Below are positions 1 through 64,000 of a stretch of 64,000 nucleotides of DNA, one piece after another. Each line of letters opens with the position of its first letter. Position 1 is the stretch's first letter. A program made the translations under genes and the position numbers. The stretch covers positions 4,032,001 to 4,096,000 of the forward strand of contig OZ253462.1 of NCBI GenBank assembly GCA_965261395.1, in the 5' to 3' direction. Below the pieces are notes generated by a model, which saw only the letters and a program-made list of their open reading frames with translations, had not been told where the DNA came from and made no database searches. Source of the stretch: Candidatus Latescibacterota bacterium. GTDB taxonomy: Bacteria; Latescibacterota; UBA2968; UBA8231.

Positions 1-702
1 GAAGATGTCGAGGTCCATGCCCACCTTGTCGCGGATCTCGCGCAAAGGCTGCACGCCTTCCTCAATTGCGCGGTGCGGAATGCGCGCTGGGCCGTACTGG
101 ATGGCCGCTTGGTCAAAGGGCCAGACCTTTAACCCGCTATAGCCTAGCTCAACTAGCTCCTCGGCTAGCGCCACTGGCTCGTGGAACAGCTTCCACGAAT
201 CGCCCAGCGGCCCCGGCTCGCCGATGGCACCAAAGCCCGGCCAGCCTTTGCGCCCGGTGGTACTCGGCCCGTACTGGGGGTTGCCGCAGCTATTGTACAC
301 CAGAATTTTGTCGCGCACCGGCCCGCCGAGCAGGCGGTAGATCGGCTGGTTGCAGACCTGACCGAGAATGTCCCACAGCGCCACGTCCAGCGCCGACAAA
401 GCGCGGAGCTCCGTGCCGCGGACGCCGAAATTCGCGGCTCGCTCGTAGAGGAAGCGCCAGTGCGACTCGATTGCTAGCGCGTCTTCGCCGAGCAGTCGGC
501 GCGCCATCCAGTCGTGCAGCATGGCCTGCACGGCCTCGGCGCAGTAGTACGTTTCGCCGTGGCCGATGAGTCCGGCGTCGGTGTGGATGCGCACCAGCAG
601 CAAGTCGGGGAACAGGTCGAGCGGCTGCACGGATTCGATGGCAGTTACGGTGACTTTGCCCTCGTCAATGGGCGACGGGGGCAGGTGGGGTTTCGCTGTC
701 AT
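1..702 (-). CDS. Mandelate racemase/muconate lactonizing (enolase superfamily) enzyme, 3' end outside window
   Basis: Not in the ORF track because it has no stop in the window. Manual translation from ATG at 702 gives MTAKPHLPP...LLLVRIHTDAGLIGHGETY...ALSALDVALWDILGQVCNQPIYRLLGGPVRDKI...GLKVWPF...IRDKVGMDLDIF, the typical MR/MLE N-terminal domain. It abuts the stop of the upstream gene. Confidence 0.9.
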   Translation of the reverse strand, partial: MTAKPHLPPSPIDEGKVTVTAIESVQPLDLFPDLLLVRIHTDAGLIGHGETYYCAEAVQAMLHDWMARRLLGEDALAIESHWRFLYERAANFGVRGTELRALSALDVALWDILGQVCNQPIYRLLGGPVRDKILVYNSCGNPQYGPSTTGRKGWPGFGAIGEPGPLGDSWKLFHEPVALAEELVELGYSGLKVWPFDQAAIQYGPARIPHRAIEEGVQPLREIRDKVGMDLDIF

Positions 703-1665
703 TTAATATCCCTTCTCTAAATCGCATACGTTCAATAGCGCTGCGCCTGCCAGATAGCGGCGTAGATTTTCCACGAAGATCGCCTTGCGGCGCTCGATCA
801 ATTGCACGGACTCGGCCGAGGTGTGCGGCGAGATTAGCATGTTGGGCGCGTCCCACAGCGGGCTGTCGGGCGGCAGCGGCTCGATTTCCGTCGCGTCGAG
901 CGCGGCTCCGCCGATCCGGCCCGCGTGCAGGCCCTCGGCCAGTGCTTCCTCATCGACGATTCCTCCGCGCGAGACGACCACCACAAACGCTCCTTCTTTG
1001 AGCAAGGCGAGCCGTTGTCGATTGATCATCCCGGTCGTCTCCTTGGTTCGCGGGGCCGTTACCACTAGCCAGTCGATCATCCCGAGCATCTCGTCCAATC
1101 GCTCGACCGGCCACACCGCGCACACCCCCGGCGGCGGTTCCATCGGTAAGATATCCACCGCGTACACTTCGATTTCAAACGCCGCCGCCCGCGTGGCCAC
1201 GGCCCGCCCAATATCTCCCATCGCCAGCACCCCCATCTTGGTTCCGGCCAACTCGATGATGCGCCGCACATAGCGCTTGGTATTCCACTGGTGGTTGCGC
1301 TGGTCTTCGAGCAGTTCGGGGATCCGGTGGGCGTGTGCGAGTATCGCGGCGAAGACGTGGTCGGCCATGGGCACGACATGCGTCTGGCGCGCGTTGGTCA
1401 TCGCCACGGCACCCGTGCGAAATTCCGGTATATCGCGCACGATCGGGTCGAAGCCGATGCCGACAAAGTGAAACCACTTGAGTTCTTTTGCCGCCAAAAA
1501 TACGGGCCGCTTCATCAACCCAAACACAATCTCCGCATCTGCTACCTCCTGTACCTGCTCTGCTTCGCCATACCCATACGCCGGGCAGAAGTCCAACTCG
1601 GGGAACGCCGTCCGCAATTCTTCGACGAAGGATTCCCCCATATCATATGTCAGTACGACCTTCAC
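703..1665 (-). CDS. D-2-hydroxyacid dehydrogenase family protein
   Basis: AMGDIG Rossmann motif, VSRGGIVDE, GAALDATEIEPLP and ISPH motifs. Confidence 0.9.
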   Translation of the reverse strand: MKVVLTYDMGESFVEELRTAFPELDFCPAYGYGEAEQVQEVADAEIVFGLMKRPVFLAAKELKWFHFVGIGFDPIVRDIPEFRTGAVAMTNARQTHVVPMADHVFAAILAHAHRIPELLEDQRNHQWNTKRYVRRIIELAGTKMGVLAMGDIGRAVATRAAAFEIEVYAVDILPMEPPPGVCAVWPVERLDEMLGMIDWLVVTAPRTKETTGMINRQRLALLKEGAFVVVVSRGGIVDEEALAEGLHAGRIGGAALDATEIEPLPPDSPLWDAPNMLISPHTSAESVQLIERRKAIFVENLRRYLAGAALLNVCDLEKGY

Positions 1666-1820
1666 ACTGCTATCCTTTCTCAGAGTCGGATTTCAATTTC
1701 TCGCAGATTTTTCTATAATGTCGGTTAAGTTAGCGAAAAAAGAGATTGTGGAGAAAAGCGGGCGGTTCAGAGATTTTCACAAGGATGATTCGACCACGCG
1801 GAGATACAGGAGTTTAGAAG

Positions 1821-3971
1821 ATGAAGCAGCAATGGCGGGAACGACTGGGGACGGTGACGCTGGAACCCTGCGCGCCGGTGGTGGCCGGCAGCTATCAGCA
1901 ATGGACTTTGACCCTGACGGTGGGCAGCTACGGCATTGACGAGCGCGGCACCATTAAGATCGCCCAGCGCTTTGCCTGCGATATGCAGCCAGCCCAATTC
2001 AGCGATCCAGCCGCGCCGGCTTATTGCACGGTGCAGACTAACGGGGCGGCCAAGCTGGTGCCGCGCTTTGCTCCCAAAGGGCACGAGCGGCCGTGGATGC
2101 GCTGGTGCGTGGTGATTGATGTGTACGACGGCTCCCTCGCGCCCGGCGATACGGTGACCGTGGTCTTGGGCGAGCGCAGCGGCGGCTCGCCGGGGATTCG
2201 GGTGCAGACCTTTGTTGAGTCAGCCCACGAATTCCGCGTTTTCGTCGATCCGACCAATGCTGCGGTGGCTCGGGCCGTGGCGGATTCGCCCAAGTTTTCC
2301 ATTGTTGCGGGCGAGGCTGTGGAATTGGTGTGCATAGCGCCGAGCCAGGCAGTGGTAGGGGAGGCGGTGGAGGTTTTTGTCAAAGGGCAGGATATGTGGG
2401 GCAATCCGACAGAAGTGACAGGTCCGGTTGAACTGGATTGGGAAGGGGAAGGGGAGATCGTGGTCGAGGGGTGCAGGGTGTCCTTTTGCGCTTCGGGCAG
2501 TGGATGGCTGATTGCGGTGGCGGACGGCTTGCGCTGTTACAGTAATCCAGTCGCCGTTTCTGCGACAGCGATTCAGTGGCACCGCTACTGGGGGGATTTG
2601 CACGCCCAGTCCGACGCTACCGTCGGCGTGGGCACGGAGGAGGAGTACTTCGCCTTTGCCCGCGACTGGGCGAGGGTGGATTTTGCCTCGCATCAGGGCA
2701 ATGATTTCCAGGTTGACGACCAGGACTGGCAGCGGCTCAACGAGACGGTGCGGGCTTTTCACCGGGACGGCGAGTTTGTCGTCTTTCCTGGCTACGAGTG
2801 GTCGGCCAATTCTCCGGCCGGCGGGGACCGCAACGTCTTTTACTTTGCCGAAGGGCTGCCCATTGTGCGCAATAGCCACTGGCAGATCCCGCACGTGCCC
2901 GAGGACGAGGTGTCGCCCGCGCATCCGGCCGATGTGTTCTTCGCCCGGCTCGCTCGCTTGGTGCCACGCGATCAAGTGATTATCGGCTCGCACGTGGGCG
3001 GGCGCTGGGCCGACGTCAAGGCGTATTTCGATCCCGAGGCGCACAATCTGGTGGAGGTCGTCTCGGGCTGGGGCGTGTTCGAGTGGATGCTGTTCGACGC
3101 GCTGGACTGCGGCCACGTGGTCGGGGTCATGTGCAACAGCGACGGCCACAAAGGGCGGCCTGGGGCTGAGGGGCCGGGCGCTGGCGAGTTTGGTATTGCC
3201 GGCGGTTTGACCTGCGTGTTGGCTGGCGAGTTGTCGCGCGCGGGCGTGTGGGAGGCTTTATGTAGTCGGCGCTGTTATGGTACGACCGGCGCGCGCATAC
3301 TTCTAGATGTACAGATAGCGGGTGCGCTCATGGGGGCGGTGGTGAAAGATGTGAACTCGGTGGATATTCGCGCCCGGGTTGTGGGGGCGGTACCGCTGGA
3401 GGCGCTGCAAGTGTATCGCGGTCGGACATTACTCGCTGAGGTCCAGCCGCCTGAATTCCGGGATTTGGGGCATTCCAACAGGTTGCGCCTGACGTGGTCT
3501 GGCTCGCGGATGCGCGGGCGCGGGCGGCGGGTGGATTGGTCTGGGGTTATCCGCACCACCGAGGCGACCATCGTGGAGGCGACCACGGTCAGCTTTGACT
3601 CTGCGGCCGACGGCATCACCGCGACCGAGCCGCAGGCCGTGGCTTTTCAATCGCAGACAACAGGAGATTGCGACGGCATTGAGTTGGTGCTGGACGATGG
3701 GCGGGTTGGCCGCTTGGTGTTCGACTCTGCGGCGGGGACGACGGAGATTGATCTGGCGGGGCTGAGCCACGAGCCGTTGCGCTTCGATTACGGCGGCTTG
3801 GATATGCAGTTGGTGGTGCAGCGCTATCCCGAGCGGGTGGAAGCGCTGGAATTGACGTTGGAGACTGTGGATCAGCCGTCGGGGGAGGGGCAGGTGGCTT
3901 ATTTCGTCAAGGCCATTCAGTGCGACGGGGAGATGGCTTGGTCGAGTCCGGTGTATGTATCCCTGAAATAA
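1821..3971 (+). CDS. DUF3604-like PHP-fold metal-dependent hydrolase
   Basis: YWGDLHAQS, FPGYEWS, GDRNV, SDGHKGRPG, RRCYGTTG and C-terminal AWSSPV motifs. Confidence 0.8.
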   Translation: MKQQWRERLGTVTLEPCAPVVAGSYQQWTLTLTVGSYGIDERGTIKIAQRFACDMQPAQFSDPAAPAYCTVQTNGAAKLVPRFAPKGHERPWMRWCVVIDVYDGSLAPGDTVTVVLGERSGGSPGIRVQTFVESAHEFRVFVDPTNAAVARAVADSPKFSIVAGEAVELVCIAPSQAVVGEAVEVFVKGQDMWGNPTEVTGPVELDWEGEGEIVVEGCRVSFCASGSGWLIAVADGLRCYSNPVAVSATAIQWHRYWGDLHAQSDATVGVGTEEEYFAFARDWARVDFASHQGNDFQVDDQDWQRLNETVRAFHRDGEFVVFPGYEWSANSPAGGDRNVFYFAEGLPIVRNSHWQIPHVPEDEVSPAHPADVFFARLARLVPRDQVIIGSHVGGRWADVKAYFDPEAHNLVEVVSGWGVFEWMLFDALDCGHVVGVMCNSDGHKGRPGAEGPGAGEFGIAGGLTCVLAGELSRAGVWEALCSRRCYGTTGARILLDVQIAGALMGAVVKDVNSVDIRARVVGAVPLEALQVYRGRTLLAEVQPPEFRDLGHSNRLRLTWSGSRMRGRGRRVDWSGVIRTTEATIVEATTVSFDSAADGITATEPQAVAFQSQTTGDCDGIELVLDDGRVGRLVFDSAAGTTEIDLAGLSHEPLRFDYGGLDMQLVVQRYPERVEALELTLETVDQPSGEGQVAYFVKAIQCDGEMAWSSPVYVSLK

Positions 3972-4067
3972 TGCCAATAAGAGAATTCGTTGGTCTCGCC
4001 GCAGATCGGTTTGAGTTGGCATCTATCGTTCTCCGTCTTGCTTTCACCGAGCCTTAGCCCAGCGGGG

Positions 4068-4625
4068 TCAACGTGCTCGCTCCCGGGCAATCTGCCTGCC
4101 TGCGCCCGTCACGTTTTGACGGTACCGAACGAGATCTACGCTTGCCAAAAAATGGTTGGCAATCTGTTCCTTGGGCATTCCACGGCGTAATGCCCAAAGC
4201 AGACCCTCTCGCGTTATCTGAAGGCAGCCCCCCATGTAGCGCGCCTCTTCTTCCTGCTCGTTGTCATAGCTTCTGAGAGACCCGTTTATCCCTGAGTTGG
4301 CAGCCGGATGTTTGCAGATGATGTGGGCGATCTCATGCATAATATCGCTTTCCTGTCGCGGCCTTGAATGAGTCGAATTGTGGACAATGAATACTCGATC
4401 CTGTTCAGGGATCACCACAGCTCCAGCCGACCACTTTGAGTCGCGATTCGACAACCATCCGGAATGCAATGGATCTAGACCTGGTATTTCATCAGGAGTC
4501 ATTACGTGAATACCAAGGTGCTCAGCAAGGGATTTGGCTGGAAGCGGCTGACTGTCACAGATAGCGAGCGCTTGACGGTAGTCCCGAGCCTGCTGTTCCG
4601 CTTGTGTCTTGAATCCTCGCTTCAT
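4068..4625 (-). CDS. capP: ImmA/IrrE-family Zn metallopeptidase (CapP-like)
   Basis: HEIAH (HExxH) motif preceded by RQES and followed by EEEA; co-oriented 8 bp downstream of an XRE regulator. Confidence 0.85.
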   Translation of the reverse strand: MKRGFKTQAEQQARDYRQALAICDSQPLPAKSLAEHLGIHVMTPDEIPGLDPLHSGWLSNRDSKWSAGAVVIPEQDRVFIVHNSTHSRPRQESDIMHEIAHIICKHPAANSGINGSLRSYDNEQEEEARYMGGCLQITREGLLWALRRGMPKEQIANHFLASVDLVRYRQNVTGAGRQIARERAR

Positions 4626-4633
4626 GGAATGCC

Positions 4634-4996
4634 CTATATCTCACCCCGTTTGCCCGCGTCATAGAGCGCTCGGAACGCCGCCGACAGCGCTTGGACGGTC
4701 TTGGGCGGAAGTTCACGATCTGCGCGCAGATGCGCCTCAACTACGTCGGGCGTGCTGACGGCCCTCGCTGAAGGGGTTACATCGGCGATTCCTTCCGTAA
4801 ACTCATCAGGTGAAAACCCAAGCCATTGACAAAGGCGAAGAAACGAAGCCAGATCCGGGAGCCTACCCGCCTCAACTCGCGACAATGTGGAAGCGCTAAT
4901 GCCCCCGATTTCTTTTGCTGTCTCCCGTAAGCCCTTATTTTCTCTCTTCTTACGGATTTCAACGGCCAACTTTCTCACGTCGATGGTCTCGGTCAT
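4634..4996 (-). CDS. capH: XRE-family HTH repressor (CapH-like)
   Basis: LRETAKEIGGISASTLSRVEAGRLPDL helix-turn-helix plus a C-terminal AHLRAD..L oligomerisation-like segment; divergent from the Ubl operon. Confidence 0.8.
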   Translation of the reverse strand: MTETIDVRKLAVEIRKKRENKGLRETAKEIGGISASTLSRVEAGRLPDLASFLRLCQWLGFSPDEFTEGIADVTPSARAVSTPDVVEAHLRADRELPPKTVQALSAAFRALYDAGKRGEI

Positions 4997-5064
4997 CGCT
5001 AGCCTCCTCCTGTTTCTTTGTCTTCAAGATAATCAAATAGTCTCATCCGCGAAACAAAAACCAC

Positions 5065-5125
5065 TTGTGCAACGATATTGAAGTTGCTATATTCCCTCTT
5101 GCGACGCGTTGCATGTGTGCAACGA
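5065..5125 (+). promoter_or_regulatory. Sigma70-type promoter and candidate CapH operator sites
   Basis: TTGTGC (5065-70), 17 bp spacer, TGc-TATATT (extended -10, 5088-93). Palindrome CGTTGCA-N4-TGCAACG at 5107-5124. TGTGCAACGA occurs at both 5066 and 5116. Confidence 0.65.
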
Positions 5126-5154
5126 CACCTACTCCTTCGGAGGAATAAGAGATC

Positions 5155-5343
5155 ATGCCCAAGGTATTCAAGCCAGGACAGGACGCACCGGCATCAGGTC
5201 AATACGAGGAAATCGGACCTCGTGATGGAAAAACAGGCCATGAGGTGACATCCAACAAGGGACAGCCATTGCCACCGACTCGGGGACCGGGGCGGAGCTA
5301 CATCCTTGTAGACCGGAGTCGAAACAAGTCTGGGAGGGGATGA
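5155..5343 (+). CDS. YjzC-family small protein
   Basis: KPGQDAPASGQYEEIGPRDG...GQPLPPT signature; GGAGG RBS upstream. Confidence 0.8.
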   Translation: MPKVFKPGQDAPASGQYEEIGPRDGKTGHEVTSNKGQPLPPTRGPGRSYILVDRSRNKSGRG

Positions 5344-5393
5344 TTCCAGCGCATTCTTAAGGGGAGCCTATTCATATTCATAAGGAGAGACAA

Positions 5394-5927
5394 ATGGATA
5401 CTGCTATCGACAAACAAAATTTCGCGGACGAAATCGTGGATATTGAGATTTTCACGGCTGAGGGCAGGAAAGTTCCCGACTACTGTAAAGGCTACCTGAT
5501 CCGCATAAATGAGCAGAAGTATATCGTGGAGAAACCTACGGTGACTCGTGAGGAGGTAGTACGAATTGCCAAGTTTGATCCATCTGAGGATGCCTGTGTC
5601 CGCGTCTACATACATGGATCGAGGCCCCGAGTGCTCCAGCCGGGCGAAGAGGTTGACCTGACCTTACCGGGCATTGAGCACTTCCAAGTAGACAAGGAGT
5701 GCATCGTCAAGGTGAAGGTGAACACCACGACCTTTGAACTCGCAGTCCCGACGACCGGTAAGAAGGTAAAGCAGGCCGCTATTGAAGCTGGCGCGAAAAT
5801 TGAGCTTGACTTCGTTCTCTACTTGGAGCTCAAGGACGGGCCGCCGGAGCAGATTGATGACGACGAGGTAGTGTTCTTAGATGAGGGTGCCTGTTTCAAC
5901 GCTGTGTCGGGCGACGACAATTCCTAG
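5394..5927 (+). CDS. Multi-ubiquitin-domain protein (two beta-grasp domains; BubA-like Ubl)
   Basis: Two repeats of the pattern [IV]x[IV]N...T[RG]xx[VI]...E.V.L..G..F; C-terminus SGDDNS; directly upstream of E2 and E1 genes; AGGAG RBS. Confidence 0.8.
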   Translation: MDTAIDKQNFADEIVDIEIFTAEGRKVPDYCKGYLIRINEQKYIVEKPTVTREEVVRIAKFDPSEDACVRVYIHGSRPRVLQPGEEVDLTLPGIEHFQVDKECIVKVKVNTTTFELAVPTTGKKVKQAAIEAGAKIELDFVLYLELKDGPPEQIDDDEVVFLDEGACFNAVSGDDNS

Positions 5928-5930
5928 ACG

Positions 5931-6338
5931 ATGGCACTCAAACCCGCAGTTGAAGAGGCCATCAAGGACCTACAAAAAGCCTTCCCGGAGTCTGTTGTTA
6001 GTCCTACTGAAGATGGTCAAGGCGGAGCCCACATAGTGATCGAACCAGTACCGCTCGATACCCAAGTCTTCGTCCACAGCGAGACTTGGGGCGGATTCGA
6101 CCTGAGCTTCAACCTCCCGTATGCCGATGTCTATCCGATTTACGTCCGGTCGGACCTCGCCCGGCGCGATGGTCGGGAACTCAGGGATACAAGCGAAGGC
6201 TTGCACCCCGACCAGAGTTTCCAAGGCCGCTCCGCCTTGATGCTTTCCCGTCGCTCGAACAACCGCGATCCTGAGCACGACAAGCCCCACTTGAAGGTGC
6301 TCAGGGTTCTCGAATGGCTAAGGAGGTGGCCGGGGTGA
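5931..6338 (+). CDS. Prokaryotic E2-like protein (BubB-like), no cysteine
   Basis: UBC-like pattern F.L...LPYADVYP.YV followed by LSRRS; sits between the Ubl and E1 genes; the 135-aa product has no Cys. Confidence 0.7.
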   Translation: MALKPAVEEAIKDLQKAFPESVVSPTEDGQGGAHIVIEPVPLDTQVFVHSETWGGFDLSFNLPYADVYPIYVRSDLARRDGRELRDTSEGLHPDQSFQGRSALMLSRRSNNRDPEHDKPHLKVLRVLEWLRRWPG

Positions 6339-7765
6339 CCGATTTCGACCTGATTCTGCCGGCAAAACTCAAGAGCGACCTCTTTGCTCATCTCTTTCCC
6401 GGAGATGGCGACGAACATGGGGCCATAATCTCTGCCGGTGTCGTACATACTGATAGGGGCCTTCGACTTCTAGCTCGGGATCTGTTCTTGGCCGAAGACG
6501 GGGTCGATTACATTCCCGGAGAGCGTGGCTATCGAATGCTCACACCACGCTTTGTGATGGAAAAATCCCTCAATTGTCGGGACCAGAAGCTAGCATACTT
6601 GGCTATACATAATCATGGCGAAGGGGAGTCCGTCAGTTTTAGCGATGTGGACCTTGCTTCGCACGAACGTGGGTACCCCGCTCTGGTGGACATCTTGCAG
6701 GGACAGCCCGTTGGAGCCCTCGTTTTCGCTAGATATGCGGTCGCTGGAGATCTCTGGCTTCCAAGTGGTGGGCGTACCACGCTGCGAGAGGGTAGAGTTG
6801 TAGGAGGCTCCATCGAGTGCTTATATCCAAACCCGCCGCCGGCTCCTCCAAGTGTAGATTTGACCTATGATCGGCAGGCACGGCTCTTCGGTGACCGAGG
6901 GCAATCGCTCCTCAATGACGCAAAGATAGGAATCATCGGTGCTGGAGGCGTGGGGGCTCTCCTAGTGCTCTATATGGCCCGTCTCGGGGTAGGCCACATG
7001 GTCGTTGTGGATCCAGACCGCATCGACATCACCAATCTTTCTAGAGTCCCTGGTGCTACGCGCTTCGATGCAAGGACTTGGCTCACCGCAGGGGGGCGGC
7101 CTGAGTGGCTCCAAAGCTTCGGGCGTCGAATCTCTGCCCGCAAGGTGGACATTATGCGGCGTGTTGCCCGCCGAGCCAACCGGGATATTTGGTTTGAGGG
7201 CATCTTCGGAGATGTCGTGGATGACGCCGTAGCGATGCGGTTTAGAGACTGCGATTTCCTATTTCTGGCTGCGGATACCCACCAAGCAAGGCTCGTCTTT
7301 AACGCGCTCGTTCACCAGTACCTCATTCCTGGTGTTCAGGTTGGCTCCAAAATCTCTGTCGATAGGGCCTCTGGCGAGATTAATGACGTGTTTTCGGTCG
7401 TGCGTCCAGTCATTCCAGATTCTGGATGCCTTTGGTGCGCGAAGCTCATAGATCCGGCCCGTTTGGCGGAGGAATCGCAGCCAAAAGAGGAACGAGAGCG
7501 TCAGAGTTACATTGAGGAAGTTCCTGCACCGAGCGTAGTGACGCTGAATGGTATCGGTGCGAGCCATGCTGCCAATGAGTTTCTTTTTTCTTGGACTGGA
7601 CTTAGGCTTCCGGTCTCTGAGGAACTGTACCTATACTACCAGCCACGGGAGCGAAAGGGAATGATGCCAAAACCTTTACGTAAGGATGCCTGCACAGAGT
7701 GTGGGATAGGAACGGAAAGCCGACGGGCACGTGGCGACAGCACAGATCTACCGACACGGTGGTAG
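6335..7765 (+). CDS. JAB/MPN peptidase - ThiF/E1 adenylyltransferase fusion (BubCD-like)
   Basis: N-terminal E...HNH-x8-SDVD JAMM motif; YDRQ, GAGGVG, DPDRIDITNLSR, AAD, and Zn pairs CLWC and CTEC. The GTG start overlaps the E2 stop (GTGA) and has an AGGAGG RBS. Confidence 0.9.
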   Translation: MTDFDLILPAKLKSDLFAHLFPGDGDEHGAIISAGVVHTDRGLRLLARDLFLAEDGVDYIPGERGYRMLTPRFVMEKSLNCRDQKLAYLAIHNHGEGESVSFSDVDLASHERGYPALVDILQGQPVGALVFARYAVAGDLWLPSGGRTTLREGRVVGGSIECLYPNPPPAPPSVDLTYDRQARLFGDRGQSLLNDAKIGIIGAGGVGALLVLYMARLGVGHMVVVDPDRIDITNLSRVPGATRFDARTWLTAGGRPEWLQSFGRRISARKVDIMRRVARRANRDIWFEGIFGDVVDDAVAMRFRDCDFLFLAADTHQARLVFNALVHQYLIPGVQVGSKISVDRASGEINDVFSVVRPVIPDSGCLWCAKLIDPARLAEESQPKEERERQSYIEEVPAPSVVTLNGIGASHAANEFLFSWTGLRLPVSEELYLYYQPRERKGMMPKPLRKDACTECGIGTESRRARGDSTDLPTRW

Positions 7766-7891
7766 GTGCTGAGAAATACGAGCCGATCAAGGATGAGATC
7801 AACTCAATTATAACTGACCTAGCCGTAGCTTGACTGACCAAAGTTCTTCGATTACATACAATAACAGTCGCGGTGAGAAAGGACGGCAACC

Positions 7892-8440
7892 ATGGTCATC
7901 CCCAATCCCATAGTCAAGTTTACCTACGAAGACTACCTGAATACGCCGGAAGATAAGCGCTACGAGCTCCTAGACGGAGAGTTGGTTATGACCCCTGCCC
8001 CCGGAGAACTTCATCAGAGCATTTCCATCCTGCTAGGATCGGAACTGTTTCAATTCGCATCTGAGAATAGCTTGGGGCGGGTCTATCAGGCTCCCTTCGA
8101 CGTGGTGCTATCGGATGTGGACGTGGTGCAGCCTGATCTACTGTTCGTCTCCAATGAGCGCGGCCACATCATCACTCCCGCGAACATTCAGGGCACGCCG
8201 GACTTGGTCGTCGAAATCCTATCCCCCTCCACAGCCGAACGCGATAAGACATTCAAGCGCACGCTATATGCCAAGCACGGCGTGAACGAATACTGGATGG
8301 TGGACACTACCGAAAAAGACATAACAGTCCTGCTACTCGGTGAGCGCGGATACGAGGTCGTGGATACCTACGTCGAAGGAGAGACATTGACTTCGCCGAC
8401 CTTGCAAGGCTTCAGGCTGCATATCGGCGACCTATTTTGA
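7892..8440 (+). CDS. Uma2 (DUF820) family PD-(D/E)XK endonuclease
   Basis: YELLDGEL, VQPDLLFV, PDLVVEILSPST..RD...K...YA..GV.EYW.VD. Confidence 0.92.
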   Translation: MVIPNPIVKFTYEDYLNTPEDKRYELLDGELVMTPAPGELHQSISILLGSELFQFASENSLGRVYQAPFDVVLSDVDVVQPDLLFVSNERGHIITPANIQGTPDLVVEILSPSTAERDKTFKRTLYAKHGVNEYWMVDTTEKDITVLLLGERGYEVVDTYVEGETLTSPTLQGFRLHIGDLF

Positions 8441-8462
8441 GCGCCTCAGGCTGGAGGTTACA

Positions 8463-8699
8463 ATGCCAAGGGTCAGCAGCATCCAAGGGCCATATCGGTT
8501 CTTCTTTTACAGCTTTGACTGTCATGAACCTCGGCATGTGCATGTCAGAAGAGAAAAAAGAACATGCAAATACTGGCTTGAACCCATTGCATTGTGCAAA
8601 AATTACGGATTCTCTCCCCATGAACTGAATGGAATTCGGCGGTTGATCCAATCGAACTACGTGATAATTTTGGAGGCTTGGCGTGAACACTGTGAATAA
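8463..8699 (+). CDS. DUF4160 family protein (putative toxin-antitoxin component)
   Basis: YRFFFYSFDCHEPRHVHV motif; overlaps the DUF2442 gene. Confidence 0.85.
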   Translation: MPRVSSIQGPYRFFFYSFDCHEPRHVHVRREKRTCKYWLEPIALCKNYGFSPHELNGIRRLIQSNYVIILEAWREHCE

Positions 8700-8949
8700 T
8701 ACGGAACCTCGCATCAAATCCATCAGGATTACTGAGGACTTGATCATCGCTGACTTGTTCGACGGTCGAACAATCAGTGTGCCACTCGTTTGGTCTTGGC
8801 GACTTTCCGATGCAACACCCGCTCAGCGTGAAAACTATGAATTTATCGGCGATGGGCAGGGCGTTCACTGGCCGGATATCGATGAAGACATCAGTGCAGA
8901 AGGCATGTTGATGGGCACACCTGCACAGCCCGCTAAACAGCGTGTGTAA
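8683..8949 (+). CDS. DUF2442 family protein (putative toxin-antitoxin component)
   Basis: DGRTISVPL.W..RL..AT..QR...GVHWPDIDEDIS signature. Confidence 0.88.
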   Translation: MNTVNNTEPRIKSIRITEDLIIADLFDGRTISVPLVWSWRLSDATPAQRENYEFIGDGQGVHWPDIDEDISAEGMLMGTPAQPAKQRV

Positions 8950-8991
8950 CTCAATCTGTAGCGGGGCTGGTGCTGGTCAGCGAAAGTAATC

Positions 8992-9990
8992 CTACAACTC
9001 CACCCGCCTCCCACTGCGGGCCGACTCAAAAGCCGCCTCGACCACTCTGAGCGTGCCGTCGGCATGGTCGGCCATATAGGCGGGAGTCTCTTCTCCGCGC
9101 AGACATTGCTGGAAAAAGTCAATGGCCGGCTGGAAAGGCGGCGTGCCGGTCTGGAAGGTCTCGCTGCGGTTCTCATTGGAGCCGCTGACCACGTCAAAAC
9201 TGCTCTCCGCGCCGGGATGGTACGGGGAGGGTACAACCAGTCGGCCTTGGTCTCCAGTGATGAGGGCATGAGGCCCGCCGCGACCATCGAAACCGCAGTA
9301 CAAGGTTGCGGTGAGGCCGTCGGGGTATTCGAGGATGAGCGAGGTGGCCACGTCCACCCCGGCTTGCGCGTCAAAGCGCATGTGCGCCTGAACGCTAACC
9401 GGGTCGGTGCCAGCGATGAAGCGCGAAAAGGTGATGGGGTACGCGCCGCCGTCGTAAATGCTGCCGCCGCCCAACGCTTTAATCAGGCGGATGTTGCTGG
9501 GGTCGTCGATGAAGTAGGTCATGCCGGCGTTAATGTGGCGCAGGGTGCCGATTTTGCCGGCGGCGATGATTTCCTTGAGACGGCGGCTTTGGGGATGGTG
9601 CATGAAGACAAAGGCCTCAAAGAGCAGCACGTCGGCCTTGTGGCAAGCCTCGACCATTTGCCGGCCTTCGGCCGCGGTGACGGCGAGGGGTTTTTCGCAA
9701 AAGACGTGTTTGCCGGCCTCGGCGGCTTTGATGGTCCATTCGGCGTGCAGCGAATTGGGCAGCGAGATATAGACGGCGTCGATGTTCGGGTGGTCGAGCA
9801 GGGCTTGGTAACTGCCCAGCGCCACAGGGATATCGTGGTCGCGGGCAAAGGCATCGGCGGTGTCTTGGCTGCGGCTGGCCACGGCATAGACTTGGGCACC
9901 GGGCGTGGCGCGGGCCGAGGGAATGAAGGCGGTGACGCCGATTCTGGCGGTGCTGAGGATGCCCCATTGGATGGGTCGTGAACTGGTCAT
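8992..9990 (-). CDS. Gfo/Idh/MocA oxidoreductase
   Basis: WGILSTARI, AGKHVFCEKP, GGGSIYD.G.Y. Confidence 0.92.
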   Translation of the reverse strand: MTSSRPIQWGILSTARIGVTAFIPSARATPGAQVYAVASRSQDTADAFARDHDIPVALGSYQALLDHPNIDAVYISLPNSLHAEWTIKAAEAGKHVFCEKPLAVTAAEGRQMVEACHKADVLLFEAFVFMHHPQSRRLKEIIAAGKIGTLRHINAGMTYFIDDPSNIRLIKALGGGSIYDGGAYPITFSRFIAGTDPVSVQAHMRFDAQAGVDVATSLILEYPDGLTATLYCGFDGRGGPHALITGDQGRLVVPSPYHPGAESSFDVVSGSNENRSETFQTGTPPFQPAIDFFQQCLRGEETPAYMADHADGTLRVVEAAFESARSGRRVEL

Positions 9991-10174
9991 TGAAGAACCT
10001 CCCGCAACCTAATTTTATGTAGTTTTAACAGCATGGGAATACTCTATATAGACCAAATAGCCCAACGAAGTAAATGCGGCCGGTTTTTCAGAGAGGAGGC
10101 CAGAGTTCCCAACGCGATTGCGGACTGCCGCCGGGATACTATCTTGATCCAGCAACTGGATGGAGACAATCTGC

Positions 10175-11404
10175 ATGGCAACGAAAACCACCGCTCCCAA
10201 AAAACTCTGGGCTGGCGTCGCAAAAGTCGATATCACCAATACGGCAGCGGACGCGACAGACGATCCGCTCTACGCCGGTATTGCAACAACAACCGCCAAT
10301 GACCCATTATACGCCAAAGCCCTAATCCTGCGCAGTGACCATACCACGGTGGTCCTCGTCACCGTGGACGCCGTGGCGATCGGCGAGATCGGCACCATCG
10401 GCAACGACTATCTGACCAATGTGCGGGCCCAACTGCAAAAAGAGCTGGCAATCGATCCGGCGCATGTGCTGATCAATGCCAGCCACTGCCACGGCGTGGT
10501 CTGCAAAGATGTCGCAGCGCGGACGGTGCAGGCCGTAGAAGCCGCATGGCAGCATATGGTGCCGGTAACAGTCGGCGTCGGCACCGGCCACGAGGACCGG
10601 ATCATGGAAAACCGCCGGCTCAAACTCAAAAATGGCCGTGAAGCGGATATCCGCCGCGCCTACTCGCTCCCGCCCGACGAACAAATCGCCGCGGTCGGTC
10701 CGATCGATCCGCAAATCGGCATCCTGCGGCTGGACAAGGAGGACGGACAGACCCTGGCCGTCCTCTATAATTTCGCCTGCCACCCCATCCAGGGCGTGCC
10801 CAGCGGTGCCAACACCGCAGACCTCAGCGGCTTTGCCTCCAGAGTCATTGAAGACAACATAAGCGACGGTGCCATCGCCTTCTTCTTACAGGGATGTGGC
10901 GCGGATATCAATCCGGTGCTCTATAGGGATATCGACAACCCCCCGGATGCCGAACCTCTGGGGCATATGCTAGGCTTGAGCACCTTGCAGGCGCTAAAGC
11001 ATATCAAGTGCGCGAAAGGCGACCCGCTGAAACTGGTCAACGAGACCCTCGAATTGCCCAGAGCCGACCTGCGAGAAGGCATCGAGGCCCTACGAGCCGA
11101 ACAAATGCGGCTATTGCAGTCTTTACAAGCCACTAGCCTCAACCTGAAGACCTTTGTACCCCTGCTGGTCAAATACAACCTCTCCGGCGAATTTCCCTCC
11201 TATGATGCCCATCGCTATCTGCACGAGAGAAAATTCGCCAGCAAGGGCCTGGACAAACTCGACGCCGACAACAGGCGGAACCTGGATCAGTACATCGCCA
11301 ATATGCATACTATGGAAGAGCTGACCCGGATCCAGATCAACTTGGACCTGCGGAAATACTGCAAAGGTTATAATGTCTATACCCGTCATCTTCGACGCCG
11401 ATAG
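10175..11404 (+). pseudogene. Neutral/alkaline ceramidase-like hydrolase, apparently 3'-truncated
   Basis: AGVAKVDIT, DPLYAKAL, NASHCH, NFACHP and FLQGCGADINP motifs. The last ~17 aa are atypical and overlap a TATAAT box, and the expected C-terminal PGE/GY.NG segment is absent. Confidence 0.55.
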
Positions 11405-11445
11405 CGGCAGCCAAGTCCAACAATACCAACAATAGAGAGGGAACC

Positions 11446-12621
11446 ATGGCCCAGCGCAAAAAGATCGCCGCCATTATCACCGAATACCGCGTCCCGGCGC
11501 ACGCCGACGTCATTGTCGGCAAGTTCATCAAGGGTTTTCCCACTGACGAGGGCATGCAGGAGCCGCAGGTGGATATCGCCTCCATGTACCTGGACCAGAT
11601 ACCCGACAATGATATCGGCCTACAAGTATCCAAAGAATACGATATACCCGTGTACCAGAGCATCCCCGCGGCGCTGTGTCTGGGTGGCGGCAAATTGGCC
11701 GTCGACGGCGTAATTTCCATTGGCGAACACGGCACGTACGCCTTCAACGAGAAGGGCCAGCACATGTATCCCCGGCGCTTTTTCTTTGAACAGATCTGCG
11801 GCGTTATGGCCACCTCCGGCCGCTCGGTGCCGGTGTTCAGCGACAAGCACCTGTCCTACAACTGGTGCGACGCCAAGTGGATGTACGACCGGGCAGTGGA
11901 ACTGAACGTCCCCTTTATGGCCGGCTCTTCAGTGCCCTTGGGCTGGCGCGACCCCTGGCTCGAACACGAGCTGGATGCCCCCATCGAAGACGCCCTCATG
12001 CTCAGCTTTGGCGGCATTGAGTCCTACGGCTATCACGGCTTTGAGGGCCTGCAGGCCATGGTCGAGCGGCGCCGGGGCGGTGAGACCGGTCTGGCGGCCG
12101 TGCAGTGTTTGGAAGGCGAGGCCGTGTGGCAGGCCGGCGCCGACGGCCTGTGGTCGCGCCAGTTGGCCGCCGCGGCCGCGGCGGCGGGCAAAACCTCGGC
12201 CGAACCCATGGAGGAGGCCTGCGAAAATCCAGCGGCCTTTCTGCTGGAATACAGGGATGGTTTCAAGGCCGCCCTGCTGCACTTGAACGGGTACGTCGAG
12301 GAATGGTCGTACGCGGCCCGCGTCAACGGCCAGGTACAGGCCACGGGCCTGCGCTTGCACGGGCCGCCCTATCCCCACTTCAGCTACCTGGGCCTCAATA
12401 TCCAGGAGATGTTTCTCACGGGCCAGCCGCAGTATCCGGCGGAGCGCACCCTGCTGGTAAGCGGCGGTCTGGACGCCCTGATGGATTCGCGTCACCAGGG
12501 CCATATACGGCTGGAGACGCCGCATTTGGACGTGCAGTACCAGGCCCCCGAAAACAGGCCCATCCGCCCCACCGGACCCCGGCCGCAAGGGGCGAGCACA
12601 GTGCCTTTCGACGGGATTTAG
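11446..12621 (+). CDS. Conserved hypothetical oxidoreductase-like (Rossmann) protein
   Basis: 391-aa ORF with RBS and strong codon bias; motifs HADVI, IGEHG.Y, PVFSDKHLS, FMAGSSVP and YGYHGFE resemble a divergent Gfo/Idh/MocA fold. Confidence 0.65.
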   Translation: MAQRKKIAAIITEYRVPAHADVIVGKFIKGFPTDEGMQEPQVDIASMYLDQIPDNDIGLQVSKEYDIPVYQSIPAALCLGGGKLAVDGVISIGEHGTYAFNEKGQHMYPRRFFFEQICGVMATSGRSVPVFSDKHLSYNWCDAKWMYDRAVELNVPFMAGSSVPLGWRDPWLEHELDAPIEDALMLSFGGIESYGYHGFEGLQAMVERRRGGETGLAAVQCLEGEAVWQAGADGLWSRQLAAAAAAAGKTSAEPMEEACENPAAFLLEYRDGFKAALLHLNGYVEEWSYAARVNGQVQATGLRLHGPPYPHFSYLGLNIQEMFLTGQPQYPAERTLLVSGGLDALMDSRHQGHIRLETPHLDVQYQAPENRPIRPTGPRPQGASTVPFDGI

Positions 12622-12710
12622 GGCCACTTCCGGCACAACGGTCGCCTCTTTCCGCTGGCGGAAGCGGCCGGCCTTGTCAAGTCCGGTGTCTGCGCTTTGA
12701 TTTGCTCCTT

Positions 12711-12950
12711 ATGAATGACTCTCAAGAACAACTCGTCTCTGAGCCGCGCAAGGTCGGCTACATCTGGATCGTCTATTTGCTGCTCTACGCGGTGGCCGTT
12801 CCCTGGTATTGGCCCGAAGGGTATCGGGGGCCGCTGGTGCTGGGCTTTCCGCTGTGGGTGGCGGTATCGCTGGGGGCGGTGCTGCTGTTGGCGCTGTGGA
12901 CGGGCTGGGTGATCCACCGCTACTGGATTGAAGCAAAGGAGCAAGACTGA
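12711..12950 (+). CDS. Small 2-TM membrane protein, putative SSS-transporter small subunit
   Basis: Two hydrophobic segments with PWYW and LGFPLWV; TGATG coupling to the symporter. Confidence 0.75.
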   Translation: MNDSQEQLVSEPRKVGYIWIVYLLLYAVAVPWYWPEGYRGPLVLGFPLWVAVSLGAVLLLALWTGWVIHRYWIEAKEQD

Positions 12951-14401
12951 TGGGCGGCATGGTGTTTGGTCCGGGCGCGCTCATCGCGGTGGGGCTATAC
13001 CTGGTCTCGATGATCGGCGTGGGGTGGATTGCGCGCACGCGCCGCCAATCCAACAGCATGGCCGACTTCTATCTGGCGGGGCGCTCGATGGGCTTGGCCG
13101 TGCTCTTCCTGACGCTCTATGCAACCCAATACAGCGGCAATACGCTCTTTGGCTACACGGGTAAGACCTACCGCATCGGCTTTGAGTGGACGGCTTCGGT
13201 GCTCTTTATGTTCTCGATCATCGTCGGCTACATGCTCTTTGCCCCGCGCTTGGTCGCGTTGGCGCGCAAGGAGGGGTTTATCACCCCGGGCGACTACATT
13301 ACGCACCGCTTCCGCTCGTCGGTGCTGACGCTTTTGAGCACGGTCTTGATGATCTACGCGCTGGGCAACTACGCGCTGGCCCAACTCAAGGCAATGGGTG
13401 CAGCCGTCGAGGGGATCACCGACGGCGCGATCCCCGGCAGCTACGGCATTATTGGCTTGGCGGTCATTATGGTCATCTATGAGACCTTGGGGGGGATGCG
13501 CTCGGTGGCGTGGACGGATGTCATGCAGGGGGGCGTGCTGCTGTTGGGCTTTGGCATCTTGGTCTTCCTCATCCCGCAGAAGCTGGGTGGGGGTCTAGGA
13601 CAGGTCGTGGCCCAACTGAGCGAAATGGATCCGCCCAAGGTCCAAGCGCCGAGCTGGGAGGGGGCCAACACGTGGATCAGCTACGTGCTGCTGTTGGGCT
13701 GTGGGGCGGCCATTTACCCGCAGGCGATCCAACGGCTCTACGCCAGCCGCTCGGTCGCGGTGCTCAAGCGCTCGCTGATTCTGATGGCCTTTATGCCGCT
13801 GACCACTACGTTGGTGGCCCTGGTGTGCGGCTTGACCGCGGCGGTGGTGTTGCCCGATCTGAGCAAGGCCGAAAGCGACCAAGTGTTGGCCCGGCTCTGC
13901 GCGCTGATTATGGGTGAGTCCGCGCTGGGCTACTGGCTGGTGGTGGCGATCTTTGCCGCGGTGCTGGCGGCGCTGATGTCCACTGCGGACTCAGCGCTGT
14001 TGTCGATCTCGTCGATGGTTACCAAGGATATTTACCTGCCGTATTTCCGGCCGCAGGCCACCGAGGCCGAGCTGACGAAGGTGGGCAAAATTAGCTCGTG
14101 GATCATCGTCGTATTGCTGGTCGCGGTGGCTATTAGCACCAAGGCGACTTTAGTGCGGCTGTTGGAGCTGAAGTTCGAGGTCTTGATCCAGGTCGTGCCG
14201 TGCTTTTTCCTCGGGCTGTACTGGAAGCGGCTTTCGGCGCGGACGGCGCTAACCGGCATGGTCTGCGGGCTGGCGGTGGCACTGGGGTTGACCTTGGGGG
14301 GCAAACCGATGATCTGGGGCTTCCACGCCGGGGTGATTGGTCTCGGTGTCAACACGGCGATCTGTGCCATCGGCACTTGGTGCAAACCGACGACATCATA
14401 G
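12950..14401 (+). CDS. Sodium:solute symporter family protein
   Basis: DFYLAGRSMG, GGMRSVAWTDVMQG and AALMSTADS motifs; about 13 hydrophobic segments. Confidence 0.95.
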   Translation: MGGMVFGPGALIAVGLYLVSMIGVGWIARTRRQSNSMADFYLAGRSMGLAVLFLTLYATQYSGNTLFGYTGKTYRIGFEWTASVLFMFSIIVGYMLFAPRLVALARKEGFITPGDYITHRFRSSVLTLLSTVLMIYALGNYALAQLKAMGAAVEGITDGAIPGSYGIIGLAVIMVIYETLGGMRSVAWTDVMQGGVLLLGFGILVFLIPQKLGGGLGQVVAQLSEMDPPKVQAPSWEGANTWISYVLLLGCGAAIYPQAIQRLYASRSVAVLKRSLILMAFMPLTTTLVALVCGLTAAVVLPDLSKAESDQVLARLCALIMGESALGYWLVVAIFAAVLAALMSTADSALLSISSMVTKDIYLPYFRPQATEAELTKVGKISSWIIVVLLVAVAISTKATLVRLLELKFEVLIQVVPCFFLGLYWKRLSARTALTGMVCGLAVALGLTLGGKPMIWGFHAGVIGLGVNTAICAIGTWCKPTTS

Positions 14402-14416
14402 ACTAAAAGGAGACCT

Positions 14417-15481
14417 ATGCGTCCAGCATCCAAGCAATTTCTCGTCGATCTGCTCAGTGCTCCCGGCCCTTCGGGGTACGAGGGGCCGGTGCGGGCGGTG
14501 TGGAAGGACGCGGTGGCAGAGTTCGCCGACCGCGTCGAAGTCGATGTGCACGGCAATACCATCGGCGTCCACAACGAAGCTGGCGGCCCCAAGATCATGT
14601 TCGCCGGGCACGCCGACGAGTTGGGTTTCCAGATCGTGTACATCGACGACAAAGGCTATCTCTACTTTGACACCATCGGCGGCTTTGACTTGCAGATCGT
14701 GCCGGGCCGCAAGGTGCGCATCCACACGGCGCAAGGGCCGGTCTTGGGCGTGTTGGGCAAAAAGCCCATTCACCTGATGAAGGCAGCGGACCGGACCAAA
14801 GTACCGGACAAGCACGACTTGTGGATCGATATCGGCGCAGCCGACGCGGACGAGGCGCGGCAACTGGTGGCCATCGGCGACCCGGCGACCTACGACGCCA
14901 ACTTTGAGGAACTGCGCAATGGGCTGGTGGTGTCGCGGGGGATTGACAATAAGGCCGGTGCTTGGGTGGTCGCCGAGGCGCTCCGGCGGGTCAGCCGCGC
15001 CAAGCGCAAATGCCGCGCCGCGGTGTATGCGGTGGCCACCGCGCAGGAGGAAGTGGGGATGCGTGGAGCCAAGACTAGCGCCTATGGGGTAGACCCGCTG
15101 GTGGGTATTGCCGTGGATGTTACTTGGGCAACGGACCATCCAGATATTGATAAGCGCCAAGTCGGCGAGTGCAAGCTGGGTGGGGGGCCGGTCATTTTGC
15201 GCGGAGCCAACGCCAGCCCGGTCGTGTACGAGCGGCTGGTGCAGGTGGCAGAAAAGAAGAAAATTCCCTATCAGATCCAAGCCGAGCCGGGGGGCACGGG
15301 CACGGACGCCAATGCCATCCAGCTCAGTCGGGCCGGGGTGGCCACCGGCTTGGTCAGCGTGCCGCAGCGCTACATGCACACGCCAGTCGAGATCGCGTCC
15401 TTAGAGGACTTGGACCACACCGCACGGCTGTTGGCGGAGTTTGCGCTGACCGTCGATGAAAAGGAGAGTTTCATACCATGA
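14417..15481 (+). CDS. M42 family aminopeptidase
   Basis: PSGYE, AGHADELG, DNKAG, QEEVGMRGA, AVDVT, GTDA and RYMHTPVE motifs. Confidence 0.95.
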   Translation: MRPASKQFLVDLLSAPGPSGYEGPVRAVWKDAVAEFADRVEVDVHGNTIGVHNEAGGPKIMFAGHADELGFQIVYIDDKGYLYFDTIGGFDLQIVPGRKVRIHTAQGPVLGVLGKKPIHLMKAADRTKVPDKHDLWIDIGAADADEARQLVAIGDPATYDANFEELRNGLVVSRGIDNKAGAWVVAEALRRVSRAKRKCRAAVYAVATAQEEVGMRGAKTSAYGVDPLVGIAVDVTWATDHPDIDKRQVGECKLGGGPVILRGANASPVVYERLVQVAEKKKIPYQIQAEPGGTGTDANAIQLSRAGVATGLVSVPQRYMHTPVEIASLEDLDHTARLLAEFALTVDEKESFIP

Positions 15482-16584
15482 AAATAACGTCTGTTGATAT
15501 TTGGACCGTAGTGGTGCCGACGATCCCCGGGCGAGTGCATAGCCCGGAATGCGTGCCCGAGACCGGGTGGGACCAAATGTCCAAGCACATCGTGCGCCTG
15601 AATACGGATACCGAGCTGACGGGCTTGGGGGAGACCGGGCGCGGTGAGGCGATAGAACAGGTCCGCGCAGGGGCGGCCCAGCTCTTGGGCAAAGACCCCG
15701 AGCAACTGACCTTGCAGGATATTTTTGCCGCCCGTCACGACGGCACGGAGGAGTTGCCCACAGTGGGGGGCGGACCGGCGTACGGCGCCTTTGAGATGGC
15801 GGTCTTTGACTTGGTGGGCAAAGCTCGCCAAGTGCCGGTACACGCGCTGCTGGGCGGTGCGGTACGCGACCGAGTGCGGGCCGATTACTGGATGGGGCAC
15901 CTGACGGTTGAAGACGGCAAGCGAGCGGTTGAACGGGCGCTCGCACACGGATTCAAAGGCGTCAAGATCAAGTGCAAGATCGAGGAGCCGATGGTCGAGA
16001 GGCTGAAGGCCATGCGCGAAGTGGGCGGGGTGGATTTTAAGGTGACGGTCGATCCCAACGAGCGCTTCCACACGGCCGAGCAGACCATCGAGCTGGCGCA
16101 GCAGCTTGTAGAGGTGGGCAACGTCGAGGTCTTTGAGGATCCCATCCCAAAGTCCGATTTGGAAGGCTATATCCAAATCCACGAGGCGATTGACCTGCCG
16201 GTAGCCATGCACGTGGGGAGCGGGCCAGCTATCATCCGCGCCATCAAGGCCGAGGTAGTCGATTGTTTTAACTTGGGTGGCAGCCTCGTCGGTTTTCAAA
16301 AGAATGCGGCGGTAGCGGCGGCGGCGGGCCTGCGCTGCTGGCACGGCTCGGGCAATGACTTGGGAATTGTCGATACCTCGTACGTCCACGCGGCCGCGGC
16401 CGCGCCCAACTGCACGATGGCTTCGGATTTTGTGGGGAGCTGGACCCGCGAGGACGATCTGATCGTCGAGCCGATTCCTTTTGTCGATGGGTACGTGCCC
16501 ACGCCCATGCAGCCGGGCTTGGGCTGTGTGCTGGACGAAAAAGCCTTGGTGCGCTACGTTCGGGGAAGCGAAACCGCCTCTTGA
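15478..16584 (+). CDS. Mandelate racemase/muconate lactonizing enzyme family protein
   Basis: GLGE, EMAVFDLVGK..VPVHALLGG, KIK, VDPN, EDP and PGLG motifs. Confidence 0.9.
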   Translation: MKITSVDIWTVVVPTIPGRVHSPECVPETGWDQMSKHIVRLNTDTELTGLGETGRGEAIEQVRAGAAQLLGKDPEQLTLQDIFAARHDGTEELPTVGGGPAYGAFEMAVFDLVGKARQVPVHALLGGAVRDRVRADYWMGHLTVEDGKRAVERALAHGFKGVKIKCKIEEPMVERLKAMREVGGVDFKVTVDPNERFHTAEQTIELAQQLVEVGNVEVFEDPIPKSDLEGYIQIHEAIDLPVAMHVGSGPAIIRAIKAEVVDCFNLGGSLVGFQKNAAVAAAAGLRCWHGSGNDLGIVDTSYVHAAAAAPNCTMASDFVGSWTREDDLIVEPIPFVDGYVPTPMQPGLGCVLDEKALVRYVRGSETAS

Positions 16585-16659
16585 GCGGGGCGACCTATTT
16601 ACAAATTCTGTGCGTCGGGCAGTGCTTGGCGTACTTAATCCCTTTAGGAGGATACAATC

Positions 16660-17208
16660 ATGCGCAAATGGCTGGATAAAACCACGGCCTTGGTCCTGTG
16701 CGGTGCTCTGGTGCTGGTCGCCTGTGGTGGCGACGACGACGAAGCCGCACCGGTGGAGCCTGAGCCGGAACCGGTGGCTGAGATAACGCCTGAAATTATC
16801 GGCTTATACGGCACGTTGGTCTCCAGTTTTACGAATATTTTCTTGGCCGCGATTGTCGCCCCTCCCGGTGAAACGGTGTCGATACCAGGAGTAAGCGGCG
16901 CGGTGGAGGTCACGGACAACGAATGGGTGATCAAGGACTTCTCACCCGATGGCGCGTTGGTGTTCAACGGCACCTTGACCGTCGACAAGGCCAAGGTGCT
17001 AGAGCAGATGCCTGTCCCGGTGACAGGATCGGTCACCTTTTCTGGATCACAAGAAGGCGAGCTGACGCTCGATATGCAGATCACGGTTGGAGCCGACGGG
17101 AGCCTTTCTTCTACCGGGACGATAACTATTGACGGCGCAGAATTTGACGTCGCGGAACTCTCGGCTGCTGTCGCCGCTGCTGTCGCTGCTGCCGAGGCCG
17201 CTGGATAG
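16660..17208 (+). CDS. Lipoprotein of unknown function
   Basis: AGGAGG RBS; signal peptide with lipobox LVAC followed by an acidic/Pro linker. Confidence 0.75.
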   Translation: MRKWLDKTTALVLCGALVLVACGGDDDEAAPVEPEPEPVAEITPEIIGLYGTLVSSFTNIFLAAIVAPPGETVSIPGVSGAVEVTDNEWVIKDFSPDGALVFNGTLTVDKAKVLEQMPVPVTGSVTFSGSQEGELTLDMQITVGADGSLSSTGTITIDGAEFDVAELSAAVAAAVAAAEAAG

Positions 17209-17214
17209 TAGGCC

Positions 17215-17727
17215 GTGCCGTTTTGCTGTTTGGTCGCAGCCCTAGCCTTGTGCTGGGGCTGCGACCGCGGTCTCGATGCCGAGGCCACCGGGCAGACCGG
17301 GATCGCCGGTCGGCTGCACTTTGTCGGCGAGTGGCCCGCGAATGTGGGGCAGGTGGCCGTGGCCGTCTATCGCGAGCCACCCGCTTCGCTGGCCGATTTT
17401 TTTAGGATCAATGGCTGGGACACCGAGGTCGCGCTCGGAGCCGAGTCCTATGACTATTTCGTCCCCTTAGACGGGGAAGGCGTATATCAGTGGATTATCG
17501 TGGCTTGGCGCGAGGAGGACCAGTTCTGGGACTTTACCTCGCTTTTGGGCTGCTATCACCTACCCGAAGCCGACCGTCCTTCGTCGGTGGAAGTCGGCCC
17601 CGGAGAGGTCGCTGCCGGTATCGACATTGAGATCAACTTCGCTGTGTTGGACCATGAGACCGAGCTTAGCACTGCTCTGTGTGAGCGCGTTTTGCCTGCT
17701 GAACTCCTGGCCGAGTTCGGCCGCTGA
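17215..17727 (+). CDS. Putative lipoprotein upstream of TonB-dependent receptor
   Basis: Hydrophobic N-terminus ending CWGC; beta-rich body; operonic spacing. Confidence 0.6.
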   Translation: MPFCCLVAALALCWGCDRGLDAEATGQTGIAGRLHFVGEWPANVGQVAVAVYREPPASLADFFRINGWDTEVALGAESYDYFVPLDGEGVYQWIIVAWREEDQFWDFTSLLGCYHLPEADRPSSVEVGPGEVAAGIDIEINFAVLDHETELSTALCERVLPAELLAEFGR

Positions 17728-19906
17728 TATCGTCGTCCGCGTCCTCGACGCTAGCGACCAAACCCCGCTGCCCAGAGCGACGTTAGCGGTACTGGGAACG
17801 GAATTTGGGGGCTACGCCAACGAAGAGGGCTACTGCCGGGTCGAGGGCTTGCCTGACGGCCAATACGACCTGCTTTGTTCGCATATTGGCTATCGCTCGC
17901 ACACCCTGCGCGGCGTTGTGCCCGGGGACGAGGCGCGCGTCGTCGCCCTCGAACCTACAGCCGTCGAAGTTCCCGAGCTAGTCGTCTCTGCTGCCCGCCG
18001 CTCCCAGACTTTTGCCCAAGCCCCCATTAGCATTTCAGTAGCCGATGCCGAGCGCATCGCCGATCACAACGCCTTCTCGCTGACAGGCCCCCTGCGCTAT
18101 GTCTCGGGCATCAGCCAAGTAGGTAGCCAGCCCGTCGTCCGCGGATCGAGCGGCTTCAGCCGTGGCACGGGCAGTCGGCTACTGATGCTGGTGGATGGAT
18201 TTCCGATGCTGTCGTCGGATCTGGGCGACATCAAGTGGGATGCCGTGCCCCTGCAGCAAGTCGAGCGCGTGGAGGTGGTCAAAGGAGCTGGCTCGGCCCT
18301 GTACGGCACGGGGGCTTTGGGCGGGGTAATCAACGTGCTGACCCGCGATCCGGCGCGTGAGCCGGGCACCCGCTTTCGGCTGCTCAGCGGGCTGTATAGC
18401 CAGCCGGCGTATAGTCAGTGGCGCTGGACCGAGTCCCCGATGCACTTTGTCGGGTTTGACGTAAGCCACAATCGGGTCTTGGGCCGGACCGGCTTGGCGC
18501 TGAGCGGGGGACACAACCGGGGCACGGGGTACCACCAAAACGGCGATAATCGCCGCTATCACCTCTACACCAAGGCGGTGCATCGCTTCTCGCCGACGAG
18601 CTATTGGCGCGTGATGGGCAACTGGGCATTGGACGATCACGGGGTCTTCGTCCTGTGGCGCGACCGCAGTCATCCGCTGGCTGTGCCCGAAAGCGACGCC
18701 CCAGCCCATAGTATCTCGTGGAAGATGCACCTCAATTCCGAGTACTACCACTTGGTACACAGCGACTTGGGCTACCGACTCAAGACGGGGTATTACCGCA
18801 CGGGTTTTACCAACAACGCGGCGGCTGGAGGCTTGGCCTCAGATGGCCACAAAATTTCGGGCGAAGGTCAGTTCGACTACACGGGATTGCGCGGTTGGAA
18901 TTGGACGCTGGGGCTGGCCTCCGTGGCCGATCTGGTGCGCTCGCCCGGCGATTTCCTCGGCACGCGCTCTTTGATGACCGTCTCCGGCTACGCCCAAGGC
19001 GTGTATGAAATCAGTCCGCTGGCCGAGTGGACGACCGGGTTGCGCTACGACTGGAATCGGCTCTCCGCCGCCTCTGGGCTGACGGACGGGCCGTGCGGGG
19101 CACCGCCGGTTGATAGTAAAAGCATTGGGGAATTTAGCCCCCAAGTCGGCTTTTCCTATCGGCTGTCGGAGGCGACCGCGCTGCGGGCTTCGCTCGGCCG
19201 CGGTTTTCGCGTGCCTTCGGTACTTGAGGTCTTTTCTCAGGCCGAGGCCTCTGGTATCCGGGTCTGCCCCAACCCCGCCTTGGATCCCGAGCGGGCTTGG
19301 TCTGGCGAGGTCGGGATCAAACAGGGGCTGGCAAAGTGGTTGGCCTTGGATATGGCTCTGTTTTGGAACGAGTACCGCGAGTTAATTGAGGCGCGTCCAG
19401 ACCCCTATGCCGGAGGGACCGTGCCCGTGGCGCGCTTCCTGAATTTGGCGCGGGCGCGGGTCGCTGGGTTTGAAAGCGAAGTCTTGGCCGCCCTGCCGCT
19501 GGGCTTGGGGGCTAGGGCGGCTTATACCTTTGTCGATGGCGTAGAGTTTCTCGATGGGGACCAAGTGCTGCCGCCTTATTGCCACGGCGACTACGGCGAT
19601 CAGGCACCGCTGCCCTATCGGTCGCGCCACGTCCTCAATCTGGGCCTCCAAGGGGAGCGCGGCCCCACTAGCGGGCAGATAAACTTCCAATATCTCAGCC
19701 GTTTTGAACGGGTATCCGGTCTCTTTGCCGAGTGCGGGCGCGACTATGTGCCCATTTACTTGCTCGACGTGCAGTTGAGCCGCCAGCTAGGCCCCTTGCG
19801 GCTCAACCTACGAGTGGACAATGCGCTGCAGTATTACTACGCGACGATCGAGCGCAAAATACGCCCCTTGCGTCGCATCTCCTTGAGCGTGGATGGTGCG
19901 CTCTAA
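17654..19906 (+). CDS. TonB-dependent receptor
   Basis: N-terminal carboxypeptidase-regulatory-like domain, plug motif VERVEVVKGAGSALYGTGALGGVINV, barrel motifs GRGFRVPS and NPALDPE. Start position uncertain. Confidence 0.92.
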   Translation: MRPSLALLCVSAFCLLNSWPSSAADIVVRVLDASDQTPLPRATLAVLGTEFGGYANEEGYCRVEGLPDGQYDLLCSHIGYRSHTLRGVVPGDEARVVALEPTAVEVPELVVSAARRSQTFAQAPISISVADAERIADHNAFSLTGPLRYVSGISQVGSQPVVRGSSGFSRGTGSRLLMLVDGFPMLSSDLGDIKWDAVPLQQVERVEVVKGAGSALYGTGALGGVINVLTRDPAREPGTRFRLLSGLYSQPAYSQWRWTESPMHFVGFDVSHNRVLGRTGLALSGGHNRGTGYHQNGDNRRYHLYTKAVHRFSPTSYWRVMGNWALDDHGVFVLWRDRSHPLAVPESDAPAHSISWKMHLNSEYYHLVHSDLGYRLKTGYYRTGFTNNAAAGGLASDGHKISGEGQFDYTGLRGWNWTLGLASVADLVRSPGDFLGTRSLMTVSGYAQGVYEISPLAEWTTGLRYDWNRLSAASGLTDGPCGAPPVDSKSIGEFSPQVGFSYRLSEATALRASLGRGFRVPSVLEVFSQAEASGIRVCPNPALDPERAWSGEVGIKQGLAKWLALDMALFWNEYRELIEARPDPYAGGTVPVARFLNLARARVAGFESEVLAALPLGLGARAAYTFVDGVEFLDGDQVLPPYCHGDYGDQAPLPYRSRHVLNLGLQGERGPTSGQINFQYLSRFERVSGLFAECGRDYVPIYLLDVQLSRQLGPLRLNLRVDNALQYYYATIERKIRPLRRISLSVDGAL

Positions 19907-21599
19907 CAATCCCTATACAGCTAGTATAGTCCAGTGGCAGGCCGCCATTGAGCAGGGCCGCTTTGACCGCGAGTTCGGGCGGATCTACGGGCGGGGACAG
20001 GTGGCGGCTTGGCGGGCCAATTACTTGGAGGCTCTGCGCCATTTTGCAGCTCGCTACGGCAGCGAGGGCCGCGTGGTCGTGGCGCGCTGCCCTGGGCAGA
20101 TGAACGTCATGGGTATGCACATTGACTACGGCGGCATGCCCTCGGTGCGGATGGCCGTGCGCGGCGCGGATACGTTGGTGGTGGCGCGGGCGGCCTCCAA
20201 CCGGCGAGTGCGGCTAGCCAGCTTCCTGCGCAGCCCAGGTGCGACCGCCGATCGCTTCGCGCCGATTGAACTCGACTTGAAGGAAATCCTACCGAAGGTC
20301 CGCGTGGCCGAGCGGCAGGCACTGATGGACTACGCGGGCCAAGTTTGCCGCCAGCGCTTAGAGCGCACGGGTAGCGCCTTGGCCCGCGATTGGTCGGCGC
20401 TGGTGGAAGGCCAGCTCGTGTACTTGGAGAGTTATTTTCGCGGTCGAGTGGCCTTGGGCGGCTTCGACGGGCTGGTGTGGAGCAATGTCTCGCCCAGCGG
20501 GGGCATGAGTTCGTCCTCGGCGCTGGTTGTGGCGACGGCGCTGGCGGCGATGGGGGTTCACGGATTGGTGCCGCGCTGCGATATGCCCGAAGCGGACTTG
20601 GTCGATGGGCTGGGCACCTCCGAGTGGATGCGCGGCACGCGCGGCGGCACGGCCGACCACGGAGGGATGATCTTGGGTCGGGCGGGCAAACTGGTCGGCG
20701 TCGGCGTCTTTCCGGCCCGTGTGCAAGGCGAGGCCGCATTGCCCGACGAGTACGCCGCCCTAGTGATCGACAGCGGCGTCGTGCGCGAATACGACGAGGC
20801 CGTCAAGGAAGAGACGGTCATCGCCTATCCGCTCGGCGCGTTTATCGCCCGCGAGTTGGTTTTGCCGCAGTTGGGCACAAGTCGCGCCGTGTGCGAGCGC
20901 GTCCGCTATCTCCGGGATATTGCGCCCGAGCCGTTGGGGCTGTCGCTTGCGGAGTTGTACCGGGTCTTGGGCCAGATGCCTCGGCAGACCAGTCTGGCGC
21001 AGTTAGCTGCCGAAGCGCAAGCGGCCGGAGTCGGGGAGCATTTCGACGCCATGTGCCAGCGAGAGGTCGCCGGCAAGTTCCAGCTTCTATCCGAGGACAC
21101 GCCTTTGTTTATTCGCCGGCGCTGCGTCTATGGTTTGGCTGAGCAGGACCGGGTGGCCGGTATGGTCGAATACCTCAATGCGGGCGATATGGCCACGGCT
21201 TTGGAGCTGATCCGCATTTCGCACGACGGCGATCTGGATCGGGAAGTCGGAGACGAGGTCTTGGCACAACTCATAGAGCGAGCCGAGCGCGGGGAAGCGC
21301 AAGCGCAACTGCGCTTTTTGCCCGGGGGCTACGGGCGGATGACGCCGGCCTACGATCGGACCGTGCGGGTGATCAATCGGTTTCTCACCGCCGAGGGACC
21401 AACGGCGGGGGCCGTGCAGCGGCTGGGTGCTGGCTGGGGCGGCAACATCGGCGGATTAGTCCATCGTGCGTTCGTCGATGGGGACCGCCGCGATGCATTT
21501 GCAGATATGTTGCGCACGGAGCTGGGCCATGAGCCGGAGCTAGCCGTGGCCGTGCCCGGCGAAGGGGCCGGTTTGCTCGCCGCACCCCAAGGAGATTGA
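19893..21599 (+). CDS. GHMP-superfamily (galactokinase-like) sugar kinase
   Basis: PGQMNVMGMHIDY, ATP motif PSGGMSSSSA and RLGAGWGG. Confidence 0.8.
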   Translation: MVRSNNPYTASIVQWQAAIEQGRFDREFGRIYGRGQVAAWRANYLEALRHFAARYGSEGRVVVARCPGQMNVMGMHIDYGGMPSVRMAVRGADTLVVARAASNRRVRLASFLRSPGATADRFAPIELDLKEILPKVRVAERQALMDYAGQVCRQRLERTGSALARDWSALVEGQLVYLESYFRGRVALGGFDGLVWSNVSPSGGMSSSSALVVATALAAMGVHGLVPRCDMPEADLVDGLGTSEWMRGTRGGTADHGGMILGRAGKLVGVGVFPARVQGEAALPDEYAALVIDSGVVREYDEAVKEETVIAYPLGAFIARELVLPQLGTSRAVCERVRYLRDIAPEPLGLSLAELYRVLGQMPRQTSLAQLAAEAQAAGVGEHFDAMCQREVAGKFQLLSEDTPLFIRRRCVYGLAEQDRVAGMVEYLNAGDMATALELIRISHDGDLDREVGDEVLAQLIERAERGEAQAQLRFLPGGYGRMTPAYDRTVRVINRFLTAEGPTAGAVQRLGAGWGGNIGGLVHRAFVDGDRRDAFADMLRTELGHEPELAVAVPGEGAGLLAAPQGD

Positions 21600-21600
21600 G

Positions 21601-22788
21601 ATGGAACACTTGTTGGACGGCGTGCAGGTGCTCGACTTGACGCGGGTTTTAGCCGGGCCGTACGCGTCTATGGTGTTGGCCGACTTGGGTGCGGAAGTGA
21701 TCAAGATCGAGCTGCCGGGCACGGGCGACGAGGCGCGGGGGTTCGGGCCGTTCCAAAACGGCGAGAGCGCGTACTTTGCCAGCGTCAACCGCGGCAAAAA
21801 AAGCGTGACGATCGACTTGCGACAGGCACAGGGTCAGGACTTGGCGCGGCGTTTGGCTGGCGAGTGCGATGTGTTGATTGAGAACTTTCGTCCCGGCAGC
21901 ATGGATCGCTTTGGGTTGGGGTACGCGGCCCTGCACGCGCTGTATCCGCGCTTGGTGTACGCGTCGATCTCGGGTTTTGGCCAAACCGGCCCGTACGCGC
22001 AGCGGCCCGCGTACGACGTGCTCATTCAGGCGATGGGGGGGCTGGCCAGCATCACCGGGCAGCCCGACGGTCCGCCCGTGCGGGTCGGCTCGTCGATTGC
22101 CGACTTGAGCGCGGCTCTCTTTGGAGCCATTGGCATCCTCGCGGCCTTGGAGCGGGCACGGCGCACCGGCGAGGGGCAGCAAGTCGATATTTCCATGCTC
22201 GACTGTCAGGTAGCCCTGCTGGAAAACGCCCTCGCCCGCTACGCTGTATCCGGCGAAGTGCCCAAGCCGCTCGGGTCGCGGCATCCGGCCATTACCCCTT
22301 TCCAGTTCTTCGCCGCCCGCGATGGGTACATTGTCATTGCCGCGGGCAACGACCGGCTCTGGCGTCAGCTCTGCGACGCCTTGGGCTTGAGCGCATTGGC
22401 CGACGATCCGCGCTTTGCCAACAATGCGCTGCGCACCGAGAACCACGCGGCATTGGAGCCGATTTTGGAACAGGTGCTGGTCGAGAAAACCGTTGATGAG
22501 TGGTGCGCCATACTAGCTGCGGCCGGCGTGCCGAGCGGGCCGTTGTGCGATGTGGAGCAGGTCTTTGGCGATGAGCAGGTGGCGGCGCGGGAGATGATTG
22601 TCGAGCTGGAGCACCCGGTCGCGGGTCGGCAGACAGTGGCCAACTCGCCGCTGCGGTTTTCCGCGACGCCGGTCGAGTTGCGCGGGCCAGCGCCCTTGTT
22701 GGGGCAGCATACCGAGGAGGTCTTAAGCGGCGTCTTGGGGGTGACGGAAGGGGAGATGGCGGCGTTGCGGGCTGAGGGGGTGATATGA
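21601..22788 (+). CDS. CaiB/BaiF family III CoA-transferase
   Basis: DLTRVLAGP, LADLGAEVIKIE, NRGKKS, ENFRPG, YD..IQA.GG and PLLGQHT. Confidence 0.96.
   Translation: MEHLLDGVQVLDLTRVLAGPYASMVLADLGAEVIKIELPGTGDEARGFGPFQNGESAYFASVNRGKKSVTIDLRQAQGQDLARRLAGECDVLIENFRPGSMDRFGLGYAALHALYPRLVYASISGFGQTGPYAQRPAYDVLIQAMGGLASITGQPDGPPVRVGSSIADLSAALFGAIGILAALERARRTGEGQQVDISMLDCQVALLENALARYAVSGEVPKPLGSRHPAITPFQFFAARDGYIVIAAGNDRLWRQLCDALGLSALADDPRFANNALRTENHAALEPILEQVLVEKTVDEWCAILAAAGVPSGPLCDVEQVFGDEQVAAREMIVELEHPVAGRQTVANSPLRFSATPVELRGPAPLLGQHTEEVLSGVLGVTEGEMAALRAEGVI
22701..22788 (+). repeat. Direct repeat A (3' end of the CoA-transferase gene); second copy at 27264-27351
   Basis: 88-bp ungapped alignment, 77/88 identical by manual count. 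Confidence 0.9.
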
Positions 22789-23258
22789 GGGCGGGGAGTG
22801 CTTGGCTGCGCCTTGGTTGCTGCTGGATATGCTGCGACCTAACGGAAATCGGTGGCTGCCTCGAAGCATTTGTTGTAAAAAATGGCTTGGGCGAAACCTA
22901 TGCGGCCGGGACCGGCTTCATTATTGACACCGCGCCCGATACGGTCCGTGCGCCCGACGTCAGCTTTGTGTCGCGGGAACGCGCTGAGGCTACCGCAGAA
23001 GAACGAGGTTTTTTCCCCGGCGCACCCGACCTCGCCGTTGAAGTCATTTCGCCCAATGATCGATACAGCGAGATTGAAGAAAAAGTGTCCGACTGGCTGC
23101 GGGCGGGTACGCAGATGGTCGTTGTGATAGACCCCCACCAACGCACCGCAACGGTTTACCGCGCACCCGACGATATTTGTATTCTCACCGAAGGCGACAT
23201 GCTCGACGGCGGCGATGTAGTGCCTGGGTGGAAAATGGCTCTTGCAGACGTATTCTAA
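22785..23258 (+). pseudogene. Uma2 (DUF820) endonuclease, 5'-truncated
   Basis: VRAPDVSFV and APDLAVEVISP motifs present; the N-terminal ELxxGxL...H segment is replaced by unrelated sequence. Confidence 0.7.
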
Positions 23259-23308
23259 ATGGCGGACGCATGGCTCGGGTAGCTCAGGAGTTGGCGCTGT
23301 ACAATGCG

Positions 23309-23348
23309 AGGGCGGCCATCTCAGCACATCGAGATGGCCGCCCTTTTT
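23309..23348 (+). terminator. Rho-independent terminator
   Basis: 14-bp perfect stem AGGGCGGCCATCTC / GAGATGGCCGCCCT followed by a T tract, between convergent genes. Confidence 0.85.
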
Positions 23349-23418
23349 GTTTTAGCACCCTGATAATCGGGGCCGAATTCTACATCGAACCTGCCCAATG
23401 CAATTTGGGCGTGTATCG

Positions 23419-25068
23419 TCAGATCGGAAGGGGCAACTGCTCTTCCTCGACAGCCCTCTTCATCCAAGTGTTGAACTGCGTATTCACAAGGCCATAGTGG
23501 TTTTCCAACTCTGATTTTTCGATAGACCCGTTGGCAAGTCGTTCTTGGAGCGACTGAATAAAGTGCCCGTACAGGTCAGAGATGCCAGACGGTTCCTGTG
23601 GGCTGGTGTGCTCGGGCTGTTGGTTCAAACTAAGCATCACCGGCTTCGACTCCGCGACCACGTTTTCCTCGACAGCCCTCTTCATCCAAGTGTTGAACTG
23701 CGTATTCACAAGGCCATAGTGGCTTTTCAACTCTGATTTTTCGATAGACCCATTGGTAAGCCGTTCTTGGAGCGACTGAATAAAGTGCCCGTACAGGTCA
23801 GAGATGCCAGACGGTTCCTGTGGGCTGGTGTGCTCGGGCTGTTGGTTTAAACTAAGCATCATCGGCTTCGACTCCGTGACCACGTTTTCCTCGATAGCTC
23901 TCTTCATCCAAGCGTCGAACTGCGTTTTCACAAGGCCATAGTGGCTTTCCAACTCTGATTTTTTGATAGACCCATTGGCAAGCCATTCGCGGAGCGACTG
24001 AATGAAGTGCCCGTATAGGTCAGAACTCTGCTCCTGCGGCCTAGTGTACTCGGGCTGTTCCGAGACGTTTCCAGCACCAGAAGGAGCGGTCCCTACTTCA
24101 GTGTCTGCATATAAGGAGTCGTCCTCTATTTGCCCTGATGAGGCGGCTGATTGATCCGAGACACAAATCTGCTGGATTACCTCCTGCGGAGGACCTTGTG
24201 CTTGATGGACGCTTAAAAGGGCCGTATTGCCGGGGGAACCATCGCTGTCTTGGCGGACCCAGATTGGTACCCATTGTCTCTTCATATTCTCAATGGCACC
24301 TTCCCAAGTGCCACCTTTTATACCGGAATGAACAACTAACGCTCTGTCGGACAGGCAGTAGATGTACTTATTCCTTTGCATGGCTCTGCCGACGGTGAAG
24401 CCTGCCTCGGGGTTAAATGGCGAGACCAGCACTAGATTCTGAGACCGCAGATAGGATCGGTACATCTTACTTGACGACGCGCGTAGCAGGCTGTCCGCAA
24501 GAATGCCGACAACAGTGCCTTCCCTGTCCAGTGCCCCGAACATCGCGGCTTGGTCAATCCCCTTCGCTCCGCCCGATACGACGGAGTAACCGGCACCAGC
24601 CACAGCCTCGCCGAACGCCTGAGTCCAAGAAAGATCGCGATCCGAAGCCGCTCGAGAGCCGACGACTGCGATTCCTCTAGAACGCAGCAACTTTTGGTGG
24701 CCGCAGCCGTACAGCACTGGGGGGGATGCTTGGCCGAGCCGCTTCTTTAGGTGGACTGGATAGTCATCGTCAGCGCTCGTCAGCCACCACAAGCCAGCTT
24801 GTGCCCACCTATCCTTGGCAAGCCCCAAGGCACTTCCTCGATCTAGAAGTCTTTTGATCCTCTCCGTAGTTCCCCTAGGGTCGGACCTGCCTCCCAAGAC
24901 TTCATCCACATTCTCTAAGAGGTATTCTATGGTTGCATTCCGTTCCTTGAGCCAATTTGCAAATGCCCACCATTCTTCCGTCGTTAAGGGTTTCGCTCCG
25001 CCGTCATCAGAGCCGGAAAGGTGCGCCGTCAGGAGCAGCACCGCATCGCTATTGCCAGATGTAGCCAT
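23419..25068 (-). CDS. DprA/Smf-like protein (RqlI-like) with three tandem C-terminal helical repeats
   Basis: YP..L...PPVLYGCG, AVVGSR, VSGGAKGIDQAA, AMQRNKYIY and GGTWEGA DprA motifs; 74-aa C-terminal repeats; 1 bp downstream of the RecQ-like gene. Confidence 0.88.
   Translation of the reverse strand: MATSGNSDAVLLLTAHLSGSDDGGAKPLTTEEWWAFANWLKERNATIEYLLENVDEVLGGRSDPRGTTERIKRLLDRGSALGLAKDRWAQAGLWWLTSADDDYPVHLKKRLGQASPPVLYGCGHQKLLRSRGIAVVGSRAASDRDLSWTQAFGEAVAGAGYSVVSGGAKGIDQAAMFGALDREGTVVGILADSLLRASSSKMYRSYLRSQNLVLVSPFNPEAGFTVGRAMQRNKYIYCLSDRALVVHSGIKGGTWEGAIENMKRQWVPIWVRQDSDGSPGNTALLSVHQAQGPPQEVIQQICVSDQSAASSGQIEDDSLYADTEVGTAPSGAGNVSEQPEYTRPQEQSSDLYGHFIQSLREWLANGSIKKSELESHYGLVKTQFDAWMKRAIEENVVTESKPMMLSLNQQPEHTSPQEPSGISDLYGHFIQSLQERLTNGSIEKSELKSHYGLVNTQFNTWMKRAVEENVVAESKPVMLSLNQQPEHTSPQEPSGISDLYGHFIQSLQERLANGSIEKSELENHYGLVNTQFNTWMKRAVEEEQLPLPI
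23449..24060 (-). repeat. Intragenic tandem repeat, 222-bp period, about 2.7 copies
   Basis: GACTGAAT(A/G)AAGTGCCCGTA begins at 23552, 23774 and 23996. Confidence 0.92.
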
Positions 25069-25069
25069 T

Positions 25070-27160
25070 TCAACCTCCTATGCCCGCTGTTGCCAGTCCT
25101 ACGGGATAAACTAAGCCGCTTCCGGAGCGCCGGAGGAGCGCCGCCAGAACAGTCATCGTCCAGCGTGAATCGACTACATCGTCAACGAGTAGGACGGGCG
25201 AAGCTGGAACTCTGCCGACGACTTTGAACGCGCCGTCGAGATTTCGGCACTGATGGAAGGTGTTCGCCTGCTGTTTCTGTGGCGGGCAGTCTCGTACTTT
25301 CTGGATCACATCGCAGAACGGTAGTTTGAGCTTATCTGCCAAGCGTCGTGCGAAATCAGGAACTAGGGCTGGGCACCGAAGCGATGGAACGCAGGTAACC
25401 CATTCCACAGGCGAGTCGGGCTGCCATCGCTCTCGGACCATTTCAGCCACTGCGCGGACAAGCTCGTCCCGGAAGTGCTCAGATTCCTTGTCTGCGGCGA
25501 CGACCGCGCCCCAGCCGGCATCTCCCCACTGGGACAGAATTCGCCCCTCCGACGCCTGTAGCTCCGGTACTAAGCGGTCATCAGGGAACCCGTAGGTCGG
25601 CAGCACTCCTTTGCGGATGCTCTTTCTCGGCTCGAACGGCAGTTCCGATCTGCGCAGAAAACGGACCGCTTCCACCTCTAGTTCGTGCTCGACTGTGATT
25701 GAGATCACAGGCTTTCCCATGCAGTTCGCGCACTTGCCGCATCTCTCGACTGCGGGATCGTCTAGCATGTGTCCGAGGTATTCCATGAAGCAGTTGTCGG
25801 TATCTACGTACTCCTGGAACTCTTGCCACTCGCGTTCCCTCTGGCCAGAAAGTCGATGAATGCGCTCCCGGTCCAACTCGAATTCGGCTGCGGTTCGGTG
25901 CCATTTTGGACCGATCTTTATGGCAGGTGAAGGAACTTCGACGCTGAGGACCTTCAGTACCTGCTCAATCTGGCTCTGGCGCATGTTTAGCTGGTTCTGT
26001 AATTCAATGATAGACTGGCCATCAGAGTCTTCCAATGCATAGAGTACCTTCTCAACCGTACGTTCTGGTGGAAAGGCTGTTCTCCGAAAGTAGTCGTGAA
26101 TCTGATCATCTTCCTCTCCCGCGAGCAGGATCCCAACGGCGCTAGGGATGGCCCGGCCGGCTCTGCCTACCTGCTGGTAGTAGGCGACGACGGAACTAGG
26201 AGCCTGATAGTGGATGACGAAGCTGAGGTCTGGCTTGTCGTATCCCATGCCTAAGGCCGTGGTAGCGACTAGGACCTTGATCTCGTTGTTTAGTAGCATG
26301 CCTTCCAGTCGGCGGCGTTCATCGTGGCCAGCTTGGCCCTGAAGACCCGCATGGTAGGCCCGAGCTGAAATGCCATGCCGAGACAGCCAAGCGGCAACCT
26401 GTTCGGCGTCACGCTTGGTAAGTACGTACACTATGCCACTGCCAGGGATCTGCGGAATTGATTGGGCAAGCCACGCTAGGCGCGAGGCTTGATTGTCGAG
26501 CCTTATGGTTTGGAGCGAAAGCGAGTGACGAGAGAGCGGGCCGCGCTGGATTTGGAAATGAGCTAGCTGCGTCTTAATATCGCCAATCACCCGGTCGTTA
26601 GCAGTTGCGGTCGTGCCGAGGACCGGCGTATTACGCGGAAGCATTCTCAGCACGTTAGTCAAGCGCCGGTAATCAGGCCGGAAGTCATGGCCCCAGTCGG
26701 AAATACAATGCGCCTCGTCCACAACGAGCAGACCGATACGATCTGCGATCTTCATCAGTGTGCTCTGGCGGAAGTTTTCGTTAGCGAGCCGTTCGGGTGT
26801 TATCAGCAAGGCATCGATCTGATCGTTAATCACGTCCGTGATGATGGCGTCCCAGTCATCGCGATTGGACGAGTCGATTGATGCGGCGCGTATTCCGAGT
26901 CGCTGCGCCGCCTCAACCTGATTTCGCATCAGAGCGAGCAGCGGCGATACGATGATGGTTGGGCCGCGACCTGCGTCTCGGAAGATTCTCGTGGTGACGA
27001 AGTACACGGCACTCTTGCCCCAGCCCGTCCGTTGCACTAGGAGCAGCTTGGCTCTCCGATTCGACACGGCATCAATCGCTTCCCATTGCCCAGCCCTGAA
27101 CCGCGCATCGGAGTTGCCCACAGCTATCTGTAGAAGCCTCTCCGCTTGTTGTCTATTCAT
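25070..27160 (-). CDS. rqlH: RecQ-like helicase with C-terminal phosphoribosyltransferase domain (RqlH-like)
   Basis: QRTGWGKS, DEAHCISDWGHDFRPDY, QQVGRAGR, Zn motif C...CGKCANC, and C-terminal PRPP motif VLLVDDVVDSRWT. Confidence 0.9.
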   Translation of the reverse strand: MNRQQAERLLQIAVGNSDARFRAGQWEAIDAVSNRRAKLLLVQRTGWGKSAVYFVTTRIFRDAGRGPTIIVSPLLALMRNQVEAAQRLGIRAASIDSSNRDDWDAIITDVINDQIDALLITPERLANENFRQSTLMKIADRIGLLVVDEAHCISDWGHDFRPDYRRLTNVLRMLPRNTPVLGTTATANDRVIGDIKTQLAHFQIQRGPLSRHSLSLQTIRLDNQASRLAWLAQSIPQIPGSGIVYVLTKRDAEQVAAWLSRHGISARAYHAGLQGQAGHDERRRLEGMLLNNEIKVLVATTALGMGYDKPDLSFVIHYQAPSSVVAYYQQVGRAGRAIPSAVGILLAGEEDDQIHDYFRRTAFPPERTVEKVLYALEDSDGQSIIELQNQLNMRQSQIEQVLKVLSVEVPSPAIKIGPKWHRTAAEFELDRERIHRLSGQREREWQEFQEYVDTDNCFMEYLGHMLDDPAVERCGKCANCMGKPVISITVEHELEVEAVRFLRRSELPFEPRKSIRKGVLPTYGFPDDRLVPELQASEGRILSQWGDAGWGAVVAADKESEHFRDELVRAVAEMVRERWQPDSPVEWVTCVPSLRCPALVPDFARRLADKLKLPFCDVIQKVRDCPPQKQQANTFHQCRNLDGAFKVVGRVPASPVLLVDDVVDSRWTMTVLAALLRRSGSGLVYPVGLATAGIGG

Positions 27161-27183
27161 CCTAAATACCTAGCGAAGCGAAT

Positions 27184-27250
27184 AAAACAGCGTCAAGCTC
27201 AAGTGGGAGGAGAACCCATATCGGCGCTCGCTACAGTGCACAAGGGGCGC
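27184..27250 (+). repeat. Direct repeat B (degenerate copy of the RBS and 5' end of the gene at 29523); intact copy at 29491-29555
   Basis: AAAACAGCGTCAAGC is identical in both; then AAG..GAGGAGAA..AT(A/G)TCGGCGCT..CTACA.TGC..AAGG. The start ATG has become ATA. Confidence 0.85.
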
Positions 27251-27263
27251 AGCTCACGGGCGC

Positions 27264-27351
27264 GGGGCAGCACACCGAGGAGGTCCTAAGCGGCGTCTTG
27301 GGGCTGACGGAAGGGGAGATAGAAGCGTTGCGGGCTGGGGGAGTAATATAG
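27264..27351 (+). repeat. Second, diverged copy of the CoA-transferase 3' end (repeat A')
   Basis: Translates GQHTEEVLSGVLGLTEGEIEALRAGGVI* versus GQHTEEVLSGVLGVTEGEMAALRAEGVI* in the intact gene. Confidence 0.9.
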
Positions 27352-27373
27352 ATTGGGTTTCGGTGTGCTCGGC

Positions 27374-27778
27374 TTAGGCGCTCCAAAGCTCGGCTAAGGC
27401 TTTGAAGGCTTTGAAAGTGGATTCGGAGACGCCTTCGGTGTTTTCGGCTAAGGCTTCGGCACCTTCGGCGAAGCTTTCGAAGGCTTCGCCGATGTCTTCG
27501 GCGGATTTGGCTAAGGCGTCGAAGGCTTCGGCGACGTCCCCGCCGTATTCTTCACGGACGACTTCGGCGGTTTCGGCGACGCCTTCGACGTATTGGCGGG
27601 CACCTTTAGCGGCTTTCGCTAAGGCTTCGGCGTGTTGGCGGGCGTTTTCAGCTAAGGCTTCGACGCTTTCGTAGGTGGATTGAGCGATGGCTTCGGCTTC
27701 ACTGGCGGCTTCGGCGGCTTTTTCGCGGGCGTCGCCGGTGTCGAAAGCACGGGCTAAGCCCGTAAGAATGCGCTGCAT
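27374..27778 (-). CDS. Ala/Glu-rich amphipathic helical repeat protein
   Basis: 134-aa ORF with repeated EALAE/EAF units; AGAGAG and AGAAGGAG upstream; very uniform codons (GCC, GAA, TTA). Confidence 0.65.
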   Translation of the reverse strand: MQRILTGLARAFDTGDAREKAAEAASEAEAIAQSTYESVEALAENARQHAEALAKAAKGARQYVEGVAETAEVVREEYGGDVAEAFDALAKSAEDIGEAFESFAEGAEALAENTEGVSESTFKAFKALAELWSA

Positions 27779-27991
27779 ATCTCTCTAAATCTCCTTCTAG
27801 TGTGGGTGGGTCTCAAGGGCCGTATAGAGCTGCAGGCGTTCTCCACATTGAGTTTTCCGCCGAATCGTGCTCCTGACGAGCCGACCGTTCGGTTTCAATC
27901 CTCTGATAAGCGGGACTGAACTTTACATCGCAGCCTAATCCCGTCAACAACCACAGCACAACTGCTATAATTGTACTGTTCATGTCTATCC

Positions 27992-28894
27992 TTATGGGTT
28001 GGATTGATAAGGCGCACCTGGAAACTCAAAATCAAACTTCGGATCAGTATCTACAGCACTCGTAAGTTGCTGCATTATCCCAATAATCGTCTTTCTGTGA
28101 TCACTCAGCAGCTTAGAAGGCTCACCATATAACCGAGATCTCACCATCACCTTTTCCAGCCTCCACAAATCTTCTTTATAGACCCAAACTTCAAATCCCG
28201 CTGCCTTAATTTTAGAGTTAGGGTCATGCTTAATACGGGGCCCGTTATCGTCCATACAACGACGATCCTTGAAAGAAGGATATGGCACAAGATATGGTGC
28301 TATAAATGGAATAAAATTGTGCATATAGGTATGGCGATGTAAGTTCACAGCACTCAACGTCTCCGCCTGCCAGTGCATACTAGTATAAGCAGGCTGTATT
28401 AAACGTATGCTTTTCTTCTGGTCGCAAGTTAGACCATGAAGACACTTTCTAGATAGAAACCCCTCCTGCTCCTCCTGCAGGTGGTTCAAGCAGAGGCCGT
28501 GCTCGTATACGATCTCGCAGCAGCGATCTATTCGGCATTCGGCGGGTGGCGGCTGGTTAAGTCTATCAACTACAGGAAACTCTGACCTTCTATACGGGGT
28601 ATTCCCATTCGCATACGCTAAGAATCGAACCAGATAGTCCAATGCAGATCGCAACTCAGACATCCCCTGACCGAATTTTTTTCCGATAATCCACAAAGCC
28701 TTGTAATCATCCAAGCTACTGAAATCAGGATACCTGCTCTCGATCTCTCCAAGCGTAAGGTCGTTTACTTCATCTAAGATTTTAGTGGCCACCTCTTCAC
28801 TCAACGTACTTATCTCGTCAATAAGCAAGCTCACAGACTTTATTTGCACTTCTATACTTGCATACTGTCTTCTCATCTTAAACGCATTATCCAT
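27992..28894 (-). CDS. AT-rich hypothetical protein, possible HEPN-like fold with an inserted Cys/His motif
   Basis: 300-aa low-GC ORF with an AGGAAG RBS-like sequence; LRSALDYLV...EFP...NLHRHTYMH; CRIDRC-x7-GLCLNH insert. Confidence 0.55.
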   Translation of the reverse strand: MDNAFKMRRQYASIEVQIKSVSLLIDEISTLSEEVATKILDEVNDLTLGEIESRYPDFSSLDDYKALWIIGKKFGQGMSELRSALDYLVRFLAYANGNTPYRRSEFPVVDRLNQPPPAECRIDRCCEIVYEHGLCLNHLQEEQEGFLSRKCLHGLTCDQKKSIRLIQPAYTSMHWQAETLSAVNLHRHTYMHNFIPFIAPYLVPYPSFKDRRCMDDNGPRIKHDPNSKIKAAGFEVWVYKEDLWRLEKVMVRSRLYGEPSKLLSDHRKTIIGIMQQLTSAVDTDPKFDFEFPGAPYQSNP

Positions 28895-29103
28895 TGGCTT
28901 CTTCCTTTATCTATGGACACTCGCGGGGATCGGTAGCCCAGAGGTCTTACATAGCCAAGCAGTTTTTCAAATGGGGGCGGCGTACAGAAAGGATTTTCTT
29001 TAAGCAGGTCTAACAGTTTTTCCGCTCGGGGCCGCAAGCCCGCCGCTTGGAGCTTCTTGGCGTCTCTCTGCGCTTGCCGGGTAAAGACTAGCTTCCAACT
29101 CAC
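28873..29103 (-). pseudogene. yoeB: Txe/YoeB toxin, 3'-disrupted
   Basis: WKLVFTRQAQRDAKKL...LLKENPFCTPPPFEKLLG is typical, then the sequence diverges; the SRRI..QHRLVY and terminal HY motifs are missing. Confidence 0.8.
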
Positions 29104-29342
29104 CAGTCGAGTTCCTCGGCACACTCCTCTACAGGCGTTTTCAGGCCCTCGATGATAGATTCACGCATTTTAGGAATGGCGAGCAGGTGCAGCGTCTCCT
29201 GAATTGAACGCCACTCGTCCTCGGCAATGAGCACCGCTGACCCTCGCTTGCTATGAATGCGAATAGGTTCTCTGCCTTCGGCCACTTGCTCTAGGAGCTT
29301 GTAGAGCTCAGAACGTACCTTGGTTACGTTGATCGTCGTCAA
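29100..29342 (-). CDS. yefM: Phd/YefM antitoxin
   Basis: R..LYKLLEQV...EPIRI..KRGSAVLIAEDEWRSIQETLHLL; GTGA overlap with the toxin gene. Confidence 0.9.
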   Translation of the reverse strand: MTTINVTKVRSELYKLLEQVAEGREPIRIHSKRGSAVLIAEDEWRSIQETLHLLAIPKMRESIIEGLKTPVEECAEELDW

Positions 29343-29522
29343 AGCTATGACCTATCGGGGCAAAAATTTGGCCAGGATTCCGGCCATGAGGTGAAGAATC
29401 TCTTTCTGTACCAGTGGCAATCGCCTTATACAATAGTAGTAGTATCTTGGATAGGGTCGTCTTTAGCGTGCTAAATATCGACGAGATTACAAAACAGCGT
29501 CAAGCCTAAGCAAGAGGAGAAG

Positions 29523-29888
29523 ATGTCGGCGCTTACTACAATGCGTAAGGTGTGCGGAGCGATAGTCTGCGCCGTGTTAATCGGGGGCTGTGCGCTGATC
29601 GCCGCGCCGGCTATATCCCCGGAACCCTCACCCCAAGCCGCGCAGCTTTTGGCTGTCGGCGACTACGTGGAGGCGCACCTGATGCGCCGCTTTGCCGAGG
29701 GGTACTTGTTGGTGCGGTTGCCGGACCGGGCCGTCTGGTTGCTCGACCCTAAAGAACATTGCTCCTGGTGCTGGATCTACGTCGGTAAGACGGTATGGGT
29801 CAAGCTGGGCAAGCGCTCGGCCACGCTGCTCAACTCCAAGGGCGAGACAGCCGAGTGTTGGAACGGCGGGCAGATGAGCGAGTACTAA
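29523..29888 (+). CDS. Putative lipoprotein
   Basis: GAGGAG RBS; signal peptide with LIGGC lipobox; CxxC plus a further Cys. Confidence 0.65.
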   Translation: MSALTTMRKVCGAIVCAVLIGGCALIAAPAISPEPSPQAAQLLAVGDYVEAHLMRRFAEGYLLVRLPDRAVWLLDPKEHCSWCWIYVGKTVWVKLGKRSATLLNSKGETAECWNGGQMSEY

Positions 29889-31457
29889 TCAGGCCTTGAA
29901 CTTCAGGTAGCGGCCCGGCCAAGTCGGCCCCAAGTCTTCGACCGCGCCTCCGTTGCGGACGATGGGAACCCCGTTGACGAGAACGTGCTCAACGCCGACC
30001 GAGTACTGGTGGGGATCGGCGTAGGTGGCGCGATCCGCAACCGTCGCCGCATCAAAAACGACCAAGTCCGCGTAGAATCCCTCGGCGATTTGCCCCCGTT
30101 GCGTCAGTCCAAACCGCGATGCTGGGTGGGCGCTCAGCTTGTACACCGCGTCTTCGAGCGAGAAGAGCTGGTGGTTGCGCACGCAAGGCCCCAACAGGCG
30201 CGCGGCTGATCCGTATAAACGCGGGTGAACCGCGCCGTCGGGGAAGTAAATCCCATCGCTGCCCAGCATGTATTTGTCGTGCGCCAGGAAGGGATGCACC
30301 AAGGCGTCGTCGCCGTGGTGGAAGACGAGGAGCACCGCCAAGTTTTCCTCGATCAGCAGGTCGCAGAGCGCGTCGGCCGGGGATGCGTCGGCCTGTTGGA
30401 TGTATTCGTCTAAGGTGAGGCCGATAAAGCGGGCGTTGTCCCGCCCGGGCAGCCAGGCAATGGTCATCCGGTCGAGCGGGTTGACGTAGCGGTCGAGGGC
30501 GCGGGCGAAGCGACGGCGGATCGCGGGATCATTGAGTTTGGGCAAGGCACCCAACGGGCCGTCCTCCCACACCTCATAGGGCAACATGAAGTTGAGCATG
30601 GTCGAGCCGGGCAGATACGGGTACACATCGAAGCTGAAATCCACCTCATTGACCGCGACTTGATCCACGTACGACAGCAGTTCGTCGATTTGCTGGGGCG
30701 AGGTGCCCTTGAAGTGGGAAATGTGGACCGGGACGCCGGCACGCCGGCCGATTTCGACGGCCTCCTGCACCCCGGCGAGGGTGCCCTTTTTGTAGCGCAC
30801 GTGGGTTACGTAGAGGCCTTGTTGGGCGGCCATGGCGGTACAGGCTTCGACGAGTTCGTCGGTGGTGGCAAAGCATTCGGCGATGTAGTCGAGGCCAGTC
30901 GAAACGCCGACCGCGCCTTCGGCCATGCCGCGCGCGACCCCGGCGAGAATCTCTTCCATTTGCACGTCGTCGGGGACGCGGCGATCCCAGCCGCAGGCCA
31001 TGGCTCGCAGGTGGGCGTAGGGGAGGTGGGTGATGGTGTTTTGCGCGGTGCGGCCGTCGAGCAGCTGCATGTAATCGGCGAGGCTCTCCCAGCCTGAGTA
31101 GTGGCTTTGCATCAGGCCGTTGAGGGCGCGCATGTAGTAGAGCCAGTGGGCGCGGGTAGCAGCGTCAACCGGGGCGTAGGAGATGCCGTCGGCCATGAGG
31201 ACTTCGGTGGTAAAGCCCTGGAGGGTCTTGGGGAGGAAGTTGCGCTGCTGCAAGAGCCAGCCGTCGGAGTGATTGTGGACGTCGACAAAGCCCGGGGCGA
31301 CGATTTTGCCTTGGGCGTCGATGCTATGCTGTGATTCGGTGTTGCCGAGGTCGCCGATGGCCGCGATGCGGTCGGCGCGGAGGCCAATATCGGCGGAATA
31401 GCGGTCGGCGCGGGTGCCGTCGATGATGGTGCCGTTGCGAATGATCAGGTCGAACAA
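29889..31457 (-). CDS. N-acyl-D-amino-acid deacylase family amidohydrolase
   Basis: APGFVDVHNHSD, GAVGVSTGLDY, PVHISH, GSDG, HPRLYG and ADLVVFD. Confidence 0.92.
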   Translation of the reverse strand: MFDLIIRNGTIIDGTRADRYSADIGLRADRIAAIGDLGNTESQHSIDAQGKIVAPGFVDVHNHSDGWLLQQRNFLPKTLQGFTTEVLMADGISYAPVDAATRAHWLYYMRALNGLMQSHYSGWESLADYMQLLDGRTAQNTITHLPYAHLRAMACGWDRRVPDDVQMEEILAGVARGMAEGAVGVSTGLDYIAECFATTDELVEACTAMAAQQGLYVTHVRYKKGTLAGVQEAVEIGRRAGVPVHISHFKGTSPQQIDELLSYVDQVAVNEVDFSFDVYPYLPGSTMLNFMLPYEVWEDGPLGALPKLNDPAIRRRFARALDRYVNPLDRMTIAWLPGRDNARFIGLTLDEYIQQADASPADALCDLLIEENLAVLLVFHHGDDALVHPFLAHDKYMLGSDGIYFPDGAVHPRLYGSAARLLGPCVRNHQLFSLEDAVYKLSAHPASRFGLTQRGQIAEGFYADLVVFDAATVADRATYADPHQYSVGVEHVLVNGVPIVRNGGAVEDLGPTWPGRYLKFKA

Positions 31458-31604
31458 GGTAAGTGTCTCCTGTGAGCCGCAGTGTGAAGAAAGGTGCCGG
31501 TCAATCTAGGCGGCTGGACGCGGCCTCGCAAGCGGCGCATCGCTGGACGGGCGCGGCCCTTTTTCGCATTTTATCGCGGCCCATTTCACCGAAAGGAATC
31601 CTTC

Positions 31605-32429
31605 ATGCGCATCATCGACCCTCATGTCCACGTATGGATTAACGATCCGGCCTTTCCTTGGCCAGCGGAAAACCCCAACCCGCCTGCCGAAGACCATACG
31701 GCGGAAGATCTACTGGCGCTGATGGACGCCAACGGCGTGGAAAAAACCGTGCTGGTGCAGGTCATCCACTACCGCTGGGACAACAGCTACGTCGCCCACG
31801 TCATCAAGCAATATCCCGACCGCTTCATGGCCGTGGGACGGATCAATCCCGAAGATCCGGCCTCGCCCGACCACATGTCGATGTGGACCGAGGAACACGG
31901 CCTGCACGGGATGCGGCTTTCGCCATCGCAGGATGCGGCGGGCGATTGGTTCAAGGGGCCGGGGATGGACCCGATTTTCGCCCGCGCCCAAGATTTGGGG
32001 ATCCCGATGCTGATTCTGACCGGGCCGCGCCGGCTGCCGGATTTGGCGCGGATTCTCGATCGCTACCCGGATGTAGATTGCTGCATCGACCACATGGCCA
32101 GCGCTCATCCCGACAACCCGGAGGAGCGGCAATCGCTGATGGATATGGCCCGTTACCCCCGCGTGTACGTCAAGATCAGCCACACTTGGTCGCTGTCTAA
32201 GCAGGGCTATCCTTGGGCCGATACGCACGAGATGGTCGAGGAAGTGTATCAGACCTTCGGGCCGCAGCGCATCATGTGGGGCACGGATTGGCCGGTGTGC
32301 CTGTCGCAGGCCGAATACTCCCAGCCCCTGACGGTGGTGCGCGACGAGATGAAGTTCATCGCGCCGGAGGATCTGGAGTGGGTGCTGGGCAAGACGGTGT
32401 TGAAGCTGTGGCCATTCGGGGAGGCATAA
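31605..32429 (+). CDS. Amidohydrolase_2 family (sugar-acid lactonase-like)
   Basis: IIDPHVHVW, IDHM, VYVKIS and FGPQRIMWGTDWPV; AAAGGA RBS before ATG 31605. Confidence 0.9.
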   Translation: MRIIDPHVHVWINDPAFPWPAENPNPPAEDHTAEDLLALMDANGVEKTVLVQVIHYRWDNSYVAHVIKQYPDRFMAVGRINPEDPASPDHMSMWTEEHGLHGMRLSPSQDAAGDWFKGPGMDPIFARAQDLGIPMLILTGPRRLPDLARILDRYPDVDCCIDHMASAHPDNPEERQSLMDMARYPRVYVKISHTWSLSKQGYPWADTHEMVEEVYQTFGPQRIMWGTDWPVCLSQAEYSQPLTVVRDEMKFIAPEDLEWVLGKTVLKLWPFGEA

Positions 32430-32430
32430 G

Positions 32431-33297
32431 ATGCTAAACATCGGCATTGTCGGGGCGGAAAACAGCCACACGGCAGCTATCGCCAAGGTACTCAACGTCG
32501 AAAAGAAGGTACGAGGGGTGCGGGTGACCCACGTGTGGGGTGAGACCGCCCAATACGCTCAGGCCGCTGCCGCCGCCGGTCAAATCCCGCAGATTGTCCG
32601 CACGCCTGAAGAGCTGATCGGCCAAGTTGATGCGGCGGTGGTCGATCACCGCCACGGCAAGGACCACCTGCCGGCGGCTTGGCCGCTGTTGGAGGCCAAG
32701 ATCCCGCTTTTTATCGACAAGCCGTTCTGCTACCGCCGGGCCGAGGGGAAGCGCTTTTTGGCGCGGGCTGAGGAGTTGGGCGTGCCGGTCTGTTCTTTTT
32801 CGACGTTGCCCAAACAGGCTTCGTACCGGGCCTTTGCCAAAAAGATGCGCCAGCTCGGCCCCATTCAGGCCGTGGTCGCCACCGGCCCCTGCGACATTAA
32901 GTCGAAATGGGGTGGGGTCTTTTTTTATGGCATTCACCAAGTGGATATGGTGCTGCGCCTGCTCGGCACGGATATACGCTGGGCCGAGATCCATCGCGGG
33001 GGCGGGGACAATCACACGGCCATTCTTACCTACCGCGACGGCTGCGTAGCTACCCTGAACTTGGTGGGGGGCGCTGCGCCAGGGTTCCACCTGAGCGCCA
33101 TCGGCGAAAAGGGCCGCATCGACGAGCCGATCACATTCGACGCGAGTTCATATCTGAGCGGCGTCCGCGATTTTTGCACCATGTTCCGCACGGGCAAAAC
33201 CGATGAGACTGCGCAGACTATGCTGGGGCCGGTGGCAGTGCTGGAGGCGTTGGAGAAGTCCATAGTGAAAAAGAGCCGAGTGCGAGTGCAGCTATGA
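32431..33297 (+). CDS. Gfo/Idh/MocA-like oxidoreductase
   Basis: IGIVGAENSH, PLFIDKP and FYGIH motifs. Confidence 0.85.
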   Translation: MLNIGIVGAENSHTAAIAKVLNVEKKVRGVRVTHVWGETAQYAQAAAAAGQIPQIVRTPEELIGQVDAAVVDHRHGKDHLPAAWPLLEAKIPLFIDKPFCYRRAEGKRFLARAEELGVPVCSFSTLPKQASYRAFAKKMRQLGPIQAVVATGPCDIKSKWGGVFFYGIHQVDMVLRLLGTDIRWAEIHRGGGDNHTAILTYRDGCVATLNLVGGAAPGFHLSAIGEKGRIDEPITFDASSYLSGVRDFCTMFRTGKTDETAQTMLGPVAVLEALEKSIVKKSRVRVQL

Positions 33298-34411
33298 CCG
33301 AGAAAACCATTCGCAGATTGAAGATCGAAAACTTCAAGAGCATTGACTCTTTGGAAGTAAAGGGGCTTGCTCCTTTTTCGGTATTCGCGGGGCGAATGGC
33401 TCGGGCAAGAGCAATTTCTTTGATGCGCTGGATTTTGTCAGTCTCTTCGTGCGCGGCGGGCTTGAAATCGCGTTGAGCGAGCATGGGAGCTTTGCAAATA
33501 TCCATTCGGTGAAGCGAGAGGGGGCGGATTCCAAAACGTTTAGCTTTGAGATCGAATGTGATTTTTTAGAACAGCAGGAAGAAAAGTATTCGTTGAGCAT
33601 TAACGACCTCGACAGCGAACCCGGAATCGAAGAACGCTTGTACCTCAATGAGGAACAAACTGGGGGCAAGGGAGAGATCGACGCCATGGGAGAATGGTCC
33701 GTTGTAAGTGAGGTCTCGGGTATCTATTCAACTCTATCGCTTGATCATCGAAATCATCCGCTTTCCGAACTCCTAAGAAACTTGAATGTGTACCGGATTG
33801 AGCCTACTGGAGCAAAGGAGTCGGATAGGTCTGATTTTGATTCAACGCAATTAAGGAGCAAGGGAAATAATCTGGCGAGTGTCTTGCATCGTTTAGAGGA
33901 CGATGAAGCGATACGCGAAGAAATTCAGGACTGGATGGAAATGATTGTCCCGGGGATTGAGAACATCCAGACAGAAGAGCAGAGACTGGATGGCAGAACC
34001 GCCCTGCGATTTAAGGAGGAAGGATTTGAGAAACCTTTCCCCGCTCACCTAGTTTCAGACGGGACGATGTACGCGCTCTGTTTGCTGGTCGCCGCGCTCG
34101 ACGCGCCTTCAGGTTGCGGAATGACGTTGATTGAGGAGCCGGAAAGAGGGCTGCATCCCAAGGCCATCCGTGAGTTGATAGATTTGATGCGGCAGCAGGC
34201 TTCGCCTGAAAATCCTATATGGTTGACCACCCATAGCGAGTCGGTTGTTCGAGCGCTTAAACTTAGCGAACTCGTTCTCGTGGATAAGGTTGAAGGCCGC
34301 ACCACAATGAAGCCAGCCGATGCAGGGAACATCTCCCAAGAGGACCTTGCTCCGTTGGGCCTCGACGAAGTGTGGCTCTCGAACCTGCTGGCCGGGGGGA
34401 TTCCATGGTGA
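33294..34411 (+). pseudogene. ABC/AAA_21-type ATPase with a 1-nt frameshift in Walker A
   Basis: First frame gives IRRLKIENFKSI...VFAG and the second continues ANGSGKSNFFDALDF. One G is missing from the G-run at 33389-33392. Downstream SDGT signature, LIEEPERGLHP Walker B and TTHS are intact. Confidence 0.88.
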
Positions 34412-34998
34412 CTGTGGGGTTCGTGGTGGAAGGGGCTTCAGAAAAGCGGCTGGTCGAAAACAAATTGTTTCGGAAATGGCTACGCGAGGATTGCAACTTG
34501 GCAGTGATTGATCCGGTGGTTGATGCGGCTGGAAGCGGTAATATGTGCAGCCGTAATATCGAGGCTCTAGTCAAGGGGATCAGGATGGAGGCAAAGCCGG
34601 ATAAGGTGGTTGTGCTGGCCGACCTCGATCCCGATGAACGTGTGCCGTGTGTGCAAAAGCGCAAGGAGACCATTGGTTCTCGAGGCATTGATTTAGTCTT
34701 AATTGCGAAGAAGGCGATGGAATCTTGGTTTCTTGCCGATACGGAAGCGATGCGCCGATGGTTGGGCGACGATACCTTCTGTGAGGTTACTCCGGAAACC
34801 CTAATCGGAATGCCTTGGGATCGGCTGAAAGAACTCGGCCGCAAAAAGGGTAGAGGGCCGGGGAGGAACCGATTCTTTTTTGCCAGAAAATTCATTCGTG
34901 AGCACAGGTTTGATGTCAGACGAGCAGCTCAGCATGACCAGTGCCCCAGTGCCCTTTATTTTGTCGAACGGCTCTGTGCGTTGGGCAATCCACGATAA
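34405..34998 (+). CDS. DUF4276-like / TOPRIM-fold partner of the ATPase
   Basis: N-terminal VVEG.SE, DLD motif, MESWFLAD and CPS..YF; overlaps the ATPase stop. Confidence 0.75.
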   Translation: MVTVGFVVEGASEKRLVENKLFRKWLREDCNLAVIDPVVDAAGSGNMCSRNIEALVKGIRMEAKPDKVVVLADLDPDERVPCVQKRKETIGSRGIDLVLIAKKAMESWFLADTEAMRRWLGDDTFCEVTPETLIGMPWDRLKELGRKKGRGPGRNRFFFARKFIREHRFDVRRAAQHDQCPSALYFVERLCALGNPR

Positions 34999-35028
34999 CG
35001 TCAACAACACAAGGAGGAAGACGGTAGT

Positions 35029-36159
35029 ATGACCATCCAACTTAAATCAGCAGACCAAACCCACTACGACGCCATCGCCCTAGGCGAAGTCCTCATGCGC
35101 ATCGATCCCGGTCAAGTGCCCACGGCTCGGGCGCGCACCGCCCGGATCTGGCACGGGGGCGGCGAGACCAATGTCGCCGAGGGCTTAAGCTATTGCTTCG
35201 GCTTGCGCGCCGCCGTCATCACGGCCCTCGTGGACGACGGGATTGGCCGCAACATTGAAAATCAACTGCGCGAAGCCGGGCTAGACACCGGGCACATCAT
35301 CTGGTTTAACAACGGCGGCAAGGGCCAATTCAGCACCGACGCCAAGGGGACTTTGCACAATGGGATCAACTTCACTTGGGCTGGCAAGGGCCTTTTGCCT
35401 TCGGTGACCGAATACTATCGCGCCCATACCCCAGTGCGCGAAATCGGGCCTGGCGATGTGGACTGGGACCATCTCTTCGGCGCGTTGGGGACGCGGTGGT
35501 TTAGCACCGGCGGGATTTACACCTTGCTCTCGGGAAAGACGGCCGCGCTGGCGTTAGAAGCGATGCAGAAGGCCGGCGAACACGGCGCTGGCCGTTCCTT
35601 TGACCTCAACTACCGCTCCAAGGTCGAGCCAGATAAGGAGCGGGCCCGCCAGATCAATCGCTCTATTGTGCCGCATGTCGAGTTCCTCGTCGGCAACCAA
35701 GACGACTTTGACGACGCGCTGGGCTACGAAACCGAAAAGGTGGCCAAAGACGCCAGCTTTGATCAGTGGTTAGCGATCTACACCAAGATGCTGCACCAAG
35801 TCGCCAACGACTATCCGAACCTCAAGTACATCGGCACGCAGTTGCGCGGCGCGCTGACGGCGGATCGCATCAACTGGGGCGCGGTGCTCTTCGACGTCGA
35901 GGAAGGCGAAATCTACCAGGCGGCCGTGCGCGAAAACATTGAAATCGCCGATCGCACTGGCGGCGGCGATTCCTTTGCCTCGGGCGTGGTTGCGGCACTG
36001 CTCGACGGACGGGGAGCAGCCGACGCCGTGCAGTGGGGGGCCGCCCACGGCATCTTGGTGCAGGAGTGCATCGGCGACACCACTATGGTCACGCGAGACG
36101 ATGTTGAAAAGGAAGTCGCCCGCGCCATCAAAGGCGGCGGCGTTTCGGCACTCAGATGA
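35029..36159 (+). CDS. kdgK: PfkB sugar kinase, 2-dehydro-3-deoxygluconokinase-like
   Basis: LGEVLMRIDP, GGGETNVA, SFDLNYR and DRTGGGDSFASG. Confidence 0.85.
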   Translation: MTIQLKSADQTHYDAIALGEVLMRIDPGQVPTARARTARIWHGGGETNVAEGLSYCFGLRAAVITALVDDGIGRNIENQLREAGLDTGHIIWFNNGGKGQFSTDAKGTLHNGINFTWAGKGLLPSVTEYYRAHTPVREIGPGDVDWDHLFGALGTRWFSTGGIYTLLSGKTAALALEAMQKAGEHGAGRSFDLNYRSKVEPDKERARQINRSIVPHVEFLVGNQDDFDDALGYETEKVAKDASFDQWLAIYTKMLHQVANDYPNLKYIGTQLRGALTADRINWGAVLFDVEEGEIYQAAVRENIEIADRTGGGDSFASGVVAALLDGRGAADAVQWGAAHGILVQECIGDTTMVTRDDVEKEVARAIKGGGVSALR

Positions 36160-36170
36160 GGGAGCATACG

Positions 36171-37184
36171 ATGAAATTGTTGCAGTGTGGTATGTTGGCG
36201 GCGCTGGCCGCGCCCGTTATGGCCCAGGTCACAGTCGAGGAAATCGAGTATGAGGGTTGGGCAAACTCGATTAAAATTGCCAATCCCGATGTGCGCGTAG
36301 TCGTGGTGCCAGCCATCGGTCGCATCATGCACTACGGATTGGTCGGGGGCGAAAACATCCTCTGGTCCGATCCCAAGCTCCACGGTCAGGTGCTGCCCGA
36401 TGGCCAACCCAATGTCGATGAGGAAGGCCAGTACACGTGGACCAATTTCGGCGGCGACAAGGTCTGGCCCAACCAACAAAGCGAGTTTGCCAAAATCAAC
36501 GGCCACTCTTGGCCGCCCGACCACGCTTTCGACGGTGGGGTACACGAGGTTGAGTTGCTGCCGCAGGGAGTGGCGATCTCCAGCCCGATGAGCGAGTACA
36601 ATGGGGCGCGCAGCGTGCGCGAGATCCGCTTGGCAAAACGGGGCACGCGCGTGGAAATTCACCAGCGGATCGAAAAGCTGGCCGCGGCCAAGGTCGAGCC
36701 GTTGCGCTACACCATTTGGAACGTCACCCAGATCCAGCCACCCGAGCAAACCCTCTATCCGCTCAACCCGCATAGTCACTTCGATCTGCGCTATCATCCC
36801 TTTGGCTTTGCCGACAGCGCGGCCATGCGCAACTTCACCATTGAGGGCGACATTGGGATTTTTGTGCCCGACCCGGAGGAGGCGCAGAAGACTGGAGCTG
36901 ACTCGGACGGTTGGTTGGCCGGCATTGTCGGCGACGTGGTCATGGCTGAGTTTTTTCGCCGCGATGGGACCCAGAGCTACCCGGACGGGGGCTTGAGTGC
37001 CGAGGTCTATACCTGCCTGGATTACACCGAGCTAGAGCTGTTAAGCCCTTGGGTCTATTTGCAGGTGGGCGAGACCTTGATGCACGAGATCGCTTGGGAA
37101 TTGCACCGCTTGCCAGCGGATGCAGAGACGCCGCAGGCGCGGCGGCAAGCCGCAGTCGAATGGCTCGCCACGCGCGTGGAGTGA
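36171..37184 (+). CDS. Secreted beta-rich protein (DUF4380/mutarotase-like)
   Basis: Signal peptide ending VMA-Q; IGRIMHY...NIL, NFGGDKVWP and YTELELLSP motifs. Confidence 0.6.
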   Translation: MKLLQCGMLAALAAPVMAQVTVEEIEYEGWANSIKIANPDVRVVVVPAIGRIMHYGLVGGENILWSDPKLHGQVLPDGQPNVDEEGQYTWTNFGGDKVWPNQQSEFAKINGHSWPPDHAFDGGVHEVELLPQGVAISSPMSEYNGARSVREIRLAKRGTRVEIHQRIEKLAAAKVEPLRYTIWNVTQIQPPEQTLYPLNPHSHFDLRYHPFGFADSAAMRNFTIEGDIGIFVPDPEEAQKTGADSDGWLAGIVGDVVMAEFFRRDGTQSYPDGGLSAEVYTCLDYTELELLSPWVYLQVGETLMHEIAWELHRLPADAETPQARRQAAVEWLATRVE

Positions 37185-37192
37185 GGGTGATC

Positions 37193-37228
37193 CGCAGATG
37201 GACGCAGATAGACGCAGATAGACGCAGA
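37193..37228 (+). repeat. 10-bp tandem repeat CGCAGAT(A/G)GA, about 3.6 copies, intergenic
   Basis: cgcagatgga cgcagataga cgcagataga cgcaga. Confidence 0.85.
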
Positions 37229-37266
37229 GAATGGCTCGCCATGCGTACGGAATGAGGAGGTGATGC

Positions 37267-38274
37267 GTGAAACCTAAAGTATTGGTGGATCCACATGGTT
37301 ATGCGCAGCCAGAGGACTTGGCTCGTCTTGGGGAAGTGGTCGAGGTCGTCGAACCGACGGAGCGCCTGTCCGAGCGGGCCTTTATCGAGGCGTTGGTTGG
37401 CTGTGAAGGCGTGATCCGCCTCGGGGGGCGGTTGCCCGAGCTGACACGGGCTGTGTTTGCAGGGGCCCCCGACTTGCGGATTGCCGGCGTCAGCGGGGAT
37501 CGCTTTGGCACGGGTATCGACTTGGCGGTCGCTGGGGAGCACGGCGTGCTGGCCGTGGATACCGACAATATCGCCTCGGCCGCGCCGGTGGCCGAGTGGG
37601 ATTTGGCCCTGATGCTGTTTTGTCTGCGCAATGGGGCCGCGGTTTATCGGCAGATGATAGCGGGCGAAGAGCAGTGGGCGCAGGCGGGCAACGACGACTT
37701 TGTCCACGGCGAATTGACTGGGAAGAAGGTCGGGTTGGTCGGATGCGGGCACGTAGGGCAGCGGTTGGTCGAATTGCTAGGTCCCTTTCGGGTGGACCTG
37801 CGCGTCGCCGACCCGTATTTGCCCGAGGAAGTCGCCGCTGAGTTGGGCATTGTACGCGGCTCGCTCGACGAGGTGTTGCAACACGCCGACATCCTCGTAG
37901 TCCAGGTTCCACACACGCCCAAGACCGAAAAGATGATCGGGGCACGAGAGCTCGATTTGCTGGGTCGCGGTCGCATCCTGATCAATTGCTGTCGCGGGCC
38001 GGTCGTGGATTATGAGGAACTGACGCAGCGGCTGGCAAGGGGCGAGCTAATCGCCGGACTTGATGTCTTCGACCCAGAGCCGCTGCCCCAAGACAGCCTC
38101 TTGCGCCACCTGCCCAACGCCTTTGTCAGCCCCCATATCGCTTGGTATGCGCCCGAGACGTTTGGCCGCTATTTCTCGGTGATGGTCGATGAGTTCGTGC
38201 GATTCTTTAGTGGGGAAGGGCTGCGGTTTGAACTGACGCGGCGGATGGTGGACATCCGACACGGGCGGATTTAG
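37267..38274 (+). CDS. D-2-hydroxyacid dehydrogenase family protein
   Basis: VGCGHVG, INCCRGPVVD, AGLDVFDPEPLP and SPHIA. Confidence 0.92.
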   Translation: MKPKVLVDPHGYAQPEDLARLGEVVEVVEPTERLSERAFIEALVGCEGVIRLGGRLPELTRAVFAGAPDLRIAGVSGDRFGTGIDLAVAGEHGVLAVDTDNIASAAPVAEWDLALMLFCLRNGAAVYRQMIAGEEQWAQAGNDDFVHGELTGKKVGLVGCGHVGQRLVELLGPFRVDLRVADPYLPEEVAAELGIVRGSLDEVLQHADILVVQVPHTPKTEKMIGARELDLLGRGRILINCCRGPVVDYEELTQRLARGELIAGLDVFDPEPLPQDSLLRHLPNAFVSPHIAWYAPETFGRYFSVMVDEFVRFFSGEGLRFELTRRMVDIRHGRI

Positions 38275-38282
38275 CGAGGAAA

Positions 38283-38308
38283 GGGGCAGGTCTGCGGCGA
38301 CCTGCCCC
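38283..38308. terminator. Hairpin between convergent genes (probable terminator)
   Basis: 10-bp stem GGGGCAGGTC / GACCTGCCCC. Confidence 0.7.
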
Positions 38309-38320
38309 CTCGGAAAACGG

Positions 38321-39253
38321 CTACTTCTTGGTGCCTTTGCGACCGGGAAAGGTCAGCTCGGCAATACCCGATTTGTCGAGATCACCCAGCCCTAGTTTCT
38401 TCATTTTGTCGTACTGGCGCTTGGTCGCCTGCGCCAGCGGCAGGCTGAGCTTATTTTGGCGGGCCAGTGCGAGGGCGATGCCGGAGTCTTTGGCCGCGTG
38501 GTCTGCGGAAAAATAGCATTCGTGATCGCGGATAGTCATGTCCTCGCCGTCGGTCTCTAGTACCCGCGAGTTAGCGCCGGTTTGGGAGAAGACCTTCATC
38601 AGCGTCTTCAGGTCCAATCCGAGCGCCGAGCCCAAGCCTAGTCCCTCGGCCAAGCCGGCGGTGTTGATGTTCATGACCATGTTGACGAGGGCCTTGACTT
38701 GGGCCGCTTGGCCGGCGGTGCCGATGTAGCGCAAATCGACGCTCAGGGCGTCGAGGATGGGCCGGACGCGGTTGAAGACACTGCGTTTGCCGCCGCACAT
38801 CAGGTACAGCGTGCCTTGGCGCGCTTGGGTGATGCTGGAGGCCATGCAGCCTTCGAGGGAGGAAGCACCAACCGCGGCGGCGCGCTCTTCGACCTCGACG
38901 TGGACCGCGGGCGAGATAGTGGCGCAGTTGATAAAGGTCGTGCCTTTGGCATTGGCCAACAGGGAGTCGCCAGAAGTGGCAAAGATCGAACGCACGGCCG
39001 CATCGTCAGTGACTACTGTGATGACCACGTCGGAGAGGGCCGTAACTTCGGCTAGGGTTTTGGGGGCGGCGCAGCTAAGCTCTTTGGCTAGTTTGCGGGC
39101 GGCGCGGCTGTTGGCGTCGGATACGGCCGAAATGTTGAAGCCCTTGTCGTTGAGGTTGCGGGCCATACGTTGACCCATACGACCCACGCCGACAAAGCCG
39201 ATTTGAAAGTCCTTTTTGTCCTTTTTGCTTTTGGTGGATTTTCTTTTTGCCAT
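38321..39253 (-). CDS. NAD(P)-dependent beta-hydroxyacid dehydrogenase (3-hydroxyisobutyrate dehydrogenase family)
   Basis: IGFVGVGRMG, catalytic KALVN and KDSGIA motifs; GAGGAG RBS before ATG 39253. Confidence 0.9.
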   Translation of the reverse strand: MAKRKSTKSKKDKKDFQIGFVGVGRMGQRMARNLNDKGFNISAVSDANSRAARKLAKELSCAAPKTLAEVTALSDVVITVVTDDAAVRSIFATSGDSLLANAKGTTFINCATISPAVHVEVEERAAAVGASSLEGCMASSITQARQGTLYLMCGGKRSVFNRVRPILDALSVDLRYIGTAGQAAQVKALVNMVMNINTAGLAEGLGLGSALGLDLKTLMKVFSQTGANSRVLETDGEDMTIRDHECYFSADHAAKDSGIALALARQNKLSLPLAQATKRQYDKMKKLGLGDLDKSGIAELTFPGRKGTKK

Positions 39254-39388
39254 TTTGTTCTCCTCGTTGAAGGGGTAAAACGTCCTAACCGCCGACCAAA
39301 GCGGTCGGCGGAAAACGAATTGTGGTGGGCCGAATGCGATGGCCCATAACATACTGAGCGCGTTAGATATATTCAACAGAGGTGTGCC

Positions 39389-40180
39389 ATGAAAGTAGGG
39401 ATCACGCAGATCATTTTAGGGAACATGTCGCTAGCGGACACGCTGAGATTGTGCGAGGACGCCGGCTATCAAGCTGTGGAACTAGTCTTTGCCGAGGGCA
39501 AGGACTTGGATCCGAGCATGAGTGCCGACGAGATCGCGCAGGTTGGGCAGCAGTGCGCTGCGGCCGGAGTTGAAATCGGCAGCGTCATCGTCTGGTATCA
39601 AGAGCGCGGCAACCTGCTCAGCCGTGATGCCGGTGAGCGCGAGCGATGTCTCAAGTGCTTGCGGCGCTCGCTTGAGATCGCCGGTGCGCTGTCGGTCGAT
39701 GGGGTGCTGTTGCACCCGGGCCAGCTAGCGGTCGAGGGCACCTATCAGCAGGCTTGGGATGGGTTGCGGGACGCGCTGATTGATACAGCTCCTTTGGCCG
39801 AGGAAATGGGGGCGGCCATTGGTTTGGAAAACGTCTGGAACAAATTCCTGCTCAGCCCGCGCGAAGCCCGGCTTTTCGTCGATGAAATCGGCAGCGAGTG
39901 GGTGGGGATCTACCTCGACACGGCTAACATGATGGCCTATGGCTATCCAGAGCACTGGATCCGCGAGTTGGGGCCGCGCATCAAAAAGGTGCATTTCAAG
40001 GATTTCCGCCGCAGCGAGCACAGTTTCGTCAACCTGCTCGAAGGGGATACAGACTGGCCGGCAGTCATGGCCGCCCTGCGGGCGGCGGGATACGATTCCA
40101 CGCTGATTCACGAAGTGGGCGGCAGCCGTGAGGAACTCATTGATCTCGGGGCGCGAATGCGCCAAATTGCCGCTTTGTAA
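39389..40180 (+). CDS. Sugar phosphate isomerase/epimerase (xylose-isomerase-like TIM barrel)
   Basis: LENVWNKFLLSP, YLDTAN, VHFKDF and GDTDW. Confidence 0.9.
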   Translation: MKVGITQIILGNMSLADTLRLCEDAGYQAVELVFAEGKDLDPSMSADEIAQVGQQCAAAGVEIGSVIVWYQERGNLLSRDAGERERCLKCLRRSLEIAGALSVDGVLLHPGQLAVEGTYQQAWDGLRDALIDTAPLAEEMGAAIGLENVWNKFLLSPREARLFVDEIGSEWVGIYLDTANMMAYGYPEHWIRELGPRIKKVHFKDFRRSEHSFVNLLEGDTDWPAVMAALRAAGYDSTLIHEVGGSREELIDLGARMRQIAAL

Positions 40181-40198
40181 ACATAGGAGGAATGAGAC

Positions 40199-40921
40199 AT
40201 GGTGTACATCATCAATTGGCGCGACATCCAACCCAATATAGCCCACCTGAGCGCTGTGCATTGGGGCGGGTTGCGCGACCGCGTTGGCGACGACGACCCA
40301 GATCCGCGCCATTGCCTAGAGCGCCTACAGGGCTTTGCCCGCCACGCGCTACAGGGCCGCAAGAATTCGGATTACCACAAGCACGAAAACCTCGAACAAG
40401 TGTACTACGTGCTCTCGGGCAGCGGCTACGTGCTCTTTGACAAGGAGCGTTTCCCCGTGCAGGAAGGCGACGCGGTGTACCTGCCGTCGGGCGTCCATCA
40501 CCAGATGTTTAACGACGCCAGCGAGGACTGGCTCGAACACCACGTGATCAGCCAAAGAATCGCGGCCAACAGCGGAGAGTTTGCCATCCGCAACTGGCGC
40601 GATGTGCCGGCGATGGGCGACGGTGCGGGCGCGGTGCGCTGGCATCAGCTAGGCCCGGTCGGCGAGGAGGGGGTGGGCTTTACGCAGGGGCTGCACTGCA
40701 TTGACCGCGAGGCTATACAACCGCGCGGACAGACGGTCGAGCAATGCTGCGAAGAGCTAGAGCAGGTCTATTACGTGCTGGAAAACAGCGGCATCTTGGA
40801 AGCCGATGGCGACGCGCAGGAGATTCGGGAAGGGGATATGATCCACCTGCCACCGGGTACGCGCTACGCGATCCGCAACCCGCACGCCGAGTGGCTTTCC
40901 TACCTCATCATGGCGGCCTGA
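40199..40921 (+). CDS. Bicupin protein
   Basis: Two cupin motifs: HKHENLEQVYYV..EGDAVYLP..HH and EELEQVYYV..EGDMIHLP. Confidence 0.85.
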   Translation: MVYIINWRDIQPNIAHLSAVHWGGLRDRVGDDDPDPRHCLERLQGFARHALQGRKNSDYHKHENLEQVYYVLSGSGYVLFDKERFPVQEGDAVYLPSGVHHQMFNDASEDWLEHHVISQRIAANSGEFAIRNWRDVPAMGDGAGAVRWHQLGPVGEEGVGFTQGLHCIDREAIQPRGQTVEQCCEELEQVYYVLENSGILEADGDAQEIREGDMIHLPPGTRYAIRNPHAEWLSYLIMAA

Positions 40922-40924
40922 GCT

Positions 40925-41137
40925 ATGGCACTAGATCAATTGCACGCCACCCTGCAAGCGCTGATGACGGCCATCGACAACCGCGAGGGCGAGTCGATTG
41001 CCGAGCATCTGCGGCAGCTTGACGAACTAGGCAACGAAGCCCCGCCGATGTTGCGCCACTACTTGGAGAAGCGCAGCTATGCCAAGGCCCTGGATTTTTT
41101 GGAAGGGCGCGATGAGGCCGCAGCTCCCAACTGCTGA
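40925..41137 (+). CDS. Small hypothetical protein
   Basis: 70-aa ORF with operonic spacing; PMLRHYLEKRSYAKAL helical motif. Confidence 0.65.
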   Translation: MALDQLHATLQALMTAIDNREGESIAEHLRQLDELGNEAPPMLRHYLEKRSYAKALDFLEGRDEAAAPNC

Positions 41138-41144
41138 AAGCTCT

Positions 41145-41453
41145 ATGCGCCGGGCGTTCTACGAGACCATCGCCTGTGTGCCCTACGGCAAGGTGGCGAC
41201 CTACGGGCAGATCGCCACCTTGGCCGGCTATCCGGGGCGGGCGCGGCAAGTAGGTTTTGCTTTAGCGGGGATGCCCGGGGAATGGGACCTGCCTTGGCAC
41301 CGCATCATCAACGCCCAAGGCAAGGTCTCGCCGCGCAGCGGCAGCAAATTTCATCTGTTGCAATACGAGCTTTTGGCCAGCGAGGGCGTTGCCTTTACAG
41401 CGCAACGCATCGACCTGAACCGGTTTGGCTGGCGACCTGAGGCGGAGGATTGA
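41145..41453 (+). CDS. Alkyltransferase-like protein (ATL/YbaZ, MGMT family)
   Basis: VPYGKVATYGQIA, ARQVG and PWHRI (Trp replaces the catalytic Cys). Confidence 0.9.
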   Translation: MRRAFYETIACVPYGKVATYGQIATLAGYPGRARQVGFALAGMPGEWDLPWHRIINAQGKVSPRSGSKFHLLQYELLASEGVAFTAQRIDLNRFGWRPEAED

Positions 41454-42781
41454 AATCTCTCGACCGTCAGATACTCCGACTCGCCGTTCCCAGTATTCTC
41501 ACTGCCCTATCTACGCCGCTGATCGGCATCGCCGACACTGCGATGATCGGCCATTTGCCGGAAGTGGCCTTTATGGGCGCGGTCTCTACGGCGAGTTTGA
41601 TCTTCAATGGCATATTTTGGTGCTTGGCCTTTCTGCGCATGGGGACCACGGCGCTGGTGGCCCAGTACTGCGGAGCCGGGGATCGACGCCAGAGCGCGGG
41701 GGTGCTCTACCGCTCGTTGATCGTGGCTGTCTTATTCGGCATGGGGATCGCGGCGGCCGGCGGTTGGATCGGCCGGATTGGGTTCGAGTTGGCCGGCGGA
41801 TCTCCCCAAGTCCAGCACTGGGGCATACGCTACTTCGCCATTCGGGTGTGGGAAGCGCCCTTGGCGCTGAGCGTTATGACGCTCAACGGCTTTTTCTTGG
41901 GGACCGCCAATGTCATAGCGCCTCTCTGGGTTACGACCGTCGCCAATCTGGTCAACATCGGCGCGGACTACGTGCTTATCTACGGCAAGTTGGGCGCTCC
42001 TAAGCTAGGCGTCGAAGGGGCGGCTTGGGCTTCCGTACTGGGCAATGCGGCGGCGCTAGCCACCGGGGTTTTTTTGTTGCTACGCGGCTACCGCTCCTAT
42101 CTGCGGGAGTGGCCTACAAGACTGTGGGACCTGCGCGCGATGAAGCGCTTGTTGCAGACCAATGCCTTCCTTTTCGGCCGCACTCTCTGTCTGCAATTTG
42201 CCGGTTTTTTTACGCTCGGCATGGTCTCGCGGATGGGCGAAGCACCGCTGGCGGCCAACGCCGTGATCTTGCAGGTCTGGGGGCTAACTAGCTTCGCCGT
42301 TGACGGCTTTGCCCACGCCGCCGAGACACTGGTCGGCCGCTGCTTAGGGGGACACTTTTTTGCCGAGGCTCGGCAGCTCGCGCGGCGGATCATCGGCTGG
42401 GGTTTGGGTTTGGGAGCGGGGTTTGGTTTGGCTTACTTTGCGGCCTTGGAGCCTATTGCCGCGCTGTTTACCCCGCATCGGGAAGTTGTAGAACAGGTCG
42501 GCTCGCTCTATGTACTCATCGCGCTGCTCCAACCGCTGAACGCCGTGGTCTTCGTCTTTGACGGAATTTTCATCGGCGCTAGCGACATGGGATATTTGTT
42601 CAAGGCTATGGCGCTGGCCACCTTTGGGGTGTTTGTGCCTGCGGCGTTGGTTTTTATATACTGGTTAGATTGGGAGTTAGCCGGTGCCTGGATGGCCTAT
42701 AGCGGCCTGATGGTCGGTCGCTTTGTTACGCTGTGGCCGCGCTATCGCGGCGATGCTTGGTTGCGGAGCTTTGTCGAATAG
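41450..42781 (+). CDS. dinF: MATE efflux transporter, DinF-like
   Basis: LAVP, DTAMIGHL, FLRMGTT and DGFAHAAE..VG motifs; about 12 TM segments. Confidence 0.9.
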   Translation: MKSLDRQILRLAVPSILTALSTPLIGIADTAMIGHLPEVAFMGAVSTASLIFNGIFWCLAFLRMGTTALVAQYCGAGDRRQSAGVLYRSLIVAVLFGMGIAAAGGWIGRIGFELAGGSPQVQHWGIRYFAIRVWEAPLALSVMTLNGFFLGTANVIAPLWVTTVANLVNIGADYVLIYGKLGAPKLGVEGAAWASVLGNAAALATGVFLLLRGYRSYLREWPTRLWDLRAMKRLLQTNAFLFGRTLCLQFAGFFTLGMVSRMGEAPLAANAVILQVWGLTSFAVDGFAHAAETLVGRCLGGHFFAEARQLARRIIGWGLGLGAGFGLAYFAALEPIAALFTPHREVVEQVGSLYVLIALLQPLNAVVFVFDGIFIGASDMGYLFKAMALATFGVFVPAALVFIYWLDWELAGAWMAYSGLMVGRFVTLWPRYRGDAWLRSFVE

Positions 42782-42790
42782 GAGAAGACT

Positions 42791-43162
42791 ATGCCCTTTA
42801 TCAATCCCGCAGAACTTGCGGCCGTGGAACTTTTCCCCCAAATCAACAGCGGCTTGGTGGCTGGCGAGCGGCTAATGCTTTCGTTTTTGGACATGGAAGA
42901 AGGCTGTGAAGTGCCCGAGCACAGCCACCCGCACGAGCAAGCCGGCTTGGTGCTGGCCGGGCGCTTCCGCTTTCGCATTGGGGCAGAGGAGCGCGTCACC
43001 GGTCCGGGCGACGCCTTCTTGATTCCGCCGAATGTGGTCCACTGGGGGATCGTCGAAGAAGGGCCGGCCAAAATTCTCGACATCTTCAGTCCGCCGCGCG
43101 AGGATTACATGGAGCAATACAACAAATACGCCCAAACTTCGGCCAAAACCGTCTGGGCTTAG
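42791..43162 (+). CDS. Cupin domain protein
   Basis: HSHPHEQ, IPPNVVH and DIFSPPREDY. Confidence 0.9.
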   Translation: MPFINPAELAAVELFPQINSGLVAGERLMLSFLDMEEGCEVPEHSHPHEQAGLVLAGRFRFRIGAEERVTGPGDAFLIPPNVVHWGIVEEGPAKILDIFSPPREDYMEQYNKYAQTSAKTVWA

Positions 43163-43178
43163 GGATTAGGAGTACGTC

Positions 43179-44108
43179 ATGAGAGCATTAAAAAAAGAAC
43201 ATTGCCACAATGTGTTGGTCGTAGCGATCGCGCCCCGCGACGCGGAGCAGAGCATCGACTTGGAGGGCATTGGCCGCAACGCGCGCTATCTGTGCGAGCG
43301 CGGCGTGGATTTCATCATGCCCGCCTGCGGTACGGGCTTGGCATACGATGTGACCTTGGCAGAGTACGAGGCCATCGTCGGGACGTTTATGGATGCTGCG
43401 GCCGAGGCGGCGTTGGTGGTACCGGGGATTGGGCCGGGGTATGGCCGCGCCTTGGAAATGGGGCAGATCGCGCGCTCGTTGGGCGTCGCCGGGGTGATGA
43501 TCATGCCGATCGTCGGCCCGGCATCGGCCAATGGGACGGCGGTCGGATTGCGCAGCATTGCCGAAAAGACCCAGTTACCGACCATATTGTATCAGCGCCG
43601 CCTGGATATTATGCCAGTGGAGCAGGTGGTTACACTCTGCCGGCTGGACGAGGTGGTAGGGCTTAAGTACTCGGTTGACGATTTGGAGACTTTCCGGCGC
43701 ATCGAGGCCGAGGCTGGAGACGAGGCGGCCATGGTCTGCGGCATGGCCGAAGATCCCTGCATCGACTATATGGCGGCTGGGGCCGTCGGGTTTAGCTCGG
43801 GGATGGCCAACTTCGCGCCCGGCATGAGCCGTGCGCTCCTAGAGCGCTTTGCGGCCGGAGATCGCGTTGGGGCCGAGGCCATTCGGCAGCAGATGGTGCC
43901 TTTTGAGGATCTGCGCGGCGAGTGTGCAGCGCGCTACAGCGCCTCGGCGCTACACGCGGCTATGGAGCGGGTCGGGCTGGCTGGTGGGCCGGTGGTGCCT
44001 TTTGCCGAGGATGTGGCCGCTGAGGACCTGCCGAGGTTGCATGCGCTCGTGGATAAGCTGGCCGAGTCGGAGCGACAAATGCAAATGCAAATGAAAGAGG
44101 TCGTATGA
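43179..44108 (+). CDS. Dihydrodipicolinate synthase/aldolase family protein
   Basis: CGTG, ILYQR, VVGLKYS Schiff-base Lys and GFSSGMANFAP. Confidence 0.85.
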   Translation: MRALKKEHCHNVLVVAIAPRDAEQSIDLEGIGRNARYLCERGVDFIMPACGTGLAYDVTLAEYEAIVGTFMDAAAEAALVVPGIGPGYGRALEMGQIARSLGVAGVMIMPIVGPASANGTAVGLRSIAEKTQLPTILYQRRLDIMPVEQVVTLCRLDEVVGLKYSVDDLETFRRIEAEAGDEAAMVCGMAEDPCIDYMAAGAVGFSSGMANFAPGMSRALLERFAAGDRVGAEAIRQQMVPFEDLRGECAARYSASALHAAMERVGLAGGPVVPFAEDVAAEDLPRLHALVDKLAESERQMQMQMKEVV

Positions 44109-45211
44109 ATCAACATGCACTGCGCGTAGGGCTGGTGGGCACAGGCGGCGTCTGTGCGGGGGTACACTATCCAGGGCTGCGGCTGATTCCCGGGGTCGAG
44201 ATCGCTGGAATCTGCGAGCCAGACGAGACGCTGCGGCAACAGCGACAAGCGGAATGGGGCATTGAGGCCGCTTTTGAGCGGCTGGACGCGCTCTTAGACG
44301 CGGTGGCCCCGGATGCGGTCTGCATTGCCGTGCCCAACGTCTATCACTACGAACTGATCGTCCAAGCCTTAGACGCCGGCTGCCACGTGCTATGCGAGAA
44401 GCCCTTGGGCATGGACTTTGCCCAAACGCGGGAAATCTATGCCCGAGGCAAGGCGTCGGGGCGTCGCCACATGACAGCGTTTACCTATCGCTTTGTACCG
44501 GCGATTAACTACATCCGCCACTTGGTGCAGACGGGGGCCCTCGGGGCGATTCGCCACGCCCGTTTCCAGCGCCTGCAAGACTGGGGAGAGCGCGCTATTG
44601 GCTGGCGGCAATACAAAAGCCAAGCAGGTTCGGGCGAGTTGGGCGATATGGGTATTCACCGCCTTGATTTTGCCGAGGATCTGCTGGGGCCGATAGAGGC
44701 TGTGTGCAGCGCGGCCAAGCAGTTGGTGCCGCGAGATCAGACCCGCGAGGGCCAGCCGTGCCCACCGCAGGACGTGGAAGATTGGATCGCGTGGATCACC
44801 GAGTTTGCAAGCGGCACCACGGGCGTCTTCGAGATGGGCAAGTTGAGCAAGGGCTACGGTCCGAAGGGCGACCACGATTTGGCCGAACTGAACGGGGAGG
44901 AAGCCTCGGTCGTCTATCGCCTGCATGCGCCGCACGAGGTGCTCTTCGCGCCTCGTGGCGAGCCCTATCAGAGCCGGCCCGTGCCCGCCGAGTTCCTCAA
45001 GCGCCCTAATGCGCCGCGCGATCCGTCCGTCGGCGATCCCGTGCAAACTTTCCGCTACGACCAAGCTTGGGAATTCGTCAGCGCCATCCGCGAGGAGCGC
45101 GATTGCGTGCCCTCGTTTTATCACGGGATGCGGGCGCAGGCCGTTGCCGACTCCATCCTCCAGGCCGCGGCCGAGCGGCGGTGGGTCGATATTCCCGATT
45201 GTCCGGCTTAG
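44105..45211 (+). CDS. Gfo/Idh/MocA oxidoreductase
   Basis: VGLVGTG, HVLCEKP and GELGDMGIH. Confidence 0.92.
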   Translation: MNQHALRVGLVGTGGVCAGVHYPGLRLIPGVEIAGICEPDETLRQQRQAEWGIEAAFERLDALLDAVAPDAVCIAVPNVYHYELIVQALDAGCHVLCEKPLGMDFAQTREIYARGKASGRRHMTAFTYRFVPAINYIRHLVQTGALGAIRHARFQRLQDWGERAIGWRQYKSQAGSGELGDMGIHRLDFAEDLLGPIEAVCSAAKQLVPRDQTREGQPCPPQDVEDWIAWITEFASGTTGVFEMGKLSKGYGPKGDHDLAELNGEEASVVYRLHAPHEVLFAPRGEPYQSRPVPAEFLKRPNAPRDPSVGDPVQTFRYDQAWEFVSAIREERDCVPSFYHGMRAQAVADSILQAAAERRWVDIPDCPA

Positions 45212-45225
45212 GAGGGACGGTGCTG

Positions 45226-46020
45226 ATGAGCGAAAATTCCAAAGCAGCGTATGTGAGGGATGGGTTTTACATCCACGACGCAGCCGTATGGCCTTTAGAG
45301 GCCGTCGAGCGGGCTGTAGAGGGCATGGATGCGGTGCGGCGGGGCGAGTACGATACCGGAGTGTCGCCCCGCCCCTCGGCTTGGCAGCCAGGCGACGACC
45401 CGCAGCGGTTGTGCAAAATTGAAAAGCCCCAGATCGCCAATCGGGCTATTATGGACCTGATCAAACATCCGGCTCTCGGGGCGTTGGCTGCTGAAGTCTG
45501 TGGGGCCGAGTGGGTCCAGGTTTGGTGGGTGCAGTTGTTGTACAAGCCTCCGGTCGCTGGCGCAGAATCTAGCGGAACCCACGTGGGATGGCATCAGGAT
45601 CGCAACTACTGGGGGGCTTGGGAAGAGGGCAGCGAGCTGTTTACGGCTTGGATCGCCTTGAGCGAGGTCGGCCCGACGACCGGGCCGATGCGCTTTGTGC
45701 GCGGCTCGCATCAGTGGGGATTGCTGCCGGGCAGCGACTTCTTCGGCCAAGAGCTAGCCGAGCAGAAGCGAGAACTGGCCGCGTTGACTAGCGACGAGTG
45801 GGTAGAAGTGGCGGCGACCCTGCCCCAAGGAGGCGTGAGCTTTCACCACTGCTTGACGCTACACGGTAGTGGCCCCAATTATTCTGCGGGCCCTCGGCGG
45901 AGCTTGGCCGTTCACATACGCACTGAGCGGTCCCGCCCAGTGGACGGTAAGCGGGAGGGGCTGACGGCCTTTATCGACGACCCGACGCATTGCCCGGTAG
46001 TGTTCAGGCTCAATTCCTAA
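45226..46020 (+). CDS. Phytanoyl-CoA dioxygenase (PhyH) family 2OG-Fe(II) oxygenase
   Basis: KPP, WHQD, TAWIAL, GSH and HGSGPN...R. Confidence 0.92.
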   Translation: MSENSKAAYVRDGFYIHDAAVWPLEAVERAVEGMDAVRRGEYDTGVSPRPSAWQPGDDPQRLCKIEKPQIANRAIMDLIKHPALGALAAEVCGAEWVQVWWVQLLYKPPVAGAESSGTHVGWHQDRNYWGAWEEGSELFTAWIALSEVGPTTGPMRFVRGSHQWGLLPGSDFFGQELAEQKRELAALTSDEWVEVAATLPQGGVSFHHCLTLHGSGPNYSAGPRRSLAVHIRTERSRPVDGKREGLTAFIDDPTHCPVVFRLNS

Positions 46021-47531
46021 TTCCAATTTTTGCGGACGGCGACCAGTGTTAGCGCGAGGGCACAGAGCAGGAGCGGCCAGTCCCCGTAGCGAGTGTAGAT
46101 CGTCTGTCCACGGTGCAGGGGCACGTCTATTGCAAAGGTCTCAGTGGCAAAAAGCGGCGTGCGATAGGCAATGCGCCCACTCGGTTCGATTAAGCCGGAA
46201 ATGCCGGTGTTGGCGGCGCGGACTACGGCGCGCCCGCTTTCTACGGCCCGCAGGACGGCCTGTGCAAAGTGCTGGTGCGGGGCCGCGGTGGTGCCAAACC
46301 AAGCGTCGTTGGTGGTGTTGACCAGAAAGTCTGGGTCTTGGGCCATCAGCGCGCGGGTGATTTCCGGAAAGATGGACTCGTAGCAAATAAAGACCCCGAA
46401 TGAGGTGTCACTGCGCGGAAGCCGCAGTGCTTTGTGCCTTGCTCCGTGGGCGAAGATGCCGCTTTCTGCTGTAAGCCCCCCCAAATACTGAAAGATGCCT
46501 GGAAAGGGCAGAAACTCGCCAAAAGGCACCAAGTGCACCTTGTCGGCGTAATCCACTACTTCCCCTTGAGCATTGAGGAGGAAGGCCCGGTTATAGACCG
46601 GAGCAGTGCGGTTTTGCGAATCGCCCTTGAGGCTGCCCACCAACATGGGTGTATCTAGTTCCTGCGCTAAGGCTGTTATCGAATCGACATAGGTCGCGTA
46701 CAAAGGGTCGCCGAAATAGAGCGGCAGGGCCGTCTCTGGGTAGATGATCAGCGCTGGTTTTTTCGCGACCGCCAAGTCCCGGGTGAGTGCGGCGTAGTGC
46801 CGAGCCGTCCAGGCCAGCCGGTTTTCCTTCCACTTGCGGTCTTGGGGGATATTGCCTTGAACGACGCCGACCTTGAGGGTGGAGGGTGGCGAATCCGGCA
46901 TGTCGTGCAGCCGATAGAAGCCCCATAGATGAACGGCGACCAGCAAGAAAAGAGGCAGGCTCAGATAGGAGATGAAAGCACGGTGCGAGAGGGCTTGGGC
47001 CAACGCGGCGTTGAATAGGACGATCAGGAAACTCAGGCCATAGACGCCGGTTATGGCAGCCCACTGTAGGAGGGGTAGGTTGAGGTACTGCGAATAGCCC
47101 AGTAGCTGCCAGGGGAAGCCGCTCAACATCCAGTTTTGTACCCACTCTAAAAGGACCCAGACGCCGGCTGCCGACCAGGCAAAGAGCGGGGAGGAAAAGT
47201 TTAGGCGGCGGCACACCACGACAAAACAGGCCAGATACAAGGCCATGTATATAATGAGCAGTCCATTAGTCGCCACGGCGGTCGTCAAGGAGAGGGTGCC
47301 GTACAATTGTAGGGTTTCGGTGATCCAGTAGGTGCGTCCGGTGGCCCAAGCGAGGCCGGCGACCAGCCCGAGGGCGAAGTGGCTTTGGGCTGGCAGCCAG
47401 TGCCGAGCCAAAAAGAGCGGCAGTAGGCAAATCCAAGCGAGGTAATACTGATCGAATTTGGGGATGCTAACTACGAAGAGCAGGCCCGAGAGTAGGGCCG
47501 AGGCCAGCAGGGGAAAGAGCCGCTGCTGCAA
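46017..47531 (-). CDS. lnt: Apolipoprotein N-acyltransferase
   Basis: GFPW..LGYSQ, QGNIPQ, PETA, KVHLVPFGE, ICYE, NDAWFG and RAANTGIS. Confidence 0.96.
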   Translation of the reverse strand: MQQRLFPLLASALLSGLLFVVSIPKFDQYYLAWICLLPLFLARHWLPAQSHFALGLVAGLAWATGRTYWITETLQLYGTLSLTTAVATNGLLIIYMALYLACFVVVCRRLNFSSPLFAWSAAGVWVLLEWVQNWMLSGFPWQLLGYSQYLNLPLLQWAAITGVYGLSFLIVLFNAALAQALSHRAFISYLSLPLFLLVAVHLWGFYRLHDMPDSPPSTLKVGVVQGNIPQDRKWKENRLAWTARHYAALTRDLAVAKKPALIIYPETALPLYFGDPLYATYVDSITALAQELDTPMLVGSLKGDSQNRTAPVYNRAFLLNAQGEVVDYADKVHLVPFGEFLPFPGIFQYLGGLTAESGIFAHGARHKALRLPRSDTSFGVFICYESIFPEITRALMAQDPDFLVNTTNDAWFGTTAAPHQHFAQAVLRAVESGRAVVRAANTGISGLIEPSGRIAYRTPLFATETFAIDVPLHRGQTIYTRYGDWPLLLCALALTLVAVRKNWN

Positions 47532-47532
47532 T

Positions 47533-47859
47533 TCAGACGCCTCGGTGCCAATCCTCGAGCCCTTGGCGCAATTTTTTTAAGCCACTCTGCTCAAGCGCAG
47601 TCATTGCGTTGCGAGAAAGGCCCAAACGCGCCGCGACTTGGCCGGGCGATTTCTTGTACTGATAGCGGAGTTGAATAACGCGCATCTCGTCGTCGGAGAG
47701 GGCTTGGAGAGCGCGGTGGACGAGCTGGCGCAACTCTTGGGCTTCGAGACGAGCTTGGGCATCTTCGGCGATGAGCAAGGATATGAAGCGCTCGTCGAGG
47801 CGGATGCGCTCGACCGGGGCGGTGGTGGGATTGTCGGGAACCTTATTGTAGATAGGCAT
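47533..47859 (-). CDS. Stand-alone sigma70 region-4 HTH protein
   Basis: AL..LSDDEMRVIQLRY...VAARLGLSR..M..LE..GLKKLR; no region 2. Start uncertain. Confidence 0.7.
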   Translation of the reverse strand: MPIYNKVPDNPTTAPVERIRLDERFISLLIAEDAQARLEAQELRQLVHRALQALSDDEMRVIQLRYQYKKSPGQVAARLGLSRNAMTALEQSGLKKLRQGLEDWHRGV

Positions 47860-47894
47860 AAAATAAAATCAGGGAGCCGCGAACGACTCCCTGA
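47860..47894 (-). terminator. Rho-independent terminator downstream of the tRNA
   Basis: TCAGGGAG / CTCCCTGA stem followed by TTTTATTTT on the minus strand. Confidence 0.75.
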
Positions 47895-47899
47895 AAAGG

Positions 47900-47976
<77 letters not shown>

Positions 47977-48034
47977 ACAAGCTACAAGCTGTAGATAATT
48001 AATCTAAAGGATGGGGCAGGCAGACGCAACCCTC

Positions 48035-49363
48035 TCAATTGCCGGCGGAGGTCAAGCGCCGGAGTTTAACTTGGGCGATGCGCTGGCCCTCGACTTTGAG
48101 GATGTCGAGCTCTAGATGATCAACCTTGAAGACTAGACCCTCCGCGGGGATGCTCCCCAAGTGGTCGTAGATAAATCCCCCGAGGGTTTCAAAGCCCGAC
48201 CTCGGCAGATCGATGGAAAGCAAGTCGTTGAGATCGTCTATGTCGATACGGGCATTGGCGATGAGCACCTCGCCGGGGACCTGCCAGTGGTGCAATTCCT
48301 CTTCCTCGTCGTACTCGTCTTGGATCTCCCCGACGATTTCCTCGACGAGGTCCTCGGTGGTGACCAACCCAGCCGTGCCGCCGTATTCGTCGAGGACGAT
48401 GGCGAGGCGAATTTTGTTGGCTCTCAAGTCGTTGAGCAGGACGTCGATTTTCTTGGTCTCGGGAATGTAATAAGGCTCGTGGGTAAAACGCAGATCGCCC
48501 TCTTGCTGACTGGTCAGTAGTTGGTCTATGGGCGTCGCCAAATTAACTTCGGGCCGGGCCACCAAGATCTGCAGCAAATCCTTGGCGTACACTAGCCCTT
48601 GGATGTGGTCCAGGCTTTCCCGGTAGATGGGTAGGCGCGAGTGTCCCTTGTCCTTAATGAGATCGAGTAAATCTTGCAGGGAGGCTGATTGGTCGATGGC
48701 GACCATGTCGACGCGAGGTACCATGACTTCGCGGACGACGCGGTCGTGGAAGCCAAAGACGCTCTCAATCATCTCGCGCTCGCCTTCCTCTAGTACGCCA
48801 GATTCGCCTTCTGACTCGACGATGCTGCGCAGTTCCTCCTCCTTTTCAGCGCGAAAATCCTCGTCGCTATAATCAAAGCTGCCGAGGAGTTCGAGGAGAT
48901 TGGTCAAGGGGAGGAGCAGCGCGTGTACAGGCGTATAGGCCAAGGCGACGACGGGTATGCACGCTTCATCGCCCTCTTCGTCAAAGCGGATGCGACGAGG
49001 CGTCGCGACGATCATGAAAAGCCCTAGCGCACCCAATAAGGCCACTGCCGCCGTGAAATAGTACGTGCGGAGATACGGCAATAGGAGGGCTTCTGCGAGA
49101 AAGAACAGGGCGAGGGCGAGGACGGTGACGCCGATGGCCTCGCCGAGGCGGGTCATCAGGCGCAGGCGCAAGCGCGGCTCGTAGATGCGGAGCATGGCGC
49201 GCCCATGTGATACGCCGCTTTCGGCCATCTTCTCCAGCACGGATTTGGAGAGAATGGTGAAGGTAGTCTCATAGCTAGCTACTAAGAAGAGCCAGACGAG
49301 GCTGATCGAGCCGACCAGCACGGCGCATGCGACGGAGGATAAGTCGACTTGCGGGGGTTCCAA
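48035..49363 (-). CDS. Hemolysin/CorC (CNNM-CBS-CorC) family protein
   Basis: N-terminal TM segments; VREVMVPR, HSRLPIY, DEYGGTAGLVT.ED.VEEIVGEI.DE and ETLGG. Confidence 0.93.
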   Translation of the reverse strand: MEPPQVDLSSVACAVLVGSISLVWLFLVASYETTFTILSKSVLEKMAESGVSHGRAMLRIYEPRLRLRLMTRLGEAIGVTVLALALFFLAEALLLPYLRTYYFTAAVALLGALGLFMIVATPRRIRFDEEGDEACIPVVALAYTPVHALLLPLTNLLELLGSFDYSDEDFRAEKEEELRSIVESEGESGVLEEGEREMIESVFGFHDRVVREVMVPRVDMVAIDQSASLQDLLDLIKDKGHSRLPIYRESLDHIQGLVYAKDLLQILVARPEVNLATPIDQLLTSQQEGDLRFTHEPYYIPETKKIDVLLNDLRANKIRLAIVLDEYGGTAGLVTTEDLVEEIVGEIQDEYDEEEELHHWQVPGEVLIANARIDIDDLNDLLSIDLPRSGFETLGGFIYDHLGSIPAEGLVFKVDHLELDILKVEGQRIAQVKLRRLTSAGN

Positions 49364-49401
49364 AAAGGCTCCTTTCGGGTAACGCGGCCGGCCAAGGCCG
49401 C

Positions 49402-49854
49402 TTAGGGAGAGAGGGAAGCTGTGGTAAGAAAGCGATCTGTTTCGCGTTCCATAGCGGCTAGTTGCTCGGGCGTGTCGTGTGTCCAGCCCGCTAGATGGAG
49501 TAGGCCGTGTACCAGCAGGCGAGCTAGTTCTTCTAAAGGAGGGAGGCTGAGCGCAGCAGCTTGCCGCTGCGCTTGGGGCAGAGAAATGTACACTTCGCCG
49601 CTGCTGTCCTGACTAGGTATGGTACCCAAATCGAAAGATAAGACATCCGTAGTGCCCTCCTTGCTGCGGTAGGTGGTATTGAGATCGCTCATATAGTCGT
49701 CGTCGACGAGGACTAGCTGGACTGCGTCCGGTAGTGCGTGGGCGTAGGCGACCTGCGCGGCGACCTGGTGCAGGGCTGCGAGTACGTCTGCATGCAGGGG
49801 GGCGAGGCCCTCGTCTTGGACTATGTGGAGGGGCCTATCTAGACGGTCTGCCAT
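49402..49854 (-). CDS. ybeY: rRNA maturation endoribonuclease YbeY
   Basis: LN..YR.K...TDVLSF, GEVYIS and HGLLHLAGWTH. Confidence 0.95.
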   Translation of the reverse strand: MADRLDRPLHIVQDEGLAPLHADVLAALHQVAAQVAYAHALPDAVQLVLVDDDYMSDLNTTYRSKEGTTDVLSFDLGTIPSQDSSGEVYISLPQAQRQAAALSLPPLEELARLLVHGLLHLAGWTHDTPEQLAAMERETDRFLTTASLSP

Positions 49855-52079
49855 TTGCGATTGGCCTTCTGCCAAGGGTATTCCATCCGGCTGTGTAGGA
49901 CGCCCATCAGCACGCGAATGAAGCTATCCTCTATTTTGAGCAAATCCCGCAGGGTCAGAGCGCACTCGTCGAGTTCGCCAGCGGTGAATTTCTGCTGGAT
50001 AATTTTGTGTACTAACTGGCGCATCCGGCTGGGCGTGCGCTCGGCGAGGGTGCGGGCTGCCGCTTCGACCGAGTCGGCCAACATCAGGATACCGGCCTCT
50101 TTGGTCTGGGGCTTGGGGCCGTTGTACCTGAAATCTTCCTCACGCACGCTCCGGTCGCCCAATTCCACGGCGCGCTCGTAAAAGTACTCGATGACGGTGG
50201 TACCGTGGTGCTGAGAGATTAGGTCGCAGATAGATTGGGGAAGGCCGTGTTCCTCGGCCAATTCGAGCCCCTCGCGGATGTGCGAGGCGATGATGAGCAT
50301 GCTCAGGTAGGGCATCAGATTATCGTGGGGGTTGCGACCGCCTTGCAACCCCTGATTTTCGCTGAAGTACTCAGGCTTGCTCACCTTGCCGATATCGTGG
50401 TAATAGCAGCCGACGCGAGCCAAAAGCGGGTTGGCGGAGATGGCTTCGGCGGCGCTCTCGGAGAGGTTGGCCATAATCAGGCTGTGAGTATAGGTCCCCG
50501 GTGCCCGGATGGCCAATTGGCGGAGCAAGGTCCGGTTGGGATCCGACAGCTCCAGCAGGGTGATATCCGTGGTGATGTGAAAGAGGCTTTCAAAGATCGG
50601 CAGCAGGCCGATGGTGAGGATGGGGGCGGCCACGCCGATGACGATACCGGGCAGGATGTGAGCGTATATCTGTTCGACCGGGAAGAAGCGCAACAGGTCC
50701 GCCGCCGAGATGAGCAGCGCATAAGAGATCGGTAGGAAGATCATGGGGCGGTAGAACTGATTGCGGTGGCGCACGTGCCGCACCGCATAGACGGCTATGG
50801 CCGCCGTTAGGGCACAGGTTATGGCTACGTAGAAGTCGGCAAAGAGGTTGCCGGCAAAGAGTGCTAACACAAACGAAAGCACCAAGCCAATTTGTGGCGT
50901 TAGCAGGATCGTCGCTAGCATGGCGGCGAGGGGGATCGGTATCCAATAGGGGGAGAGGTCGTGCGTTTTGATATAGGAGGCCGCGGTGGCTATGGCAACG
51001 GTCAAGATGGCTAAGAGGACGAGATGGCCAGGCTGGTCAAAAACAGCGCGTTCGTGCGTGGCGAGGAAGTAGCTGAAGACGAAGATCAGGAGTCCGGAGA
51101 TCGTCGCGGCCGCAGCTATTTGGATCAGGAGTTTGATCGGATGTTGAGATTGCTCTTGGGCGATGAGATCGGCCAGTGCGTCGAGTGCGTCGACATGCTC
51201 TTCGGTAACGGTGGCGTGCTTGTCGACGATGAGGTCGTCTTGGGCATAGATCCGCTTGATACTGGCCACGCCGCGCCGCGCCGCGTTCCTGAGGCGGGCG
51301 GTTTCCGGCTCGTCAATGGTCAGATTGGGGGCCACAAAGAGGCTTAGGAGCTCGTGTACGGCTTGGATGGCGTCGCGGTCGGCGATGGTGTGATACGTTT
51401 GGATGCGCGAGATCAATTCACCTTGTTTGAGCTTTTCTTCGCTATAGAGGGTTTCTATGTGCTGTTCCCGGTCTCCGAGGCGGACTTGGGCCGAGGGACT
51501 TAGGAGAATCGGCTGTTTGGAGGCAATAATGCCCGCGGTATAGTAATTGGCCAGAATCTGCCGACAGATGGCTTGGAAGTCGTGTACATAAGGTTCGCTG
51601 GCCGTGGAGAGGACGTTGATGAGGGTCGAAAGGGCATCGAGCGAGAGCGAACCGATGACTTGAGGGAGTTCGCGTTGGAGTTCGCGTTGCTTGAGCGAGT
51701 CGGCCATCTGGACCCGGATCCTTGGGATCATCACTGCAAAGACTGAGTCTAGCCGAGCTAGCTGCCGCTCTTGAATTAGGGGATCGCGGTGCAAGATGGT
51801 GGGGATCTCGGCGGTCTCTGCTTGGCGTTCGCGCTCCAATTCGGCATCGCTTTTGGGCACGCGAAAGAGAAAAGGGGCCTCAATGCGCTCTTGGGCGATG
51901 CTGCCGACGCGTAGCTGAGCGACATTGTAAGGACGCTGGTAGGGCGATAGGTAGGTGAGCAGGCCGATGACTAGGCCCGCCAAAGCAATATGAAACACCC
52001 TTAAGCTATGCGGGTGCCAAGGTTTGGGCTGATTACTGCGGCGTGTGGAGCCAAACCACTTGAATTTAAGCGCGTTCAT
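49839..52079 (-). CDS. 7TM-HD phosphohydrolase (PgpH-like)
   Basis: Extracellular domain, 7 TM segments, APGTYTHS, YYHDIGK, QHHGT, FRYNGPKPQTKE and LADSVEAA. Confidence 0.92.
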   Translation of the reverse strand: MNALKFKWFGSTRRSNQPKPWHPHSLRVFHIALAGLVIGLLTYLSPYQRPYNVAQLRVGSIAQERIEAPFLFRVPKSDAELERERQAETAEIPTILHRDPLIQERQLARLDSVFAVMIPRIRVQMADSLKQRELQRELPQVIGSLSLDALSTLINVLSTASEPYVHDFQAICRQILANYYTAGIIASKQPILLSPSAQVRLGDREQHIETLYSEEKLKQGELISRIQTYHTIADRDAIQAVHELLSLFVAPNLTIDEPETARLRNAARRGVASIKRIYAQDDLIVDKHATVTEEHVDALDALADLIAQEQSQHPIKLLIQIAAAATISGLLIFVFSYFLATHERAVFDQPGHLVLLAILTVAIATAASYIKTHDLSPYWIPIPLAAMLATILLTPQIGLVLSFVLALFAGNLFADFYVAITCALTAAIAVYAVRHVRHRNQFYRPMIFLPISYALLISAADLLRFFPVEQIYAHILPGIVIGVAAPILTIGLLPIFESLFHITTDITLLELSDPNRTLLRQLAIRAPGTYTHSLIMANLSESAAEAISANPLLARVGCYYHDIGKVSKPEYFSENQGLQGGRNPHDNLMPYLSMLIIASHIREGLELAEEHGLPQSICDLISQHHGTTVIEYFYERAVELGDRSVREEDFRYNGPKPQTKEAGILMLADSVEAAARTLAERTPSRMRQLVHKIIQQKFTAGELDECALTLRDLLKIEDSFIRVLMGVLHSRMEYPWQKANRKWQTV

Positions 52080-53032
52080 GAATCGGCCGAGGCGTGGGCT
52101 TCCTCATAGCTATCGTAGGCTTTGATGATCTTCTGCACGAGTGGGTTGCGTACCACATCCTGTTCGTTGAGCCGAACAAACGCCAAGCCGGCGATCCCAG
52201 TCAGAATTTTGGGCGCGACGACCAAGCCCGAGGGTTGGTCGTCGCTGAGGTCGGTCTGAGTAACGTCGCCGGTAACTACGGCCTTTGAGTGGCTGCCTAG
52301 CCGGGTGAGAAACATCTTCATCTGCTGTGGCGTAGTATTTTGGGCTTCGTCGAGAATAATAAACGAATCGTTGAGGGTACGGCCGCGCATGTAGGCTAGC
52401 GGCACGACTTCGACAATTTTCATGTCCTGCATCCGCCGCAGTCGCTCGGGTTCCATGAGATCTTGTAGTGCGTCGTAGAGCGGGCGTAAGTAGGGGTCAA
52501 CCTTGTCCTCAAAAGAGCCAGGCAAAAAACCGAGCTTCTCTCCGGCTTCGACGGCGGGCCGGGCGAGCAGGATGCGAGAGATTTGCTTTTGCCGCAGCGC
52601 GGCAACGGCCATAGCCACCGCTAGGTACGTTTTGCCGGTGCCAGCCGGGCCGACGCCGAAGACCACGTCGTTGTTGTCGATGGCTGCAAGATATTTCGCT
52701 TGGCCCTCGGTGCGGGCGTAGATAGCCGTTTTATAGGTATGGGCTACGGGGTTTGGGAAGGTGCTATGGTCTCCCTTGGGTGGGGTCGGACTACAATGAA
52801 TCAAGTTCTCTAGCTCGGCTGCTTCGAGGGGCGGGCCGTGGCGCATGCGTTTTATGAGGTGACTGAGGAAGCCATCGGCCTCGCGCACCGAGGCTTCGGA
52901 CCCCTTAAGCGTTAGCTTGTCGCCGCGGGCGACTAGGCGAATGCCGTATCTCTTTTCGAGATGAGCCAAGTGTTGATCGTTGCGCCCGAAGAGGGAGCGG
53001 CGATCGATGCCGGCGATGGAAATGTCCTTCAT
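52076..53032 (-). CDS. phoH: PhoH-family ATPase (YbeZ-like)
   Basis: GPAGTGKT, RPAVEAGEKLGFLPG, PLAYMRGRT, LDEAQN and VVRNPLV. Confidence 0.95.
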   Translation of the reverse strand: MKDISIAGIDRRSLFGRNDQHLAHLEKRYGIRLVARGDKLTLKGSEASVREADGFLSHLIKRMRHGPPLEAAELENLIHCSPTPPKGDHSTFPNPVAHTYKTAIYARTEGQAKYLAAIDNNDVVFGVGPAGTGKTYLAVAMAVAALRQKQISRILLARPAVEAGEKLGFLPGSFEDKVDPYLRPLYDALQDLMEPERLRRMQDMKIVEVVPLAYMRGRTLNDSFIILDEAQNTTPQQMKMFLTRLGSHSKAVVTGDVTQTDLSDDQPSGLVVAPKILTGIAGLAFVRLNEQDVVRNPLVQKIIKAYDSYEEAHASADS

Positions 53033-53057
53033 AGACCTAGTAGCTGGACAAAAATAC

Positions 53058-53109
53058 AAAAAGGGGTTTGAAATCCTTCCCTTAAGCCCGGGAAGGACCA
53101 AACCCCTTT
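53058..53109 (-). terminator. Rho-independent terminator after the LysM gene
   Basis: AAAGGGGTTTG..TCCTTCCC / GGGAAGGA.CAAACCCCTTT long hairpin with a T tract on the minus strand. Confidence 0.75.
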
Positions 53110-53145
53110 AAGTCTTGAGATTTATTTAAATCAAGTGGTTGTTAA

Positions 53146-53976
53146 TTACTGGGGAATTTCGAGGACTTGAGCAGGAAAAATCAAGTCTGGCGCGACGATT
53201 TGCTGCTTGTTAGCCTCGTAGATTTTATGCCATTTGCCGGCATTGTTGTAAAGTTCGGCGGCAATTTTGAAGAGGAAGTCTCCTCGGGTGACCAAGTACT
53301 GATTTTCGGCTACCCCGAACGGCACGGCCAAGACTTGGTTGGGGTAGATTAAATCCGGATCTTTGATTTGATCCTTATTCTTCCGGTAGATGCGGGGCCA
53401 CATGTAGGGATCGTCGTATACTTGTTCTTTTTTGGAGATATTCCACAAGTTGTCGCCCCGCACGACCGGGTAGTCAATGACCACGGGTTGGGCTATGCGC
53501 GCTTTGAGATCGGCGAGCATCTGGTCGATGGTAGCTAGCTTGTCCATCATCTCGGGCAGGGCGGCTATGTTGCTCTGCTTGAGCTCGGCGACTCGGGAGT
53601 CGATAGCCGTGACTTCACCGCGCCGCATAATGAGCACTTCTGGAGCTAGTGCTATCAGACCTTCGAGCTGGGCGATAATAGCGTCGAGTTCGCGCCCAAA
53701 GGCCATGACTTCGGATTCGGAGTGGCCCACTGCTTCGAGGATCTGGGCATTGAGGTCGAGGTTGGCCTGATCGAGCTGGGCAATCTGCATGCTAAGCCCT
53801 TCAAGCTGGGCGTTTAACTCTTCGATCTGGGTGTTAGCCGCGACCTCGCGGTTGACGAGCTCGTTCCCCAGAGCCATGTATTCCTCACAGGTCATCTTCT
53901 GCTCTTGAGCAGCGGTGTTTTCGCTCGCTAGGACTAGCAGTGCTAAAGCCAACCCACCAACAGACAACTTCTTCAT
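53146..53976 (-). CDS. Secreted coiled-coil protein with two LysM domains
   Basis: Signal peptide; YPVVRGDNLWNIS...IY..N..I.DPDLIYP.Q.L and YLVTRGDFLFKIA...IYEAN...LIFP.Q.L.IP. Confidence 0.92.
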   Translation of the reverse strand: MKKLSVGGLALALLVLASENTAAQEQKMTCEEYMALGNELVNREVAANTQIEELNAQLEGLSMQIAQLDQANLDLNAQILEAVGHSESEVMAFGRELDAIIAQLEGLIALAPEVLIMRRGEVTAIDSRVAELKQSNIAALPEMMDKLATIDQMLADLKARIAQPVVIDYPVVRGDNLWNISKKEQVYDDPYMWPRIYRKNKDQIKDPDLIYPNQVLAVPFGVAENQYLVTRGDFLFKIAAELYNNAGKWHKIYEANKQQIVAPDLIFPAQVLEIPQ

Positions 53977-53999
53977 GGTCGAACCCTTTCTCATTTAGC

Positions 54000-54272
54000 T
54001 TAGTTGGCGAGGTTGTTTTTGGTAGCGGCTAGTTTGTCTTCTAGTGCTTTTTTAGTGGCTTGCCGCTCGGCGAGTTCACGCTCGAGCTGTGCTTTTTCGG
54101 CCTGTAACTCGGTTACTTTCACTTCGGCGGCCAGAGTGGCTTGGCGTTGTTGTTCTAGATATTCCATGTCTTCCTGCGACGGAGCACGCGAACAGCTAGC
54201 GACGAGAGACAAAGCCACTACCGACAAGGCGACGCCTAAGTATCTCAAATTCAAAGTGGAAAGACAGCTCAT
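54000..54272 (-). CDS. Small coiled-coil lipoprotein
   Basis: Lipobox VASC followed by a heptad-rich helix; directly upstream of the LysM gene. Confidence 0.7.
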   Translation of the reverse strand: MSCLSTLNLRYLGVALSVVALSLVASCSRAPSQEDMEYLEQQRQATLAAEVKVTELQAEKAQLERELAERQATKKALEDKLAATKNNLAN

Positions 54273-54406
54273 TAAGTAGTTCCCCCACCTAGGCTTAAGG
54301 ATCAAACAGTGATCTTACATTAATATACGGGATATGGGCACAAATATAGGCGACCTATAGTGGATGTCAAGCAGAACAAGCGAAAATCTACCCCGCCTGT
54401 ACGTTT

Positions 54407-56191
54407 TTAGACAGACCGAATGCCCAATTCGCGCAACTGGCCCAAATCGACGGAAGAAGGAGCGTTTTCCATCAAGCCCACGACCTTATTAGTCTTGGGG
54501 AAGGCGATGACTTCGCGGATTGAATCTTCGTTGGCGAGCAGGGTGATCAGCCGGTCAAAGCCAAAGGCGATCCCCCCGTGTGGAGGGGCACCGTAATCGA
54601 GGGCTTCGAGGAGGAAACCGAATTTGGCTGCGGCTTCTTCAGCGCTGATTTCTAAAAGTTGAAAAAGGCGGGCTTGTAATGATCGCTGAAAAATTCGGAT
54701 ACTACCCCCGGCAATCTCATTGCCATTGAGGACCAAGTCATAGGCGCGCGCCCTGACGTCGGCGGGAGTGCTATCCAGTAGGGCGAGGTCCTCTTCTAAG
54801 GGGGCTGTGAAGGGATGGTGTACGGCGGTAAAGCGGCCGGCTTCCTCGTCGCGCTCTAGAAGTGGAAACTGGCTGATCCATAGGGGTTGCCAAGAGTCAT
54901 CGGACACTAGCGAGAGGCGCTGGGCGAGCTCCAAGCGCAGTGCTCCGAGTACCCGGGCAACCAGCTTGGGCTGATCGGCGACAAAGAGCAGGAGATCGCC
55001 AGGGGCGGATTCGAGGGCCTCGATCAACAGGGCTTGAGCCGCTTGGGGGAAGAATTTGACGATGGAGGATTCGAGGCCAGCGTCGGTGTGTTTGATCCAG
55101 CTAAGTCCCTTGGCACCTAGCCCTTGAGCGAAGGCAATTAAATCGTCGATTTGTCCGCGTGAAAACCCACTGCAACCCTTGACATTTATACCTTTGACTT
55201 GACCACCATTGTCAAGCACGGAATGGAAAACTTGGAATTGGGAAATGCGTGCTGCTGACGCTACATCTTTGAGCTCTAATCCAAAGCGCAGGTCGGGTTT
55301 GTCGGAGCCGAAGCGCTCCATGGCTTTGCGATAGGTGAGTTGCGGAAAGGGATTGGGTAAATTGATTTGGCGTAGCTGAGCGAAGAGGGTGCGGGTCAGA
55401 TCCTCGGCGATGGCCATGACGTGATTCTCGCGTACGAAGGCCATCTCGATGTCGATTTGGGTGAATTCGGGCTGGCGGTCGGCGCGTAAATCTTCGTCGC
55501 GGAAGCACTTAACGATCTGGAAGTAGCGGTCGTAGCCCGCGATCATCAAGAGCTGCTTGTAGGTTTGAGGTGATTGGGGCAGGGCGAAAAACTGCCCGGG
55601 ATGGACCCGACTGGGGACGAGGTAGTCTCGGGCTCCTTCGGGAGTGCTCTTGGTCAGAAACGGCGTTTCAATTTCTATAAAGCCACGCTCGTCGAGCAGA
55701 CGACGCACGATCTGGTACCCCCGGTGTCTGAGTAGCAGATTGCCTTGGATACGGGGTCGCCGGAGATCCAAGTAGCGATACTTGAGCCGGATCTCCTCGC
55801 CGGCATCGGTTTGATCCTCGATGAGAAAAGGAGGGGTCAGACAGCGGTTGAGGACGCGTAGCTGATCGCAATTGACCTCGATGGTCCCGGTGGGCAACTG
55901 GGAGTTGACCATGCCTTCAGGGCGAGCCTCGACTTCGCCTTGTACGGCGATGACGTACTCGCTACGCAAGTGATTAGCCTGCTGATAGGCGGTAGGATCG
56001 CGCTGCGGGTTGAAGACGATTTGGGTAATCCCATAGCGGTCGCGGAGGTCTATAAAAATGACGCCGCCGTGGTCGCGGCGGCGCCAGACCCAGCCCATCA
56101 GCAGGACGCGCTGACTGATGTCTTTATTTGTGAGAGTGCCGCAGTCGTGCGTGCGTTCCCAATGGCCCAAGCCTTCGCTCGGTTCTTCCAT
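54407..56191 (-). CDS. aspS: Aspartate-tRNA ligase (probably non-discriminating Asp/Asn type)
   Basis: RRDHGGVIFIDLRDR, RLKYRYLDLRR, LPQSPQ, FRDEDLRADRQPEFTQ and PPHGGIAFG; the His in RDHGG suggests the non-discriminating type. Confidence 0.98.
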   Translation of the reverse strand: MEEPSEGLGHWERTHDCGTLTNKDISQRVLLMGWVWRRRDHGGVIFIDLRDRYGITQIVFNPQRDPTAYQQANHLRSEYVIAVQGEVEARPEGMVNSQLPTGTIEVNCDQLRVLNRCLTPPFLIEDQTDAGEEIRLKYRYLDLRRPRIQGNLLLRHRGYQIVRRLLDERGFIEIETPFLTKSTPEGARDYLVPSRVHPGQFFALPQSPQTYKQLLMIAGYDRYFQIVKCFRDEDLRADRQPEFTQIDIEMAFVRENHVMAIAEDLTRTLFAQLRQINLPNPFPQLTYRKAMERFGSDKPDLRFGLELKDVASAARISQFQVFHSVLDNGGQVKGINVKGCSGFSRGQIDDLIAFAQGLGAKGLSWIKHTDAGLESSIVKFFPQAAQALLIEALESAPGDLLLFVADQPKLVARVLGALRLELAQRLSLVSDDSWQPLWISQFPLLERDEEAGRFTAVHHPFTAPLEEDLALLDSTPADVRARAYDLVLNGNEIAGGSIRIFQRSLQARLFQLLEISAEEAAAKFGFLLEALDYGAPPHGGIAFGFDRLITLLANEDSIREVIAFPKTNKVVGLMENAPSSVDLGQLRELGIRSV

Positions 56192-56330
56192 AAGTTACAC
56201 CTAAATAGTAAGATTGGATCGCAGGTGGGGGAAAAGATAAGGTAGAAGGTAGCTTGGAGGGTGTCAAGAAAGGGCGGGGTTGGTTGACATGGTGGTTTTT
56301 GGTTCTTTTAATCGAGAGGGGGAGATTTTT

Positions 56331-57263
56331 GTGACTGGCCTATCGGTCGTCGAACAGATTGGCGACACGCCGCTTTTGCGGCTGAGAGACCCGGCGATTC
56401 CGCCACGGGTGGAAGTCTATGCTAAGCTGGAGTTCTTCAACCCCGGGGGGTCGGTCAAGGACCGGCCGGCGCGGAGGATGATTGAGGACGGCGAGCAGGA
56501 CGGATCACTAAGGCCGGGCAAGATTATTTTGGATTCCACTTCTGGAAATACCGGCATTGCCTACGCGATGATTGGTGCGGCCAAGGGCTATCGGGTAAAA
56601 TTGGCCATGCCGGCGAATGTCAGTCGCGAGCGCAAGGCCATCCTCGCCGCCTATGGTGCCGAAGTGGTGTACACCGACCCGGGAGAGCTTTCCGACGGGG
56701 CCATACGGGAAGCACGGCGGATATACGAAGCCGATCCTGATCGCTACTTCAAGCCCGACCAATACAACAATCCCGCGAATTGGCATGCCCATCGCGACAC
56801 CACCGCACCCGAAATATGGGAGCAGACCCAAGGCCTCGTCACTCATTTTGTCGCCACCATAGGAACTAGTGGTACGCTGATGGGCACCGGCCGAGGTCTT
56901 AGAGAGTTCAATCCGGCCATCCGGATCATTGCCGCTGAGCCGGCTGAGCCGTTTCACGGCATTGAGGGGCTTAAACACATGGAGAGTTCAATTGTTCCAG
57001 GTATCTACGATGAGGCCCTCCTCGACTACAAAATACCCATAGATACCGATGATGCTTACGATACTGCACTGCGTCTGCCGGTCGAGCAGGGGATTCTCGT
57101 CGGCCAGTCTGCAGGCGGGGCCTATTGGGCCGCGCTGGAAGTTGCCCGCCAGCTAGATACGGGGATGGTGGTGACGATATTTTGCGATGGCGGCGATAAA
57201 TACATGAGTACGCCTATGTGGCGGCTAGCTCTCGATGACATCACTAAGGGAAAGGATGGCTGA
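56331..57263 (+). CDS. cysM: PLP-dependent cysteine synthase family protein (CysM-like)
   Basis: IGDTPL, NPGGSVKDR, TSGNTG, GTSGT and IEGLK; upstream of the JAB and sulfur-carrier genes. Confidence 0.88.
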   Translation: MTGLSVVEQIGDTPLLRLRDPAIPPRVEVYAKLEFFNPGGSVKDRPARRMIEDGEQDGSLRPGKIILDSTSGNTGIAYAMIGAAKGYRVKLAMPANVSRERKAILAAYGAEVVYTDPGELSDGAIREARRIYEADPDRYFKPDQYNNPANWHAHRDTTAPEIWEQTQGLVTHFVATIGTSGTLMGTGRGLREFNPAIRIIAAEPAEPFHGIEGLKHMESSIVPGIYDEALLDYKIPIDTDDAYDTALRLPVEQGILVGQSAGGAYWAALEVARQLDTGMVVTIFCDGGDKYMSTPMWRLALDDITKGKDG

Positions 57264-57758
57264 ATGCTGCGCATTGCCCTCAGGGACTTTGAACGGATTT
57301 GCACCCAAGCCTTGGAGGAGTACCCACACGAGTGTTGCGGTCTGTTGGTCGAGAAGGCTCTGGACGGGGTGTCCGCTGCCCATGCCTGTACTAATGTACA
57401 GCAGCAGAGGCACGAAGAAGCCCCCAAGCACTATCCCCGTGATGCAAGCACGGCTTATCTGATCGACGCAGGTGAGCAGCTACGCATCGTGGAGGCGGCT
57501 GAAAAGGCCGATGGCCGGATCTCGGGTTGCTATCATTCCCACATTGATTGTGCGGCCTATTTCTCGGCCGAAGACGAGAGGCGCACTTGGATATTCAACA
57601 GCCGAGAGGCGGGCGACGACCCAGACGACCCGGACGCGATGTATCTGGTGCTCTCTGTATGCGGCGAGGAGGCGGGTAGCCAGCGGAAAGTACAAGGCTA
57701 CAAGTGCTTTGCTTGGGACGGCAGTCGCTACGCCGAAACGGGTGTTGAAATAGTTTAG
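57264..57758 (+). CDS. mec: Mec-like JAB/MPN (M67) peptidase
   Basis: YPHECCGLL and YHSH-x7-SAED JAMM motif. Confidence 0.88.
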   Translation: MLRIALRDFERICTQALEEYPHECCGLLVEKALDGVSAAHACTNVQQQRHEEAPKHYPRDASTAYLIDAGEQLRIVEAAEKADGRISGCYHSHIDCAAYFSAEDERRTWIFNSREAGDDPDDPDAMYLVLSVCGEEAGSQRKVQGYKCFAWDGSRYAETGVEIV

Positions 57759-57838
57759 TAAAGCCGCTCCCTAAAAACCGATAAAATGCGGGCGGCAGGC
57801 AGCAAATATTTAACTACATTAACCAAATGGAGGATGAA

Positions 57839-58117
57839 ATGCCGATTACTGTTCACATTCCCACGCCGTTGCGGAAATTGACCCACAATCAGGCTGAAGT
57901 CGCGCTAGAGGCGGCGACTATTAGCCAGTTGGTAGATGGGCTCGAAGGCACCTACGAGGGCTTGGCCGAGAAACTGCTCGACGAGGGCGGCGAGATCCGC
58001 CGCTACGTCAATATCTTCGTCAACGACGAGGATATTCGCTTCCTCGATGGCAAGGACACGCCCCTCAACGACGGCGACAGCGTCTCCATTGTCCCGGCCA
58101 TTGCCGGCGGCAATTGA
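57839..58117 (+). CDS. cysO: MoaD/ThiS-family sulfur carrier (CysO-like)
   Basis: IPTPLR, VNIFVNDEDIRFL and IVPAIAGG-N; GGAGG RBS. Confidence 0.9.
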   Translation: MPITVHIPTPLRKLTHNQAEVALEAATISQLVDGLEGTYEGLAEKLLDEGGEIRRYVNIFVNDEDIRFLDGKDTPLNDGDSVSIVPAIAGGN

Positions 58118-58157
58118 GGCCCACCGTACAGGCGGCTGACGTTAGGTTTGGTACAGG

Positions 58158-59078
58158 ATGAGACGCGCCCAGAATGTGCTGGAGCTAATCGGGGCTACGC
58201 CTATGGTACGCCTCAGCCGAGTCGTCGGGGAGGATGCTGCCGAGGTGTGGGGCAAGTTGGAGGCGACCAATCCCGGCGGCAGTGTCAAGGACCGCATCGC
58301 TTTGGCTATGATCGAAGCTGCCGAAGAGCAGGGACTGCTGGCCAAGGGAGGCACGATCATTGAGCCGACTAGCGGTAATACCGGTATTGGCTTGGCCATG
58401 GTGGCTGCCTACAAAGGCTACAAGCTCATTGTCACCATGTTCGATACGGCCAGCCGCGAGCGCCGCTTACAGATGCAGGCTTACGGTGCCGAGGTCGTGC
58501 TGACGCCAGCGGCCGAGGGCATGCGAGGTGCGATCAATAAAGCGATTGAACTCAAGCGCAAGCATCCAGATTACTTTTTGCCACAGCAGTTTATGAACGC
58601 AGCGAACCCTGAGATACACCGCCGTACGACCGGTCGTGAGATCTTGGAGCAGCTAGATGGCCGAATCGATGCCTTTGTGGCTGGTGTGGGTACTGGAGGG
58701 TCCTTGACCGGAGTTGGCGAGGTGCTCAAGGAGGCTCTGTCGTCCACAGTGCGGGTCATCGCCGTCGAGCCTGCCGGGTCGCCCGTGCTTTCAGGCGGGG
58801 GGGCTGGGTTCAGTTATATAGAAGGCATCGGTGCGGGTTTTGTGCCGCCGATCCTCAACCTCGAGGTTGTCGACGAGGTGCGGGTCATTGCCGACGACGA
58901 GGCTTATGAAATGGCTCGCCGCTTGGCACGAGAGGAAGGGCTTTTGGTCGGGATCTCAGCCGGAGCCAATGCCTATATCGCCGCCCAAGTCGCTCGTGAG
59001 TTGGGCTCGAGCGCTCGAGTCGCGACGATCCTCTGCGACAGTGGATTGCGCTATCTGAGCACTCGAGCCTTTGAATGA
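58158..59078 (+). CDS. cysK: Cysteine synthase A
   Basis: NPGGSVKDRIA, EPTSGNTG, QQF.N.ANP.IH, GVGTGGS and EGIGAGFVP. Confidence 0.9.
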   Translation: MRRAQNVLELIGATPMVRLSRVVGEDAAEVWGKLEATNPGGSVKDRIALAMIEAAEEQGLLAKGGTIIEPTSGNTGIGLAMVAAYKGYKLIVTMFDTASRERRLQMQAYGAEVVLTPAAEGMRGAINKAIELKRKHPDYFLPQQFMNAANPEIHRRTTGREILEQLDGRIDAFVAGVGTGGSLTGVGEVLKEALSSTVRVIAVEPAGSPVLSGGGAGFSYIEGIGAGFVPPILNLEVVDEVRVIADDEAYEMARRLAREEGLLVGISAGANAYIAAQVARELGSSARVATILCDSGLRYLSTRAFE

Positions 59079-59087
59079 GGGGAAATA

Positions 59088-59342
59088 CTAGGCCATCACC
59101 TGCACGAGATGACTCAACCGCGACTTGTAGCGGGCGGCGGAATTTTTGTGGATAATGCCTTTGTTGGCGGTCCTGTCGACAATCGAGATCGCCGCTTGCA
59201 GAGCGGTTTCGGCTGAGGCTTTATCCGGAGCTTGACGGACTTTTTTAAGGGCCGTGCGCAACCGCGAGCGGAGCGCGCGGTTGCGCACATAGGCTTTGGC
59301 GCTAGTGGCTTGGTGCTTTTTGGCAGACTTGAGTTTGGGCAA
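59088..59342 (-). CDS. rpsT: 30S ribosomal protein S20
   Basis: KSAKK...RN...RSRLRTALKK...KGIIHKNSAARYKSRL. Confidence 0.97.
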   Translation of the reverse strand: MPKLKSAKKHQATSAKAYVRNRALRSRLRTALKKVRQAPDKASAETALQAAISIVDRTANKGIIHKNSAARYKSRLSHLVQVMA

Positions 59343-59534
59343 TTTTGCGCTCCTTTAATAAAGCTGTTAAATATATAGGAAGTGGGGAGAGGGGGCAAGA
59401 CAGGGTTTCTGAGGTCTCTTTAGCTCGGCTTTCATTCGAGCCTCGTTCAAAAAGTCGAGAAGACCGGTAAAAGAGGCGAGTGATGAGATTAGAACAGACT
59501 GGAATCCCGTATAGAATTAGCTCTGCGGTCTATC

Positions 59535-60014
59535 ATGTCTTCTAGTCAGATGGGGTTTAATTTTGGCGATCGGTGCTCTGATCGGTGCTCTGCTGGCAGC
59601 AATGAGCAAATCGCTACGCATTGTTCATATTGTCGGCTAGAGATTGAGGTGCCGGCTTGGTATGCGGGTCAGGCGCAGTTGCATTTTTGTGATGCATCTT
59701 GCCGCCGGGCTTGGACAGAGGCCATGCCCTCGTTAGAGGCTTGCTTGGGGGCGACTTCCAAGCGGCGGGGGGCCAATTGGGCGCTCCAAGCATTAAAGGC
59801 GCGGACGCGCGACGGCTTCATCTGCCAAGTATGTGGGATCAGCGAAGAGGAACTGGGACGCCAACTCGACGTCCATCACAAGATTCCCTATCGCAGTTTC
59901 TCTTCCAATGTAGAGGCCAATAAGCTGGAACATCTGATTTCGGTTTGCCCCTCTTGCCACTCCAAATTGGAGGCCGAGTTGCGCCAGGATCTTCCTCTTT
60001 TTGCAAGATATTGA
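59535..60014 (+). CDS. HNH endonuclease with N-terminal Cys-rich finger
   Basis: CSYC...FCDASC; RDGFICQVCG...LDVHHKIP...N...L..VCPSCH. Confidence 0.85.
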   Translation: MSSSQMGFNFGDRCSDRCSAGSNEQIATHCSYCRLEIEVPAWYAGQAQLHFCDASCRRAWTEAMPSLEACLGATSKRRGANWALQALKARTRDGFICQVCGISEEELGRQLDVHHKIPYRSFSSNVEANKLEHLISVCPSCHSKLEAELRQDLPLFARY

Positions 60015-60292
60015 CCTTATCTACGTGCTAGGTGCTGATAGGCCATATAGTTTGGAAACTACCTCTTGCATCTTGGATATTAGATGCGTATTTTGTATTG
60101 AGTACGTAAATGATCTCAGGCTTCTCTACACGCTCTGCGGTTAAGCTGTTGTAAGGGTCGCTAAGGGAGAGGAACCATGAGTGCGGTGGTGATAGAGGCG
60201 GTTGCGGCCTTAGAGCGGCGAGGCGGCGGTCTAGCGCACAGCGTTGCGCTACCTTAAACTTAAAACTTAAATCTCTCATTGGAGGGTCAATT

Positions 60293-63200
60293 ATGAGCGG
60301 GTGTGCAGTTAGTAACAGACTTAGTAACAGACTTGTTTTGAATAGATCGCTGTTCTGCCTGAGTATGCTCTTCCTGGCGGCTACCTTGGCGTTGGTCCCG
60401 GTGGCTAAAGCCCAGGATACACCGAGCTTTGACGGTGTGACGGTTGCCGATCAGATGTTCTCGGCCGGGGTGGCGATAGAGGCTCTGGAGTTGCCTGCGG
60501 CTACAGGTGGCAGCGGCGATTTGACGTATGATTTAAGGCCTGTGCCGCCGGGATTGGCATTCGATGCCGGGTCGCGGACGCTTTCGGGCACGCCTTCGGA
60601 CGTTGTCATCTTCCCGGAAAAGGTCTTTTTCTTGATGACCTACGAAGTGACGGATGACGATGGTGCTACGGCCATCTTGACATTCAATATTTCAGTAGAA
60701 GAGGAGGATGTAGCTCCGAGCTTTGACGGTGTGACGGTTGCCGATCAGATGTTCTCGGCCGGGGTGGCGATAGAGGCTCTGGAGTTGCCTGCGGCTTCGA
60801 GTGGTAACGGCGATTTGACGTATGATTTAAGGCCTGTGCCGCCGGGATTGGCATTCGATGCCGCGTCTCGGACGCTTTCGGGCACGCCTTCGGAAGTGGC
60901 TATTTCCTTGATGACTTACGAGGTGACGGATGCCGACGGCGATACGGCCACGTTGACATTCGAGATAGAAGTCGATACGATGCCGAGCTTTGACGGGGCG
61001 ACGGTTGCCGATCAATCGTACCGGACAGGCGAGGAAATAGGAGTTCTGGGATTACCTGTCGCTTCGAGTGGCGACGGCCCGCTGGTGTATAGCTTGTCGC
61101 CGGAGGTTCCAGGTCTGACGTTCGATGCTGGGTCGCGGACGTTTTCGGGCACGCCGACCGTAGCCGGGACGTATGAACTGACCTACCGGGTAGAAGATTC
61201 CGATACCAATGTGGAGGAGAGCGACGCGGAGGAATTGACCTTTACGGTCTATGTAGAGCTGACCTTCGCGGCGGTCGCTGCGCGTCAAACAACCTTTACT
61301 GCAGGCGAAGAGATAAAACAGCCTTGGGAGTTGCCAATAGGTCGGTCCACCGACGCTCTGACGTATAGCTTAGATGGGGAGTTGCCTCCGGGTCTGGTGT
61401 TTGATGCCGAGGCTCGGACGATTTCGGGTATGCCTCCGGCTGATGTGTTGTATGCCGAGGGCTATCCGTTCACGTATCGGGCGGTGGATTCCGATGGCGA
61501 TTCGGCTGAGTTGACCTTCACGATAGTGGTGCATGGTATGCCCAGCTTCGGCGCTCAGGTCGTAGCAGACCAGCTGTACACGGCGGGCAATGAGGTGAGC
61601 TTAGGTCTGCCAGAGGCAGCAGGTGGGAATGTAGCGTTGACGTATACCTTGGAGGGGGAGTTGCCTGCGGGTCTATCGTTTGATGGCGTGGCTCGGACGA
61701 TTTCAGGTGCGCCGCCGACGGATGTGACGTATGCCGAGGGCTATGCGTTGACGTATCGGGTGGCGGATGTCGATGGCGATGCTGTGACGTTGCGTTTCGC
61801 GATTCGGGTGAATGGTATACCCAGCTTCGTCCGGGAGGAGGAAGATCAGCTGTACACGGCGGGCGAGGCGGTGAGCTTAGAGTTGCCGGAGGCGGTCGGT
61901 GGGAATGTGGCGAGGACGTATCGCTTGGATGGGGAGTTGCCTGCGGGTCTGTCGTTTGATCCGGCGACTCGGACGATTTCGGGTACGCCGCCGGCGGATG
62001 CGTGGTATGCTTTTGAAGGGTATGCGTTGACGTATCGGGTGGCGGATGTCGATGGCGAAGAGCCGGCCCCGTTGGTGTTCACGATTCGGGTGGATGGTAT
62101 GCCCCGCTTCGACGAAACCGTGTCGAGTCAAATCACCTTTGCCGAAGGCCAGACGATAGATCCTTGGGTGTTGCCTTCGGCTTCGGGTGGCAACGGCCAG
62201 TTGACGTATGAGTTGGTCGGGGAGTTGCCGGAGGGTCTGACCTATGATGGCGCGACTCGGACGATTTCGGGTACGCTGTCGGCGGATGCGATGTATGCTG
62301 CTGAGAGCGATGGGTATGCGTTGAGGTATCAGGTGACGGATCAGGATGGCGATGCTCCCGACGCCTTGGAATTCACGATAGTGATACATGGTATGCCCAG
62401 CTTCGGCGCTCAGGTCGTAGCAGACCAAAGCTACGAAGCAGGCGGTGAGGAGACCTTAGCCTTGCCGGAGGCAGCAGGTGGGAATGGCGCGTTGACGTAT
62501 ACCTTGGAAGGGGAGTTGCCTGCGGGTCTGTCGTTTGATGGCGCGGCTCGGACGATTTCAGGTGCGCCGCCGACGGATGCGACGTATGCTGAGTCCTATG
62601 CGTTGACGTATCGGGTGGCGGATGTCGATGGCGATGCTGTGACGTTGCGTTTCGCGATTCGGGTGAATGGTATACCCAGCTTCGTCCGGGAGGAGGAAGA
62701 CCAGCTGTACACGGCGGGCGAGGCGGTGAGCTTAGAGTTGCCGGAGGCGGTCGGTGGGAATGTGGCGAGGACGTATCGCTTGGATGGGGAGTTGCCTGCG
62801 GGTCTGTCGTTTGATCCGGCGACTCGGACGATTTCGGGTACGCCGCCGGCGGATGCGTGGTATGCTTTTGAAGGGTATGCGTTGACGTATCGGGTGGCGG
62901 ATGTCGATGGCGAAGAGCCGGCCCCGTTGGTGTTCACGATTCGGGTGGATGGTATGCCCCGCTTCGACGAAACCGTGTCGAGTCAAATCACCTTTGCCGA
63001 AGGCCAGACGATAGATCCTTGGGTGTTGCCTTCGGCTTCGGGTGGCAACGGCCAGTTGACGTATGAGTTGGTCGGGGAGTTGCCGGAGGGTCTGACCTAT
63101 GATGGCGCGACTCGGACGATTTCGGGTACGCTGTCGGCGGATGCGATGTATGCTGCTGAGAGCGATGGGTATGCGTTGAGGTATCAGGTGACGGATCAGG

Positions 63201-64000
63201 ATGGCGATGCTCCCGACGCCTTGGAATTCACGATAGTGATACATGGTATGCCCAGCTTCGGCGCTCAGGTCGTAGCAGACCAAAGCTACGAAGCAGGCGG
63301 TGAGGAGACCTTAGCCTTGCCGGAGGCAGCAGGTGGGAATGGCGCGTTGACGTATACCTTGGAGGGGGAGTTGCCTGCGGGTCTATCGTTTGATGGCGTG
63401 GCTCGGACGATTTCAGGTGCGCCGCCGACGGATGTGACGTATGCCGAGGGCTATGCGTTGACGTATCGGGTGGCGGATGTCGATGGCGATGCTGTGACGT
63501 TGCGTTTCGCGATTCGGGTGAATGGTATACCCAGCTTCGTCCGGGAGGAGGAAGATCAGCTGTACACGGCGGGCGAGGCGGTGAGCTTAGAGTTGCCGGA
63601 GGCGGTCGGTGGGAATGTGGCGAGGACGTATCGCTTGGATGGGGAGTTGCCTGCGGGTCTGTCGTTTGATCCGGCGACTCGGACGATTTCGGGTACGCCG
63701 CCGGCGGATGCGTGGTATGCTTTTGAAGGGTATGCGTTGACGTATCGGGTGGCGGATGTCGATGGCGAAGAGCCGGCCCCGTTGGTGTTCACGATTCGGG
63801 TGGATGGTATGCCCCGCTTCGACGAAACCGTGTCGAGTCAAATCACCTTTGCCGAAGGCCAGACGATAGATCCTTGGGTGTTGCCTTCGGCTTCGGGTGG
63901 CAACGGCCAGTTGACGTATGAGTTGGTCGGGGAGTTGCCGGAGGGTCTGACCTATGATGGCGCGACTCGGACGATTTCGGGTACGCTGTCGGCGGATGCG
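60293..64000 (+). CDS. Giant secreted/surface protein with tandem putative Ig (cadherin-like) domains, 3' end outside window
   Basis: Not in the ORF track because it has no stop in the window. GGAGG RBS, ATG 60293, signal peptide ending AKA-Q, then about 13 repeats of roughly 85-100 aa: PSF..V.DQ...LP.A.GG...LTY.L...LP.GL.FD...RTISGTP...TY.V.D.DGD. Confidence 0.92.
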   Translation, partial: MSGCAVSNRLSNRLVLNRSLFCLSMLFLAATLALVPVAKAQDTPSFDGVTVADQMFSAGVAIEALELPAATGGSGDLTYDLRPVPPGLAFDAGSRTLSGTPSDVVIFPEKVFFLMTYEVTDDDGATAILTFNISVEEEDVAPSFDGVTVADQMFSAGVAIEALELPAASSGNGDLTYDLRPVPPGLAFDAASRTLSGTPSEVAISLMTYEVTDADGDTATLTFEIEVDTMPSFDGATVADQSYRTGEEIGVLGLPVASSGDGPLVYSLSPEVPGLTFDAGSRTFSGTPTVAGTYELTYRVEDSDTNVEESDAEELTFTVYVELTFAAVAARQTTFTAGEEIKQPWELPIGRSTDALTYSLDGELPPGLVFDAEARTISGMPPADVLYAEGYPFTYRAVDSDGDSAELTFTIVVHGMPSFGAQVVADQLYTAGNEVSLGLPEAAGGNVALTYTLEGELPAGLSFDGVARTISGAPPTDVTYAEGYALTYRVADVDGDAVTLRFAIRVNGIPSFVREEEDQLYTAGEAVSLELPEAVGGNVARTYRLDGELPAGLSFDPATRTISGTPPADAWYAFEGYALTYRVADVDGEEPAPLVFTIRVDGMPRFDETVSSQITFAEGQTIDPWVLPSASGGNGQLTYELVGELPEGLTYDGATRTISGTLSADAMYAAESDGYALRYQVTDQDGDAPDALEFTIVIHGMPSFGAQVVADQSYEAGGEETLALPEAAGGNGALTYTLEGELPAGLSFDGAARTISGAPPTDATYAESYALTYRVADVDGDAVTLRFAIRVNGIPSFVREEEDQLYTAGEAVSLELPEAVGGNVARTYRLDGELPAGLSFDPATRTISGTPPADAWYAFEGYALTYRVADVDGEEPAPLVFTIRVDGMPRFDETVSSQITFAEGQTIDPWVLPSASGGNGQLTYELVGELPEGLTYDGATRTISGTLSADAMYAAESDGYALRYQVTDQDGDAPDALEFTIVIHGMPSFGAQVVADQSYEAGGEETLALPEAAGGNGALTYTLEGELPAGLSFDGVARTISGAPPTDVTYAEGYALTYRVADVDGDAVTLRFAIRVNGIPSFVREEEDQLYTAGEAVSLELPEAVGGNVARTYRLDGELPAGLSFDPATRTISGTPPADAWYAFEGYALTYRVADVDGEEPAPLVFTIRVDGMPRFDETVSSQITFAEGQTIDPWVLPSASGGNGQLTYELVGELPEGLTYDGATRTISGTLSADA
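61519..64000 (+). repeat. Near-identical 855-bp tandem repeat (three Ig domains per unit), about 2.9 copies visible
   Basis: The same antisense ORF ends recur at 61877, 62732 and 63587; CATGGTATGCCCAGCTTCGGCGCTCAGG recurs every 855 bp. Confidence 0.95.

Follow-up and report, generated by a model that had tools for sequence, protein, structure and literature searches.

A Bub-type operon without BubE in a Candidatus Latescibacterota genome

A 64,000-nt stretch of DNA from a Candidatus Latescibacterota bacterium (GCA_965261395.1, OZ253462.1:4032001-4096000; here the window) carries at positions 4068-7765 a set of genes for a repressor, a peptidase, a small protein and three proteins resembling the components of ubiquitin conjugation. 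An earlier note on this DNA had described the set as a complete conjugation system and as a candidate new system or subtype, and the question arises of whether the locus is either complete or new.

Gene content and the three conjugation proteins

All six open reading frames of the layout described in the note, divergent regulators beside a run of four genes, were found. On the minus strand are the genes for an M78 peptidase (4068-4625, 185 aa) and an XRE-type helix-turn-helix repressor (4634-4996, 120 aa), and a predicted divergent promoter/operator region (4997-5154) separates them from the plus-strand genes. The latter encode a YjzC-family small protein (5155-5343, 62 aa), a BubA-like Ubl modifier (5394-5927, 177 aa), a Cys-free, BubB-like E2 of the Prok-E2_E clade (5931-6338, 135 aa) and a BubCD-like fusion of a JAB/JAMM peptidase with an E1 (6314-7765, 483 aa), the last three forming a three-gene conjugation cassette (5394-7765). 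YjzC and Ubl genes are 50 nt apart, Ubl and E2 genes 3 nt apart, and the E2 and E1 genes overlap by 25 nt. The GC content, at 0.48-0.59 over approximately 4000-9000, dips below the 0.61-0.66 of both flanks, and no effector, E3 or target gene was recognisable in the operon; on both points the earlier description held. Pfam, PDB and fold matches agree on a Bub-type Ubl-E2-JAB/E1 operon, with the genes for an XRE repressor and an HExxH peptidase transcribed away from it.

The 483-aa protein was confirmed as a JAMM peptidase-E1 fusion by a PDB sequence search, in which both of its domains aligned with BubCD (9ea4_A, E 2.6e-22); ThiF, MoeB, TcdA and MccB were among the other PDB matches of the E1. 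The JAB part has no Pfam match; aligned with the BubCD peptidase domain, it retains the Glu, the His-x-His and the Asp. The E1 part (ThiF, E 1.1e-27) consists of a single adenylation domain. Across 81 sequences of the clade, H99, H101, S110, D113, the ATP-site residues and Y399 are invariant and E34 is kept in 79, while the crossover loop (residues 377-411) is free of Cys in 80. Tyr399 lies in this loop and aligns to the Tyr called Y370 in the BubCD paper. The E1s of the clade share 44-84% identity with that of the window over the best segment, and BubCD is a more distant match than these.

The 135-aa protein gave no Pfam match even at an E value of 10, and Prok-E2_E (PF14462) was matched by 29 of 57 E2s of the clade. 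Its AlphaFold2 model (pLDDT 92.4) has the UBC-like fold that the note had predicted, and the top solved structure retrieved by Foldseek was BubB of Citrobacter (9eae_C; E 3.6e-4, TM 0.65/0.68), followed by eukaryotic E2s. BubB was also the only match in a PDB profile search, with the Ser-Arg motifs aligned with a shift of one residue. Among 77 sequences S106, R107 and K122 are each conserved in 76 and D66, which may match the Asp of BubB as judged from its position only, in 74. Cys is absent from the window E2, and 40 of the 77 relatives are likewise entirely Cys-free. Ser-Arg is common to Type I Bub E2s and the clade, but the next residue differs: a canonical Type I operon from the same phylum encodes Ser-Arg-His, identical to the motif of BubB, whereas 69 of the 77 clade sequences have Arg at position 108 and none has His. 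In BubB this His stands two residues after the catalytic Ser, and a Ser and His double mutation abolished activity (bioRxiv 2024.11.21.623953). As Arg takes the place of the partner His, the chemistry of the clade may differ.

The model of the 177-aa Ubl (AlphaFold2, pLDDT 87.2; Multi_ubiq, E 8.1e-18 over two stretches) shows an N-terminal helix followed by two beta-grasp domains, again as the note had expected. Its best Foldseek matches were bacterial multi-ubiquitin proteins, di-ubiquitin and ISG15, and it also matches residues 155-229 of BubA (TM 0.84). The protein ends in DDNS, set directly by the stop codon, with Gly at position -5. A C-terminus of the DDNS type occurs in 73 of 76 Ubls of related loci, the stop following exactly after DDNS in 65 and after one-residue variants in eight; in the other three the protein extends 2-6 residues past the motif, and the residue preceding DDNS is variable across the clade. 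Nine natural fusions of Ubl to an E2 of the same clade keep the motif at the junction (DDNS in seven of the nine), followed by a variable linker. The ending contrasts with Type I Bub, in which JAB cleavage of a Ubl-E2 fusion bares the conserved, reactive Gly.

The regulator module and its chromosomal slot

The 185-aa peptidase is of the ImmA/IrrE type, with an HExxH motif (Pfam Peptidase_M78, E 8.1e-13, residues 35-169), and the 120-aa repressor carries an HTH_3 domain (E 7.8e-9, residues 14-66) followed by a C-terminal tail of about 50 aa, its gene being divergent from the operon. A divergent XRE repressor and HExxH M78 peptidase adjoining the regulated operon is the arrangement shared with CapH/CapP, DdrO/IrrE and ImmR/ImmA. 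In CapH/CapP the repressor is cleaved by the peptidase in response to DNA damage or ssDNA, and an association of such pairs with 6e operons has been reported (Lau et al. 2022, bioRxiv 2022.04.27.489752); according to Kopfmann et al. 2016, 70% of PF14452 genes lie next to XRE and M78 pairs. The naming of this pair as CapP/CapH, however, stands only as to its arrangement. CapP comprises peptidase, linker and GAF domains, whereas the window protein is peptidase only, without a linker and with no room for a GAF domain. The PADLOC capP model matched it weakly (20.3 bits, 7.5e-5; residues 55-128 to profile positions 32-104 of 242), and capH gave no match to the repressor; CapH itself bears an oligomerisation region at its C-terminus. 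For comparison, the canonical 297-aa CapP and the CapH of sister genomes scored 4e-61 and 4e-24 in PADLOC, CapP being matched over its full length. In the PDB the peptidase had no sequence match and the repressor weak ones only.

The region 4997-5154 contains the 9-mer GTGCAACGA at 5067 and 5117, its only two copies in the window, and a palindrome, GTTGCA-N4-TGCAAC, at 5108-5123; TGCAAC/GTTGCA hexamers occur in it three times against 0.05 expected. A related locus (L096) retains the half-sites of the palindrome in its orthologous region, and we infer from the sequence that these repeats are a candidate operator. A consensus scan of the intergenic region detected no sigma-70-like promoter.

Assignment of the first plus-strand gene to YjzC (PF14168, 30.2 bits against a gathering cut-off of 25) is supported by 29 of 30 Atlas matches, which are YjzC clusters, and a GGAGGA motif precedes its ATG by 9 nt. 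The note had counted it as part of a four-gene operon. It does directly follow the candidate operator and is close to the Ubl gene, but none of the 80 related Ubl/E2/JAB-E1 loci carries it. The peptidase, repressor and YjzC genes stand as a module without any Ubl, E2 or E1 gene in a related genome; the DNA shared with L096 (90% identity) runs from the CapP-like gene to about 17 nt past the YjzC stop, with none beyond; and the closest cassette (L008) matches the window over 5409-7758 only. YjzC belongs with the regulators, in a module separable from the conjugation cassette.

The left flank of the locus is kept in at least 20 of 30 congeners. Positions 3959-7874 are uncovered by the congener matches listed for these 30, save for one YjzC copy elsewhere in one genome, and of 31 genomes compared within the genus one has the cassette. 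The corresponding slot of sister genomes is occupied by a Type I restriction-modification (RM) system, BilABCD, CBASS together with CapH/CapP, or a different Ubl/E2/JAB-E1 operon; PADLOC Bil models matched a congener's operon in the slot at 3e-167 to 2e-53. Relatives of the E1 were found on 11 plasmid records, and related loci often have toxin-antitoxin, Abi, integrase or transposase genes beside them. Regulator module and cassette together are foreign, horizontally acquired DNA located in a chromosomal hotspot.

Relation to Bub, 6e and Bil systems and the absence of BubE

Homology to BubCD, the BubB-like E2 and the two-beta-grasp Ubl make the operon a member of the known 6e/Bub superfamily. 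With Type I Bub (6e.1; BubCD, BubB and BubA of Citrobacter have been solved) it shares a JAB fused to a homodimer-type E1 whose crossover loop has an invariant Tyr and lacks Cys, an E2 of UBC fold that is free of Cys and keeps an invariant Ser-Arg, and the frequent divergent XRE and M78 regulators; E3 and effector genes are absent from both. Type I Bub has a Ubl-E2 fusion, while Ubl and E2 are encoded separately from each other and from the JAB-E1 in the window and in 76 of the 80 related loci, the other four ending at a contig edge. Table S1 of Ye et al. (bioRxiv 2024.11.21.623953), in the part of that source available, does, however, also list Type I operons whose Ubl and E2 genes are separate.

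A second Bub operon, of Type II (6e.2), is present in the same genome. Type II Bub, as in this second operon and in E. coli ZDHYS365, also has a separate Ubl, which ends in Asp-x-Ser in both and is presumably unprocessed; it has no JAB yet conjugates in vitro, and a Tyr/Ser oxyester relay has been reported (bioRxiv 2024.11.21.623953). It differs in its fused E2-E1 (DUF6791-ThiF), its BubE and its lack of a JAB, where the window has a free E2, a JAB-E1 and no BubE, and the E2 domain of this second operon bore no similarity to the E2 profile of the clade.

The 6e operons described in 2006 (Multi_ubiq PF14452, Prok-E2_E PF14462) already combined a polyUbl, a Cys-less E2-like protein and a JAB-E1. 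Iyer, Burroughs and Aravind (PMC1779556) noted 'usually two or three genes' besides the E1 and a Ubl-E2 fusion 'in some species' only. Those operons include a metal-binding protein Y (now DUF6527), which is absent from the window. Bil (BilABCD) likewise has Ubl, E2, E1 and JAB without an E3, but its JAB is separate and its E1 has tandem adenylation domains and a Cys domain, with thioester chemistry, in contrast to the fused JAB, single-adenylation E1 and Cys-free E2 found here; PADLOC Bil models did not match the window proteins. Since the gene set was known in 2006, the biochemistry in 2024 and the XRE and M78 link in 2016 and 2022, the designation of the operon as a new system was abandoned; that of a new subtype of Bub-type operon is defensible.

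DUF6527/BubE, a serine protease, is stated for all Bub operons (bioRxiv 2024.11.21.623953). A local BubE profile that matched both positive controls found none in the window or within 5 kb in any of the 80 related loci, and in 26 of 34 host genomes DUF6527 was found nowhere; the remaining eight have it on a different contig or no closer than 27 kb. In the genome studied here a single DUF6527 protein matched strongly (E 2.6e-25); its gene, at a distance of about 270 kb, adjoins a Multi_ubiq gene and a DUF6791-ThiF gene in the Type II operon. As BubE is missing from the window and throughout the clade, the published definition of Bub does not allow the system to be called complete, and the description of it as such was given up.

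Proposed mechanism and biological role

It is likely that 5394-7765 is a foreign, regulator-controlled Bub-type (6e) conjugation cassette that works by a Tyr/Ser relay and serves in defence or stress. From the homologies above we infer a pathway in which the E1 domain would adenylate the C-terminal carboxylate of the Ubl, that is, of the Ser of the DDNS tail. The Ubl would then pass to Tyr399 of the crossover loop as an oxyester, next to Ser106 of the E2, and from the E2 to a Lys of a target protein. No solved or published case of an E1 adenylating a C-terminal Ser was found for the clade, and removal of DDNS by the JAB could be the alternative to the use of Ser177. Since there is no fusion to cut and no BubE, and the JAB is fully conserved, the latter would be the deconjugating or trimming peptidase of the pathway. 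The cassette is probably transcribed from the promoter of the regulator module directly upstream, and its expression would rise on cleavage of the repressor by the peptidase, as with CapH/CapP after DNA damage.

Whether protein conjugation takes place at all, which the reading of 2006 denied, might be doubted on the grounds that the Cys-less E2-like domain was deemed catalytically inactive in 2006 (PMC1779556), that the Ubl ends in Asn-Ser and not Gly-Gly, and that ThiF-like enzymes appear among the E1 matches. This appears very improbable: the closest solved relatives, BubCD and BubB, conjugate Ubl through Tyr and Ser, both residues are conserved throughout the clade (save for the Ser in one sequence), the JAB peptidase to which the E1 is joined is conserved, and neither a rhodanese domain nor a neighbouring gene of sulfur metabolism was present. 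The operon might otherwise be an ordinary Type I Bub operon served in trans by the BubE of the distant Type II operon, in which case the missing DUF6527 would be of no functional significance. The strength of that DUF6527 match and the separate Ubl and E2 genes among the Type I operons in the available part of Table S1 of Ye et al. speak for this reading, but the distribution of DUF6527 among the clade genomes and its absence near all 80 loci argue against it, as do the DDNS end in place of Gly and Ser-Arg-Arg in place of Ser-Arg-His, and it is improbable.

For the conjugation cassette so understood, a role in anti-phage or stress defence is the most likely, and the RM, Bil and CBASS systems in the same slot of sister genomes favour defence. 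A general DNA-damage or stress pathway that modifies host proteins, with no part in anti-phage defence, is a possibility of lesser weight. It would agree with the ImmA/IrrE-type control, as in the DdrO/IrrE damage response of Deinococcus, with the small proteins YjzC, DUF2188 and YegP, cargo of such regulators without a known defence role, and with the results of the authors of the Bub papers, who saw no phage protection by any Bub operon tested and raise this option themselves. Against it stand the defence systems that share the slot, the frequent toxin-antitoxin, Abi and mobile-element genes near related loci, and the cassette's presence in a single genome of the genus with relatives on plasmids.

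In lacking BubE, in the DDNS end of its Ubl and in its short, peptidase-only "CapP", the operon departs from the published definition of Bub, and with its clade it represents a widespread version of Bub without a part hitherto described as universal.

Gene content and the conjugation cassette

All six open reading frames named in the earlier note were found: genes for a 185 aa peptidase (window 4068–4625) and a 120 aa XRE repressor (4634–4996) on the reverse strand and, beyond an intergenic region (4997–5154), genes for YjzC (62 aa, 5155–5343), a ubiquitin-like protein (Ubl; 177 aa, 5394–5927), an E2 (135 aa, 5931–6338) and a JAB-E1 fusion (483 aa, 6314–7765) on the forward strand. The last three, here the cassette, are closely packed, with a 3 nt gap and then a 25 nt overlap, and YjzC lies 50 nt 5' of the Ubl gene. 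The lower GC content claimed for the region was also seen, at 0.48–0.59 across about 4000–9000 versus 0.61–0.66 on either side. Pfam assigned the 185 aa, 120 aa and 62 aa proteins to Peptidase_M78, HTH_3 and YjzC, the Ubl to Multi_ubiq in two stretches and the 483 aa protein to ThiF, and gave no match for the 135 aa protein even at E 10. PADLOC called no system from the window's proteins at the locus, the match to its Cap2-type 'E1-E2' models being confined to the nucleotide-binding loop of the E1; NCBIfam gave only sub-threshold ThiF/MoeB matches, and the RefSeq labels for such an operon are merely multiubiquitin protein, hypothetical protein and ThiF family adenylyltransferase.

The top solved relative of the 483 aa protein is the JAB-E1 of the Citrobacter bacterial ubiquitin-like conjugation (Bub) operon, BubCD (9ea4_A, E 2.6e-22), with separate matches to its N-terminal JAB domain and to its E1 domain. 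The peptidase Glu, His-x-His and Asp aligned with those of BubCD, as did the Tyr of the crossover loop. When the protein was aligned with 80 relatives (n = 81), JAB residues H99, H101, S110 and D113, the adenylation residues and Y399 were present in every sequence and E34 in 79, while the crossover segment was free of Cys in 80. Bub conjugation is described as proceeding via a Tyr of the E1 and then a Ser of the E2 (Ye et al., bioRxiv 2024.11.21.623953). The window proteins are proposed to follow a similar route.

A UBC fold had been predicted for the 135 aa protein and beta-grasp folds for the 177 aa protein, and models agreed with both. The top solved fold for the E2 model (pLDDT 92.4, built with 57 relatives) was Citrobacter BubB (9eae_C, E 3.6e-4, TM 0.65/0.68), followed by eukaryotic E2 folds at E 0.1 and above; BubB was likewise the only PDB match of the E2 clade profile (E 0.7), the Ser-Arg motifs aligning with a shift of one residue. 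The Ubl model (pLDDT 87.2) comprised an N-terminal helix and two beta-grasp domains, with multi-ubiquitin proteins of E. coli ZDHYS365 and Citrobacter, a BilA, di-ubiquitin and ISG15 as top structural matches, and superposed on residues 155–229 of BubA with an rmsd of 1.4 Å. The core of the earlier reading, a Bub-type operon under ImmA/IrrE-type control with its target unknown, was thus borne out.

A clade of Bub operons lacking BubE

Two types of Bub operon have been described, Type I with a Ubl-E2 fusion, a JAB-E1 fusion and the DUF6527 serine protease BubE, and Type II with a Ubl, an E2-E1 fusion and BubE (Ye et al., bioRxiv 2024.11.21.623953). The same preprint states that 'All Bub operons possess bubE', and its Table S1 includes Type I operons with Ubl and E2 as separate genes. 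By its header the Table S1 set consists of DUF6527-containing operons, with which Gong et al. agree, so this catalogue could not have contained operons lacking BubE. In the literature searched, with Ye et al. represented by the preprint version, no description of a BubE-less type was found.

The E1 family is large: of 8,000 candidates that were scored, 3,628 reached E 1e-10 or better. When a single genome was scanned for each species, 334 relatives turned up, in Actinomycetota, Chloroflexota, Acidobacteriota, Pseudomonadota, cyanobacteria and others, and the best 80 of these loci were taken for comparison. Eleven plasmid records also carry relatives, and five of these plasmids are conjugative; a search of phage records at E 1e-10 gave none. 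In 76 of the 80 loci the architecture is a separate Ubl, a separate E2 of 125–140 aa and a JAB-E1; a contig end truncates the remaining four. A local profile, derived from 13 BubE sequences, was run against six frames of these 80 loci and of the window, together with two positive controls; both controls matched and nothing else did. DUF6527 was absent genome-wide in 26 of 34 host genomes, and in the other eight it was either on a different contig or separated from the locus by 27 kb or more. The single strong DUF6527 protein of the window's own genome (G000) lies some 270 kb from the window, in a separate and canonical Type II Bub operon (G000:C1 ~3,762,700–3,764,700; 6744–8672 of locus L006) composed of a 106 aa Multi_ubiq Ubl ending Asp-Gln-Ser, a DUF6791-ThiF E2-E1 fusion and BubE. 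Since a large multi-phylum clade does without it, BubE would, from gene content, be dispensable and cannot be essential to the core reaction.

Thirteen of the related loci, drawn from several phyla, share a conserved ORF (~525 aa, without a Pfam match) that is convergent to the E1 gene and overlaps its stop codon by ~4 nt (L064, L067, L068, L072, L073, L075, L077, L078, L080, L081, L083, L085 and L086, ~6400–8010, reverse strand). This ORF may encode an additional component, or it may be a passenger gene of its sub-clade.

The window E2 has no Cys at all, as is the case for 40 of 77 sequences in which conservation was counted; S106, R107 and K122 were each retained in 76, P63, Y68 and P69 in all 77 and D66 in 74, and position 108 was Arg in 69 and His in none. 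Pfam Prok-E2_E matched 29 of 57 clade E2s. A search of 1.84 billion representatives with the E2 profile yielded 323 clusters (50% identity), the best 150 of which are mostly free-standing, with nine carrying an N-terminal Ubl; profile comparison detected no similarity to the Type II E2 domain of the window's genome. A canonical Type I operon with BubE from the window's phylum, locus L103, encodes a Ser-Arg-His motif as in BubB and a Ubl ending in Gly; therefore Arg at position 108 and the DDNS end of the Ubl mark the BubE-less clade.

That end is strongly conserved, with exactly DDNS in 65 of 76 Ubls, a one-residue variant in eight and 2–6 extra residues in three, whereas the preceding residue varies (G, P, D, N, A, H, T or V). 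Each of the nine natural Ubl-E2 fusions retains the motif where Ubl meets E2, as DDNS in seven of them, and a variable linker comes next. An Asp-x-Ser end is likewise found in Type II Ubls, both that of E. coli ZDHYS365 (last residue of chain 9cd2_A) and that of the window's genome, and Type II operons conjugate despite having no JAB (Ye et al., bioRxiv 2024.11.21.623953). Because the genes stop at DDNS, the fusions carry it at their junctions and Type II Ubls end Asp-x-Ser, the mature end in this clade is proposed to be the Ser of the DDNS tail. These sequence features indicate that a C-terminal Ser is probably accepted by these E1s, which would be a departure from the Gly rule of ubiquitin-like modifiers. 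The stop codon would here take the place of the JAB cleavage that serves the fusions and, as it makes the Ubl end, the conserved JAB would be left as a likely deconjugase. Three Ubl genes (L034, L035 and L039) run 2–6 codons past the DDNS/DDDS motif and 4 nt into the E2 start; in these natural cases the Ubl would have to be trimmed after the Ser.

As the Ubl and E2 genes of the window share a frame across TAG-ACG-ATG, a broken fusion or read-through was considered. This was ruled out, the two genes being in one frame in only 20 of 76 loci, with gaps of -4 to +20 nt. L008 carries the nearest relative of the cassette (E1 84% identical); there, two overlapping ORFs (4083–4620) stand in place of a single Ubl frame, owing either to a frameshift or to an assembly error.

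Regulators and the YjzC module

The earlier note had assigned the divergent regulators to CapP and CapH. An M78 peptidase and XRE repressor pair divergent from the operon is indeed present, but the peptidase is not the three-domain CapP: its M78 domain occupies residues 35–169 of 185, leaving it too short for both the linker and the GAF domains of CapP (Lau et al. 2022). Its match to PADLOC capP was weak (20.3 bits), whereas the PADLOC models gave canonical CapP (297 aa) and CapH of sister genomes 4e-61 and 4e-24. A sequence search of the PDB with the window peptidase found no match. With the window regulators as queries, similar peptidases were detected in 37 and similar repressors in 52 of the 80 loci. 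The intergenic region holds both window-wide copies of a 9-mer and a palindrome, GTTGCA-N4-TGCAAC; locus L096 retains the palindrome half-sites in its orthologous region. These repeats are a candidate operator. A sigma-70 consensus scan of the region found nothing. Control by this pair would make the operon stress-inducible.

YjzC did not hold up as a conserved fourth gene of the operon, being found in none of the 80 related loci even at phmmer E 50. Nine genomes out of 168 in the window's own phylum carry it; 401 genomes sampled from the phylum of another genome, G199, yielded none. In five loci including the window it is divergent from an XRE and M78 pair, and an M78 gene is nearby in two more; in three, again including the window, it is followed by Ubl and Prok-E2_E genes, beyond which L103 has a JAB-ThiF gene and BubE. 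In L099 (7221–7481), L100 (5209–5469) and L101 (6654–6914), YjzC is followed by a conserved 86 aa ORF with no Pfam match, both genes lying under an XRE and 280–286 aa M78 pair. A YjzC-DUF2188 fusion occurs in L098 (6714–7133), and DUF2188 has already been reported as CapH/CapP cargo (Lau et al. 2022).

L096, from another genus of the same family, carries the regulator pair and YjzC with 90% DNA identity to window 4000–5360 and has no Ubl, E2 or E1 gene after YjzC, similarity stopping ~17 nt past the YjzC stop codon. L008 matches only window 5409–7758 (79%). On these alignments the unit consists of a regulator and YjzC module placed ahead of a three-gene conjugation cassette.

Genomic setting and classification

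The unit occupies a variable hotspot (window ~3972–8990; congener loci L115–L119) between a DUF3604 gene and a Gfo/Idh/MocA-type oxidoreductase gene. The left flank (window 2500–3958) is kept in at least 20 of 30 congeners at ~90% identity and the right flank in many, the distance between flanks being about 1.4–19 kb; window 3959–7874 was uncovered among the congener matches listed, bar a YjzC copy elsewhere in one genome. Five congener slot fillings were compared: Type I restriction-modification in two, one of which further holds a different Ubl/E2/JAB-E1 operon under the control of canonical CapH/CapP, and, in one congener each, BilABCD with a GajB-like helicase, CBASS with CapH/CapP, and a large protein with a weak PADLOC DUF4297 match together with a candidate-system gene. 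PDC-M41 candidate genes are among the slot contents in sister genomes. Restriction-modification, Bil or CBASS in the same slot of sister genomes is positional evidence for a defence role, which we infer for the window unit. According to the preprint of Ye et al. (bioRxiv 2024.11.21.623953), no phage protection by Bub has been found so far.

The different operon, in L115 (6837–10716), is divergent from its CapH/CapP pair and encodes a 241 aa Ubl ending Arg-Gly, a 131 aa Cys-free E2-like protein and a 457 aa JAB-E1 only 26% identical to that of the window. Downstream of the window E1, still at low GC, are a Uma2 endonuclease-like gene (PADLOC PDC-S03, 1.9e-41), which recurs at the right edge of the hotspot, and an overlapping DUF4160/DUF2442 pair (7892–8949); a promoter-like site at 7834–7862 suggests that Uma2 may be transcribed separately.

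The unit had been put forward as a new system or subtype. It is not a new system, because both the gene set and the regulator link are published: the set was described as row 6e by Iyer et al. 2006 and as Bub by Ye et al., CapH/CapP adjoins 6e operons (Lau et al. 2022) and accompanies 168 of 544 Bub operons (Ye et al., bioRxiv 2024.11.21.623953), and XRE and COG2856 pairs adjoin 70% of PF14452 genes (Kopfmann et al. 2016). What stands is a variant, because the operon is without three published defining features of Type I Bub, namely BubE, the partner His and the Gly end, and their lack is common to a large clade. A fuller reading, in which the clade is an uncatalogued third Bub type (free Ubl, free E2, JAB-E1, no BubE) with the Ser-ended DDNS tail as reactive end, a Ser-Arg-Arg E2 and the fused JAB as sole deconjugase, and in which, within the window's phylum, YjzC would serve ImmA/IrrE-type damage regulators as a dedicated small cargo protein and would have been recruited repeatedly ahead of two different Bub clades, a hint that it may be a co-factor or substrate of the pathway, is plausible but put forward tentatively, its chances being somewhat below even.

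Bub pathways are the least understood bacterial ubiquitin-like systems, and the BubE-less clade provides a natural system for asking what a fused JAB does where there is no fusion to cut.

Follow-up and report, generated by a model that had tools for sequence, protein, structure and literature searches.

The window, the whole 64,000-nucleotide stretch of DNA analyzed here, contains a compact operon for a ubiquitin-like protein (Ubl) (Table 1). Genes for a CapP-like and a CapH-like protein lie on the reverse strand and are divergent from the operon. On the forward strand a YjzC-like open reading frame (ORF) is followed by the Ubl gene, a gene for a Cys-less E2-like protein and a gene for a JAB-ThiF fusion.

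Table 1. Features of the Ubl operon and its regulators, numbered from the first nucleotide of the window
Feature	Position	Strand	Basis
CapP-like ImmA/IrrE (Peptidase_M78) regulator peptidase	4068..4625	-	Pfam PF06114, E 8.1e-13; PADLOC capP, E 7.5e-5
CapH-like HTH (XRE-type) repressor, divergent from the Ubl operon	4634..4996	-	Pfam HTH_3, E 7.8e-9
YjzC-like small ORF, 62 aa, between regulator and Ubl	5155..5343	+	Pfam YjzC, E 5.5e-7, 30.2 bits (cut-off 25)
Ubl, 177-aa Multi_ubiq protein	5394..5927	+	Pfam, AlphaFold2, Foldseek
Codons for Asp174-Asp175-Asn176-Ser177, conserved C-terminal motif	5913..5924	+	Logo of 78 representatives and 24 near homologues; related loci
E2-like BubB-type protein, 135 aa, Cys-less; Ser106 putatively catalytic, with Arg107, Asp66 and Tyr68	5931..6338	+	Alignment, hhalign, AF2
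JAB/JAMM peptidase (about residues 1-170) and ThiF-type E1 (about residues 185-483), 483 aa	6314..7765	+	Pfam ThiF, E 1.1e-27; phmmer

The Ubl gene is preceded by AGGAG, about 8 nt 5' of its ATG. The protein matched Pfam Multi_ubiq (PF14452) in two stretches with an E value of 8.1e-18 and 64.8 bits (cut-off 24.5) and is a member of this family. Its AlphaFold2 model, built from a 44-row alignment, had a mean pLDDT of 93.1 and a pTM of 0.83. It contains two beta-grasp domains in tandem, at about residues 10-100 and 103-171, and a tail of residues 172-177. The best Foldseek matches were the solved bacterial multi-ubiquitin structures 9cd2, 9d59 and 8u38 (E 3.6e-8 to 1e-6); di-ubiquitin and ISG15 came next. 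The closest was 9cd2, from E. coli ZDHYS365 (E 3.6e-8).

The C-terminal residues of the Ubl are CFNAVSGDDNS. The last Lys of the protein is K147, and a tryptic remnant of its C terminus would thus span about 30 residues. The preliminary description, made from the sequence alone, had reported an end in AVSGDDNS without GG. The ORF is real and ends as described, with a TAG stop codon at 5925-5927. The last strand of the model comprises residues 167-171 (CFNAV). Gly173 therefore lies 2 residues past the last strand and Ser177 lies 6 residues past it, in agreement with the earlier count of tail lengths. Measured from the conserved aromatic residue of the last strand, Ser177 is at +9 and Gly173 is at +5. 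In Type I BubA, the reactive Gly falls at +10, an offset taken from the Citrobacter chain 9d59 and from BubAB fusions.

The E2-like protein had zero Pfam or PDB matches by sequence, and no PADLOC models were found for it or for the Ubl. In an alignment of 11 sequences, S106 and R107 were invariant and Asp66 was nearly so. Position 108, where Type I BubB has a His beside its catalytic Ser, was R, S or I, so this His is not conserved. When compared by hhalign with the E2 half of BubAB fusions, the protein matched at 97.2% with an E value of 3.5e-11, and Ser106-Arg107 fell on the Ser-Arg of WSRH. These fusions are true Type I Bub proteins, because their profile matches Citrobacter BubB (E 7e-38). 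The AF2 model had a pLDDT of 87.9. Its best match was Citrobacter BubB (9eae_C; E 1.5e-4, TM 0.70/0.73), ahead of classical UBC enzymes. By alignment and modeled fold, the window E2 is homologous to BubB and places Ser106 at the position of the catalytic Ser.

The preliminary description had referred to a fused JAB domain, and it is present in the third gene of the operon. The JAB-E1 fusion matched Citrobacter BubCD (9ea4) over both domains (phmmer E 2.6e-22). Seven homologues were invariant at the JAB residues E34, H99, H101, S110 and D113, at the E1 adenylation residues R244 and D321 and at Q397 and Y399 of the crossover loop. Tyr399 aligns with Y370 of BubCD. The same homologues all contain C372, C375, C460 and C463. 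Cys372 and Cys375, at the start of the crossover region, probably form a structural zinc site with Cys460 and Cys463, and they may have a catalytic role. MccB chains were among the PDB matches of the E1, and they covered only the Rossmann segment at residues 197-245 (E 3.5e-5 to 4.5e-5).

Near homologues of the Ubl (26) were retrieved with a word-indexed protein search. Wider relatives were retrieved by searching 1.84 billion cluster representatives exhaustively with HMMER, which gave 256 matches at E ≤ 0.001, with 150 of them listed. Residues 100-177 of the window Ubl were compared by phmmer with 175 collected proteins, and 121 domain matches reached the end of the domain. Among the matches listed, 102 proteins had a terminal tail of the same type. 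They were 78 representatives of clusters at 50% identity and 24 near homologues, the query included. The 19 of 121 domain matches listed as not matching were internal domain copies in multi-domain proteins, and these lack the tail motif.

The last position of the tail (Ser177) was S in 76 and A in 2 of the 78 representatives among the matches listed. The position before it (Asn176) was N in 56, H in 7, D in 6, K in 4 and another residue in 5; the residues found in place of N (22/78) were H, D, K, S, Y, V and T. At Asp175 the representatives had D (72) or E (6), and at Asp174 they had D (70), H (5) or E (3). The position of Gly173 was P in 22, D in 18, G in 14, N in 14 and another residue in 10. 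It was G in 16, D in 5, P in 2 and A in 1 of the 24 near homologues. The logo of the tail proposed in the preliminary description thus gave the opposite of an invariant Gly173 with a variable tail, since Gly was present at that position in 14 of 78 representatives and the terminal Ser in 76.

The stop codon comes exactly after the terminal Ser or Ala in 68 of the 78 representatives. Another 7 contain 2-5 extra residues past the Ser. In the remaining 3 (P0063, P0157 and P0175), the Ubl is fused through DDNS into the E2. A constant end, with a short extension or a fusion now and then, marks a reactive terminus that has to be exposed and not a discarded propeptide. An end at Ser with run-on exceptions is also the pattern of the reactive Gly in ordinary Ubls.

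To our knowledge, every well-studied Ubl conjugation system activates a C-terminal glycine, and this is the textbook rule of E1 chemistry. Canonical Ubls have a C-terminal Gly and form Cys thioesters. No conserved Gly was found in the last six positions of the 78 representatives, and the terminal residue was Ser or Ala in all 78. The canonical reactive C-terminal Gly is absent from this group. The DDNS end recurs far more often than chance would allow, and an acid-acid-x-Ser-type terminus is found in at least 78 clusters at 50% identity. Tails of this class were found on cyanobacterial, actinobacterial, alphaproteobacterial and Deinococcus plasmids, in a Latescibacterota MAG and in the phylum of the window.

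The module was searched for at the level of whole loci. It was retrieved from one locus in genome contigs (a Latescibacterota MAG) and from 16 metagenome contigs. The tail was readable in 16 of these 17 loci, and all 16 had an acid-acid-x-S/A end; the other locus (L017) was cut at a contig end. The E2 was found in 14 of the 17 loci and the E1 in 12. In one locus (L005), the Ubl runs on into the E2. Four other genomes from the phylum of the window encode an Ubl that ends in AIAADDNS (4/4). Nine plasmids from Mesorhizobium, Rhizobium, Mycolicibacterium, Rhodococcus, Nostoc and Deinococcus also encode the module. The tail was DDNS in eight of them and HEDS in one. All 29 other loci with a readable tail had an acid-acid-x-Ser/Ala end.

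The E2 gene was present in 5 of 168 genomes from the phylum of the window and in none of 30 others from the same genus. The GC content was about 63% in the flanks of the operon and 51-57% across positions 4000-9000. The operon is a mobile, island-type module.

Both regulators recur beside the operon. CapP homologues were found next to it in 6 of the 17 metagenome and MAG loci by phmmer and in 2 more of those 17 by Pfam, and CapP was annotated at 6 of the 9 plasmid loci. CapH-like ORFs adjoin the operon in 12 of the 17 loci (phmmer) and in all four of the genomes from the same phylum. CapH/CapP regulators were reported in 168 of 544 Bub operons (10.1101/2024.11.21.623953).

The window system is most similar to Type I Bub. 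As described in the main text of the Bub preprint, Type I operons encode BubAB, in which Ubl and E2 are fused, a JAB that cuts it after a conserved Gly and the DUF6527 protease BubE; the structures 9ea4, 9ea8, 9eae and 9eav are of this type (10.1101/2024.11.21.623953). The window shares with Type I the JAB-E1 fusion with the same JAB residues, the adenylation Arg and the crossover-loop Tyr. It also shares a Cys-less BubB-type E2 with Ser-Arg, a Multi_ubiq Ubl and the CapH/CapP pair. It differs in several respects. The window Ubl ends in DDNS, whereas the Ubl part of Type I ends in TEG, with Gly. The Ubl and E2 are separate genes in the window, and fusions in its class are rare (3/78) and run through DDNS. 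The E2 of the window class contains SR[RK] and lacks the His next to the Ser, whereas the E2 of BubAB contains WSRH. The two tail classes separate cleanly along these lines, with TEG and a WSRH E2 in one and DDNS and an SR[RK] E2 in the other. The window E1 contains four invariant Cys, whereas BubCD is described as having no Cys in the crossover loop (10.1101/2024.11.21.623953).

The DDNS loci also lack DUF6527/BubE. No DUF6527 gene was found among the flanking ORFs of the DDNS loci L002-L018, L025-L028 and L032-L040 (phmmer and/or Pfam) or in the whole genomes G001, G049 and G051, in a search that used phmmer with the host's own single BubE and Pfam on the larger flanking ORFs and that a very divergent copy could escape. 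The host genome has a single DUF6527 gene, which belongs to a complete Type II Bub operon some 268 kb away. A Type I-like module with no BubE in any locus examined makes the window system a BubE-less relative of Type I Bub. Such a class could not appear in the published catalogue, because its Table S1 is headed as a list of "DUF6527-containing operons" (10.1101/2024.11.21.623953).

Type II Bub operons encode an E2-E1 fusion (BubBD) without a JAB, together with BubE, according to the preprint text (10.1101/2024.11.21.623953). The window differs in that its E2 is a separate 135-aa ORF and its E1 has an N-terminal JAB. The Ubl of Type II is the closer parallel. Type II BubA is a stand-alone Ubl, its last residue is Ser and an acidic residue lies two positions before it. 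Its tail is of the type T-x-T-D-K-S and not D-D-N-S, and it is one residue shorter than the window tail after the last-strand aromatic. The Type II BubA chain of E. coli ZDHYS365 (9cd2_A) has Ser222 as its last residue. The host's own Type II BubA (L019:5744-6064) likewise has Ser as its final residue, and its alignment with 9cd2_A runs through to Ser222. Three further representatives (P0075, P0096 and P0110) have a tail of the Type II type.

E. coli BubA is reported to form BubA-BubA conjugates in vitro that depend on ATP, on the adenylation residue Arg219, on the crossover residue Tyr342 and on Ser106 of the E2, and the methods describe Bub proteins assayed with N-terminal tags (10.1101/2024.11.21.623953). 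An Ubl that terminates in Ser has therefore very probably been activated in vitro already. This reading is ours and not a statement of the authors, and it combines the sequence of the 9cd2 chain with the assay in the preprint. A BubA that ends in Ser and is conjugated provides a precedent inside the same superfamily. The preliminary description had called activation of a non-glycine terminus highly unusual chemistry, and this was overstated. Within the Bub family, the window system is a variant without BubE and with a Ser terminus. It is not new in kind, and Type II BubA already has a Ser end.

We modeled the complex from two copies of E1 residues 170-483, ATP and Ubl residues 100-177. The complex score was 0.77 (0.77, 0.84 and 0.77 in the three runs), and the best of three controls scored 0.01. 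The input included ATP, which places the score outside the calibration, in which 116 of 157 solved complexes and 2 of 215 mismatched pairs scored high enough to pass. At least 90% of contacts were shared between runs, and the partner had a pLDDT of 86 or more. The modeled E1 interface takes in every Ubl residue from 171 to 177, and the output does not resolve which E1 residue is the partner of residue 177. On the E1 side, the modeled interface includes residues 209 and 211-214 (nucleotide loop 209-214) and residues 318-321 around Asp321. The model speaks for likeness and not for binding. Its high score may reflect the solved structure of a like complex (BubCD-BubA, 9ea8).

Of the two readings in the preliminary description, we favor the one in which DDNS is the functional end of the Ubl and Ser177 is the activated residue. 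Conservation, tail geometry and the complex model support it. We estimate a probability of roughly 0.6 that Ser177 is adenylated directly and that DDNS is the mature end, as the sequences and models suggest. The Ubl would be translated with its reactive terminus already exposed. Its C-terminal beta-grasp domain would dock with the ThiF-type part of the JAB-E1, its tail of six residues reaching the ATP site. The alpha-carboxylate of Ser177 would then be adenylated. By analogy with Bub pathways, the acyl group may pass to Tyr399 in the crossover loop of the E1 and on to Ser106 of the Cys-less E2, with oxyester intermediates. It would finally be transferred to lysines of targets. The fused JAB would not clip at Gly173. 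It likely cuts after the Ser in extended or E2-fused relatives. It likely also removes conjugates, because this type of operon has no BubE protease. The operon is probably repressed by CapH and released by CapP upon DNA damage.

An earlier account of related operons is found in Iyer, Burroughs and Aravind 2006. Their "6e" operons carry the E2-like gene on its own, flanked by the polyUbl and JAB+E1 genes, which is the gene order of the window (PMC1779556). Unlike the window, they include a Zn-finger protein, later named DUF6527 (PMC1779556). Their Cys-less E2-like domain is held to be RWD-like and catalytically inactive, and term searches of the text found no mention of the C-terminal residue of the Ubl (PMC1779556). 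The view that this domain is inactive, the missing His of the window E2 and the location of Cys372 and Cys375 near the crossover run against the proposed pathway.

The other reading of the preliminary description was that the JAB clips after Gly173, which would give the E1 a C-terminal glycine to activate, as in Type I Bub and ordinary Ubls, and make DDNS a propeptide to be discarded. The active-site residues of the JAB are intact, and the Type I JAB of Citrobacter cuts BubAB after a conserved Gly (10.1101/2024.11.21.623953). Gly is also the commonest residue at this position among the near homologues (16/24). Across the 78 representatives, however, it is present in only 14, and P, D and N are as common or commoner. 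The candidate propeptide is fixed in length and sequence and the candidate reactive residue is variable, which is the reverse of discarded propeptides. Gly173 also lies only 2 residues past the last strand, and the reactive Gly of Type I BubA falls 5 residues further along the tail. Given so few Gly and so fixed a tail, we reject clipping after Gly173 as hardly credible. A further reading is processing within the tail. Here the terminal Ser or Asn-Ser would be removed by the JAB or by Asn cyclization, and Asn176 or Asp175 would be activated. There is a loose resemblance to MccB, whose adenylation target is a C-terminal Asn. Most representatives (56/78) have Asn at position 176, and MccB chains match the E1, if only in the Rossmann segment. 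That position varies in 22 of 78 representatives, which argues against Asn-specific chemistry, and Ser is the more conserved of the two (76 versus 56). The stop codon directly follows the Ser in 68 of 78 genes, and residue 177 lies in the modeled E1 interface. We consider such processing very unlikely.

It is also unlikely, to a lesser degree, that the Ubl is not conjugated through its C terminus at all. The acidic DDNS tail may then act in docking or regulation, or the adenylate may serve a sulfur carrier, cyclization or AMPylation, with the E2 as an inactive adaptor. The published view of the "6e" E2-like domain as inactive and RWD-like fits this (PMC1779556), and the CxxC...CxxC signature of the E1 resembles sulfur-pathway enzymes. 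No target or phenotype is on record, and Bub operons gave no phage protection according to the Discussion of the preprint (10.1101/2024.11.21.623953). On the other hand, homologous Bub enzymes conjugate through Tyr and Ser (10.1101/2024.11.21.623953), and Tyr399 and Ser106 are invariant in the window class. An intact JAB and natural fusions of Ubl and E2 through DDNS (P0063, P0157, P0175 and L005) would serve no purpose unless the Ser terminus has to be released.

Activation of Ser177 would set the window system apart from canonical Ubl-E1 pairs. In the model, it is like the pairs of ubiquitin, NEDD8, SUMO and ThiS/MoaD in that a beta-grasp domain sits on a ThiF fold and a flexible tail leads to the ATP site. 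It is unlike them in its Ser terminus and predicted Tyr and Ser nucleophiles, where the canonical pairs use a C-terminal Gly and Cys thioesters (E1 review PMC12355090). Among E1-fold enzymes, the MccB-MccA pair offers a parallel, in that the residue acted on is C-terminal and is not Gly. The window substrate is unlike those of MccB/PaaA-type enzymes. It is a folded 177-aa beta-grasp protein accompanied by an E2 and a JAB, and its Asn is penultimate and variable (56/78). MccB is an E1-like enzyme that adenylates the C-terminal Asn of the short peptide MccA, and the product is a nucleotide antibiotic.

These Ubls are a bacterial clade defined by an invariant acid-acid-x-Ser terminus and paired with homologues of the Bub E1 and E2, which work through oxyesters. 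Adenylation of Ser177 would mean that the glycine rule does not hold in general, and the E1 pocket of this clade would show accommodation of a side chain. A broader interpretation is possible but tentative. C-terminal Ser could be the standard reactive end for much of Multi_ubiq/Bub, in both the DDNS class and Type II BubA. The DDNS operons could then be a third Bub type, with three genes, no BubE and the fused JAB as the sole peptidase. The Ser side chain could have a function of its own, such as tuning the oxyester relay or resistance to Gly-specific deubiquitinases of phages. The published Bub catalogue was seeded on DUF6527, so that the DDNS class was missed and the diversity of bacterial ubiquitination-like systems was understated.

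As far as searches of the literature and of the text of the two Bub preprints show, the non-glycine terminus has not been pointed out before. Neither DDNS nor a Ser terminus came up in term searches of those two preprints. The literature search found no relevant paper on adenylation of a C-terminal serine in bacterial Ubls, and the published 2026 Bub version, which is cited in PMC13373217, was not among the papers it returned. The DDNS system is small, with three genes and two regulators, and is easily tested in vitro.

The Ubl and E2 genes of the window are in the same frame, with only the TAG and one codon between them. We considered read-through of the TAG, or a programmed Ubl-E2 fusion, as an explanation. 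Elsewhere the two genes overlap by up to 17 nt or lie up to 15 nt apart, and they are in frame in 3 of 12 distinct loci. This is the rate expected by chance, and a programmed fusion was rejected.

The genes around the module vary. No conserved partner was found downstream of the E1 across loci; the neighbors 3' of it include Fic, a kinase with TPR, AbiEii and transposases, depending on the locus. A protein of about 500 aa recurs in some loci and is absent from the window. The YjzC-like ORF was absent from the loci examined, apart from the window and one plasmid locus of Nostoc linckia (L038). There, a second YjzC-like copy is found in the same position (phmmer E 1.9e-14; Pfam E 0.0083). The YjzC-like ORF is possibly an accessory gene.

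A protein of about 500 aa adjoins the DDNS operon (the operon class whose Ubl ends acid-acid-x-Ser/Ala) repeatedly, with six copies from three separate lineages. Identity between lineages is 22 to 48%. Pfam scans of four of these copies gave no match, and the window lacks a homologue. Possible roles are those of an optional partner or a target.

The JAB-E1 of metagenome locus L008 contains 647 aa, with a C-terminal extension of about 165 aa that is rich in hydrophobic residues and has the appearance of a membrane anchor. The closest relative recovered in the search of genome contigs was the Latescibacterota MAG (L002). A frameshift divides its Ubl gene into a 156-aa and a 49-aa piece, the latter terminating in DDNA; this could reflect either a pseudogene or an error in the assembly. 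Four genomes of the window's phylum (L025 to L028) encode the CapH-like HTH protein on the E1 strand, downstream of E1, and phmmer detected no CapP-like gene in these four.

In the window, the CapH/Ubl intergenic region contains a perfect palindrome, one arm of which recurs in the same region (both read by eye). This may be an operator for the CapH-like repressor to bind. A YjzC-like ORF of 62 aa lies between the regulator genes and Ubl. Its homologue on a Nostoc linckia plasmid (L038) occupies the equivalent position (phmmer E value, 1.9e-14), and the remaining loci contained none. Downstream of E1 are a gene for a Uma2-family putative endonuclease, which matches the PADLOC candidate PDC-S03 (E value, 1.9e-41), and a DUF4160/DUF2442 gene pair, all consistent with a defence- or mobile-island setting. 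They are not conserved with the DDNS operon at other loci.

Coordinates of features in the window and at related loci
Feature	Location	Strand	Remark
Palindrome	window 5107-5124		7-base arms, 4-base spacer
Single palindrome arm	window 5068-5074		
YjzC-like ORF	window 5155-5343	+	
YjzC-like homologue	L038:3431-3619		
Uma2-family gene and DUF4160/DUF2442 pair	window 7892-8949		
JAB-E1 with extension	L008:2871-4814		
Frameshifted Ubl gene	L002:6001-6538		
~500-aa protein	L011:2689-4203		
~500-aa protein	L025:9917-11386		
~500-aa protein	L026:10140-11663		
~500-aa protein	L027:4789-6312		
~500-aa protein	L028:2883-4448		
~500-aa protein	L032:4452-6041		
Type II Bub operon	G000:C1 about 3762744-3764672 (L019:5744-7672)		~268 kb from window

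A Ser terminus may be more widespread within the Multi_ubiq family, judging from sequence, because Ser is also the last residue of five further representatives (P0064, P0102, P0170, P0107, and P0135), whose tails differ considerably from those described here (G-G-x-x-S type or ...V-S). The window's own genome also encodes a complete Type II Bub operon. It contains a BubA of 106 aa with a C-terminal Ser, an E2-E1 fusion (DUF6791 and ThiF), and a DUF6527 protein. Long frames overlap on opposite strands directly upstream of it.
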